Below, one piece after another: positions 1-32,000 of a stretch of 32,000 nucleotides of DNA. How positions within the stretch are numbered: the stretch's first letter is position 1; every line of letters begins with the position of its first letter. The DNA lies in NCBI GenBank assembly GCA_964648855.1, contig CAZYLT010000003.1, positions 120,001 to 152,000 on the forward strand, read 5' to 3'. Under the pieces are notes generated by a model. It searched no databases. It saw only the letters and a program-made list of their open reading frames with translations, and was not told where the DNA came from. The position numbers and the translations under genes are program-made. The stretch is from an uncultured archaeon. Its GTDB lineage: Archaea > Asgardarchaeota > Thorarchaeia > Thorarchaeales > Thorarchaeaceae.

Positions 1-573
1 ATCCTTGAAAGTCAGGTCTCTATATGTTTCGTCAACCATCAAGTAGAAATCGTTTTCTTCAGCCAATTCGACAGCTCTAATCAAAGACTGCTCGTCTATC
101 TGTGATCCGGTTGGATTATTCGGATGCGTTAGAGTGACGAGTTTCGTATTAGGCTTGACTAGCTTCTCGAGTTCATCAATATTCGGCTTGAAGTCGTTCT
201 CCCATCTTAGGTGCAGCAACGATAAGTCTCGTTCAAGAGACCTTGGAACTTGATACAGAGATGGATACGTGGGATGTTCCACTATCAGATGGTCATCTTT
301 TCCAACGAGATGAGCGATAATCGAGAAGTTGCCCTCGCTTGCTCCTGTAGTCACCGCTATGTTTTCCCCTGTTCTTCCCTTGTACTGTTCTGAGATTATC
401 TCCCTTAATTCAGGGGCTCCTAGATGATACCCGTATCGAAGGTCTACATCAACCAAGTCAAGACCCAGGTCATTCAGTGATAGAAATTTCATTCCGCTTT
501 CGCCGATATCATAGTCAACCTCATACTGGTATGTATCGAACCAATCTTCAAGAGGCATCCGTTCAAAAACCAT
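1..573 (-). CDS. PLP-dependent aminotransferase class I/II (partial, runs off window start)
   Basis: Not in the ORF track; manual translation from ATG at 573 gives MVFERMPLEDWFDTYQYEVDYDIGESG...YHLGAPELREII...VTTGASEGNF...EHPTYP...THPNNPTG...LMVDETY, open to base 1. PNNPTG and DE.Y are class I aminotransferase motifs. Confidence 0.9.
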   Translation of the reverse strand, partial: MVFERMPLEDWFDTYQYEVDYDIGESGMKFLSLNDLGLDLVDVDLRYGYHLGAPELREIISEQYKGRTGENIAVTTGASEGNFSIIAHLVGKDDHLIVEHPTYPSLYQVPRSLERDLSLLHLRWENDFKPNIDELEKLVKPNTKLVTLTHPNNPTGSQIDEQSLIRAVELAEENDFYLMVDETYRDLTFKD

Positions 574-666
574 TGTTAGAACCTAGTAGACTCCAACTCA
601 AGACCTAGATAAATAGATTCGGAAACGACCCAATCCTTTTTGTTTTATGGAACGCCTATTTTGGGT

Positions 667-1560
667 TCATCCTATCAAGGACTTCATCTTCTTGAGGATT
701 ATCAGTGATATTTTCTCGGCAGATACAGAGTAGCTTTCAAGATTGATCACAGGAATGTTAGATTCTGTTGCTTTGCTGAGCATGTACTCCTGAATTTCTC
801 TTGTTAATTGGAATTCCTTCTCTCTCTTTTCGGATGCTCCAGCAACCGTTTTCAGACCTGCCAGAGACTTCTTGCTCATGAACATGGAATAATGCATCTC
901 TTCGCTTGGTTCGACTAGAATCTCGATGACAGAATCAGACAGCTTCGAGAAATCACCAGGGATTAAATGAACTCCCTCAACAATTGCTTCTGCCCCCTCT
1001 GACAGAACTCTTTCAACGCTTTGAATGACGATTGGTTTGATGATTTGCTGCTGAGCAAGAAACCCTCTAACACCTGTCCCGAGATGTTCGGGTCCCGCTT
1101 GCTTGAACTTATGTGCTTGATATGTGTGACAGAATAGTTCTGGATACTCATCTTCGCTCATTTGAGTTCTCAATACTTGTCTTATGCTATCGGTGCTTAC
1201 GAATCTCGTAGCCCCAAGCGCGTGAATCAATCGAAGAAGGAGCATTGATTTCCCAGTGGCGCTTGCTCCTTCAAGCACCAGAATAATAGGTGGAACATCG
1301 TTTCCTTCTCTTCGGTATTTGTAGAATGTATTTACGATATCTAGGTTTTTCCGATGCTTTTGGTCATAGGAGTTCAATATTTGTTCTAACTCAGAGAACA
1401 ATTTACTCTCCGTCGGCCACTGTTTACTTGCATCATATGATGCGGCTATTTCGTCGATAATGCTCTCTGCATGCCGTGGCTGAATACCGGATAGCAAGAG
1501 ACGCCCCTTAATGATGACCATTGGATATGGAATCAGCCAATCTTCAGCATATACTTTCAT
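667..1560 (-). CDS. 2-phosphoglycerate kinase-family P-loop kinase
   Basis: PIILVLEGASATGKS Walker A, STDSIRQVLR, IVEGVHL motifs typical of the archaeal 2-PG kinase family; actual substrate uncertain. Confidence 0.8.
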   Translation of the reverse strand: MKVYAEDWLIPYPMVIIKGRLLLSGIQPRHAESIIDEIAASYDASKQWPTESKLFSELEQILNSYDQKHRKNLDIVNTFYKYRREGNDVPPIILVLEGASATGKSMLLLRLIHALGATRFVSTDSIRQVLRTQMSEDEYPELFCHTYQAHKFKQAGPEHLGTGVRGFLAQQQIIKPIVIQSVERVLSEGAEAIVEGVHLIPGDFSKLSDSVIEILVEPSEEMHYSMFMSKKSLAGLKTVAGASEKREKEFQLTREIQEYMLSKATESNIPVINLESYSVSAEKISLIILKKMKSLIG

Positions 1561-1620
1561 CTCGAGTTCTACCTCAAGAAGAACTGGTAGAAATCTTATT
1601 GAAAGAGCTTGCTATAGACA

Positions 1621-2097
1621 TTAGAAGTCTTTATGTCCGCAGTATTTTCTGAAATGAGATGGAGGAATTCCATCTAATGTTCGAACGTTGCTTTTGTTTG
1701 GTCTTACCCTTGTTTCTCTGCCAGCAAAGGGGAGGCTCATATTTTGTTCTTGGTTGATATTTTGGATCTCGGTAGTTGCAAGATCTAGTATCCCACGTCT
1801 GCTCTTGCATAGTTTCATGCACTCATTGTTTACAGAGATGTAAGCTCCTTCCATAAAATATGAATTGCCTTTTTCTATGAATTCTATGTCTTCATTCCAA
1901 AGGGTGAGAAATATTGTTGCAGTTTCATCTCCAACTAGAACCTCTGCCATTTGATACTTAATCAACCACTTCTTATTCTCTACAATTTCAACACTAGGTT
2001 TCTCGAGTACCTTGAAGAAAACAGATAAGTCAGAGTCATCATGACGAACATATGCAAGTTTGGTAATCTCTTTCTGCCTTTGTGAGTTTTCGGACAA
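1621..2097 (-). CDS. Single OB-fold nucleic-acid-binding protein (archaeal SSB/RPA-like)
   Basis: VLVGDETATIFLTLWNEDIEFIEKG...GAYIS matches the DETG-x-I-x-LTLW OB-fold signature; TTG start; basic C-terminal tail. Confidence 0.75.
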   Translation of the reverse strand: MSENSQRQKEITKLAYVRHDDSDLSVFFKVLEKPSVEIVENKKWLIKYQMAEVLVGDETATIFLTLWNEDIEFIEKGNSYFMEGAYISVNNECMKLCKSRRGILDLATTEIQNINQEQNMSLPFAGRETRVRPNKSNVRTLDGIPPSHFRKYCGHKDF

Positions 2098-2362
2098 GCT
2101 ATCACTCTATCATCTTGTTAGATGACGATACTAAAGAACTCATACTTTTTTCAAAGAAGAACGGTCCTTTTTCAATGCTATATGCCGCCCGGGAAGAGGC
2201 ATTTCACGAATCTCCAAAATGATATCTATTTCCGACATTTAGTGAGATTCGTCTTTCGTAATCTATCGTGTTCAGTGTAAAAATGTGTCAAATTGATGCC
2301 CTAAAGGTTATGAATGAACTTTCAATGTGAAACTTACACCTTAGACCAAGGGCTGATGAAAC

Positions 2363-3427
2363 ATGAGTCCAACTTACACGATAAAAAAGGAAAAGATGCA
2401 GCAGTTTGTCGAGGCCATCGAGGACGAATATGATGTCTACGGCCCCGTGCCCCGACGCACGAAGCATGTATTTGACAAGCTTGACGATCCTTCATTGCTT
2501 GCCCTCAACTATGACACTACTATCATGTCTCCAAAGAAGTTCTTCATTCCTGCGGAGCAAGACATGATATCATTCGATCGAGAATCTGGTTCAGTAAGGG
2601 ATACCGTCGATGAGATTGAGAAGATGAAACCTCGTCTTCTTTTGGGTATTCATTCTTGCGATATTAACGGAATTCTCTTTTTGGACCGTGTATTTGATGG
2701 TAAATACGACGACCCATACTATCAGGCTCATCGCGAAATTACCACAATAGTCGGGCTCAACTGTATCGAACCCTGTGAAAACGGATTCTGCCGTTCAGTT
2801 AACAAGAACTTCGTTCTTGAAGGATATGATTTGTTTCTGACGGACATATCTGATTCACACTACTATGTTCACGTTGGATCCCCCAAGGGTGATCGTCTTC
2901 TGAGTCTTGCATCTGAGTTTTTCACAGCTGCTACTCCTGAAGATGATGTAGCATTCAAAGTAGCGTTGAAACGAAAACACGAATCGTTGCCGGTAGACTT
3001 GCACATTGACAATATTCACGAGTCTCTTGATATGTCATGGGACTCACCACTTTGGGAGGAATTAGGCGAAGAGTGCATGAATTGTGGCTCTTGCGCTTTG
3101 GTCTGTCCCACCTGCTATTGCTTTGATGTACGAGATGATCTTGATTTATCTCTTCAAAAGGGTGAAAGAAAACGTAAGTGGGATACCTGTCTTTACTACG
3201 ACTTCGCGCTAGTTGCTGGCAATCACAACTTCAGAGAAGAACCTCCTGTACGCAACAAGTATCGTATCTACCACAAGATGCGGGGTGCGATTCATGAACA
3301 GGGAATGATAGCATGCATAGGATGTGGAAGGTGCATAAGTGCTTGTCCTGCGGGAATAAGCATCAAGGATATTCTAAACCAACTTCAAGATCAGTGGGCA
3401 TCAACCCCTACAACAATGGAGGGATAA
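2363..3427 (+). CDS. hydB: Group 3b [NiFe] hydrogenase (sulfhydrogenase) beta subunit, 4Fe-4S
   Basis: IHSCD, CIEPCENGFC, CMNCGSCALVCPTCYC and CIGCGRCISACP cluster motifs; first gene of a four-gene operon. Confidence 0.92.
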   Translation: MSPTYTIKKEKMQQFVEAIEDEYDVYGPVPRRTKHVFDKLDDPSLLALNYDTTIMSPKKFFIPAEQDMISFDRESGSVRDTVDEIEKMKPRLLLGIHSCDINGILFLDRVFDGKYDDPYYQAHREITTIVGLNCIEPCENGFCRSVNKNFVLEGYDLFLTDISDSHYYVHVGSPKGDRLLSLASEFFTAATPEDDVAFKVALKRKHESLPVDLHIDNIHESLDMSWDSPLWEELGEECMNCGSCALVCPTCYCFDVRDDLDLSLQKGERKRKWDTCLYYDFALVAGNHNFREEPPVRNKYRIYHKMRGAIHEQGMIACIGCGRCISACPAGISIKDILNQLQDQWASTPTTMEG

Positions 3428-3431
3428 AACA

Positions 3432-4280
3432 ATGCAGACTACAGTTACAGAAAAGAACGAGTATATTCCAGAGATTGCAAAGCTGATTCGAAAGAAGAAA
3501 ATGACCCAGTATGAAACTCTCTTTGAGTTTGAATTCGAGAATGAACAAATACGAAGGGCATTCGATTATAATCCCGGGCAATTCATGCAACTCAGCGTTT
3601 TTGGCATCGGTGAAGCTCCTTTTTCTATAAGCTCCACTCCCACCAGAATGGGAAGGCTTGAGTTTGGGATACGTAGAACGGGAGACGTAACAGAAGCAAT
3701 TCATGACCTTGAATTGGGTGACACCGTTGGACTGCGAGGCCCATATGGCAATGGATTCCCCATGAAGAAGATTCGTGGGAAGAATATTCTCTTTGTGGCA
3801 GGAGGTATTGGTTTAGTGCCTCTCAGGTCAGTCATTAATTTCTTAGCTGACAGGCGGACCGAATATGGCGAAGTCACCATCATGTATGGCGCATGCCTGC
3901 CAGAGGAGAGAGTATTCGTGAATGAATTAGAGAATGTTTGGCCAAAAATCCCCAATTTCGATGTCAATCAGACTGTTGATGAATGTCATGAAACTTGGCA
4001 AGGAAACGTTGGTGTGGTCACGACTCTTTTCGACAAGGTTGATGTAGATGCCTCAAACACGGTTGCTCTTATCTGCGGACCCCCAGTAATGTACAAATTT
4101 GTCGTTGCAGACCTATTGAAGCTCGGATTTGCTCGTGATGAAATCCTTCTATCGCTAGAGCGAAGAATGAAATGTGGAATCGGAAAATGCGCTCACTGTC
4201 AGGTTGGTCACAAGCTAACCTGCATAGATGGCCCAGTGTTCACCTATTTCGAGGCTGAAAGATTGGTGGAGAGTATCTAG
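3432..4280 (+). CDS. hydG: Group 3b hydrogenase gamma subunit (FAD/NAD(P)-binding, 2Fe-2S)
   Basis: PGQF, GEAPFSISS, RGPYGNGF, AGGIGLVP, ICGPPVM, ERRMKCGIGKCAHC...C.DGPVF. Confidence 0.93.
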   Translation: MQTTVTEKNEYIPEIAKLIRKKKMTQYETLFEFEFENEQIRRAFDYNPGQFMQLSVFGIGEAPFSISSTPTRMGRLEFGIRRTGDVTEAIHDLELGDTVGLRGPYGNGFPMKKIRGKNILFVAGGIGLVPLRSVINFLADRRTEYGEVTIMYGACLPEERVFVNELENVWPKIPNFDVNQTVDECHETWQGNVGVVTTLFDKVDVDASNTVALICGPPVMYKFVVADLLKLGFARDEILLSLERRMKCGIGKCAHCQVGHKLTCIDGPVFTYFEAERLVESI

Positions 4281-4292
4281 GAGGTTTCAAAG

Positions 4293-5066
4293 ATGACTGA
4301 AGCAAGCAAACCAAAAGTCGGCATTTTTGGTCTTACAGGTTGTGCAGGGTGCCAACTAAACATCCTCAACATTGAGGATCATCTTCTAGATATACTTGGA
4401 CTGGTCGACATAACCACATGGGTCATGGCTAAGGCTGAGAACTCTGAAGGTCCATGGGATATCGCTTTTGTAGAAGGCTCTGTTGCAAAGGCCTCGGAGA
4501 TTGAACGTGTCAAGAAAATACGTGAAAAATCAAAGATACTTGTTGCCATAGGCGCGTGTGCCACCCATGGAGGATTGCCGGGTATACGTAATTTCCGTGA
4601 TATGGAGGATATGAAGCAGACAGTATATGGTAATCAGACGGACCATCTTGATGTGATTGAGATAAAACCTGTTTCTCATTATGTTGAGGTCGATGCTGAG
4701 CTACCTGGATGTCCGATGAACAAAAACGACTTCATCAATGCAGTCAAAGCACTAGCCGTTGGTAAGACACCACCGGTGGCGAATTATTCTGTCTGCTATG
4801 AATGCAGAATCCGCGAGAATGCTTGTCTTCTCAAAGAAGGCAAATTCTGTATGGGTCCAGTTACTCAAGCCGGCTGTGATGCGCTCTGCACTTCCTATGG
4901 TGCAGTATGTGAAGGCTGTAGAGGTCCTGTGGCCCAGGTTAACTGGGGTGCAGAATACAAGATACTGAAAGACTTGGGTGCAACAAAGGAGATGATACTC
5001 CGTAAGTTCCTCAAATATTGCCCATCAAGTTCAGAAATGGAAGAATTCAAGGAGTTGGAAATCTAA
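4293..5066 (+). CDS. hydD: Group 3b hydrogenase delta (small) subunit
   Basis: LTGCAGCQ, FVEGS, AIGACATHGG, LPGCP, VCYEC...CMGPVTQAGCDALC...CEGCRG; GGAGG RBS upstream. Confidence 0.93.
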   Translation: MTEASKPKVGIFGLTGCAGCQLNILNIEDHLLDILGLVDITTWVMAKAENSEGPWDIAFVEGSVAKASEIERVKKIREKSKILVAIGACATHGGLPGIRNFRDMEDMKQTVYGNQTDHLDVIEIKPVSHYVEVDAELPGCPMNKNDFINAVKALAVGKTPPVANYSVCYECRIRENACLLKEGKFCMGPVTQAGCDALCTSYGAVCEGCRGPVAQVNWGAEYKILKDLGATKEMILRKFLKYCPSSSEMEEFKELEI

Positions 5067-6346
5067 TGGCTACTGATAGCATTAACATCAAGCATATAGC
5101 ACGAGTAGAAGGACATGGCTCCCTCTACGTTACAACTGAGAATGGTGAGCTTGTGGACGTAAAAATGTCCGTTGACGAGGGTGCACGTCTTTTCGAAGCA
5201 TTTCTCGTTGGTAGGGAATACACAGAAGTCCCTGAAATGGCATGCAGGATATGTGCCATTTGCAGTGCGTCTCATCGAGTAGTATCAACGAAGGCTGTTG
5301 AGAAGGCGATGGGTATACAGGTATCAAAGCAAGACGATGATCTTAGACGTCTGTTGGTATGGGGTGAATACATAGAATCCCATATCCTCCATGCACTCTA
5401 TCTTGCTCTCCCTGACTATATTGGACATGAGAGCGTAATCTCAGCGGCAGCTGATTTTCCAGATGTCGTCAAAATTGCACTCAAACTGAAGAAACTCGGA
5501 AATGACATGCAAATTCTGTCTGGTGGCCGAGAAGTTCACCAAGTGACTCCCATGGTTGGAGGTTTCAGTTCCTACCCCTCGCACCAAGCCCTCGAGGAAA
5601 TTCGTGATAGGATCAAAGATGCGCGAGCTGACCTCCAGGCTTGTGTTGATTTATGGGCCGGATTAGATGAGATTCCATTCGAGAGGCAAACTGAGTTTGT
5701 TGGGTTGAGAAGGGATGATGAATACGCCCTAGTAGATGGCGATCTTGCTTCACTCGGTGGGATGAGAGCCCCGGTAGAGGACTATAGGGACTACATCAAA
5801 GAACGAGTTCCTCCGTACAGTTTCGCAAAAGCAGGTGAGCTTGACGGAAAGGGATTCTTTGTGGGGGCCCTTGCTCGAATGAATATTAATCGGGACCTAC
5901 TGTCCCCCTTCGCGAAGAAAGTCGTCAACCAATTAGGAATTGAACTACCTAACTATAACATCTTCCTGAATAACGCCGCTCAGCTCGTCGAAACTGCACA
6001 GGTATTTGATATGGCGGATGATACCATCGATAGCCTGTTGAAACACGACTTGGAGTGGCATGAGCCCGAAACAGTACCTAAAGCTGGCAAAGGAACGCAC
6101 ATAACAGAAGCCCCACGCGGTTCACTTGTCCATTCTTACGAGTTCGATAATGATGGTCTGCTGAAGAAGGCAGATATCATCACTCCTACGGCAATGAACT
6201 ATGTCAACTTGGAAGAAGATGTTAGAGCCTTTTTCCCACAAATCAAGAACGGCACCAAGGATGAGATTCTACTCAATCTGAACCGCTTGATTAGAGCATA
6301 TGACCCGTGTATTAGTTGTTCCTGCCATCTAGCAGATGTAGAATAG
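5066..6346 (+). CDS. hydA: Group 3b [NiFe] hydrogenase alpha (large, catalytic) subunit
   Basis: ARVEGHG, L1 motif RICAIC, EAPRG, L2 motif DPCISCSCH followed by a short tail LADVE. Start moved from 5018 to the ATG at 5066, which overlaps the hydD stop (TAATG). Confidence 0.95.
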   Translation: MATDSINIKHIARVEGHGSLYVTTENGELVDVKMSVDEGARLFEAFLVGREYTEVPEMACRICAICSASHRVVSTKAVEKAMGIQVSKQDDDLRRLLVWGEYIESHILHALYLALPDYIGHESVISAAADFPDVVKIALKLKKLGNDMQILSGGREVHQVTPMVGGFSSYPSHQALEEIRDRIKDARADLQACVDLWAGLDEIPFERQTEFVGLRRDDEYALVDGDLASLGGMRAPVEDYRDYIKERVPPYSFAKAGELDGKGFFVGALARMNINRDLLSPFAKKVVNQLGIELPNYNIFLNNAAQLVETAQVFDMADDTIDSLLKHDLEWHEPETVPKAGKGTHITEAPRGSLVHSYEFDNDGLLKKADIITPTAMNYVNLEEDVRAFFPQIKNGTKDEILLNLNRLIRAYDPCISCSCHLADVE

Positions 6347-6354
6347 GGAGAATT

Positions 6355-6396
6355 CGAGAGACCTCTATGATTTGGGTCTCTCGCTTTCCGTCTTTT
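6355..6396 (+). terminator. Stem-loop after hydA, possible terminator or mRNA-stabilising hairpin
   Basis: CGAGAGACC (6355-6363) pairs perfectly with GGTCTCTCG (6375-6383), followed by pyrimidine-rich CTTTCCGTCTTTT. Confidence 0.55.
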
Positions 6397-6527
6397 GTCT
6401 ACACGTTCTTCGTGGGTCGGGCAGCCCAGATAAAATCTCTTAGACTCCTATCATCACAGGCATCAGGGAAACCCTTTTCTCCACGAATGTACAAGCGAGG
6501 AAGTGAGCAGGTTAGTCAGAGGTTCTA

Positions 6528-8144
6528 ATGATGCCGCGGAAAGCCACCCGATTTTTCATGATAGGATTTGCTGTGTTTTTTGCACTCATAATGATTAGTT
6601 CCGTGACGCTCACATCTGCACAGTCTTTCGGTGATAATTGGGTAGAAGATTCCAGATTGCATATATTCATGGAATTTGACGGTCGTCCTATTGTCACGGC
6701 GGGTGAGTCTAACCCCATCCTAATCAATCAGGAAGAACCCATGACATTATACCTGCAACTCAATGTCACAAACGATGTACCTTTGAATATCTCCGGTCAG
6801 ATTTGGTTCTACTATAATGGCATTGCCGTATTTCCATTGGAGGTGCGGGCTCCAGGTAGTAACTCCTCTTGGCTAGTTCTACCTCATGATTATCCCATTC
6901 CTGCAGTGGCTGCTGACCTCGATATGGGTGAATTACTCAGCGTGGCAGGGGTACCCCTCTCGACAGGTATTTTCCAAGTTTCTCTGAATTTTTCATATTA
7001 CGAAATGGATCCTGCTGATTCAGCAAGAAGCAGTATTCTGCATACCCTCGGTACTCAATTCTATGTGTCTATCCCCCCTGACTCAATAATAGATGTGATA
7101 ACGACTCCTGCGGGTGCAGCAGCAACCATTGCAACCATAGGAACTGTTACTGGTCTTGGAAGAGGAATTTGGGCTTTCCTAGATGGAATTCAGACTGCAC
7201 ACAAAGTTAGGAGCATTCATAAGAAAGCCTCAGAAATACGTTCTCTGCCAAATCTAACTGTTCTCGGGGCACTGCCTGCCCTCTTTGCAATAGTAGCGGG
7301 CATGACGAAACTAAGGAAGAAAAAGAGGAAAGAAGAAGACACTGAAAGTGAAGATGAGCGAGAGCAGAGAGAAAAGATCAGTGAATATCGACTTCGTCAA
7401 CGAATTAGAGATGTTGCACCTGAGTCATGGCCCCAAGAGAAGTGTCCCAACTGCTTGAGAAAATGGAACAAGGAAAAGGCATACTGCAAGAAATGTAATC
7501 TCGACACCGAGGGAGCAAAGAGGGCATACACTGAGGTTCTACTTGAGAAGGTTGAGCCTTCCCTGAAATTGCTTAACAAGAAGAAATCAATTTCTGTGCG
7601 TAAGCTTGCCAAGAAAACAAAATCGAACGAATACAACGCAGGTGTTGTTGCAGCCGCGATGGTAGACGTTGGCCTGACAGAGGTTTCCAAGGTTGAAACA
7701 CCCGTGAAGAGTTTTGTTCTAAATATTGGCGGTCTCCTTTTCCTAGTATTGACTTGGCAGCAATTGCTAGGTGGTGCTGCGAGCCAATGGCAGACAACTC
7801 TAACAATCGTGGGGGCTGGCATGTCTCTAGCTGTCATAGTTGCGCTCTTCTTCGCGAGGAGAACACAAGTAAAGAAACTGAGAGCAGAGGTAGATACCGA
7901 GGGGATGGATGAGGAAACAGAACCTGAAGAACTACTGGCCCCAGAGGAAAAAACCTCTGAAGAGACCCTCATAGATGATCTAAGTGAACAAGGTCCTGCA
8001 GAACATGGACCTCAGAAAGGCGAATCTGATGAGGAGTTACAATCCCTTGAGGATGCTGAGTATCATCCCATGCATGATGATCAATCCGCAGAAAGCAATG
8101 CAGACTCGTTGACTCCTGAGGAATTTGAAAAGGAAAAGAAGTAG
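6528..8144 (+). CDS. Hypothetical multi-pass membrane protein with extracellular domain, Zn-ribbon and wHTH-like segment
   Basis: N-terminal hydrophobic signal/TM, beta-rich ~150 aa region, internal TMs, CPNC-x10-CKKC, two further TMs, acidic tail. Confidence 0.8.
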   Translation: MMPRKATRFFMIGFAVFFALIMISSVTLTSAQSFGDNWVEDSRLHIFMEFDGRPIVTAGESNPILINQEEPMTLYLQLNVTNDVPLNISGQIWFYYNGIAVFPLEVRAPGSNSSWLVLPHDYPIPAVAADLDMGELLSVAGVPLSTGIFQVSLNFSYYEMDPADSARSSILHTLGTQFYVSIPPDSIIDVITTPAGAAATIATIGTVTGLGRGIWAFLDGIQTAHKVRSIHKKASEIRSLPNLTVLGALPALFAIVAGMTKLRKKKRKEEDTESEDEREQREKISEYRLRQRIRDVAPESWPQEKCPNCLRKWNKEKAYCKKCNLDTEGAKRAYTEVLLEKVEPSLKLLNKKKSISVRKLAKKTKSNEYNAGVVAAAMVDVGLTEVSKVETPVKSFVLNIGGLLFLVLTWQQLLGGAASQWQTTLTIVGAGMSLAVIVALFFARRTQVKKLRAEVDTEGMDEETEPEELLAPEEKTSEETLIDDLSEQGPAEHGPQKGESDEELQSLEDAEYHPMHDDQSAESNADSLTPEEFEKEKK

Positions 8145-8295
8145 TCCAAACATAAGAGAGATCATCCTCTCAGGCTCATCTGTTATCGCATCATACTATG
8201 ACAGATGTCAACGTGTAAGGAACATACTCTTCTTCATGGGCAATTAGAAACAGTGAATAGGGACTCTTTTCGGAGATATAAGTGAGGAACAACGA

Positions 8296-9657
8296 ATGGT
8301 CCGGAAGATCGCAGTCATCGGTTGCGGAGCAGCTGGTGCAACTGCCGCAATGCAAGCTAGGAAACATGACAGGAAAGCGGAAATCACGGTTTTCAATAGG
8401 GAGCAATACTCTCAGTACTCGCGATGTGGGCTACCATATACCATCTCTGGGAAAGTAAGAGAGTTCGACGACCTTATTCTGATGCCTGTGGACAATTGGG
8501 ATATGCTAAAGATCGATACGAAGCTTTCGACGAATGTCACCCATATTGACCATGAAGCTAGAACTCTGGAATATGAGGGTGAGTCGGGAAGTGGCACGCT
8601 AGAGTACGACGCTCTGATTTTTGCCACGGGCGCAGAGAACGCTGATCCGCCAATCAAGGGCTTGGATAAGGATAGAGTTTATGGTCTAAGAACAATTGAT
8701 GATGCAAAGCTCTTGGCAAAAGAAGCTGATAATGCTAAGAACATCGTCGTGATTGGTGGTGGGCTTGTTGGAATGGAGACCGCCGAAGCGTTCGTTGAGC
8801 GCGGGCTCGATGTGACTGTTGTAGAATTCCTTCCAAACTGCCTCTTAACCATGGTCGACCCTGATATTGCTAATATTATCGAGGAACATTGCAAAGAGCA
8901 CGGACTTAAAATTCTAACAAATACTGCCGCACAAGAGATCCTTGGCGACAAGACGCCTACTGGAGTGATTGTGAAGAATCGCGGATCGGATGAAGAAACT
9001 GAAATTCCAGCTGACGCGGTTGTAGTCGCCACTGGCGTTCGCGCTATCACCGAATTAGCTGAGAGCATAGGTGTTGAGATTGGACCATCAAGGGCAATCA
9101 AAACAGATGAGAAAATGCAGACGAATCTGAAGGATATCTACGCATGCGGGGATTGTGCCGAGAATCTCGAATTCATAACTCGTACTCCAATGACTATGGG
9201 CTTGGGAACAATCGCAGTGCGAGAAGGAAGAGTTGCAGGAATAAATGCAGCTGGCGGAGATGTTACTTTTCCAGGAATTGTAGGTGGAAAAGTGACGAAG
9301 CTATTCGGCCTGGAAATTGCCAGCACTGGATTGACTGACCATCTGGCTGAGCAATTAGAAGTACAAGTGAAGAAAGGGTCAATCAAGGGGCTTACAAAAC
9401 CTCCATACTATGTTGGTGGAAAGGACATCAAGGTCAAGACATATTTTCGCAAGGAAGATGGACGGCTGGTAGGCGGTCAGCTAGTTGGAGCTGAAGACGC
9501 TGCTATGCGACTAAATGTCATAACAATTGGCATTCAAAATGATGTGGATGTTGTTGAATTCTTTGACTTTGAGAATTGCTACGCACCTGCCATCTGCGAT
9601 ACTTGGGACCCACTTGTTCAATCAGCAGATGCGGCAAGACGAAGACTCCGAATGTAG
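8296..9657 (+). CDS. FAD-dependent pyridine nucleotide-disulfide oxidoreductase (CoA-disulfide reductase / NADH oxidase family)
   Basis: VIGCGAAG (FAD), YSRCGLPY (single redox Cys), ATG, VIGGGLVGME (NAD(P)H), IYACGD, C-terminal YAP motif. Confidence 0.9.
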   Translation: MVRKIAVIGCGAAGATAAMQARKHDRKAEITVFNREQYSQYSRCGLPYTISGKVREFDDLILMPVDNWDMLKIDTKLSTNVTHIDHEARTLEYEGESGSGTLEYDALIFATGAENADPPIKGLDKDRVYGLRTIDDAKLLAKEADNAKNIVVIGGGLVGMETAEAFVERGLDVTVVEFLPNCLLTMVDPDIANIIEEHCKEHGLKILTNTAAQEILGDKTPTGVIVKNRGSDEETEIPADAVVVATGVRAITELAESIGVEIGPSRAIKTDEKMQTNLKDIYACGDCAENLEFITRTPMTMGLGTIAVREGRVAGINAAGGDVTFPGIVGGKVTKLFGLEIASTGLTDHLAEQLEVQVKKGSIKGLTKPPYYVGGKDIKVKTYFRKEDGRLVGGQLVGAEDAAMRLNVITIGIQNDVDVVEFFDFENCYAPAICDTWDPLVQSADAARRRLRM

Positions 9658-9667
9658 ACCGGATGAT

Positions 9668-9706
9668 GAGCCAAATCGAAAGATACTGGCTCTTCCATCT
9701 TTTTTC
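9668..9706 (+). terminator. Hairpin with GAAA tetraloop followed by a T-tract
   Basis: GAGCCA-a-ATC-gaaa-GAT-ac-TGGCTC then TTCCATCTTTTTT, between convergent genes. Confidence 0.5.
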
Positions 9707-9720
9707 TCACATTTTCTCAA

Positions 9721-10188
9721 TTATCGGATAACAGTTATGTTATCTAGTACATATTGAAATGAACTAACCTGGGTTGGTGAGCTGGGAACAAGCAATATTC
9801 TCTCAATCTCTGTATCACCTTTCGCGTGGTCGAAAATTGCTTTTCCTATCTCTTCCGCAATTTCCCAAGTGGGAACATTTCCTGCCTCTAGACCGAACGT
9901 AAGAATGCCCACAATCGACTGGAACAACCTGTCCGCTTTTCTGAGCGCCTTCATGGTCGTTCGGAAGATTTTTTCCCTTCGATTTGGGTCCTGCATGGTG
10001 ACCTTAGGCCAGTACTCAACGTTTTCTGCAGTTACAGCGTCTTGTACAGAAACTCCATGTGCTGAATCTTGAGCTGAGCCAAGGGGAATCTCTTCTGACT
10101 TCACGATGAATCCTAAGTTATTCTTCTCATAGGGACCCATCTCGATAGATACATGGATATCATCGAAAAGCCATTCCATCTTCTTCAA
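9721..10188 (-). CDS. Hypothetical protein, probable degenerate macrodomain fold
   Basis: C-terminal two-thirds aligns by eye with the adjacent macrodomain; its start overlaps the stop of that gene (TTGA), suggesting translational coupling. Confidence 0.7.
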   Translation of the reverse strand: MKKMEWLFDDIHVSIEMGPYEKNNLGFIVKSEEIPLGSAQDSAHGVSVQDAVTAENVEYWPKVTMQDPNRREKIFRTTMKALRKADRLFQSIVGILTFGLEAGNVPTWEIAEEIGKAIFDHAKGDTEIERILLVPSSPTQVSSFQYVLDNITVIR

Positions 10189-10679
10189 CTCTTGACAATA
10201 CTTTGTATTGTTTGATACGCACTATCACTGTAGCCCACCAAGAAAACTCTTCGCACCGATGTATCTTCTTCTTTGGATTCTATTCCTTCCAGTATTGCTC
10301 GGATTGACTCTTCGGTGGATAAGCCTCCTACACCTGCACCAATTGCTGGAAAAGCTATGGATTGAACTTCATTCCGGCTGGCGAGTTTCATCGTATGTTT
10401 CACAGATGATTCTACGTTTGCTATTGTCGCTTTTCCTCCTGGTGGCATTCCAGCAGCATGGATAACATATTTGGCAGGTAAACTTCCCGCAGAAGTGATT
10501 ATGGCATGTCCTGGTTCGATGGGTCCTTGTTCCATTGCTTCCTTCTCAATGCGGCTTCCCCCTTTTCGCTTGATGGCTCCAGCAACTCCAGCTCCCATCC
10601 ATAAATCTGAATTAGCCGCATTGACAATGGCATCAACTTCTAGTTCTGTGATGTCCCCTTTGTACGATACTATGTCCAT
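10185..10679 (-). CDS. Macrodomain protein (AF1521/YmdB-like ADP-ribose binding or hydrolase)
   Basis: KGDIT, DAIVNAAN, GAGVAGAI, VIHAAG, SIAFPAIGAGVGG. Start placed at ATG 10679, after a GGTGTGA RBS (track start 10703). Confidence 0.93.
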   Translation of the reverse strand: MDIVSYKGDITELEVDAIVNAANSDLWMGAGVAGAIKRKGGSRIEKEAMEQGPIEPGHAIITSAGSLPAKYVIHAAGMPPGGKATIANVESSVKHTMKLASRNEVQSIAFPAIGAGVGGLSTEESIRAILEGIESKEEDTSVRRVFLVGYSDSAYQTIQSIVKS

Positions 10680-10869
10680 TGCAGTCACACCTGAATATAC
10701 CACTTCATCAGCTCTAATTCATTGATAAGCTGTTGTGCTGTGAAAAACATTTCCCACTCCAAAAACCCTATCTTGAAAGTGAGTTGCTTACTGTTGGGCG
10801 AGAAAGCTGACTGGTATTTCTCAGGATGAATATGCTGTTTTAGTAGAAAAATATGGGTCTCCATTAAGA

Positions 10870-11385
10870 TTGAGTTTTGAGGCTGATTTCCAAGACTTCG
10901 AATGCGAACTGGTCAAGAAAAGCGCTGCGAAAGGACGCCAACATGATGTTACATGCTTCATTCCTAAGGACGGAGGTTATGTAACAATTCAGAAGCATGA
11001 TTATGCAGATACTGGTATCTTTCGTGCCCCGTCAGGTGGCGCACGGTCAGATGAATCAATAGAAGAAGCCGCCATACGTGAGATGAAAGAGGAAACGGGA
11101 CATGACGTGCAGCTCAACCGCTTTGTGCTTGATCTTGAATTGGATGTCCAGTGTCGTTCTCGCAGTATCATATGGCGGTCTCTTGTGTTTCTGGCTGACA
11201 TCGTTGGCGGGGAAATGAAGCCAATTGATACACGTGAGATATATGATGTCAGAGTTTCTTCGAGGGAAGAACTACTTGGTCCGATTATGGAAAAGATGAA
11301 AAAATCGGGGTGGGGTGGATTTGAATACCGTGCTTTCCTAACAGAGCAATTCTTCACTGCTCTTGATGAAGATGAAAGAAAATAA
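10870..11385 (+). CDS. Nudix hydrolase
   Basis: Nudix box GGARSDESIEEAAIREMKEETG. Frame is open upstream to 10783, so the true start may be CTG 10807. Confidence 0.9.
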   Translation: MSFEADFQDFECELVKKSAAKGRQHDVTCFIPKDGGYVTIQKHDYADTGIFRAPSGGARSDESIEEAAIREMKEETGHDVQLNRFVLDLELDVQCRSRSIIWRSLVFLADIVGGEMKPIDTREIYDVRVSSREELLGPIMEKMKKSGWGGFEYRAFLTEQFFTALDEDERK

Positions 11386-11412
11386 GAATAGAAGGCTGAA
11401 AATATGCAGCCT

Positions 11413-12375
11413 TCAGAAGTCCGGAGCCATTGTGATATCAAGTTCTCGGACAAGTTCCTTGTATCTATTCCGAACAGTGACCTCTGTCACTCCTGCAGTG
11501 GATGCTATGGCTCTTTGAGTAACTCGATTATCAGTTAGAATTGAAGCTATGTAAATTGCTGCCGCTGCTAGCCCTCGTGGGTCTCTACCAGTGACCAATC
11601 CGTGCTTCTTCTTTGCATTCTCGAGAATTTCTAGAGCTTTATGCTGTATCACTGCTGGCAAGTCAAGATCAGTCACGAATCTGGGTACATATTTCTCAGG
11701 TCCCGGAATGGGCATTCTGATCTTCAGCTTCATTACAAGCTGACGGTAACTAGCACCAACCTTCTTCTTAGACACTCTTGACTGTCTTGCAATCTCCTCG
11801 AGAGAGCGTGGTGATTCTCTCAGTCTGCATGCTGCATAGACTGCTGCTGCAACGAGTGCATCAATAGACCTGCTTCTTACAAGCCGCTTCACTATCAGCT
11901 TCCTGTAAAGCATGGCTGCAAGTTCTTTGATACCATCGGCAAGGCCAAGTTGTGACGCTATACGATCCAGCTCGGTCATTGCTTGAGCAAGATTCCTGTC
12001 AACAGAACTGTGCACTCTTGACCTAATCTGCCATTTACGAAGTCGGTAAATCTGTGCTCTCTGTTTTGCTGAGAATCTACGACCTGAAGAATCCCTGTCT
12101 CTCCAGTCGATCATTGTGGAGAGGCCTTTATCATGAATGGTGTAATTGGTTGGAGCCCCTGTTCGTGCTCTTGAATTTCTCTCTTCAGTAGTAAAAGCTC
12201 TCCATTCTGGCCCGTGGTCGATTCTGTGTTCATCCAAGACCAATCCGCAAGTCCCACAGATCACCTCTCCTTTTTCGCTATCGCGAATGAGGTCTTCTCC
12301 GCCACATTCTGGGCATGTGGTCTTTACCTTGTCTTGTTTTGCTTTCTCCTTTTTTGTATCGCCACTAGATGCCAT
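11413..12375 (-). CDS. tfb: Transcription initiation factor IIB (TFB)
   Basis: Zn ribbon CPECG...ICGTCGLV, IDHGPEWRAF, two cyclin repeats, GRDPRGLAAAAIY, GVTEVTVRNRYKEL. Confidence 0.97.
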   Translation of the reverse strand: MASSGDTKKEKAKQDKVKTTCPECGGEDLIRDSEKGEVICGTCGLVLDEHRIDHGPEWRAFTTEERNSRARTGAPTNYTIHDKGLSTMIDWRDRDSSGRRFSAKQRAQIYRLRKWQIRSRVHSSVDRNLAQAMTELDRIASQLGLADGIKELAAMLYRKLIVKRLVRSRSIDALVAAAVYAACRLRESPRSLEEIARQSRVSKKKVGASYRQLVMKLKIRMPIPGPEKYVPRFVTDLDLPAVIQHKALEILENAKKKHGLVTGRDPRGLAAAAIYIASILTDNRVTQRAIASTAGVTEVTVRNRYKELVRELDITMAPDF

Positions 12376-12597
12376 TTTTTTTACATCTCTCTCATTGTCT
12401 TCTGCGGCTATGACTCCAACTAGCGTGCGATGCCGTTACTGGAAGACATTTTCCGCATATTGGTTGGAATGAATCAGGACAATTGGCTCATGGTCTATCC
12501 TCTTGTCACTATGGTACGAATGAGTGGCGCGAGAATATTCTCACAGCTGGCAATTACCCCGTCAGGCTCCGCTACATTTATATGGTTTCCCGCAATG

Positions 12598-12611
12598 CTT
12601 ATAAACTTTTG
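12598..12611 (-). promoter_or_regulatory. Candidate BRE/TATA promoter for tfb
   Basis: Minus strand reads CAAAAGTTTATAAG (A-rich BRE then TTTATAA); a second TATA-like GGAAACCATATAAAT lies at about 12576-12590. Confidence 0.45.
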
Positions 12612-12764
12612 TATTTCGTTGCATCAAATACACTATCAGCTACCGGAACCTTTCCCCCTACAAAAATACGTATGAAGTGAATGAATTTAAGTTTAATGGG
12701 TGGTGCGAGTCAGTACGTGTCTACTAGAATCAAAGGTTTTGCAGGTGGTTACCGGTGCATTCGA

Positions 12765-13031
12765 CTACTCTCGTCGTTTTACCACGTGTTTTCCTCGTTC
12801 AGTCACGTAGTATACTACACTACTCCCTTCCTCATGACAAGTCCCGCTCATCGGGCAGCCTGCACATTTCGGATCACCAGTTTCAGTGACTTTTCGTGTC
12901 AAGTAGCCTCTTTCAACTAATAGCCGAAGAACATCATCAAGCGTTTCAGGTTGAATACCCACTTGCTCAGCAATTTCCTTCTTGTACACCATCTCATTGT
13001 CTACAATCAATTTCAGAACATCAAGTATCAT
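12765..13031 (-). CDS. feoC: FeoC-like winged-helix protein with Cys-rich wing
   Basis: KKEIAEQVGIQPETLDDVLRLLVERGYL wHTH plus CAGCPMSGTC; last gene of the feo operon. ATG 13031 preferred over track start 13046. Confidence 0.8.
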   Translation of the reverse strand: MILDVLKLIVDNEMVYKKEIAEQVGIQPETLDDVLRLLVERGYLTRKVTETGDPKCAGCPMSGTCHEEGSSVVYYVTERGKHVVKRRE

Positions 13032-13503
13032 GTGTGTCCACTCCATTTTCTACCGTGGTTGAGCTACTTGAATACCAGGAAACTACAGCAAACATCCCAA
13101 TGATGATGGGGAATGTCCAAAGCGTCGGTTCGAAATCCATGGCTAATGACCAGGTTTGCCAATCCTCAAAGGATAAAATCCAACCCAGTGCATTGGTGAG
13201 AAGAATCGCGATTTTCAGTACAAATAGAAGAGCGGAGAGTATTAGTCCAACAGTTGGAAATGCGATAGCGTGTCTTTTTCCATGTTTGAGAGGCAAAACT
13301 CCGCTAAGAAAAACACCTGCTAGTACCAGTAGTAGGAACACTATAACTACATCCGGGGTCAGAAACCAGAAACCAACCAGACCCATGATTCGCAGAATCT
13401 GCATACTGGCAGTAGCTAAATAGAGTAAACCGGCGGCAGTAGATACAGCTGCCATCAATAGTGGTTGCTTCGAGAGCATCTCTAAGTCAAGATATCTAGA
13501 CAA
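13021..13503 (-). CDS. Hypothetical membrane protein (about 4 TM) within the feo operon
   Basis: Hydrophobic segments throughout; overlaps both neighbouring genes. Confidence 0.75.
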   Translation of the reverse strand: MSRYLDLEMLSKQPLLMAAVSTAAGLLYLATASMQILRIMGLVGFWFLTPDVVIVFLLLVLAGVFLSGVLPLKHGKRHAIAFPTVGLILSALLFVLKIAILLTNALGWILSFEDWQTWSLAMDFEPTLWTFPIIIGMFAVVSWYSSSSTTVENGVDTHDT

Positions 13504-14812
13504 AGAGAAAACCTCCGATTGTGACTATTGCAAGTGCCATGAAATATGCCAATAACGTCTGATAGACAAAGGAGAAGATAGTCCATTTCCACGATCCTGT
13601 TTCTGACTTTATGACTGCCATTGTTGCTATGCATGGAATGTATAGCAAAACAAAGACCATGAGAGCAAACGCAGAGACTGGACTCAGCAACCCCAGCAGC
13701 GACGCCTGTATTGCCCCTTGTCCTTCAACAGCGAGTATTATGGCAAGGGATTGCACAACAACCTCCTTAGCCAAGAGACCAAAAATTAGGGCAGCAACGA
13801 CTTGCCATCCAAATCCAAGTGGGGCAAATAGCGGGGCTGCAAATCTTCCCATAATGCCAATAAATGAATTTGCAATAGGAACACCGTATCCTGCTGGTCC
13901 GAAGGAAGATAAAACCCAAATTATGATGCTGCCAATCAGGAGATATGTCCCTGCCCGCTTGAGAAACATGACTCCTCTCTCCCACATATGTCGGAATGAA
14001 CCATGAACTGTTGGCATTTGATACATGGGAAGTTCCATTACTAATGGGGAGACTTCCTCTTTGAGAGCTGTGTGTTTCAGGAGGAATCCTATAATCACAG
14101 CCATCGCAATTCCAAGAATATACATTAGAAAGACAATTGTCCCTGCCATTGATGAAAAGAAAATACCCGCAATCAGGACATAAACAGGAAGTCGTCCTGC
14201 ACAAGACATCAGGGGGGCAATGAGAATGGTTGTTAGCCTATTGGAGCGTCCCTCTACAGTTCGTGCTCCTAATACAGCAGCGACACTACAGCCAAATCCC
14301 AGGAGAAGGGGAATGAAAGATCTACCATGCAATCCAATCTTTGTCATCCATCGGTCCATCACAAAGGCGGCTCGAGCAAGATATCCTGTGTCCTCAAGAA
14401 CGGATATTGCGAGGTAGAGGAGAAAGATAGGCGGAACGAAGGTCAGGATAAAGCCTACGCCACCTAAAACTCCATCAGTTACTAGAGATGCCAACCAAGG
14501 AATGGGTATCTGTGATGTATAAACGGAGATCCATGCAAAACCAGCTTCAATCATTGCCATGAAAACCATAGAAACCTGGAAGGTGAAATGAAACATTGCC
14601 CACATTACAACAAGAAACACGGGCACCCCTAGATATCGATGAAGAAACACCTTATCCAACAAATCGCTGATATTCCATTTTTCTTCTCCTGGTTCATAGA
14701 CTTCACAAAGAATGTCACCTATTATCTCGTATCTTTGATCCGCGAGAATAAGTTGCGGGTCAAAATAGTCGGAAGCTTCCTCTCTTGCTTCCTCCATATC
14801 TAGTTCTTCCAA
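13496..14812 (-). CDS. feoB: Ferrous iron transporter FeoB, membrane (C-terminal) half
   Basis: LEDTGYLARAAFVMDR, GFGCSVAA, PLMSCAGRL, MELPMY, LAKEVVV, LLYIPCIAT. Possible CTG start at 14821. Confidence 0.93.
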   Translation of the reverse strand: MEELDMEEAREEASDYFDPQLILADQRYEIIGDILCEVYEPGEEKWNISDLLDKVFLHRYLGVPVFLVVMWAMFHFTFQVSMVFMAMIEAGFAWISVYTSQIPIPWLASLVTDGVLGGVGFILTFVPPIFLLYLAISVLEDTGYLARAAFVMDRWMTKIGLHGRSFIPLLLGFGCSVAAVLGARTVEGRSNRLTTILIAPLMSCAGRLPVYVLIAGIFFSSMAGTIVFLMYILGIAMAVIIGFLLKHTALKEEVSPLVMELPMYQMPTVHGSFRHMWERGVMFLKRAGTYLLIGSIIIWVLSSFGPAGYGVPIANSFIGIMGRFAAPLFAPLGFGWQVVAALIFGLLAKEVVVQSLAIILAVEGQGAIQASLLGLLSPVSAFALMVFVLLYIPCIATMAVIKSETGSWKWTIFSFVYQTLLAYFMALAIVTIGGFLFV

Positions 14813-14817
14813 TGATT

Positions 14818-15645
14818 TCAGATGGTCACCTCCAGGACTTTTTTCTTCAGTGCATCATCAAGTTGTGAAAGAATTCCAGGGTCTCTTTCCAAGAGCTTGA
14901 GTGCCACCCATCTCGGAGGAAATCTCTCCAACAACTCCTTTTCATCTTCAAGCAGCAATACAATCTGCTTCAGTTTTCTTTCTATTCCTCGTTCGTATTT
15001 GATGGCGGGTGGTTTCAGCTTTTCGTATTCTCCGTGATGGTGAAATCGAGGATGATAATGAAGATGGTTGTCTCCATTCAAGTCGCCCGGTAGATGTTCC
15101 TTCTTGGGCATTTCTCCCGTTTCCAAATTCTTATGGTAGTTTTCGGGGATGGCATTGTAAATTGCCTCTTTGAGGTCTTCCATGCCAGTCTTTTTGGTTG
15201 CTGTGGTTTTGACCACTGGCGCCTCAAGTTTCTTTGATAATTTCTCAGAGTCTATTCTATCTCCTTTGGCTTCAACGACATCATGCATATTCAATGCGAC
15301 TACGAGATTGACCTGCATTTCAATAAGAAGCAGCGTAAGATACAAGTTCCTTTCAAGTTGAGCTGCATTTACTATATCGACGACAACATCAGGACGATGG
15401 TCGATTAGATATCTCCTCGCAACGCGTTCGTCTTCTGTAACGGCACTTAGACTGTATACTCCTGGTAGGTCAACCACTTCAAATTCGTACCCCTTGAATT
15501 TGTAGTAACCAACCTTCTTCTCTACGGTTTTGCCAGGCCAATTTCCGGTGTGTTGTTTGGAACCTGTTAGGTTGTTGAATATGACTGATTTCCCAACATT
15601 AGGGTTTCCAATTAATGCCACTTCAATCTTCATTTTCGTGATCAA
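14818..15645 (-). CDS. feoB: Ferrous iron transporter FeoB, GTPase (N-terminal) half
   Basis: GNPNVGKS, GNWPGKTVE, DLPG.YSL, LERNLYL, LNMHD; His-rich insert; ends at its own TGA. Confidence 0.93.
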   Translation of the reverse strand: MITKMKIEVALIGNPNVGKSVIFNNLTGSKQHTGNWPGKTVEKKVGYYKFKGYEFEVVDLPGVYSLSAVTEDERVARRYLIDHRPDVVVDIVNAAQLERNLYLTLLLIEMQVNLVVALNMHDVVEAKGDRIDSEKLSKKLEAPVVKTTATKKTGMEDLKEAIYNAIPENYHKNLETGEMPKKEHLPGDLNGDNHLHYHPRFHHHGEYEKLKPPAIKYERGIERKLKQIVLLLEDEKELLERFPPRWVALKLLERDPGILSQLDDALKKKVLEVTI

Positions 15646-15998
15646 ACCTTTCTTACTAATAGCCTCCGAGCGAGGCTCTGACCGAGAGCTATTCTCGTTC
15701 CACGAATCTCCAATAAGACAGGCCCTCTATCGCTGCCTTGGACAACCTCAAATGCGCAGCCCTTTGTCAGACCTAAGTCAAGTAGACGTCGCATTACTTC
15801 CCTCTCACTTCTATGCCAATTAGCATGACCCCGACGTCGTCTTCCCTTACCCCGTCCGTGTCTTGTGGAGCGGCCACCTGCATGGAATTTCGAACCAACA
15901 GGAGCAAAACCTGCCAGAACACATCTAGTGCCGGATGAGACTGATGTCAAAGGCACAAGATTGTCTTGTCCTTTCTGGTCTTTTATTCCATTAGCCAT
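15642..15998 (-). CDS. feoA: FeoA-family SH3-like protein with Arg/Gly/His-rich insertion
   Basis: RRLLDLGLTKG...GPVLLEIRGTRIALGQSLARRLLV; first gene of the feo operon. Confidence 0.92.
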   Translation of the reverse strand: MANGIKDQKGQDNLVPLTSVSSGTRCVLAGFAPVGSKFHAGGRSTRHGRGKGRRRRGHANWHRSEREVMRRLLDLGLTKGCAFEVVQGSDRGPVLLEIRGTRIALGQSLARRLLVRKV

Positions 15999-16028
15999 GA
16001 ATGCACCATCAAAATTTTGTGCTTGGGA

Positions 16029-16046
16029 AGTTAGACTAATCTAACT
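16029..16046. promoter_or_regulatory. Imperfect palindrome, candidate DtxR/IdeR-family metal-repressor operator
   Basis: AGTTAGACTAATCTAACT contains TTAG-N6-CTAA and lies about 30 nt upstream of the feoA ATG. Confidence 0.65.
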
Positions 16047-16173
16047 CTTATGGAACAGTTCTCTTAAGGTAATAAGCATTAAGGATTGTGGCAAAAAGCT
16101 CTTATGAATATATCAGCATGGACAATGTTTGAGCTTGACCGCAATTATTACATATGTAGCTACAGTACAATGA

Positions 16174-17568
16174 ATGGCGAAAATCATGTCCTACTACAAA
16201 ACACCCATAAAATATGGAGAACGGGACGTTGAAGAGTTCATCCCCAAAAGCGTGGAGGATGTTAAAATCCTAAGTATTGGTGAGGTTGAACCATATTTCG
16301 ACGATTTTGATAATAGACTGGCAGAGGTATTGAAAGCCCCTCTGGAAAGCGAGCCTTTCGATGATTTGATCCAGGAAATATATGAACCTGGGAAGACGAT
16401 TATGGTCATCGTAGATGATAATACTCGCCCGAATATTCACACTCAAATTCTCCTACCTTATATCACCGATAGAATTCTTAGTTTGGGTGTGGCTAAGGAA
16501 GATGTATCTATAATCATTGCTAGCGGTTCACATAAGCAGCCTACTACTGAGGCAATTGAGCAAAAAATCCTAGGCTCTGAGCTCTATGAGAAATGGAAAG
16601 ACAACATTCTGATTCATGATTGCGACTCAGGAAACAAATACCTAGGAGACACCCGTCGTGGTTCTCCAATTTACATAGACGAGCGTGTTTTGGATGCGGG
16701 TCTTGTCATACCACTAAGTGATTCGGAATATCATTATTTTGCCGGTCAAGCAGGAACAGTCAAGCTATTTTGCCCAGGGGTGGCAGGGCGAGAAACCATT
16801 AGGATCAATCACCCTCGTATGTTTGATCTTGAGAAAGGGTTTGTTGAGGGATGTAGGCTTGGTAATTGTGAAGGAAATCCAGTGATCGAGGATATGATAG
16901 AAGTCGCAGAGAAAGTGAAGGAAAACCTTCCAATGTTCTGCATAGACACGATTATACATCATGGGGAAATCGTCTATCTTCAAGCTGGAGACCTCATTGC
17001 CTGTCACAAAGCAGCTCGCAAACCATTGGAAGGTCTCAGAGTGGTAAATGTGGAAAAACCCGGTGACATCGTATTCGTTTCGGTCGGCGAATTGGGTTTG
17101 AATCTCTACCAGGCAGGCAAGGGAATTCACGCTGCCTGGAATGCCGTTCGTCACGACAAAGAGGGTTGGATAGTCCTGCTTGCTCCGTGCCAGGAAGGAA
17201 TCGGAAGCGACGCATATGAGAGTGCCATGAAAGCCTCTCAGGACTTGGAGGTCGCGGATGCTCTTCGATTCGTAATCAAGACATACGGGTCCGAACAGAC
17301 CTTCAAAATTGGTAACCAAAAACCGCCCGACCTGTTTCGAATTCTATTGGATGTAGCTGAGGGGAACATCAAAGTCGTCACTGAACTTGATAAGGATGAA
17401 CTTCGTGATGTGTACCGAATGGAGGCATGCAATCCACAATCGCCTGAGGATGCTGAAAACATCCTACGAGATATCGTGGAGCGCTTTTTGCAGAGGAATC
17501 CAAATCCTCGTGTTTATGTTCTTGATGACCCAGGCTTGTTGGTAAAAGTAGAGAAACAAATCAATTAG
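16174..17568 (+). CDS. larA: LarA/DUF2088-family nickel-pincer-dependent alpha-hydroxyacid racemase/epimerase
   Basis: IVDDNTRP, ASGSH, IHDC, YHYFAGQAGTVK, NLYQAGKG, LLAPCQEGIG motifs; substrate not assignable from sequence. Confidence 0.85.
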   Translation: MAKIMSYYKTPIKYGERDVEEFIPKSVEDVKILSIGEVEPYFDDFDNRLAEVLKAPLESEPFDDLIQEIYEPGKTIMVIVDDNTRPNIHTQILLPYITDRILSLGVAKEDVSIIIASGSHKQPTTEAIEQKILGSELYEKWKDNILIHDCDSGNKYLGDTRRGSPIYIDERVLDAGLVIPLSDSEYHYFAGQAGTVKLFCPGVAGRETIRINHPRMFDLEKGFVEGCRLGNCEGNPVIEDMIEVAEKVKENLPMFCIDTIIHHGEIVYLQAGDLIACHKAARKPLEGLRVVNVEKPGDIVFVSVGELGLNLYQAGKGIHAAWNAVRHDKEGWIVLLAPCQEGIGSDAYESAMKASQDLEVADALRFVIKTYGSEQTFKIGNQKPPDLFRILLDVAEGNIKVVTELDKDELRDVYRMEACNPQSPEDAENILRDIVERFLQRNPNPRVYVLDDPGLLVKVEKQIN

Positions 17569-17604
17569 CTAGGAGTCAAGCGAGAATGCAGACTTCAATT
17601 GGGA

Positions 17605-17629
17605 GATAGGCGGGAAAAATGCGCCTATC
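17605..17629. terminator. Hairpin between convergent larA and cysS
   Basis: GATAGGCG (17605-17612) pairs with CGCCTATC (17622-17629). Confidence 0.5.
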
Positions 17630-17640
17630 ATTCCATCATA

Positions 17641-19077
17641 CTACGATTCAATCTTCCATGTAGGACCATCTTTAGTATCGGTAATTGACACACCCATCTC
17701 CGCCAGTCTATCCCTGATCATATCACCAGTTTCGTAATCCTTCTCTTCACGAGCTTTCTCTCTTATCTCAAGAAGGAGTGCTATCGTTTTCTCGACGATA
17801 TTCCCTACTTCAGATGAACCTGTCAGTTCTTTCTTTGATATATCAATCCCAAGTATTTCTAACCGAGTGGATAACTTAGCAAGTGCTTCTCGAAGTACTG
17901 CGGCCTTACCGGTTTCGTCAAGATTTGCATTCAATGTTCTAACGAAAGAGAAGACTGCTGCGATTGCGCCGGGTGTGTTGAAATCATCGTCCATCTCTTT
18001 TTCAAACTCCGTTTTCATGATATCAATCGCATCTGCTATTTCATCATCTGCTTGTGTGGGATTCACCTTCTTCTTGGCAAGGATACTGATCCTTCCCCTT
18101 ATTGCATCAACAGCATTGCGAATTCTCTCGACAGATTGGGTAGCTTGCTTGAGTGCTTGATCATTGTAGTCCAATGGTTGTCGATAGTGTCCTGAAACAA
18201 GGAAGAATCTCACACCCTGATTGTCGTAATTGTCAAGTACTTCTCGGGCGGTGAAGAAGTTGCCTTCGGACTTTGACATCTTATCCTCATTAATTGTTAG
18301 GAACCCGTTGTGAAGCCAGTACTTCACCGGTGTTTCCACCCCATAGGCTGCCGCTGATTGTGCTATCTCATTCTCATGATGCGGAAAGATTAGGTCTTGA
18401 CCTCCACCATGGATATCAAAGGGTATACCCAAGTAGTAGGCTCCCATAACCGAGCACTCCATATGCCAACCCGGACGGCCCTCGCCCCAGGGACTATCCC
18501 ATGAGGGCTCACTAGGCTTCTTTTCCTTCCAGAGAACAAAGTCGCGGGGGTCTTTTTTCTTGTCGCCGGTTTCGACTCGCGCACCAGCTGCTAATTCATC
18601 TGGGTCGATTTTCGAAAGAACTCCGTAGTTCTCCCACTCACTGATGTCAAAATAGACATCCCCGTTTGCTGAATATGCAACGCCTCTATCGAAGATGGAT
18701 TGCACCATTTCGATAATATCATCCATATGCTCTGTTGCACGTGGATTTACACTCGCAGGTTTCAGATTCAACTCATCAGCAATCTGCAGATACTCCGCAA
18801 TGAATTTCTCAGCGAGCTCATGAACCTCGATACCTTGATCATTAGCCCGATTGATCATTTTGTCATCGATATCAGTGAAATTCGTGACGTAGAATACATG
18901 ATACCCCTTGAATTCGAGATAGCGCCGGATAGTATCAAAGACAGCAAAGGATCGCGCATTGCCAATGTGTGGGTAATCGTAAACAGTTGGGCCACAGACA
19001 TACATCCTTACTTCGTTTTCACTGAGCGGTTCAAATTCTTCCTTAGAGCGCGATAGAGTGTTGTATACTTTGAGCAT
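17641..19077 (-). CDS. cysS: Cysteinyl-tRNA synthetase (class I)
   Basis: MYVCGPTVYDYPHIGN, NFTDIDDK, GRPGWHMECS, DIHGGGQDLIFPHHENEIAQ, KMSKS, MDDDFNTP. ATG 19077 preferred (track start 19110). Confidence 0.97.
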   Translation of the reverse strand: MLKVYNTLSRSKEEFEPLSENEVRMYVCGPTVYDYPHIGNARSFAVFDTIRRYLEFKGYHVFYVTNFTDIDDKMINRANDQGIEVHELAEKFIAEYLQIADELNLKPASVNPRATEHMDDIIEMVQSIFDRGVAYSANGDVYFDISEWENYGVLSKIDPDELAAGARVETGDKKKDPRDFVLWKEKKPSEPSWDSPWGEGRPGWHMECSVMGAYYLGIPFDIHGGGQDLIFPHHENEIAQSAAAYGVETPVKYWLHNGFLTINEDKMSKSEGNFFTAREVLDNYDNQGVRFFLVSGHYRQPLDYNDQALKQATQSVERIRNAVDAIRGRISILAKKKVNPTQADDEIADAIDIMKTEFEKEMDDDFNTPGAIAAVFSFVRTLNANLDETGKAAVLREALAKLSTRLEILGIDISKKELTGSSEVGNIVEKTIALLLEIREKAREEKDYETGDMIRDRLAEMGVSITDTKDGPTWKIES

Positions 19078-19220
19078 TGCCCACACCATTTCTCCTTTCA
19101 TATGTTCCATTATAAAAAGACGTTTGCAATTGTTGCCTGCTTCTGCTACTTGATTCCCGATACCAACCCAGCGAAACGTCTAAAGACAAGGGTGTCATTC
19201 TGTCTATATGTGCTTGGATT

Positions 19221-19973
19221 ATGGAAGAAGACATTCAAAATGCCATCGATACGGCAAGAGGGCTGCACGAAGACGGTCATGAAGAGGAGTCCGAATGGGT
19301 GCTCCGGGATGCATTGTCCAAGAACCCCGATTCACCTCAATTACTAACCGAGTTGGCTGCTGTTCTAGTTAGAAGCCATCGGGATACAGCTGCAGAGAAA
19401 CTACTTCGAGAAATAATCGAAGATCATCCCATGCAAGAACGTGCTATCTCGTTGCTAGGCAGACTGTTGGATAGCCTTCTAAGAACTGATGAGGCGAAGG
19501 AGCTTTATCGCTCAAAACTGAAGGAGAATTCTGAATTGCATGTTGTGACAGATGATCTCTGTAGAATCCTCTTGAGTGAAGATAGACAAGAGAAAGCATT
19601 AGACTTGTCATGGGACCATGCTGAGAAATTTGCCGATGAATCTGGCGCATATGATGCGGTAAGATATGTTCTGATGACGAAACAAGAAGAACTTGAATTG
19701 GAGCCCTATGAGACAGATTCTTCAACTCTGAATGAATTGGCTGACAACCTCATTCAGCAAGCCAAGATTATTGTGAAAATGGATGAAAATATTCCGGAGG
19801 ACTCCAAGAATGAGGATTCCTTAGGATTCGATTTGATGGATGAGATGAATCGAATTGAGTGTGACTTAGAACACGTTCTCAATATAGGTGATGAGAATGA
19901 TATGAAAGTATCTAAGCAAACAAAGAAACGAGCCAACCAATTGCTCGAAGAATTGCGGAGCCTCCAGAGTTAG
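19221..19973 (+). CDS. TPR-repeat-like helical acidic protein
   Basis: Repeated helical units such as ALSKNPDSPQLLTELAAVL, AEKLLREIIEDHP, AISLLGRLL...EAKELY. Confidence 0.7.
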   Translation: MEEDIQNAIDTARGLHEDGHEEESEWVLRDALSKNPDSPQLLTELAAVLVRSHRDTAAEKLLREIIEDHPMQERAISLLGRLLDSLLRTDEAKELYRSKLKENSELHVVTDDLCRILLSEDRQEKALDLSWDHAEKFADESGAYDAVRYVLMTKQEELELEPYETDSSTLNELADNLIQQAKIIVKMDENIPEDSKNEDSLGFDLMDEMNRIECDLEHVLNIGDENDMKVSKQTKKRANQLLEELRSLQS

Positions 19974-19991
19974 CTTCCTGACGTAATCAAT

Positions 19992-20279
19992 CTATTGCCA
20001 TCTGAAACAGGGGACATCCAGTTTCTTTGGCGAATCTTTCTTGGTCAAGAAGATGACGCATTGCTCCATAACTTCTCCCAAGAAGATATGCAATGTGCTT
20101 CTTTCGAGAATATCCAGCATCTTTGTTCTATCATCCTCCTCCAAGCCCATTACCTTGAGCATGCTCCTCCAATTTACTGGTCGATCAAGGTTTTTTTCTG
20201 CGACAGCTAAGACTCTCTCTTTTGAACCAGGAGCCATTTCCAGAATATCCGAGTCCCTTAGAACTGCTTTAATCCTCAT
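19992..20279 (-). CDS. Hypothetical protein
   Basis: 95-aa ATG-started ORF with protein-like composition filling the gap between two genes. Confidence 0.7.
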   Translation of the reverse strand: MRIKAVLRDSDILEMAPGSKERVLAVAEKNLDRPVNWRSMLKVMGLEEDDRTKMLDILERSTLHIFLGEVMEQCVIFLTKKDSPKKLDVPCFRWQ

Positions 20280-20414
20280 GGATGCTCACACGTGTGAATC
20301 TCTGAAAATAGGAAATAAGCCTAACTCTCCGTGATGTGCTCTCGCATATCGAATCTTATAGAGATTTTCTCAAATCATTTTGAACAAAATATCATCATGA
20401 CTCACGCTTGGCGA

Positions 20415-21242
20415 TCACTCTGTTTTGTCCCTAGAGATTTTCTGGAGAAAGGAGAACTCTCCCTTTCGAATTTTATACGCCGTCCAGAATACCATGGAAA
20501 CGATCAGGATTACTATCCCTAAGACAGTAACGACCACTATTTCCAAGTAGAATGGGGTGAAAGGGCTCAATAGGCTTGCCAATACCCCAATCAATGCCCA
20601 AACCCCTACAGAAGAGAATACGAGGTCATTCCTGGTAAACAGCACTAGCAGATAGATTACCAGCGCAATGCCAAGAACGATAATTGTCCATCCGACTTCT
20701 CCTATAGGCGCGGTCGGAAACCCAGATACCACGAGTGCCGTAGAAGTATTGACAATGGCTGCAACAGTAATCCAGCCGCAAAGCATACTCCAACCCACTG
20801 TAACGAAGATGTGCTCTCGTAATGACCTCTCTCTGAGATTTATTCCCAGTCTAAGATAGGCTCCAAGGGAAGTCAACAGATAGGCAAACATTGCAGCAAC
20901 ACCAGGCCAGACATATCCCCCTCCCCAGAGTATGTACCAAGCAGCTGTGGAAAGCCATGAGAGCAGGAAGAAAATGCTGACTTCGTTAACATAGGGCATG
21001 CTGATCTTCTCATCTGATGGTTTGAGAATATCCCTCGCTTGATAGAAATAGAACAATGCTTGAAAGAGGAAAATAGGTCCCCAAATAGCGAATGTGAATC
21101 CGGCGGGACTCAGAATTTTGGATGTAGTGCTTTCAAAGACGTTTGTCGCATCCACTCCGGAGAAGAATATGAGAATGAATGCCGCGAATGGTGTTAGCAG
21201 GTTGACAACTTGTAGTGCATTTTTCTCCTGTATCTCATTCAT
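20415..21242 (-). CDS. TspO/MBR-related tryptophan-rich membrane protein
   Basis: SPAGFTFAIWGPIF motif, GWITVAAIVN, multiple Trp-containing TM helices. Confidence 0.75.
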   Translation of the reverse strand: MNEIQEKNALQVVNLLTPFAAFILIFFSGVDATNVFESTTSKILSPAGFTFAIWGPIFLFQALFYFYQARDILKPSDEKISMPYVNEVSIFFLLSWLSTAAWYILWGGGYVWPGVAAMFAYLLTSLGAYLRLGINLRERSLREHIFVTVGWSMLCGWITVAAIVNTSTALVVSGFPTAPIGEVGWTIIVLGIALVIYLLVLFTRNDLVFSSVGVWALIGVLASLLSPFTPFYLEIVVVTVLGIVILIVSMVFWTAYKIRKGEFSFLQKISRDKTE

Positions 21243-21476
21243 CTGACCACAATCCTAGCTAGTCTGGCTTAATAGGTACTCTACACAATTATGAGCATCC
21301 TCCATAAATGCATTGGCATGATTTCTTCTTTCACTGGATTCTGCCGACGGGGCGAATGGACTGTGTCAGCAAATGCCAGAGTTTTTGAGGTTCGAGACGA
21401 ATCTACTATCATATCGCGGAGTTACGGTGTTTCACTATTGATTGCATACAACCCGGTATATGGTCAGGGATTGGAG

Positions 21477-22205
21477 ATGGCCGGTGCAGCCTTGGAAAGC
21501 ATAACTCACGTGCTCATAATGTCGACCGTAGTTGCTTTCATGACACTCGTTGCAGGGGTCGTACTACGGGGGCGAAGGCAAAATTCTGACCCTGGCTTTC
21601 TTGAAGGGAGGCCATTTGCTTATCCAGCTATCGCTTTCATAATCACTGCACTACTCGTGATGAGTTTCTTTCCTATTCCGATGTCGGAGTACCATGGAAG
21701 AAACGAACTACAGGATCATATCAATGGAACCGAAACCATAGATTTCAGAGTGTACGATAGTATATTCTATTCTGATAGTGTTGAGATTACTGTGGCCGAG
21801 ATATTAGACCTCAATGAGTCATTGCGTGTTGAACTGGAGGGCTATGTGAATGACACGCTGACTACTAATTCAACATTTACCATAGATGGAACAGGTGGAG
21901 AACCAGTCATAACACATCATGAGTTCAATGTTCCTCTGGAGCCTGGACTGTATGAGTTCGTCATCAAAGTAAGCTGGTACGAACATGGGGTTGAGATTAG
22001 CGGACCCACAAGTGTGAATATTATCTTGTCTCAACCCATGGCTTCTGGAATGTTTAGTGAGGTTCTCCAGTGGCAGACATACCAGTTTCTATTGCTGGTA
22101 CTGTCAATCTTGCTTCTCATTGGAGTTTTGTGTATCACGACCGACAAGGAAAATCGCCCCAAGGAAGGCTATGAACGCAGATGGGATCTACTGCCATATG
22201 GATGA
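21477..22205 (+). CDS. Hypothetical membrane protein (2 N-terminal TMs, beta-rich outer domain, C-terminal TM)
   Basis: Hydrophobicity pattern and N-x-T/S sequons (NGT, NES, NDT, NST). ATG 21477 preferred over track start 21291. Confidence 0.7.
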   Translation: MAGAALESITHVLIMSTVVAFMTLVAGVVLRGRRQNSDPGFLEGRPFAYPAIAFIITALLVMSFFPIPMSEYHGRNELQDHINGTETIDFRVYDSIFYSDSVEITVAEILDLNESLRVELEGYVNDTLTTNSTFTIDGTGGEPVITHHEFNVPLEPGLYEFVIKVSWYEHGVEISGPTSVNIILSQPMASGMFSEVLQWQTYQFLLLVLSILLLIGVLCITTDKENRPKEGYERRWDLLPYG

Positions 22206-22265
22206 ATCTGAATGGATTCGGTACCGTTAGGTGCCATTCTAAACAAAATGGATTCGTCGTCGATA

Positions 22266-22763
22266 CTAGTGAGACGCAATTCCATAGTAGGTCATCATAT
22301 CGACATTTACTCCTGCAAGCTTGAGATACATCCATAGCTGCATCTTATGCATGGCTAAGTGTGAAATACATTCACTGAGATAATGTGCCCAACTCTCGGT
22401 TCCTTCCTCCACATAGAACGGCTTGAGATTGTCTTCCAACATCTCGTCATCTGATTTTCTCTTAAAGAACCCAGTCATCTTCTCCAATCCCTCATCAAAG
22501 ACTTTCAGCATGTCCTGAATACTGTCGCGATTGAGATTGCTTTCTCTCTTCTGAGCTGCTTGACCGCTATCTAACTCTCCCGAATAAATTGCGATGTCCA
22601 TGAAGGGAATCTGGGCAGTGTGGTTTGCCAGTTGTTCCATCGTTCGCATCCCTTCCTTTGGCGCAAAATCCAAGTCTTCACCTTCGGCTGTTGATAGAAC
22701 TACACGTGTTTGGTTCGCTTCTCGTTTCACGCTCTCAAGCAGTACATCAGAAATCTTACCCAT
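22266..22763 (-). CDS. DinB/YfiT-superfamily protein
   Basis: F.P..GMRTMEQLANH ... HLAMHKMQLWMYLKLAG, the His-triad DinB pattern. ATG 22763 follows a GGTGA RBS. Confidence 0.85.
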   Translation of the reverse strand: MGKISDVLLESVKREANQTRVVLSTAEGEDLDFAPKEGMRTMEQLANHTAQIPFMDIAIYSGELDSGQAAQKRESNLNRDSIQDMLKVFDEGLEKMTGFFKRKSDDEMLEDNLKPFYVEEGTESWAHYLSECISHLAMHKMQLWMYLKLAGVNVDMMTYYGIASH

Positions 22764-22901
22764 AGTCACCAACTCTTTTTCGAGTCATCTCAGTGTAAGA
22801 AATCTTCAGGATTCTTGGATAAAAACCTTGGTTCTATTGAAAATGAAGCCGCTTTGCTAGTTTCCCTCATCATTCTCCTACATTATCACGTGGGGGGATC
22901 T

Positions 22902-23072
22902 CTATTGCTTGAAGAGGGAGATTGATCTCGCTGCTTTCGAGCGTCTATTCCTTATCAATAGGATTATGACCATGACCGCTACTGCAATTCCAATAGCTCC
23001 AACTGCTGCAATGATAAGGAGAACATCTGATGGTGCTGGATGGTAGTTGTTGATGATAGGTGATTTGAGCAA
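22902..23072 (-). CDS. Small single-TM protein or C-terminal membrane-anchor remnant (56 aa)
   Basis: Below the ORF-track cutoff; manual translation from TTG gives MLKSPIINNYHPAPSDVLLIIAAVGAIGIAVAVMVIILLIRNRRSKAARSISLFKQ*. Confidence 0.5.
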   Translation of the reverse strand: MLKSPIINNYHPAPSDVLLIIAAVGAIGIAVAVMVIILLIRNRRSKAARSISLFKQ

Positions 23073-23121
23073 TCTTTGCCGATATCCTTTTAATTTTATT
23101 ACTACTTCTCATGGCAACGGT

Positions 23122-23196
23122 GCCGGTCTGGCGGAGCAGCTACGCAACAGACTGCAAATCTGTACCACTTGGGTGCAAATCCCAAGGCCGGCTCCA
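23122..23196 (+). tRNA. tRNA-Cys (GCA), intronless, CCA encoded
   Basis: Acceptor stem GCCGGTC/GGCCGGC, anticodon arm ACAGA-CTGCAAA-TCTGT, T arm TTGGG-TGCAAAT-CCCAA, U73 discriminator, CCA; AT-rich TATA-like tract at about 23087-23100. Confidence 0.95.
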
Positions 23197-23299
23197 CTTG
23201 CTTTCCTTTCTCTACACAAATGATACTGTACTAGTAGACAGCGTTACTCGTGCAAAACCCTTTTTCATACGATGGGATATAACCTCGGTTGTGGTTTGA

Positions 23300-25495
23300 G
23301 TGACTTCCTTCATCGAAGAGAAAGCCAGGTCTATCATCAAAAGAGCAGCTACAACGCTACTCGACGAAAGGAGGATTGAGAATCCCGACGCTCAAGACAT
23401 TGAGGTTATTCGTCTAGCATCACTAAACCACTCACTGGCATCATACCTCAACTACACAAACGACTACGTTGCGAATCTTCGTGAACCACCCTTCTCCAGA
23501 TTGAGTTATGCATCACAATTTATCGGGCTGGATTCCAATGAGGTTTTGACCAATACAAAACGTCTCCTAGAATTGATAGATGGTCCCTGTAATGAAGTCA
23601 AGGGACTTGCTCTATATTCTGTCCCCATCATGCTATCTCAGGTCCATTCACTATGTTCCTATCATCTCTCCCCAGTCGGTCGTCTCTTCCAGAAAAACCT
23701 CGGGGCTTTCTATACTCCAGAAGGAATTACCCGCTACATGCTCGAATCAATACTTACTGGTAATGGAGTGCAGCAAGACCGAAGAACTGATGAGCATGAT
23801 TTCAATGACAGCATACCATATGTCTTGGATCCTGCGTGTGGCACTGGCGCTTTTCTGGTTGCAGCCTTCAAAATTCTTTCAGACACCTATTTACGTGACG
23901 ATAACCCATCAAGAACGGGGAATTCGACAAAGCTACTGCAAGGACTAAGCGAGCATCTTTATGGAGTGGACCTCGATGCAGGCTCGTTGGGAATAGCAGA
24001 TATATCCCTCCGTCTCTTGGCAGGCGAAAACAAGATCCCAATGAAAGTTAGTCAACTGGGAGTGACCTTGAAACAGGGTAATGCTCTCATATCACCAACA
24101 GATAAGAACTCAGCCAAGGCGTTAGCAAACTACTTCGAAGATCCGAGTTCCGAGTTGCCGTTTGATTGGCAGGGCGAATTTCCGGAGGTATTCTCAGGTG
24201 GTTCACCTGGTTTCGACGTTGTTGTCGCCAATCCACCATATGAGCGGCTGAAGCCAAACAAAACAGAATTCGGACGTCATCTGGACAAGGAACTGGCCAA
24301 GAAGCACCAATCACTGAGCTTTGCTAACGATGCGCAGAGGATCAAGGAGAAGATTGCGTACTTCCGAAAATCGGGAGATTATGAGTTTGCAAATGTCTAT
24401 TCAATGGATACCTATCGACTATTCATCGAACGGTCGCTTGAACTGTTAAAAGACAGAGGCAAATTCGGATTCATTGTCCCATCTACACTTGCAGGCGACC
24501 TAGCTTCAGAGAAAATCAGAAGATATCTATTGACAGAAAATAGCGTGCTTAGTCTAGACTTCTTTGAAGAGACTGCAGAGATATTCCCGAATGTAAGTCA
24601 GGCGTTATGCATCTTAGTGGGTCACAAGAACGGTCATACTTCAGAAATCAATCTTCGAATCGATTTGAGTTCCAGTGATCAGCTAGCTTCTAGTCCTAGT
24701 TACAACATCGATGTAGATGCTATGACAAGGATTGTTGGGTCCTCTCTCGTAATAGCAAGAGTAGAATCATTTGGGTGGGAAATCCTGCAGCAAATGCATC
24801 TCCACCGATCTGTGGGTGAATTGGATTGGATTCTGAATCATCGTGGAGAGCTTGACTTGACGCTGGATAAGGAGTATATTTCGGAAGAGGAGATAGGTCC
24901 GCGTTTGTTGAAGGGTTCTAACATTGATAGATATGTATTAAGAAATCCACAGTCCTCGCACTCATCGAAGTATGTTGACCTGAAAAACTTCAGGGAATCG
25001 AAGATAAATTCCATCAGGCTTGACCATATTGACTCAGATAGAATTGTCTGTCAACAGATAAACAATCAGCACCAGAAGTGGCGTTTGAAATTCGCCAAGG
25101 TGAATGGGGGATTTGTGTTGGCCAACTCCTGCAATTATCTCACCGTGACAGTCCAGGAATCTCAAGACCTTCTCCTGAACTATCTGCTCGGCCTGATGAA
25201 CTCCGAGCTCATGAACTGGAGATTCTCTGTTACGAGCTATAACAACCATGTATCGAATAGAGAGCTTGATACCCTTCCAATCCCAAATCCGATGGGCTCG
25301 AACAGACAAGATGAAACCATCAAGCAAATCGCAGATTTGGCGGGTATAATAGGTCATAATAGTCAAGAGTATGTCCCCCGAATTGAGGGGCTGGTCTTCA
25401 GACTATTCGATATTCGTAAATCATCGGCTTTCAAGCTGTTGGATTCTAGAGGACTGACTAAGCAGCAGATTCGCAGTATTCTCAGTCATATGTAG
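23300..25495 (+). CDS. N6-adenine DNA methyltransferase (gamma class), Alw26I/Eco31I/Esp3I-like
   Basis: GAFYTP, VLDPACGTGAFL (motif I), YGVDLD, VANPPY (motif IV), FIERSLELLK..G.FGFIVP, C-terminal TRD containing GELDLT. Confidence 0.88.
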   Translation: MTSFIEEKARSIIKRAATTLLDERRIENPDAQDIEVIRLASLNHSLASYLNYTNDYVANLREPPFSRLSYASQFIGLDSNEVLTNTKRLLELIDGPCNEVKGLALYSVPIMLSQVHSLCSYHLSPVGRLFQKNLGAFYTPEGITRYMLESILTGNGVQQDRRTDEHDFNDSIPYVLDPACGTGAFLVAAFKILSDTYLRDDNPSRTGNSTKLLQGLSEHLYGVDLDAGSLGIADISLRLLAGENKIPMKVSQLGVTLKQGNALISPTDKNSAKALANYFEDPSSELPFDWQGEFPEVFSGGSPGFDVVVANPPYERLKPNKTEFGRHLDKELAKKHQSLSFANDAQRIKEKIAYFRKSGDYEFANVYSMDTYRLFIERSLELLKDRGKFGFIVPSTLAGDLASEKIRRYLLTENSVLSLDFFEETAEIFPNVSQALCILVGHKNGHTSEINLRIDLSSSDQLASSPSYNIDVDAMTRIVGSSLVIARVESFGWEILQQMHLHRSVGELDWILNHRGELDLTLDKEYISEEEIGPRLLKGSNIDRYVLRNPQSSHSSKYVDLKNFRESKINSIRLDHIDSDRIVCQQINNQHQKWRLKFAKVNGGFVLANSCNYLTVTVQESQDLLLNYLLGLMNSELMNWRFSVTSYNNHVSNRELDTLPIPNPMGSNRQDETIKQIADLAGIIGHNSQEYVPRIEGLVFRLFDIRKSSAFKLLDSRGLTKQQIRSILSHM

Positions 25496-25551
25496 TTGCC
25501 TTCGTATCTTCATCATCGTAATGCTTTCAAGTCACCGATGTTCAGAAAGCA

Positions 25552-26793
25552 TTGGTCATTATGGTTGAGGCAGAGGCTAGTGGAGAATGTGAGGCAAGTG
25601 AAGCTCATATTATCTTCAATCATGTCACAGCAAAACTCAGTGACCTAGACCTGGAGATGGTAAGCTCTGTAATGCCTGGAGGAAACTGGACGGATATTCC
25701 TCTGAAAACTGCGAAAAAATCGAAACGACTTATGCAGATTAGGAAATCTGGAGGTCGGACAACATATTATGGCAGACTTCGACCTGATTTGCCAAGTTAC
25801 ACCATCAATACATACTTCAATAGGCCGGGAAATGGGACATTCATACATCCGGAAAGGGACCGACTCATTTCCATCAGGGAAGCAGCTCGACTTCAATCAT
25901 TCTCAGATGACTTCAGGTTCTATGGCAGTCTTAGTTCGCAATACAAACAGATAGGAAACGCTGTTCCTCCACTGTTGGCTAGGGCAATAGGAAACATGAT
26001 TCCCGTTTCTCGGACAATTGACCTGTTCTGTGGTGCTGGCGGAATGTCAAGTGGTCTAAATCAAGCTGGTCACAATGTAATCGCAGCTGTGGATGTGAAC
26101 GACCATATGCTTGAAACATATGGTGAGAATCACGTTCAAGCCAAATCTATACAATCTGACTTGTCAAAGGAGAATGATACTGGAGAAACAGTTCTGTCCA
26201 TTGAAGACTCTCTACAAGGAAAGACACTTGGCCTGCTGGCTGCTGGACCGCCCTGTCAGGGATTTTCAACAGCAGGCAAAAGACAAGACAATGACCCACG
26301 CAATTCTTTGCTTTTTACAGCATTGAAGATAGCAGACGCCCTCCGTCCTGAATATGTCTTGATTGAAAATGTTCTCGGACTAAAATGGATGAATGGCGGA
26401 GAAATTCTAGACTCATTTATGAAGGATTTAGAAACACTTGCCTATACTGCATCTTGGCATAAATTGTTCGCAGAACAATATGGTGTTCCTCAGCGTCGCC
26501 GAAGGATTTTCATTCTTGGCGCTAGGGAGGGAAATGAATTCAATCCACCTAAGCCAATATTTTCATGTGTTACAACAGGTCGGACACGAGAAGATATTCG
26601 TTTCAAGGATAACCACTTGGTGCAACCCGTATCTGTTAATGAAGCCATAGGTGACATGCCTGAAGTGTGCAAAGATGCGAGATGTCAGGAATATCAGCTC
26701 AATAGCACGAAAAGCAATAGTATGTATCAAGAGCTCATGCGAAAAGAAATATCTTATGAGAAATTTATTGAGGGCAGGTCGAAGAAAGCTTGA
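25552..26793 (+). CDS. C5-cytosine DNA methyltransferase with circularly permuted motif order
   Basis: TRD, motif IX (RLISIREAARLQSF) and motif X (YKQIGNAVPP) precede motif I (IDLFCGAGG), IV (GPPCQGFS), VI (ENV) and VIII (QRRRRIF). Start is TTG 25552 or ATG 25561. Confidence 0.92.
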   Translation: MVIMVEAEASGECEASEAHIIFNHVTAKLSDLDLEMVSSVMPGGNWTDIPLKTAKKSKRLMQIRKSGGRTTYYGRLRPDLPSYTINTYFNRPGNGTFIHPERDRLISIREAARLQSFSDDFRFYGSLSSQYKQIGNAVPPLLARAIGNMIPVSRTIDLFCGAGGMSSGLNQAGHNVIAAVDVNDHMLETYGENHVQAKSIQSDLSKENDTGETVLSIEDSLQGKTLGLLAAGPPCQGFSTAGKRQDNDPRNSLLFTALKIADALRPEYVLIENVLGLKWMNGGEILDSFMKDLETLAYTASWHKLFAEQYGVPQRRRRIFILGAREGNEFNPPKPIFSCVTTGRTREDIRFKDNHLVQPVSVNEAIGDMPEVCKDARCQEYQLNSTKSNSMYQELMRKEISYEKFIEGRSKKA

Positions 26794-26847
26794 ATTACTA
26801 TTCCAAGAGATTCATAACACCTCTTGAAGAACCCAGGAGCTAAATCG

Positions 26848-28560
26848 GTGATCAGCGGTGCTGTCCTGTATGACCTTGCAGGAGCAAAAGAATGGGCAAG
26901 AATCCAGTTCACTAAAGAAGACTTCCCAGATAAAGTGCCAGAAGAAGTTATCTCACAATTCTTTGATTTAATATTGCACGATGATATGGAGAGCTGCGTG
27001 ACAATCCGAGTGTCAGGTATTTCATTTTGTTTGGCACGAGTTGACGAGAAGACTTTGCTCCTCACATATTCGTTTGACAAGGAAACCGGAGCTGATGATG
27101 TAGATAGAACAGTCAAATTACGGGACCATCTGGCTGACCTTCTTATGGCTGAGTCTCCTAGAGATGCTAGCAAGAGGTGGCATAGGATAGCTGGCAAGGT
27201 TCTTCGGAAAAACATACACATCCGGTTTGCAGTCCCATCTACTCTCTTGAACAGCTCGAAACCTGGACTTGGAGTTCAGCGAGTTCTGCAAACCTGTGGG
27301 ACTGGGACCAAGGCACAAGAGGGTCTGATTGTAGGCCCCTTCGAAATATCTTCAACACTCAGTCAAATAACCGAATTGGCTGAGGACGGTTCTTATCTCA
27401 ATTCTCCAACTGATGACGTGATCCTTACGATTGTCAGAAGAGATGTTTTCACCAATGCGATGATTGAGGCGCTTGAGGAAATTAAGGAAAACGTTCCGAT
27501 TCCAATATTGATAGTTCCTGCATCAGATGAAGATTTGGAATTTACACGTAGTTTGGAGAGTCGAGGCTTCAGGCTGTGCGACTCCATTACAGACGACCCA
27601 GTTGATTTGACGCTTGCCATTCTAGCGATGATGGGCGAGTCGTATATGCAACCTGAACTTGCTCGAAAGAAATGGGTCATCAGCGAACCTCAAGAACCTA
27701 TAGAAGAATCGAAGTCCGACGAAGAGAAGGAAGAGTTTGGTCACAAGGCATTTTTCGTTGTTAGCAGACAATCTGGTGAGGCTGTTTTTAGCTACTATTA
27801 CGATGTTAGCAGCGAGTTTCTTGAACGCTCACCTAATGTCATTGCTGCCATAACTATGTTTGAATTTGATACAAAAGAGGACAGCAGAACATCAGTATTT
27901 CGAACAGGAGAGCTCGTATATGCCGTCATCGAACACGAAGACCTCATTTTCGCTTTGATAACCGGACAGCATAAAGGCATAGATGACTTGCGTCGCCGAT
28001 TCTCGTTTCTTCCTGAACTCTGGACGGAGGGGGACCCTGAAAACCTCCGTTGTGACAGCCAGCCGTATCACTCACCACCCTTCGCCTTGAAGCTTCTTGC
28101 AACGCTGCCCTCGGAGAAGCTACCTATGCGATACTACCCGATTAGAAAGAAGGAGCCAGACTGGGACGAATTTCGCTATCCGGAGGTAAGGGACCTTTTG
28201 AAAGCTGTGTGGCAAGCGATAGAGCAGCCAATCATTGTGGAACGGTTTGCCGCCAGCGAGGGTCCGAACATGACTCTGGGTGCTATTCATCTTCTCCGCA
28301 TTCTGGGGGCCATTGACTTTGGAGTGAAGATTTCCCTTGACGACAAGCCAATCTTTGTGGACGAATTGAGTGATGATACAAAGCGAGTCTACTCACATAT
28401 TGACCAAATCAGAAAACATACGAATGGAAACAGAACCATCAAGACAATTGGCGAGGCTGTTGGAATAGCTCCTACTGTGCTTCTCCGAGTGTTCCAAGAC
28501 CTGCATCGACGAGGATTGGTTCATTTCAGAAATGCTGATATGTCATCAGAAAACTCTTAG
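26848..28560 (+). CDS. Putative longin - pseudo-GTPase - longin - tandem winged-helix protein
   Basis: Segment-by-segment similarity by eye to the downstream GTPase. GTG 26848 after AGGAG gives MISGAVLYD, paralleling MIHNVLLIK (track start 26824). The CDS is well supported; the domain calls are inferred. Confidence 0.7.
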   Translation: MISGAVLYDLAGAKEWARIQFTKEDFPDKVPEEVISQFFDLILHDDMESCVTIRVSGISFCLARVDEKTLLLTYSFDKETGADDVDRTVKLRDHLADLLMAESPRDASKRWHRIAGKVLRKNIHIRFAVPSTLLNSSKPGLGVQRVLQTCGTGTKAQEGLIVGPFEISSTLSQITELAEDGSYLNSPTDDVILTIVRRDVFTNAMIEALEEIKENVPIPILIVPASDEDLEFTRSLESRGFRLCDSITDDPVDLTLAILAMMGESYMQPELARKKWVISEPQEPIEESKSDEEKEEFGHKAFFVVSRQSGEAVFSYYYDVSSEFLERSPNVIAAITMFEFDTKEDSRTSVFRTGELVYAVIEHEDLIFALITGQHKGIDDLRRRFSFLPELWTEGDPENLRCDSQPYHSPPFALKLLATLPSEKLPMRYYPIRKKEPDWDEFRYPEVRDLLKAVWQAIEQPIIVERFAASEGPNMTLGAIHLLRILGAIDFGVKISLDDKPIFVDELSDDTKRVYSHIDQIRKHTNGNRTIKTIGEAVGIAPTVLLRVFQDLHRRGLVHFRNADMSSENS

Positions 28561-28640
28561 ATGTATTAACAACAAGAGATTATTGTACACATCAATATAG
28601 ACAATATATCTTGATATTTGCACACGTTTGGTGATTACCC

Positions 28641-30608
28641 ATGATACACAACGTCCTCCTCATCAAAAAGAGAACAGGGGACGTTGTCGTGAGTGCTCGC
28701 TTCTGGAAGGTTGATTTCGAAGAAGAGCACATCCAAGACTTCTTGATTGGACGGCAAGAGATGCAGGAGACAGAGGGCCTGGCCGAAGATACCCCTGTCT
28801 ATGTGGATGAACACAAGGTCTTCCATGGCGAGGTAGGGGGAGACTTCTTGCTCATCTTTGCAACGGATGGGAGAGATGAGGACCGTACCATCCAGCATAA
28901 GATACGAGAGGGGTCCGCGCGTATTGAAACCGCACTCCGAGGCAATACGCTGGGCTACATAAAAGACAATCTTGAGGAGCTTCTCGGTGAACTCATCTTC
29001 ACCCGCTTCAAGATTTCCTTTGTGGGCTCTGGCGGTGTGGGCAAGTCGACATTGTTGCGCCTTCTCTTCGGTAGAGAACCCGCCCCGGGCGGTTATGTTC
29101 CTACAATAAATGTGGCTGTGGACAGCAGCGAAACTATTCAGTTTGGCACTTTCCTCGTTACAATATGGGACTTTGCCGGGCAGGCCGTTTTTCAGGACCT
29201 CTGGAGCTTTTATTTTCAAGGCACAGACGTGATTTTCCTCATCACGGACAGCAGTTTCCGAAACGTAATGCAGACAAAGTCACTGATGCGGAATATTAAG
29301 AAGGAGGCTCCGGCTGTCCCCTTGTTCATTGTTGCGAACAAACAGGACCTTCCTGAATCGATGGCAGGCGACAAGATTCAGCGTCTATTGGGAGCTCCCA
29401 CATTCTCAATGGTGGCCACGGATAAGACTCGTCGTGAAGAGTTCATCCGATTCATGCTAGAGGTTGCCGCGAAGACTGTTGGCGTCCAGTTGCCAAACCG
29501 TCCAATCAGTGAAATGATAACGGTTCGACGAAAGACTGAGGAAATTGACCGCCCTGAACTACAGAGAGATCGGGATATCACAGAGTCAGGGTTCGAAGAG
29601 GTTCCTCTAGAGGGTGAGGAGGAGGATGCTAAGCTCCCGATTGATACGTCACACGCAGCAGTCGCTGCCATGGCTGAAGATAAAGGAGCGGCAGAAGGGG
29701 ACGGGATAGAGGCTGATGTAGCGGCTCAAGTTCCCGCAACCACAAAAATCCTCAATCTCATTCTGATGCTTAATAATAAAGGTAACTTCCAGAATGCCTA
29801 TCATTTGGATTACGCAGAGGAGGCTGTCGATACGACGACTATTGCATCTCTCATCTCTGCTCTCGACTCATTTGGAGGAATCGATGCAGTACCAGAGGGT
29901 CAAGTCAATCGAACAGACGCTTTGGAGACTATCGAGCACGAAGGAAATCTTGTGATGGTTGAGAAGTCGCGACATTTCGTCATGGCGTTGATTGCGACCA
30001 ATGACAACAAGGAAGTAGAACAGCGAAAGAAGATGTCCGCCTTGCTAGTAGAGCTGGAGCAGGAATTCGAAGACATGTGGGACGACTGGGAAAAGAGTGA
30101 AGTGGAACCGAAGGAGTTTGAAACCTCAATCTTCACAACCCTTGAGGAGTTCCCTCTGATGCCGGTGCATCTTGATTATATTGTGCGAGTAAGAGAAGCT
30201 GGAAGACCCTTACCATTTCAAAATCGCGATATGGGACGAGCAATTGTTCAGGTACAAAGTGAGATTGATGGTTCTGAATCAGTGGGCAATCTTGTTAGAT
30301 CTCTAGACCTTCCACGGGAAAAAGTGATAGGTTCTCTTCAGATTCTCAATAAATTCGGTTGGGTTGACTTCCAAGTGGAGATTGGTCCAACGAGTCACCT
30401 GAAGAGGAGCGGAAACGTAGATTCCGATATTGTCAAAATCTATGGACCGGTAGTTTTGGAATTTGTTGAACTCTGCGATGGGAACAAACAACTTGAGGAA
30501 ATTGTGAAAGAAATCAACTCCAAGGGTAAGAAACGAGCAACTGTACCTTCTATGGGTTTTGTTGCCACCAAACTGGTACTCAAGGGCGTCCTTGAAGTTG
30601 TTGCGTAG
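28641..30608 (+). CDS. Arf/Rab-like small GTPase fused to longin-like domains and C-terminal winged helices (Asgard eukaryotic signature protein)
   Basis: G1 GSGGVGKS, G2 YVPT, G3 WDFAGQ, G4 NKQD. The N-terminal MIHNVLLIKKRTGDVVVSARF and internal ILNLILMLNNKG...IASLISALDSF are longin-like. Confidence 0.88.
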   Translation: MIHNVLLIKKRTGDVVVSARFWKVDFEEEHIQDFLIGRQEMQETEGLAEDTPVYVDEHKVFHGEVGGDFLLIFATDGRDEDRTIQHKIREGSARIETALRGNTLGYIKDNLEELLGELIFTRFKISFVGSGGVGKSTLLRLLFGREPAPGGYVPTINVAVDSSETIQFGTFLVTIWDFAGQAVFQDLWSFYFQGTDVIFLITDSSFRNVMQTKSLMRNIKKEAPAVPLFIVANKQDLPESMAGDKIQRLLGAPTFSMVATDKTRREEFIRFMLEVAAKTVGVQLPNRPISEMITVRRKTEEIDRPELQRDRDITESGFEEVPLEGEEEDAKLPIDTSHAAVAAMAEDKGAAEGDGIEADVAAQVPATTKILNLILMLNNKGNFQNAYHLDYAEEAVDTTTIASLISALDSFGGIDAVPEGQVNRTDALETIEHEGNLVMVEKSRHFVMALIATNDNKEVEQRKKMSALLVELEQEFEDMWDDWEKSEVEPKEFETSIFTTLEEFPLMPVHLDYIVRVREAGRPLPFQNRDMGRAIVQVQSEIDGSESVGNLVRSLDLPREKVIGSLQILNKFGWVDFQVEIGPTSHLKRSGNVDSDIVKIYGPVVLEFVELCDGNKQLEEIVKEINSKGKKRATVPSMGFVATKLVLKGVLEVVA

Positions 30609-30621
30609 GAGCTCAAAGGTT

Positions 30622-32000
30622 TTAGATTTTTATTCTAATCCTTTGCCGTATATCTGGCATTGTTATACCCTTAGGTATTTCTGTTGAAGGTGTATGCACT
30701 ATAATCGGTTTCCCCTTGCAGCTATCGATATACTGACTCAGATTTTCAGATGAAGAATGAGCACTCAGGCGCGCATATGCCACTTCACATTCATACGGTT
30801 CAAGTCCATTCACTATATTCCATCCAGGCGTTCTTGGAGCGAGATAACCGCAAGGAATAACCGCTGCGTCGGGGTTGTTTCGGTGCTGCTTGAAGTGATA
30901 CCGTGCAAGCCCGCCTCCCATCATTCCTCCACCAGCGACCAGGACATCATGCTTGTTGAGCTCTACTTTGTTCTTCTTCATACCCTCCCATCTTCCCTTC
31001 AGCCCCACCATTTTGGTTATTCTTTCCGCGAGGCCTGCTACCATCACATTTCGTTTTGAAGTAACTCCAATCTCATCCAATATCTTCAGAATCTCTTGAG
31101 ACCGCCCAACTGCAAAGCTGGGAATTATAACGGGTCCGTGTTTTTCTATTGTTTCAGACAGAAGTGTAGCCACAGCCGCACGATCAAAGTCCTCTCTTCC
31201 CCAATACGTTCCGTCAAAAATCACATAATCACAGTCAGAGGGGAGGTTTGCTCCTGGGAACAAGACAGAGGTGTCCAGATTGAAGTCTCCAGTATAAAGA
31301 ATCCGAACACCTTCAATATCGATAATATAAGCGACACTACCTGGGATATGACATGCGTCTATAGGTGTGGCTATGATTCCAGGCCCAATTTCAACACTCG
31401 TGCCTTTTTCAAGAGATACATGATTCTTTATCACGCGTGCAATGTTCTTTCCAGTGAATTTTGAAATGAGATCTCTTTTGTCTTCTCGCCTTGGAGGCAA
31501 GGGCGTTCCAACCTTAATTGCGTCTTCTAGGAGTTCCTTGGTGATTGCTCCTGTAATTCCTGTAGCACACCATTTTCCCTCGTAGGAATCAAATAGAATT
31601 GGTAATCCACCTATATGATCCAGGTGTGCATGAGATATTAGAACGCTGTCAAGAGCATTCAATTCAGGTATCCATTCTGGAATCCTTTGGTTCGCTACAG
31701 AAAGCCCAAAATCTAGGAGAACGCTTCCATTGTTAGTCTTGATTACAATCCCACTATGTCCAATTCTTGGGCCTCCAATGAATATAAGCTCAATCTCTTT
31801 GGTATCTGTAGCGTAAGCCACAGCCGGAAGCATATTCATTCTCATTTTTTCCGGAATCATCTCAAATACAACTGGGTCTATCTCCTCAGCAGGAGGCGGA
31901 TTAGGCAATTTTTGGATTCTTACAGGTAAAGTGGACGCCGAATGGCTCTGATATCCAATGTCCTTGAACAATGATCTGATTTTCTTGTGAGTTGCAGAAA
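30622..32000 (-). CDS. Metallo-beta-lactamase / beta-CASP family nuclease (aCPSF-like), 5' end beyond window
   Basis: LLDFG, SHAHLDHIG, ACHIPGS, YTGDF, IPSFAVGRSQE, SAHS. The frame stays open from the TTG at 31971 to the window edge. Confidence 0.9.
   Translation of the reverse strand, partial: SATHKKIRSLFKDIGYQSHSASTLPVRIQKLPNPPPAEEIDPVVFEMIPEKMRMNMLPAVAYATDTKEIELIFIGGPRIGHSGIVIKTNNGSVLLDFGLSVANQRIPEWIPELNALDSVLISHAHLDHIGGLPILFDSYEGKWCATGITGAITKELLEDAIKVGTPLPPRREDKRDLISKFTGKNIARVIKNHVSLEKGTSVEIGPGIIATPIDACHIPGSVAYIIDIEGVRILYTGDFNLDTSVLFPGANLPSDCDYVIFDGTYWGREDFDRAAVATLLSETIEKHGPVIIPSFAVGRSQEILKILDEIGVTSKRNVMVAGLAERITKMVGLKGRWEGMKKNKVELNKHDVLVAGGGMMGGGLARYHFKQHRNNPDAAVIPCGYLAPRTPGWNIVNGLEPYECEVAYARLSAHSSSENLSQYIDSCKGKPIIVHTPSTEIPKGITMPDIRQRIRIKI

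Follow-up and report, generated by a model that had tools for sequence, protein, structure and literature searches.

A tandem pair of collinear genes in Thorarchaeota predicted to encode an Arf-like GTPase and its pseudo-GTPase paralogue

Introduction

We asked whether two neighbouring archaeal genes, here called A and B, are the dead and live copies of one duplicated GTPase gene and whether they may act together. The genes lie in a window of 32,000 nucleotides from an uncultured member of the Thorarchaeaceae, and the original prediction, made from the letters alone, had taken them for an active plus inactive pair resembling Rag GTPases and GATOR1. Eukaryotic trafficking and nutrient signalling depend centrally on longin and roadblock platforms, which act as controllers of small GTPases and whose pre-eukaryotic forms are known mostly through domain catalogues.

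Results

The open reading frames and their translations confirmed two adjoining genes of the same orientation, close to the sizes first given (about 570 and 655 residues), with all of the motifs quoted for them present in the translations. Gene A (26848..28560; this and all features below are on the + strand) encodes a 570-residue pseudo-GTPase paralogue with a longin domain, a dead G-type domain, a second longin domain and two winged helices. It starts with GTG at 26848, in agreement with the MISGA start of its orthologues. Gene B (28641..30608) encodes a 655-residue Arf-like GTPase with a longin domain, a G domain, a longin domain and two winged helices, starting with ATG at 28641. The spacer between them (28561..28640) is 80 bp long and AT-rich, with GGTGA preceding the ATG of B. 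In 12 other genomes this spacer carries a conserved GATAAC-containing motif 40–55 nt 5' of the B start, possibly a promoter of its own for B, and the window has GATTAT at the corresponding position. As B seems to carry such a motif for itself, co-transcription of A and B is no more than possible.

Pairwise BLASTP between A and B was not significant (E 0.36), and the collinearity first seen by eye was therefore unsafe alone. Comparison of the two family profiles aligned them end to end over 560 columns with 98.2% probability (E 3.3e-14), pairing VIAAITMF with LISALDSF, LRILGAIDF with LNKFGWVDF and LHRRGLVH with LVLKGVLE. When the domains were compared one by one using hhalign, the first longin domains (E 4e-7), the G-type domains (E 1e-4) and the winged-helix regions (E 2e-10) matched their counterparts, with the second longin domains giving E 0.07, weak alone. 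The 30 off-diagonal control comparisons gave E values above about 0.01 (lowest 0.0096), except for the expected cross-matches among winged-helix slices. A HMMER profile of A, searched against 1.84 billion representatives, reached Arf-bearing proteins directly, matching P0189 at E 4e-7 over A residues 13–226, unbroken through longin and G domain, and P0190 at E 1e-6 in the winged-helix region. No fused A–B protein was found among longer proteins or these representatives, which is weak evidence. A tandem duplication of a gene for a five-module protein with an Arf-like G domain took place in the ancestor of this family of Thorarchaeota, and the layout proposed for both products (longin, G-type domain, acidic linker, longin and two winged-helix-like units) agrees with these data, the second longin of A and the winged helices being predicted. 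Their assignment derives from predicted secondary structure, the A–B alignment and recurrent sub-threshold wHTH and Fuz_longin Pfam matches.

In B, the first longin domain (28641..29000, residues 1–120) is followed by a small-GTPase domain predicted from its motifs to be active (29001..29516, residues 121–292), by a long acidic and disordered linker (29517..29735, residues 293–365; pLDDT 26–30, median pI 4.2) varying in length and sequence among orthologues, and by the second longin domain (29736..30158, residues 366–506). Predicted secondary structure then gives two winged-helix-like units (30213..30605, residues 525–590 and 591–655), a region matched below threshold by HTH_47 in 6 of the 27 family members. 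The longin folds have a five-stranded sheet in the order β-β-α-β-β-β-α-α, as in solved longin domains. A profile search of PDB sequences with the C-terminal half of B found nothing.

The GTPase motifs of B, being G1 GxxxxGK[ST], the G2 Thr, G3 DxxG and G4 NKxD, were invariant in all 33 orthologues. Pfam placed the domain with Arf (64.3 bits, cut-off 22.3), Roc (61, cut-off 27) and Ras (51.7, cut-off 21.6), TIGR00231 scored 62.3 bits (cut-off 42.5), and Gtr1_RagA scored 22.7 bits (cut-off 22), far under Arf. PF04670 was found on about one third of the listed B orthologues, the VIA Z of B to LokiRagO tied with Rab and Ras, and the best solved relatives were Arf1 (E 6e-15). Judged from these matches, B is a Ras-superfamily small GTPase, Arf-like. 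Proteins of the Arf family carry an N-terminal amphipathic helix for membrane insertion; this helix is absent in B, where the longin domain occupies the 120 residues that precede the G domain, and the G3 motif reads WDFAGQ where the Arf type has WDxGGQ. More than 120 orthologues were found at 62–67% identity, many of them in named Thorarchaeota. This downstream copy appears to have retained its GTPase function and to be strongly constrained. PADLOC gave only P-loop noise for B, and A matched no PADLOC defence family.

In A, the first longin domain (26848..27207, residues 1–120) precedes a dead G-type α/β domain (27208..27681, residues 121–278) and a short acidic linker (27682..27738, residues 279–297), variable in the family alignment and with pLDDT below 50 at residues 283–297. 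The second longin-like domain (27739..28023, residues 298–392) has the predicted order β-β-α-β-β-β-α and low pLDDT in the model (50–77); the A3/A4 alignment to B that includes it gave E 1.5e-9 over 227 columns, and Fuz_longin_1 matched this region below threshold in 5 of 23 family members. The two winged-helix-like units (28165..28542, residues 440–505 and 506–565) are predicted as helix-helix-helix-strand(-strand) with pLDDT 80–90, and sub-threshold wHTH matches recurred here (Rrf2 in 12, HTH_47 in 10 and MarR in 6 of the 23 members). No Pfam family was found for gene A, and the PDB-sequence profile search with its C-terminal half gave only a weak match to the wHTH of CodY (E 0.088). Foldseek of A returned a list headed by Rag/Gtr, NPRL2/3, Mon1–Ccz1, Fuzzy–Inturned and FLCN–FNIP complexes, with E 3e-5 to 1e-3 for the Rag/Gtr, NPRL2/3 and tri-longin GEF chains.

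The P-loop, switch I, DxxG and NKxD were gone in all 23 members of the A family. No G, K, D or N was conserved in the columns aligned to G1, G3 and G4; the segments of G2 and G5 were deleted or unaligned, and switch I was deleted. Together with the invariant motifs of B, this supports the proposal that an old duplication had left one active and one inactive copy. By sequence and model, A lost every nucleotide-binding motif and switch I while keeping its length, probably its folds, and 65 residues invariant in the family. All complete matches had full-length open frames with no stops; A was present, as a single copy, in 40 of the 43 genomes sampled from the family to which the window belongs, which points to selection on A despite its dead pocket. 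Its rate of evolution is roughly double that of B (mean pairwise identity 45% versus 71%), and identity across genera is only 32–45%. The 25 homologues found had named hosts that were all Thorarchaeota, and no A was found in the other sampled Asgard families.

The synteny survey bore out the expected co-conservation: in 35 of 41 genomes of the family, A lies directly 5' of B in the same orientation, at a distance of 89–184 nt. This adjacency is weak evidence, since a tandem duplication starts adjacent and since an entire block is syntenic across the family (two methyltransferases, A, B, a beta-CASP nuclease, NAD kinase and NadA). Three family genomes, 74–93% complete, lack both A and B and also the methyltransferase; this joint absence was not counted as evidence, as a missing contig would explain it.

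Parts of B also occur separately in the same genome. Its second longin domain and winged helices are homologous to stand-alone proteins of 281 and 292 residues (E 3e-20 and 9e-14), encoded as a tandem pair on contig 9, and stand-alone longin-GTPase genes are present as well. Judged by these homologies, B is a fusion of a longin-GTPase module with a longin/double winged-helix module, the latter probably of NPRL2/3 type. A 370-residue gene 5' of a short longin-GTPase on contig 5 proved unrelated, as did the C-terminal half of a second longin-GTPase paralogue on contig 12 when compared with that of B.

Discussion

How far the pair resembles Rag GTPases and GATOR1, as originally predicted, depends on the feature compared. 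As in Rag/Gtr (RagA/B–RagC/D, Gtr1–Gtr2), B has a longin/roadblock-type domain (residues 366–506) after its Ras-superfamily G domain, and Rag/Gtr chains were among the top Foldseek matches of both A and B, aligning to B over about 365 columns. Two paralogous chains encoded side by side are likewise shared with Rag/Gtr and with Asgard Rag-like proteins; from a Lokiarchaeon, longin-GTPase-roadblock fusions have been described, and also one operon pair for which dimerisation via C-terminal domains is predicted (PMC10933270). However, the G domain of B scores with Arf (64 bits) and not with Rag (22.7), both A and B carry an extra N-terminal longin domain and two C-terminal winged helices, and A has no nucleotide pocket, whereas both Rag chains bind GTP; A was without the motifs in 23 of 23 members, so that the pair does not consist of two nucleotide-binding paralogues.

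In NPRL2 and NPRL3, two or more winged HTH repeats come after the longin domain (PMC3747258), and an NPRL2-like family has been reported 'in most Thor MAGs' (bioRxiv 10.1101/2020.10.19.343400). As predicted here, the C-terminal half of each of A and B, and likewise the contig 9 pair, would share this longin-then-winged-HTH layout, and the partners in NPRL2–NPRL3 (Npr2–Npr3, GATOR1/SEACIT) are also a paralogous pair. A search of the entire genome with Pfam NPR2 found nothing at E ≤ 10, and neither NPR2 nor NPR3 matched A or B at E ≤ 1. GAP-type longins carry a GP motif before the second strand (PMC12290439); this motif is unconserved in the A and B longins, all four of which conserve the turn glycine, with Pro next in 5 of 23 members for the first longin of A and in none for the other three. 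The pair further differs in that no DEPDC5-like third subunit is known beside it and in that its module is fused in cis to a GTPase that the module possibly regulates.

Taken together, the two genes are a real pair of live and dead paralogues, Rag-like in the core and NPRL2/3-like in the tail, but there is little to tie them to Rag or GATOR1 in particular. The presumption that such an arrangement was undescribed holds only in part, since longin-GTPase(-roadblock) fusions, a Rag-like operon pair and an NPRL2-like Thor family have been published (PMC10933270; bioRxiv 10.1101/2020.10.19.343400). With these longin-GTPase fusions and NPRL2-like proteins of Thorarchaeota on record, the pair is a variant within a known kind. 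Eukaryotic pseudo-GTPases without nucleotide binding, such as CENP-M and the pseudo-GTPase domain of AAGAB, are comparable in that a selected G-type fold, probably kept in A too, has all G motifs erased and presumably acts as a scaffold beside active partners; A differs in being archaeal, in being fully collinear with a live neighbour and in having a fold that now matches receivers best. Compared with MglA–MglB and other prokaryotic GTPase/roadblock modules, the platform domains are here fused to the GTPase, duplicated and joined to winged helices, with a dead-GTPase paralogue present. A link to actinobacterial conservons through DUF742 was dropped, the matches being sub-threshold and control genomes matching too.

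The reading that we hold to be somewhat probable as a whole is that the tandem duplication yielded a live B and a dead A that pair into one complex. Since to our knowledge all characterised longin/roadblock partners do so (Rag A/C, NPRL2–NPRL3, FLCN–FNIP, Mon1–Ccz1, MglB), we infer, only by this analogy, that A and B would heterodimerise through equivalent longin domains, perhaps also through their winged-helix tails. Prediction of a complex between C-terminal halves only (A residues 296–570 with B residues 366–655; score 0.19, mark 0.32) spoke neither for nor against binding. The outcome would be a pseudo-symmetric assembly whose two nucleotide pockets are one live and the other dead, in which GTP binding and hydrolysis in B would shift docking of the G domain on the longin platform and thereby alter presentation of the acidic winged-helix tails to partner proteins, with A supplying an asymmetric, nucleotide-independent half. 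That the pair serves nutrient signalling or trafficking is suggested by analogy alone.

The strongest competitor, though in our judgement rather unlikely, is that the paralogues no longer work together, with B acting alone or as a homo-oligomer like the RagA-like GTPase of Lokiarchaeota (LokiRagO, PDB 8yl2, titled a homotetrameric Asgard RagA-like GTPase), A serving as an independent scaffold, and adjacency being left over from tandem duplication. The synteny of the entire region deprives adjacency of its value as selective evidence, A and B lie on separate contigs with other neighbours in genome G063 and are split by an inserted 528-residue gene in G149 and G167, B has its own upstream motif, and a B-like gene occurs in the sister-family genome G112, where A is missing (the gene 5' of this B-like one was rejected as a relative of A and encodes a caspase-like peptidase). 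Against such independence, single-copy A has been kept beside B in most family genomes despite its divergence between genera, and all five modules are still collinear. Where GTPases or longin proteins have known dead paralogues, moreover, these usually work with the live one, as in Rag, NPRL2/3 and FLCN–FNIP. A different doubt concerns the central domain of A, which could be a CheY-type receiver that replaced the G domain, making A a longin/pseudo-receiver/longin-winged-helix protein. CheY-like receivers were its best matches in an exhaustive fold search, with no small GTPases in the top 50, an Atlas match leads to a Response_reg cluster, and NPRL2-like longins fused to two-component domains are reported from Asgard archaea (bioRxiv 10.1101/2020.10.19.343400). 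Yet the G slices match on their own inside the collinear alignment, the A profile aligns continuously to an Arf-bearing protein across its longin and G domain, and the model retains the β2–β3 hairpin (strands 160–162 and 165–172) and six strands as in G domains; A gave no Pfam Response_reg match, the Asp and Lys of receivers are not conserved in it, and Foldseek of A does include Rag, EF-Tu and Rac. A Ras-like sheet minus β2 and switch I has the flavodoxin-like strand order, so that, going by known topologies, receiver matches would be expected of a decayed G domain, and we give the replacement only a slim chance.

Slimmer still is the chance that A, B and the two upstream DNA methyltransferases make up one module of four genes for DNA modification or epigenetic control, governed by GTP and binding DNA through the winged helices, as wHTH domains frequently do. 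In the window the m6A and m5C methyltransferase genes, A and B are co-directional with gaps of 54–80 bp, the order is the same in the distant genomes L030 and L031, the m5C gene lies directly 5' of A in about 33 genomes, and the methyltransferase pair is without a nuclease partner, its two genes matching the two halves of one Type II methyltransferase model. But the housekeeping genes nearby (beta-CASP nuclease, NAD kinase and NadA) are equally syntenic, so that this may be frozen gene order, and genus g4 has A–B without this methyltransferase. Neither A nor B has a nuclease domain or a PADLOC match beyond P-loop noise, and their winged-helix units are acidic to neutral (median pI 4.7–6.7) in proteins acidic as a whole (net charge about −32), which fits protein rather than DNA partners. 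The roughly 285-residue genes 5' of the methyltransferases in L030 were unrelated.

Within the favoured live/dead pairing of A and B, a more ambitious version would make the complex a self-contained prokaryotic counterpart of Rag–GATOR1 logic, with a GTPase fused in cis to an NPRL2/3-type regulator and its dead twin in trans, all in two chains; we find this doubtful, and a variant coupling the switch to the conserved upstream methyltransferase pair is more remote. Were it true, the pair would be a living model for the pre-eukaryotic rise of longin-controlled heterodimeric GTPase switches. The two genes would offer a compact soluble system, present in nearly all sampled genomes of one Thorarchaeota family, for asking whether a dead paralogue is the partner of a live GTPase, whether fused longins are built-in GAP or GEF platforms, and what NPRL-type winged-helix tails target. 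If A and B do not interact, they still constitute a clean archaeal case of GTPase decay to a pseudo-enzyme under selection.

Sequencing runs holding this stretch numbered only four, all of DNA and from one microbial-mat study.

Collinear paralogy of the two genes

Gene A (window 26848-28560, forward strand, 570 aa) and gene B (window 28641-30608, forward strand, 655 aa) are separated by an AT-rich spacer of 80 bp (window 28561-28640, forward strand) in DNA that derives from a microbial-mat metagenome. By the names of its homologues, the genome belongs to Thorarchaeota. The GTG start of gene A agrees with the MISGA start common to all orthologues. For B, the public call in its own genome record (P0028) is 639 aa long and begins 16 residues after the ATG backed by all orthologues, with the additional segment found at window 28641-28688.

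The original prediction held that these adjacent, co-oriented genes were collinear and proposed a pairwise profile alignment of the two proteins. Pairwise BLASTP of A against B gave no significant match (E 0.36); the comparison of family profiles, built from 23 proteins of type A and 33 of type B, matched them with 98.2% probability and E 3.3e-14 along 560 columns that start with the first residue and reach the last winged helix. Both family alignments were also cut into modules, being first longin (L1), G domain, second longin (L2) and two winged helices (WH1 and WH2), and every slice was compared with every other. Equivalent slices found each other, with E 4e-7 over 117 columns for L1, 1e-4 for G, 2e-10 for the joined winged helices, 1.5e-7 for WH1 and 4e-4 for WH2, and with L2 weak by itself (E 0.07). 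The off-diagonal pairs of longin, G and winged-helix slices, serving as controls, remained at E above about 0.01 (lowest 0.0096) and a probability of at most 4%. The C-terminal halves, including the second half of L2, matched with E 1.5e-9 over 227 columns. As independent support, an HMMER search with the A profile recovered the C-terminus of gene B in its own genome (E 6e-8) and, among 1.84 billion representatives, reached an Arf-bearing protein of 626 aa through A positions 13-226 (E 4e-7) as well as a B-family protein across the winged-helix region (E 1e-6). These profile, slice and HMMER matches therefore confirmed the predicted resemblance of A and B as something other than chance likeness.

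A live G domain and a dead G-type counterpart

That one copy would be active and the other inactive was likewise borne out. The motifs GSGGVGKST, T155, WDFAGQ and NKQD of B were kept in all 33 orthologues, whereas the aligned columns of A lacked any conserved Gly, Lys, Asp or Asn, with the switch I segment deleted and the NKxD site reading [GA]-S-D-x-[ED]-L. It could be asked whether the central domain of A is instead receiver-like and never was a G domain, but we consider this quite improbable. The homology of A to B is collinear, the HMMER profile of A runs unbroken through the G domain of the Arf-bearing protein, and the beta2-beta3 hairpin is still present in the A model; judging from known topologies, moreover, a Ras-like sheet deprived of beta2 and switch I would itself display a flavodoxin-like strand order. 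The dead domain of A (window 27208-27681) is acidic, with a median pI of 4.6 and a net charge of -10, and the live G domain of B (window 29001-29516) is basic, at a median pI of 9.3 and a net charge of +3; the contrast could be a charge complementarity or merely the consequence of lost nucleotide-binding residues.

Predicted folds and modular relatives

The model of A had an overall pLDDT of 77, with about 88 at residues 1-280, and that of B an overall pLDDT of 65. The second longin of A shows the strand and helix order of longins but was modelled at low confidence, and the four winged helices draw their whole support from a predicted helix-helix-helix-wing pattern together with recurrent sub-threshold wHTH matches (Rrf2 in 12/23, HTH_47 in 10/23 and 6/27, MarR in 6/23). 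Conservation in gene A peaks at window 28000-28110, outside the folded core, in the low-confidence linker that joins the second longin to the first winged helix. F-S-F-L-P and K-L-L-A-T-L-P occur there unchanged in 23/23 members, and the stretch is a possible docking motif.

The same genome carries a short longin-GTPase of 285 aa on contig 5, a longin-wHTH protein of 206 aa on contig 7, and tandem genes for longin plus double winged-helix proteins on contig 9 (locus L008:1345-2190 and 2223-3101; 281 and 292 aa). As longin-GTPase and longin-WH-WH genes thus occur on their own, B is a longin-GTPase unit fused to a unit of NPRL type, and A a decayed copy of this fusion. The contig 9 pair lies between a DUF2797 and a radical-SAM gene. 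Both of its proteins are homologues of the C-terminal half of B (E 3e-20 and 9e-14), and they probably represent the 'NPRL2-like' family published for Thorarchaeota. A second longin-Arf-like GTPase of 639 aa on contig 12 (locus L005:604-2523) has a C-terminal half unrelated to that of B, and its type was found in 43/43 sampled family genomes without a dead twin alongside.

Comparison with known systems and a possible heterodimer

Foldseek placed Gtr/Rag, NPRL2/3, Fuzzy-Inturned, Mon1-Ccz1 and FLCN-FNIP entries on top for A (E 3e-5 to 1e-3). The alignment with NPRL2 covered about 250 residues, but at an rmsd near 18. By sequence the G domain of B is Arf-like, but without the Arf N-terminal helix, and its Gtr1_RagA score was marginal. 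No match to Pfam NPR2 was found in the genome, and the longins of A and B lack a conserved GP motif such as GAP longins have (PMC12290439). The proposed likeness to Rag/GATOR1 holds as an analogy of architecture and does not extend to demonstrated kinship or function. NPRL2/3 have been described as a longin with winged HTH repeats (PMC3747258). The supposed novelty also stood in part. A literature search found no description of the dead-GTPase twin or the five-module pair, but fusions of a longin with a GTPase, some also carrying a roadblock domain, have been published for a Lokiarchaeon, along with one operon that encodes two Rag-like GTPases with a predicted heterodimeric pairing (PMC10933270). 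Fusion of Rag-type GTPases with longin is also on record, as is a family resembling NPRL2 that occurs 'in most Thor MAGs' (bioRxiv 10.1101/2020.10.19.343400). The A-B pair is real, well conserved and lineage-specific, and falls in varied form among these known Asgard longin-GTPase systems.

What the analysis shows is how A and B are built, that they are conserved paralogues, and that one is dead and the other live; the pairing of A with B, which is the key claim, and its output are inferred. That they form a heterodimer is the most likely reading, albeit one that we favour only slightly. In such a complex, with a single live pocket, each longin domain of A would join its equivalent in B, and the winged-helix tails might do likewise, after the manner of Rag A/C, NPRL2-NPRL3, FLCN-FNIP, Mon1-Ccz1 and MglB. 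Depending on its nucleotide state, B might then dock its G domain differently on the platform, with a corresponding change in how protein partners are met by the acidic winged-helix tails; the winged-helix units have median pI values of 4.7-6.7 and the whole chains a net charge of about -32.

Distribution, linkage and neighbourhood

We surveyed 201 Asgard genomes, including 43 of the window's own family and 157 of other families. Gene A was found in 40/43 own-family genomes, as a single full-length copy without stops, and, at a cut-off of E 1e-10, in 0/157 genomes of the other families. Full-length B occurred in the same genomes and in one genome of a sister family, where the B-like gene is preceded by a caspase-like peptidase and A is absent. 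Mean pairwise identity was 45% for A versus 71% for B, such that A evolves about twice as fast.

The survey, which the original prediction had proposed, placed A immediately 5' of B and co-oriented with it, with a gap of 89-184 nt, in 35/41 genomes. The exceptions were two genomes with an inserted gene, three cases cut by contig ends and one split genome (G063), having a cysteinyl-tRNA synthetase after A and B elsewhere. The insertion, seen in two genomes of one genus (G149, locus L023:2826-4412, and the same place in G167), is a 528-aa ORF without Pfam family on the opposite strand. This linkage nevertheless proves less than it appears to, because a tandem duplication starts out adjacent, the whole block is syntenic and B has a putative promoter motif of its own. 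The block runs m6A methyltransferase, m5C methyltransferase, A, B, convergent beta-CASP nuclease, NAD kinase and NadA, in an order kept even where A identity is only 34-37%, and in about 33 family genomes the m5C methyltransferase is the gene immediately 5' of A. The conserved spacer motif (AAGAAAAGTA-GATAAC in most genomes; spacers of loci L010-L021 and L031), located 40-55 nt 5' of the B start codon, may be an archaeal promoter belonging to B; the window's spacer reads GATTAT in place of GATAAC.

The m6A methyltransferase (731 aa; Eco57I/N6_Mtase/TaqI_C) and m5C methyltransferase (413 aa) at window 23300-26793, co-directional and just 5' of A, match the two halves of a single PADLOC Type II methyltransferase model (PDLC03237), with no nuclease partner of the pair present there. 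Genus g4 keeps A-B without the m5C methyltransferase. On the other side, a gene for a beta-CASP metallo-beta-lactamase nuclease (window 30622-31998) converges on B and continues past the window end, and this nuclease also follows B, at 713-716 aa, in distant family genomes (loci L030 and L031).

Follow-up and report, generated by a model that had tools for sequence, protein, structure and literature searches.

A candidate archaeal pseudoGTPase encoded beside its Arf/Rag-like GTPase paralogue in Thorarchaeota

The locus described here raises the question of whether an archaeal protein has retained a G domain that has lost its G motifs and, if so, what such a domain might do beside an active GTPase. 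The protein concerned (PSG hereafter) is a 570 aa protein with the layout longin, pseudoG, longin-like, winged helix (wH), wH, and it is encoded in a 32,000-nucleotide stretch of Thorarchaeota DNA, the whole of which we call the window. A sequence-only reading had marked the interval 27200–27640, corresponding to PSG residues 118–265 and refined here to 27208–27642 (residues 121–265), as a pseudoGTPase domain with all of its G motifs erased. The two genes and their domains are as follows.

26848..28560, + strand: PSG gene from the ORF list, 570 aa, GTG start at 26848
26848..27150, + strand: N-terminal longin domain LD1 of PSG, residues 1–101, order ββαβββα in the AF2 model
27208..27642, + strand: pseudoGTPase domain (pseudoG), residues 121–265, order β1-α1-β2/β3 hairpin-α2-β4-α3-β5-α4-β6-α5, without G1, G3 and G4
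27742..27999, + strand: longin/roadblock-like LD2 of PSG, residues 299–384, AF2 order ββαβββα at low confidence (pLDDT 33–58)
28078..28530, + strand: tandem winged-helix domains of PSG, residues 411–561, AF2 elements
28641..30608, + strand: downstream paralogue, 655 aa, with longin, Arf/Rag-like GTPase, acidic linker, longin-like, wH and wH parts
29001..29498, + strand: active G domain of the neighbouring GTPase, residues 121–286, homologue of the pseudoG domain

An alternative upstream TTG start at 26824 would extend PSG to 578 aa; the 570 aa form agrees with the database proteins and with the N-termini of the orthologues (MIxxAxLxDL). All PSG homologues are from Thorarchaeota and all are named hypothetical, and Pfam gave no family for the whole protein (weak HTH hints only) and nothing meaningful for each of 36 middle domains of the PSG family, in keeping with the expectation that an automated pipeline would label the gene hypothetical. 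VIA-align matches of LD1 are zeta-COP (Z 13.8, rmsd 2.4, 113 aligned), AP2 mu2/sigma2, sedlin, the VAMP7 longin domain, Fuzzy LD1, and MglB (Z 10.4). Conservation of 90% or more is reached by a single column among the 101 of LD1, and its residue is not Arg. LD2 is the most conserved part of PSG, its mean pairwise identity being 0.54 and 20 of its 86 columns having an identity of 90% or higher. We also considered whether LD1 or LD2 holds a conserved Arg finger and dropped the idea because R352 varies in the wider alignment.

The G domain of the neighbouring GTPase contains GSGGVGKS, WDFAGQ, and NKQD, and residues 121–254 of this protein are matched in Pfam by Arf (1.3e-17), Roc, Ras, and Gtr1_RagA, the last with 22.7 bits, which passes the cut-off of 22. 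The mean pairwise identity of this domain is 93% among 27 close orthologues taken from the top matches. The genome itself holds 23 small-GTPase ORFs, in several of which the G domain begins ~120 residues in, in a longin-G-like arrangement.

The G motifs are missing from pseudoG throughout its family. GxxxxGK[ST] occurs in none of the 37 full-length members anywhere in the protein, [NT]KxD occurs in none of them at the β5 position, and no DxxG is conserved after β3, columns 168–175 holding no conserved D or G in the 37 members; a conserved Mg-binding Thr is likewise missing from the pseudoG family. When 1.84 billion representatives were searched exhaustively with a profile, 46 of them proved to belong to the PSG family, none with intact motifs. 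The absence of GxxxxGKS, DxxG, and NKxD that had been noticed in the window is thereby confirmed, and the loss is shared by 37 of 37 full-length orthologues examined. Three short segments are found where G motifs would be expected.

27229..27267, + strand: loop replacing the P-loop, AVPSTLLNSSKPG, expanded and glycine-poor, with K138 at the N-terminus of α1
27514..27528, + strand: VPASD, family motif V-P-[GAS]-S-D after β5, at the NKxD (G4) position
27574..27585, + strand: LCDS, conserved L-C-D-S after β6 (β6 from the model)

The first of these exceeds a P-loop in length, hhalign opening a 5-residue gap in the P-loop of the neighbour, and the second is paired by hhalign with ANKQD of the neighbouring GTPase. 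The V-P-[GAS]-S-D motif is well conserved (P224 in 36/37, S226 in 33/37, and D227 in 31/37), as is L-C-D-S (L243 in 33/37 and D245 in 34/37), for which the order of elements in the model suggests the SAK (G5) site. Between them lie the conserved α4 residues L230, E231, R234, and E237. Conservation reaches 90% or more in ten columns of pseudoG, which are all located in β5-α5 except for the invariant G163-P164 hairpin turn. The claim that every G motif had been erased holds for the window protein, which reads S-S-K-P-G at the Walker-A Lys position and so has K-P where others have K-S, but it is too strong for the family, since most orthologues keep a Walker-A K-[ST] vestige at the N-terminus of α1 ([KR] in 24/37, then [ST] in 30/37 and G in 21/37). 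The two columns before the Lys column are mostly E/D and N/D.

These vestiges bear on an alternative in which pseudoG still binds a ligand, through K-[ST] at α1 and a pocket formed by S-D and C-D-S, and acts as a sensor and not as an empty scaffold. The remnant [KR]-[ST]-G together with the conserved Asp after β5 may leave room for some ligand binding, and P224, S226, D227, D245, R234, and E237 are conserved in 31–36 of the 37 members. The domain is also maintained, its dN/dS against a same-genus genome being 0.19 (compared with 0.05–0.09 in the remaining domains of PSG and 0.023 in the active G domain), which indicates that pseudoG is under purifying but relaxed selection. However, the glycine-rich loop is absent and its substitute is longer than a P-loop, the residues ahead of the Lys are acidic or amide, neither DxxG nor an Mg-binding Thr is conserved, the PSG of the window itself has K-P, and a protein interface would equally account for the conserved surface. 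We consider retained ligand binding unlikely.

The ancestry of pseudoG is indicated by comparison of profiles built from 37 PSG-family and 27 GTPase-family sequences. BLASTP of PSG against the neighbouring GTPase is not significant, and the similarity of the two proteins is therefore seen at the profile level only. Over the whole proteins hhalign gives a probability of 98.7% (E 3.3e-16, 555 columns); domain by domain, it gives 65% for LD1 (E 6e-5), 72–84% for the middle domain, and 96.9% for the wH region of PSG against the C-terminus of the neighbour (E 1.4e-10), and LD2 alone has no significant profile similarity to the LD2 of the neighbour. The pseudoG domain matches the neighbouring G domain with a probability of 84.4% (E 7.1e-6, 88 columns from β2 to α4) and the 23 G domains of its own genome with 49.7% (E 1.7e-4) in the same register; reversed-sequence controls give 0.3–0.7%. 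Among the 5097 ORFs of 100 aa or longer that the genome contains, a middle-domain HMM has the neighbouring G domain as its best non-self match (E 0.002), again in the same register. In HMMER, positions 1–230 of the PSG profile align onto the LD1 and G domains of working GTPases (viz. the neighbour, the C12 paralogue, a 605 aa protein of G236 that carries GEGGTGKT/WDFAGQ/NKQD, and the G112 orthologue, domain E 1.5e-10). The four segment pairs that had been aligned by eye in the sequence-only reading (KNIHIRFAV/RFKISFVG, IVGPFEI/QFGTFLV, SYLNSPTDDVILTIV/FYFQGTDVIFLIT, and EEIKENVPIPILIVPASD/RNIKKEAPAVPLFIVANKQD) are placed in an identical register by the hhalign family profiles. These comparisons indicate that PSG is a collinear full-length paralogue of the downstream longin-GTPase-longin-wH-wH gene and that, by profile homology, pseudoG belongs by descent to the Ras-like/TRAFAC small GTPase superfamily. 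Judged from the sequence, the middle domain of PSG is not a functional small GTPase, as G1, G3, and G4 are lacking, and its combination of G-domain ancestry with motif loss makes it a candidate class-i pseudoGTPase.

In the AF2 model (pLDDT 87.9, pTM 0.83) the elements of pseudoG, which are six strands and five helices, succeed one another as in Ras, with a β2-β3 hairpin, closed by a two-residue G-P turn, which receivers lack. A Ras-like domain would be expected to arrange its strands as 2-3-1-4-5-6 with an antiparallel β2, and a receiver to be an all-parallel, five-stranded 2-1-3-4-5 sandwich. The ranking of fold matches raises a different possibility, namely that the middle domain is a receiver- or flavodoxin-like sandwich unrelated to GTPases, whose resemblance to them reflects shared α/β periodicity. 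CheY-like receivers and CpaE/TadZ N-domains make up the top VIA-align rows (Z 10.2–10.6, rmsd 2.9–3.3, 113–120 aligned), whereas Rheb, Rab28, SelB, and p190RhoGAP pG1 reach Z 9.8–10.1 with 133–139 aligned, and GTPase and pseudoGTPase chains as a whole cover 129–145 of the 153 residues of the model at Z 9.5–10.1. Receivers are thus ahead of G folds by less than 1 Z unit, while the GTPase alignments are longer by 10–25 residues. In the ESM Atlas a search by shape returned the protein's own family followed by generic α/β sandwiches (receivers, B12-binding domains, and GT-B halves), a search by features gave no usable match, and the single match of the middle domain in a PDB sequence-profile search was a de novo designed Rossmann 2x2 fold protein (E 2.8e-4).

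The core of a G domain superposes on the same sandwich as a CheY-like receiver, and a tie between receivers and G folds is hence to be expected in such searches; the assignment to the G fold consequently rests on homology and element order and not on fold ranking. On these grounds a receiver origin is very improbable: pseudoG matches the 11 receivers encoded in its own genome with a probability of 8% and out of register, as against 84% and in register for the neighbouring G domain; the flanking PSG domains are collinear with those of the neighbour, as in paralogues; the sixth strand forms a hairpin foreign to receivers; and not one of 36 members has a Pfam Response_reg (PF00072) match, even with E allowed to reach 10. 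Of the structural expectations attached to the pseudoGTPase reading, the Ras element order was recovered and a clear lead over receivers in the ranking was not; the reading itself is supported by that order together with the profile homology to the neighbouring G domain and the family-wide loss of motifs.

The PSG family is single-copy and confined to one Thorarchaeota family, in which it is present in 67 of 76 genomes; the GTPase family is present in 74 of the same 76. In 30 of 30 loci whose contig reaches far enough downstream, from ~16 genera, the two genes are adjacent and co-oriented with PSG upstream (a 31st locus, whose contig ends inside PSG, was left out of this count), and in the window they are separated by 80 nt. 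G112, G242, and G290, three genomes that were checked, have the GTPase but not PSG, and pairing is hence not obligatory for the GTPase. A 184 aa ORF downstream of the GTPase in G112, a candidate stand-alone pseudoG, gave no profile signal.

Gene order also suggests another partnership, in which PSG works with two upstream DNA methyltransferases (MTases), for example as a regulatory subunit or one that binds DNA through its wH domains, and lies beside the GTPase only as a relic of duplication. A C5-MTase lies directly upstream of PSG in 29 of 29 loci whose contig allows this to be seen, the order N6-MTase, C5-MTase, PSG, GTPase is kept in two distant genomes (the same-genus locus L037 has the 3' end of the N6-MTase at its edge), the MTases are missing in 3 of 3 genomes without PSG beside the GTPase, and PSG carries tandem winged helices. 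However, the same wH pair is found in the GTPase, and the joint absence could result from neighbouring genes being deleted in one event (two losses in the family, plus one outgroup). We regard an MTase partnership as quite unlikely.

The reading that we prefer, and hold to be probable, is that PSG carries a motif-less G domain in a duplicated GTPase copy and serves as the nucleotide-free partner of the neighbouring GTPase. The most likely origin of PSG is a tandem duplication in which the longin-GTPase-longin-wH-wH gene next to it was copied; in this copy the P-loop would have been lengthened and its glycines lost, switch II and NKxD would have been replaced, and a new conserved surface (V-P-G-S-D, L-E-x-x-R-x-x-E, and L-C-D-S) would have formed on the β5-α4-β6-α5 side. 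The domain presumably no longer binds GTP and would be a structural or allosteric module. By analogy with Rag A/C or Nprl2/Nprl3, the most likely arrangement is a pseudo-symmetric heterodimer of PSG and the neighbouring GTPase, held together by the longin-type domains, which would place one switching and one fixed G module side by side. It speaks against this reading that LD2, which would be expected to mediate dimerisation, lacks significant profile similarity between the two paralogues. A more specific form of this proposal is put forward tentatively, namely an asymmetric GTPase/pseudoGTPase heterodimer of longin, G, and NPRL2-like wH modules, with the dead G domain adjusting the nucleotide cycle of its live counterpart. 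A predicted complex of GTPase residues 1–480 with PSG residues 1–400, based on our own alignments, gave ipSAE values of 0.59, 0.62, and 0.59, which rate as weak support; resemblance to Rag and longin dimers of known structure could inflate this score, and we count it neither for nor against the pairing. The best of three controls scored 0.00, the runs share at least 80% of contacts, and the partner pLDDT is at least 71. When the method was calibrated, 58 of 80 solved complexes passed, as did 2 of 110 mismatched pairs, and values of 0.60 or less were seen for only 7 of the 80 solved complexes as well as for both passing mismatches.

PSG may be seen as an archaeal counterpart of the eukaryotic pseudoGTPases and, with its neighbour, as a candidate active/dead switch pair. 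All of the examples given in a review of pseudoGTPases are eukaryotic, and our literature searches found no description of an archaeal pseudoGTPase. The parent, an adjacent G domain with 93% conservation, and the dead copy stand side by side in about 70 genomes, so that one can follow directly how the motifs were lost, step by step, and which surface became newly conserved. The locus further offers a two-gene system for studying the assembly of the longin, GTPase, and wH modules of Asgard archaea and bears on the origin of the eukaryotic Rag, GATOR1, and longin-GEF/GAP machineries, its reach being limited for now by restriction to one lineage. If the heterodimer reading is true, the pair would be an archaeal single-locus version of Rag/GATOR1 logic in which a dead G domain fixes one half, and pseudoGTPases, as well as 'one live, one locked' pairs of G proteins, would have arisen in Asgard archaea independently of, or before, eukaryotes.

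Among known systems, pG1/pG2 of p190RhoGAP and CENP-M are class-i (nucleotide-free) eukaryotic pseudoGTPase domains. As in PSG, they are G-type α/β domains without G1, G3, and G4, and they serve as protein-interaction modules, a role that is predicted for pseudoG; p190RhoGAP pG1 (5u4u) aligns with pseudoG over 138 of 153 residues (Z 9.8, rmsd 3.6) at 12% identity, the sequences being unrelated. PSG differs from them in being archaeal and of independent origin, in having an adjacent Arf/Rag-like gene as its parent, in the position of pseudoG between two longin-type domains, and in being known here from sequence and models. These eukaryotic domains are among the pseudoGTPase examples in PMC10211241. 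Within the Asgard archaea, Rag-family GTPases with a fused longin domain and NPRL2-like proteins have been described (bioRxiv 10.1101/2020.10.19.343400), as have the small GTPases of Thor/MK-D1 (PMC10933270). The Asgard longin-GTPase fusions share with PSG the phylum and the longin-plus-G building block, whereas those described are working GTPases; a motif-less paralogue is mentioned neither in PMC10933270, in which 'pseudo' is absent, nor in 10.1101/2020.10.19.343400, in which 'inactivated' is absent.

The Rag/Gtr proteins (RagA/B-RagC/D and Gtr1-Gtr2) and LokiRagO (8yl2) resemble PSG in having a roadblock/longin-type domain after the G domain, and Foldseek matches the full-length PSG model to Rag chains with E 1e-4 to 1e-3 and a probability of 0.98–1.0. 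The likeness extends to the presence of two paralogous chains, the pairing of PSG with the GTPase being an expectation. LokiRagO is an Asgard RagA-like protein. In the Rags both subunits bind nucleotide, whereas one chain of the PSG/GTPase pair is motif-less, and both chains of this pair carry, in addition, a longin domain at the N-terminus and two wH domains at the C-terminus.

NPRL2/NPRL3 (of GATOR1), Mon1-Ccz1, Fuzzy-Inturned, and BLOC-3 are paralogous heterodimers that regulate small GTPases, and they share with PSG an N-terminal longin domain, a middle domain, and a C-terminal winged-helix region. Foldseek with the full-length PSG model recovers Fuzzy-Inturned (9rs9_A, E 2.4e-5) and GATOR1 chains of KICSTOR/Rag complex entries (E 4e-5 to 3e-4), and VIA-align of PSG residues 1–564 against chains of the GATOR1 complex gives Z 10.2–10.7, but with an rmsd of ~17. 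In contrast to NPRL2/NPRL3, PSG has no Pfam NPR2 or NPR3 match and no identified GAP arginine, and its middle domain derives from a G domain; PSG is not a member of NPRL2/NPRL3, and the structural likeness is at the level of architecture only. The putative client GTPase, which is a separate protein in systems of the NPRL2/NPRL3 type, is here fused into the sister chain of PSG.

Our analyses show that the protein PSG, which in the window consists of longin, pseudoG, longin-like and two winged helix (wH) domains, is a maintained, fast-evolving paralog of the GTPase encoded next to it, with a G domain that has lost its motifs. The interval 27200–27640, claimed in the sequence-only reading to be a cryptic pseudo-GTPase domain, corresponds to PSG residues 118–265. 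The features concerned, with PSG domains taken from a full-length AF2 model (17-sequence alignment, pLDDT 72.7), are as follows.

23300–26793, + strand: methyltransferase block, also seen at loci L009/L010; directly upstream of PSG, co-oriented, gaps of ~55 nt
26824/26848–28560, + strand: PSG ORF, alternative starts; GTG at 26848 gives 570 aa
PSG residues 1–101: bbabbba domain (longin, LD1)
PSG, between the 1–101 and 121–265 domains: two short helices
PSG residues 121–265: alpha/beta (middle, pseudoG) domain
PSG residues 299–384: second bbabbba unit (LD2), low confidence
PSG residues 411–561: two winged helices
28641–30608, + strand: neighboring GTPase ORF, 655 aa, after an 80-nt gap

The GTG start of PSG is favored by the N-termini of its orthologs and by database entries. 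PSG matches no Pfam family in a Pfam search, and its database relatives are Thorarchaeota "hypothetical proteins". The neighboring GTPase carries the motifs GSGGVGKS, WDFAGQ, and NKQD, and its residues 121–254 match Pfam Arf (1.3e-17), Roc, Ras, and Gtr1_RagA. The database call for this gene (639 aa, start 28689) begins 16 codons too late; translation from the ATG at 28641 regains the conserved ortholog N-terminus MIHNVLLI....

As modeled, PSG residues 1–101 are a true longin domain, with zeta-COP as the top structural match (113 aligned residues at Z 13.8 and rmsd 2.4) and AP mu/sigma, sedlin, VAMP7, Fuzzy LD1, and MglB ranking next. LD2 (27742–27999; motifs GHQAFFVVD, SYYYD, TSVFRTG, and RFSFLP) is more conserved than any other PSG region (mean pairwise identity 54%), despite a pLDDT of 33–58, and its folding may be partner-dependent. 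The middle domain, modeled alone from 36 sequences (pLDDT 87.9, pTM 0.83), has the predicted order of strands (b) and helices (a) b1, a1, b2, a two-residue G-P turn, b3, a2, b4, a3, b5, a4, b6, a5, which is the Ras order, b2/b3 hairpin included. In the fold search proposed in the sequence-only reading, Ras-like folds were tied with CheY-type receivers. Foldseek returned EF-Tu, Rab2A, MglA, and Rac intermixed with receivers (E ~5e-4 to 3e-3, TM ~0.5), and in VIA-align the CheY-type receivers (Z 10.2–10.6, 113–120 aligned) are tied, by that method's own rule, with Rheb (Z 10.1, 133 aligned), Rab28 (Z 9.8, 139 aligned), SelB (Z 9.8, 137 aligned), and the p190RhoGAP pseudoGTPase domain pG1 (Z 9.8, 138 aligned); the GTPase alignments consistently span more of the model. 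ESM Atlas gave PSG's own family first, then generic sandwiches. Fold search by itself therefore does not tell a G domain from a receiver here, as is expected because the G-domain core b3-b1-b4-b5-b6 superposes on the 2-1-3-4-5 receiver sheet.

Where fold search ties, profile homology decides, and on this basis we regard the middle domain as a G domain by ancestry. The PSG family (n = 37) aligns in hhalign with the family of the neighboring GTPase (n = 27) over 555 collinear columns (98.7%, E 3.3e-16), with the middle domain placed on the neighbor's G domain in exactly the register proposed from the sequence. The middle domain alone also aligns with that G domain (84.4%, E 7.1e-6), and the register is unchanged when the 23 G domains of the genome are used as a broad alignment (49.7%, E 1.7e-4). 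Reversed alignments gave 0.3–0.7%. A receiver-like domain of separate origin, which the structural tie would allow, is very improbable, the genome's 11 receiver domains aligning at 8.2% and out of register. When a plain middle-domain HMM is run against 5097 ORFs, the neighbor's G domain comes first (E 0.002). Positions 1–230 of the full PSG profile align onto the longin and G domains of working GTPases from other genomes, e.g., a 605 aa protein with GEGGTGKT/WDFAGQ/NKQD and the GTPase ortholog of a sister-family genome (G112), the latter with a domain E of 1.5e-10.

The loss of motifs is conserved: GxxxxGK[ST] anywhere in the protein and NKxD at the b5 site are each found in 0 of 37 full-length PSG members. 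This confirms the sequence-only observation and, together with the homology, supports the earlier assignment as a pseudoGTPase. The loop after b1 is longer than a P-loop, glycine-poor, and acidic-rich. At the start of a1, most orthologs keep [KR] (24/37), [ST] (30/37), and G (21/37), a sequence pattern resembling a vestigial Walker A; at this site PSG of the window has SSKPG. The G4/G5 sites carry residues of the family's own (V-P-[GAS]-S-D, L230, E231, R234, E237, L-C-D-S, and P251, each in 31–36 of 37), and G163-P164 in the b2/b3 turn show little or no variation. These residues could mark a re-purposed ligand pocket, which we consider unlikely.

For a single same-genus genome pair (dS ~0.8–1.0), dN/dS is 0.19 in the pseudoG domain, 0.05–0.09 in the other PSG domains, and 0.023 in the neighbor's G domain. 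Identity to the window's proteins across genomes is 33–36% for PSG and 61–80% for the GTPase. Within one GTDB family, 67 of 76 genomes carry PSG, each as a single copy; one genome of a sister family has a partial relative (longin and wH only), and a search of 224 further genomes from the phylum returned no PSG. A profile search run exhaustively over 1.84 billion representatives yielded only 46 proteins, all of the PSG family or its fragments. The full-length GTPase occurs in the same GTDB family and in the sister-family genome.

Of 31 PSG loci, 30 lie on contigs that continue downstream, and in every one the GTPase comes directly after PSG (the remaining contig stops inside PSG); 29 lie on contigs that extend upstream, and all of these have a C5 DNA methyltransferase (413 aa in the window) in front of PSG. 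An Eco57I/MmeI-type N6-adenine methyltransferase (731 aa) lies further upstream, the MTase-MTase-PSG order is kept across the family, and the methyltransferase block showed no nuclease gene; downstream, the opposite strand carries a beta-CASP gene. Three genomes (G112, G242, and G290) have the GTPase and the beta-CASP gene and lack PSG and both methyltransferases at the locus; hence a genome can have the GTPase and lack PSG, and PSG and the methyltransferases come and go together. That PSG works with the methyltransferases is nevertheless a doubtful proposition, somewhat less likely than a ligand pocket. At the G112 locus, a 184 aa ORF (L055, 6672–7226, + strand) lies between the GTPase ortholog and the beta-CASP gene; its sequence shows an alternating hydrophobic-strand pattern and, at profile level, no resemblance to G or pseudoG domains.

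Longin-GTPase proteins and proteins with PSG-type tandem wH domains occur separately in the same genome; therefore PSG and the neighboring GTPase resemble fusions of two modules, each of which occurs on its own as well. Longin-G ORFs of 290–639 aa are found on C12, C5, and C1, and ORFs of 285–443 aa whose match to the PSG profile is confined to its C-terminal wH part on C9, C12, and C18. Most genomes of the family have a paralog of an acidic-tail longin-GTPase class, which matches the GTPase profile over positions 1–350 only; one example (L040 of G236, 876–2693, − strand) joins a longin domain and an intact GTPase to an extremely acidic, E/D/V-rich C-terminal tail of ~300 residues.

Longin-GTPase fusions and NPRL2-like longin proteins of Asgard archaea have been described previously (10.1101/2020.10.19.343400; PMC10933270), and neither source mentions a dead G-domain paralog; literature searches combining pseudoGTPases with archaea yielded only general pseudoenzyme and pseudokinase reviews. 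The PSG G domain would be nucleotide-free and, by analogy, PSG probably pairs with the neighboring GTPase through the longin-type domains, in which case its conserved b5-a5 surface would serve as an interface or a new pocket; a single complex prediction of the two proteins gave weak support. The whole PSG model resembles Fuzzy/Inturned, Nprl2/Nprl3, Mon1/Ccz1, BLOC-3, and the Rag chains (Foldseek E 2e-5 to 1e-3), and the arrangement proposed for PSG and its GTPase is that of Rag A/C, Nprl2/3, and Mon1/Ccz1, which are paralog pairs joined via longin-type domains.
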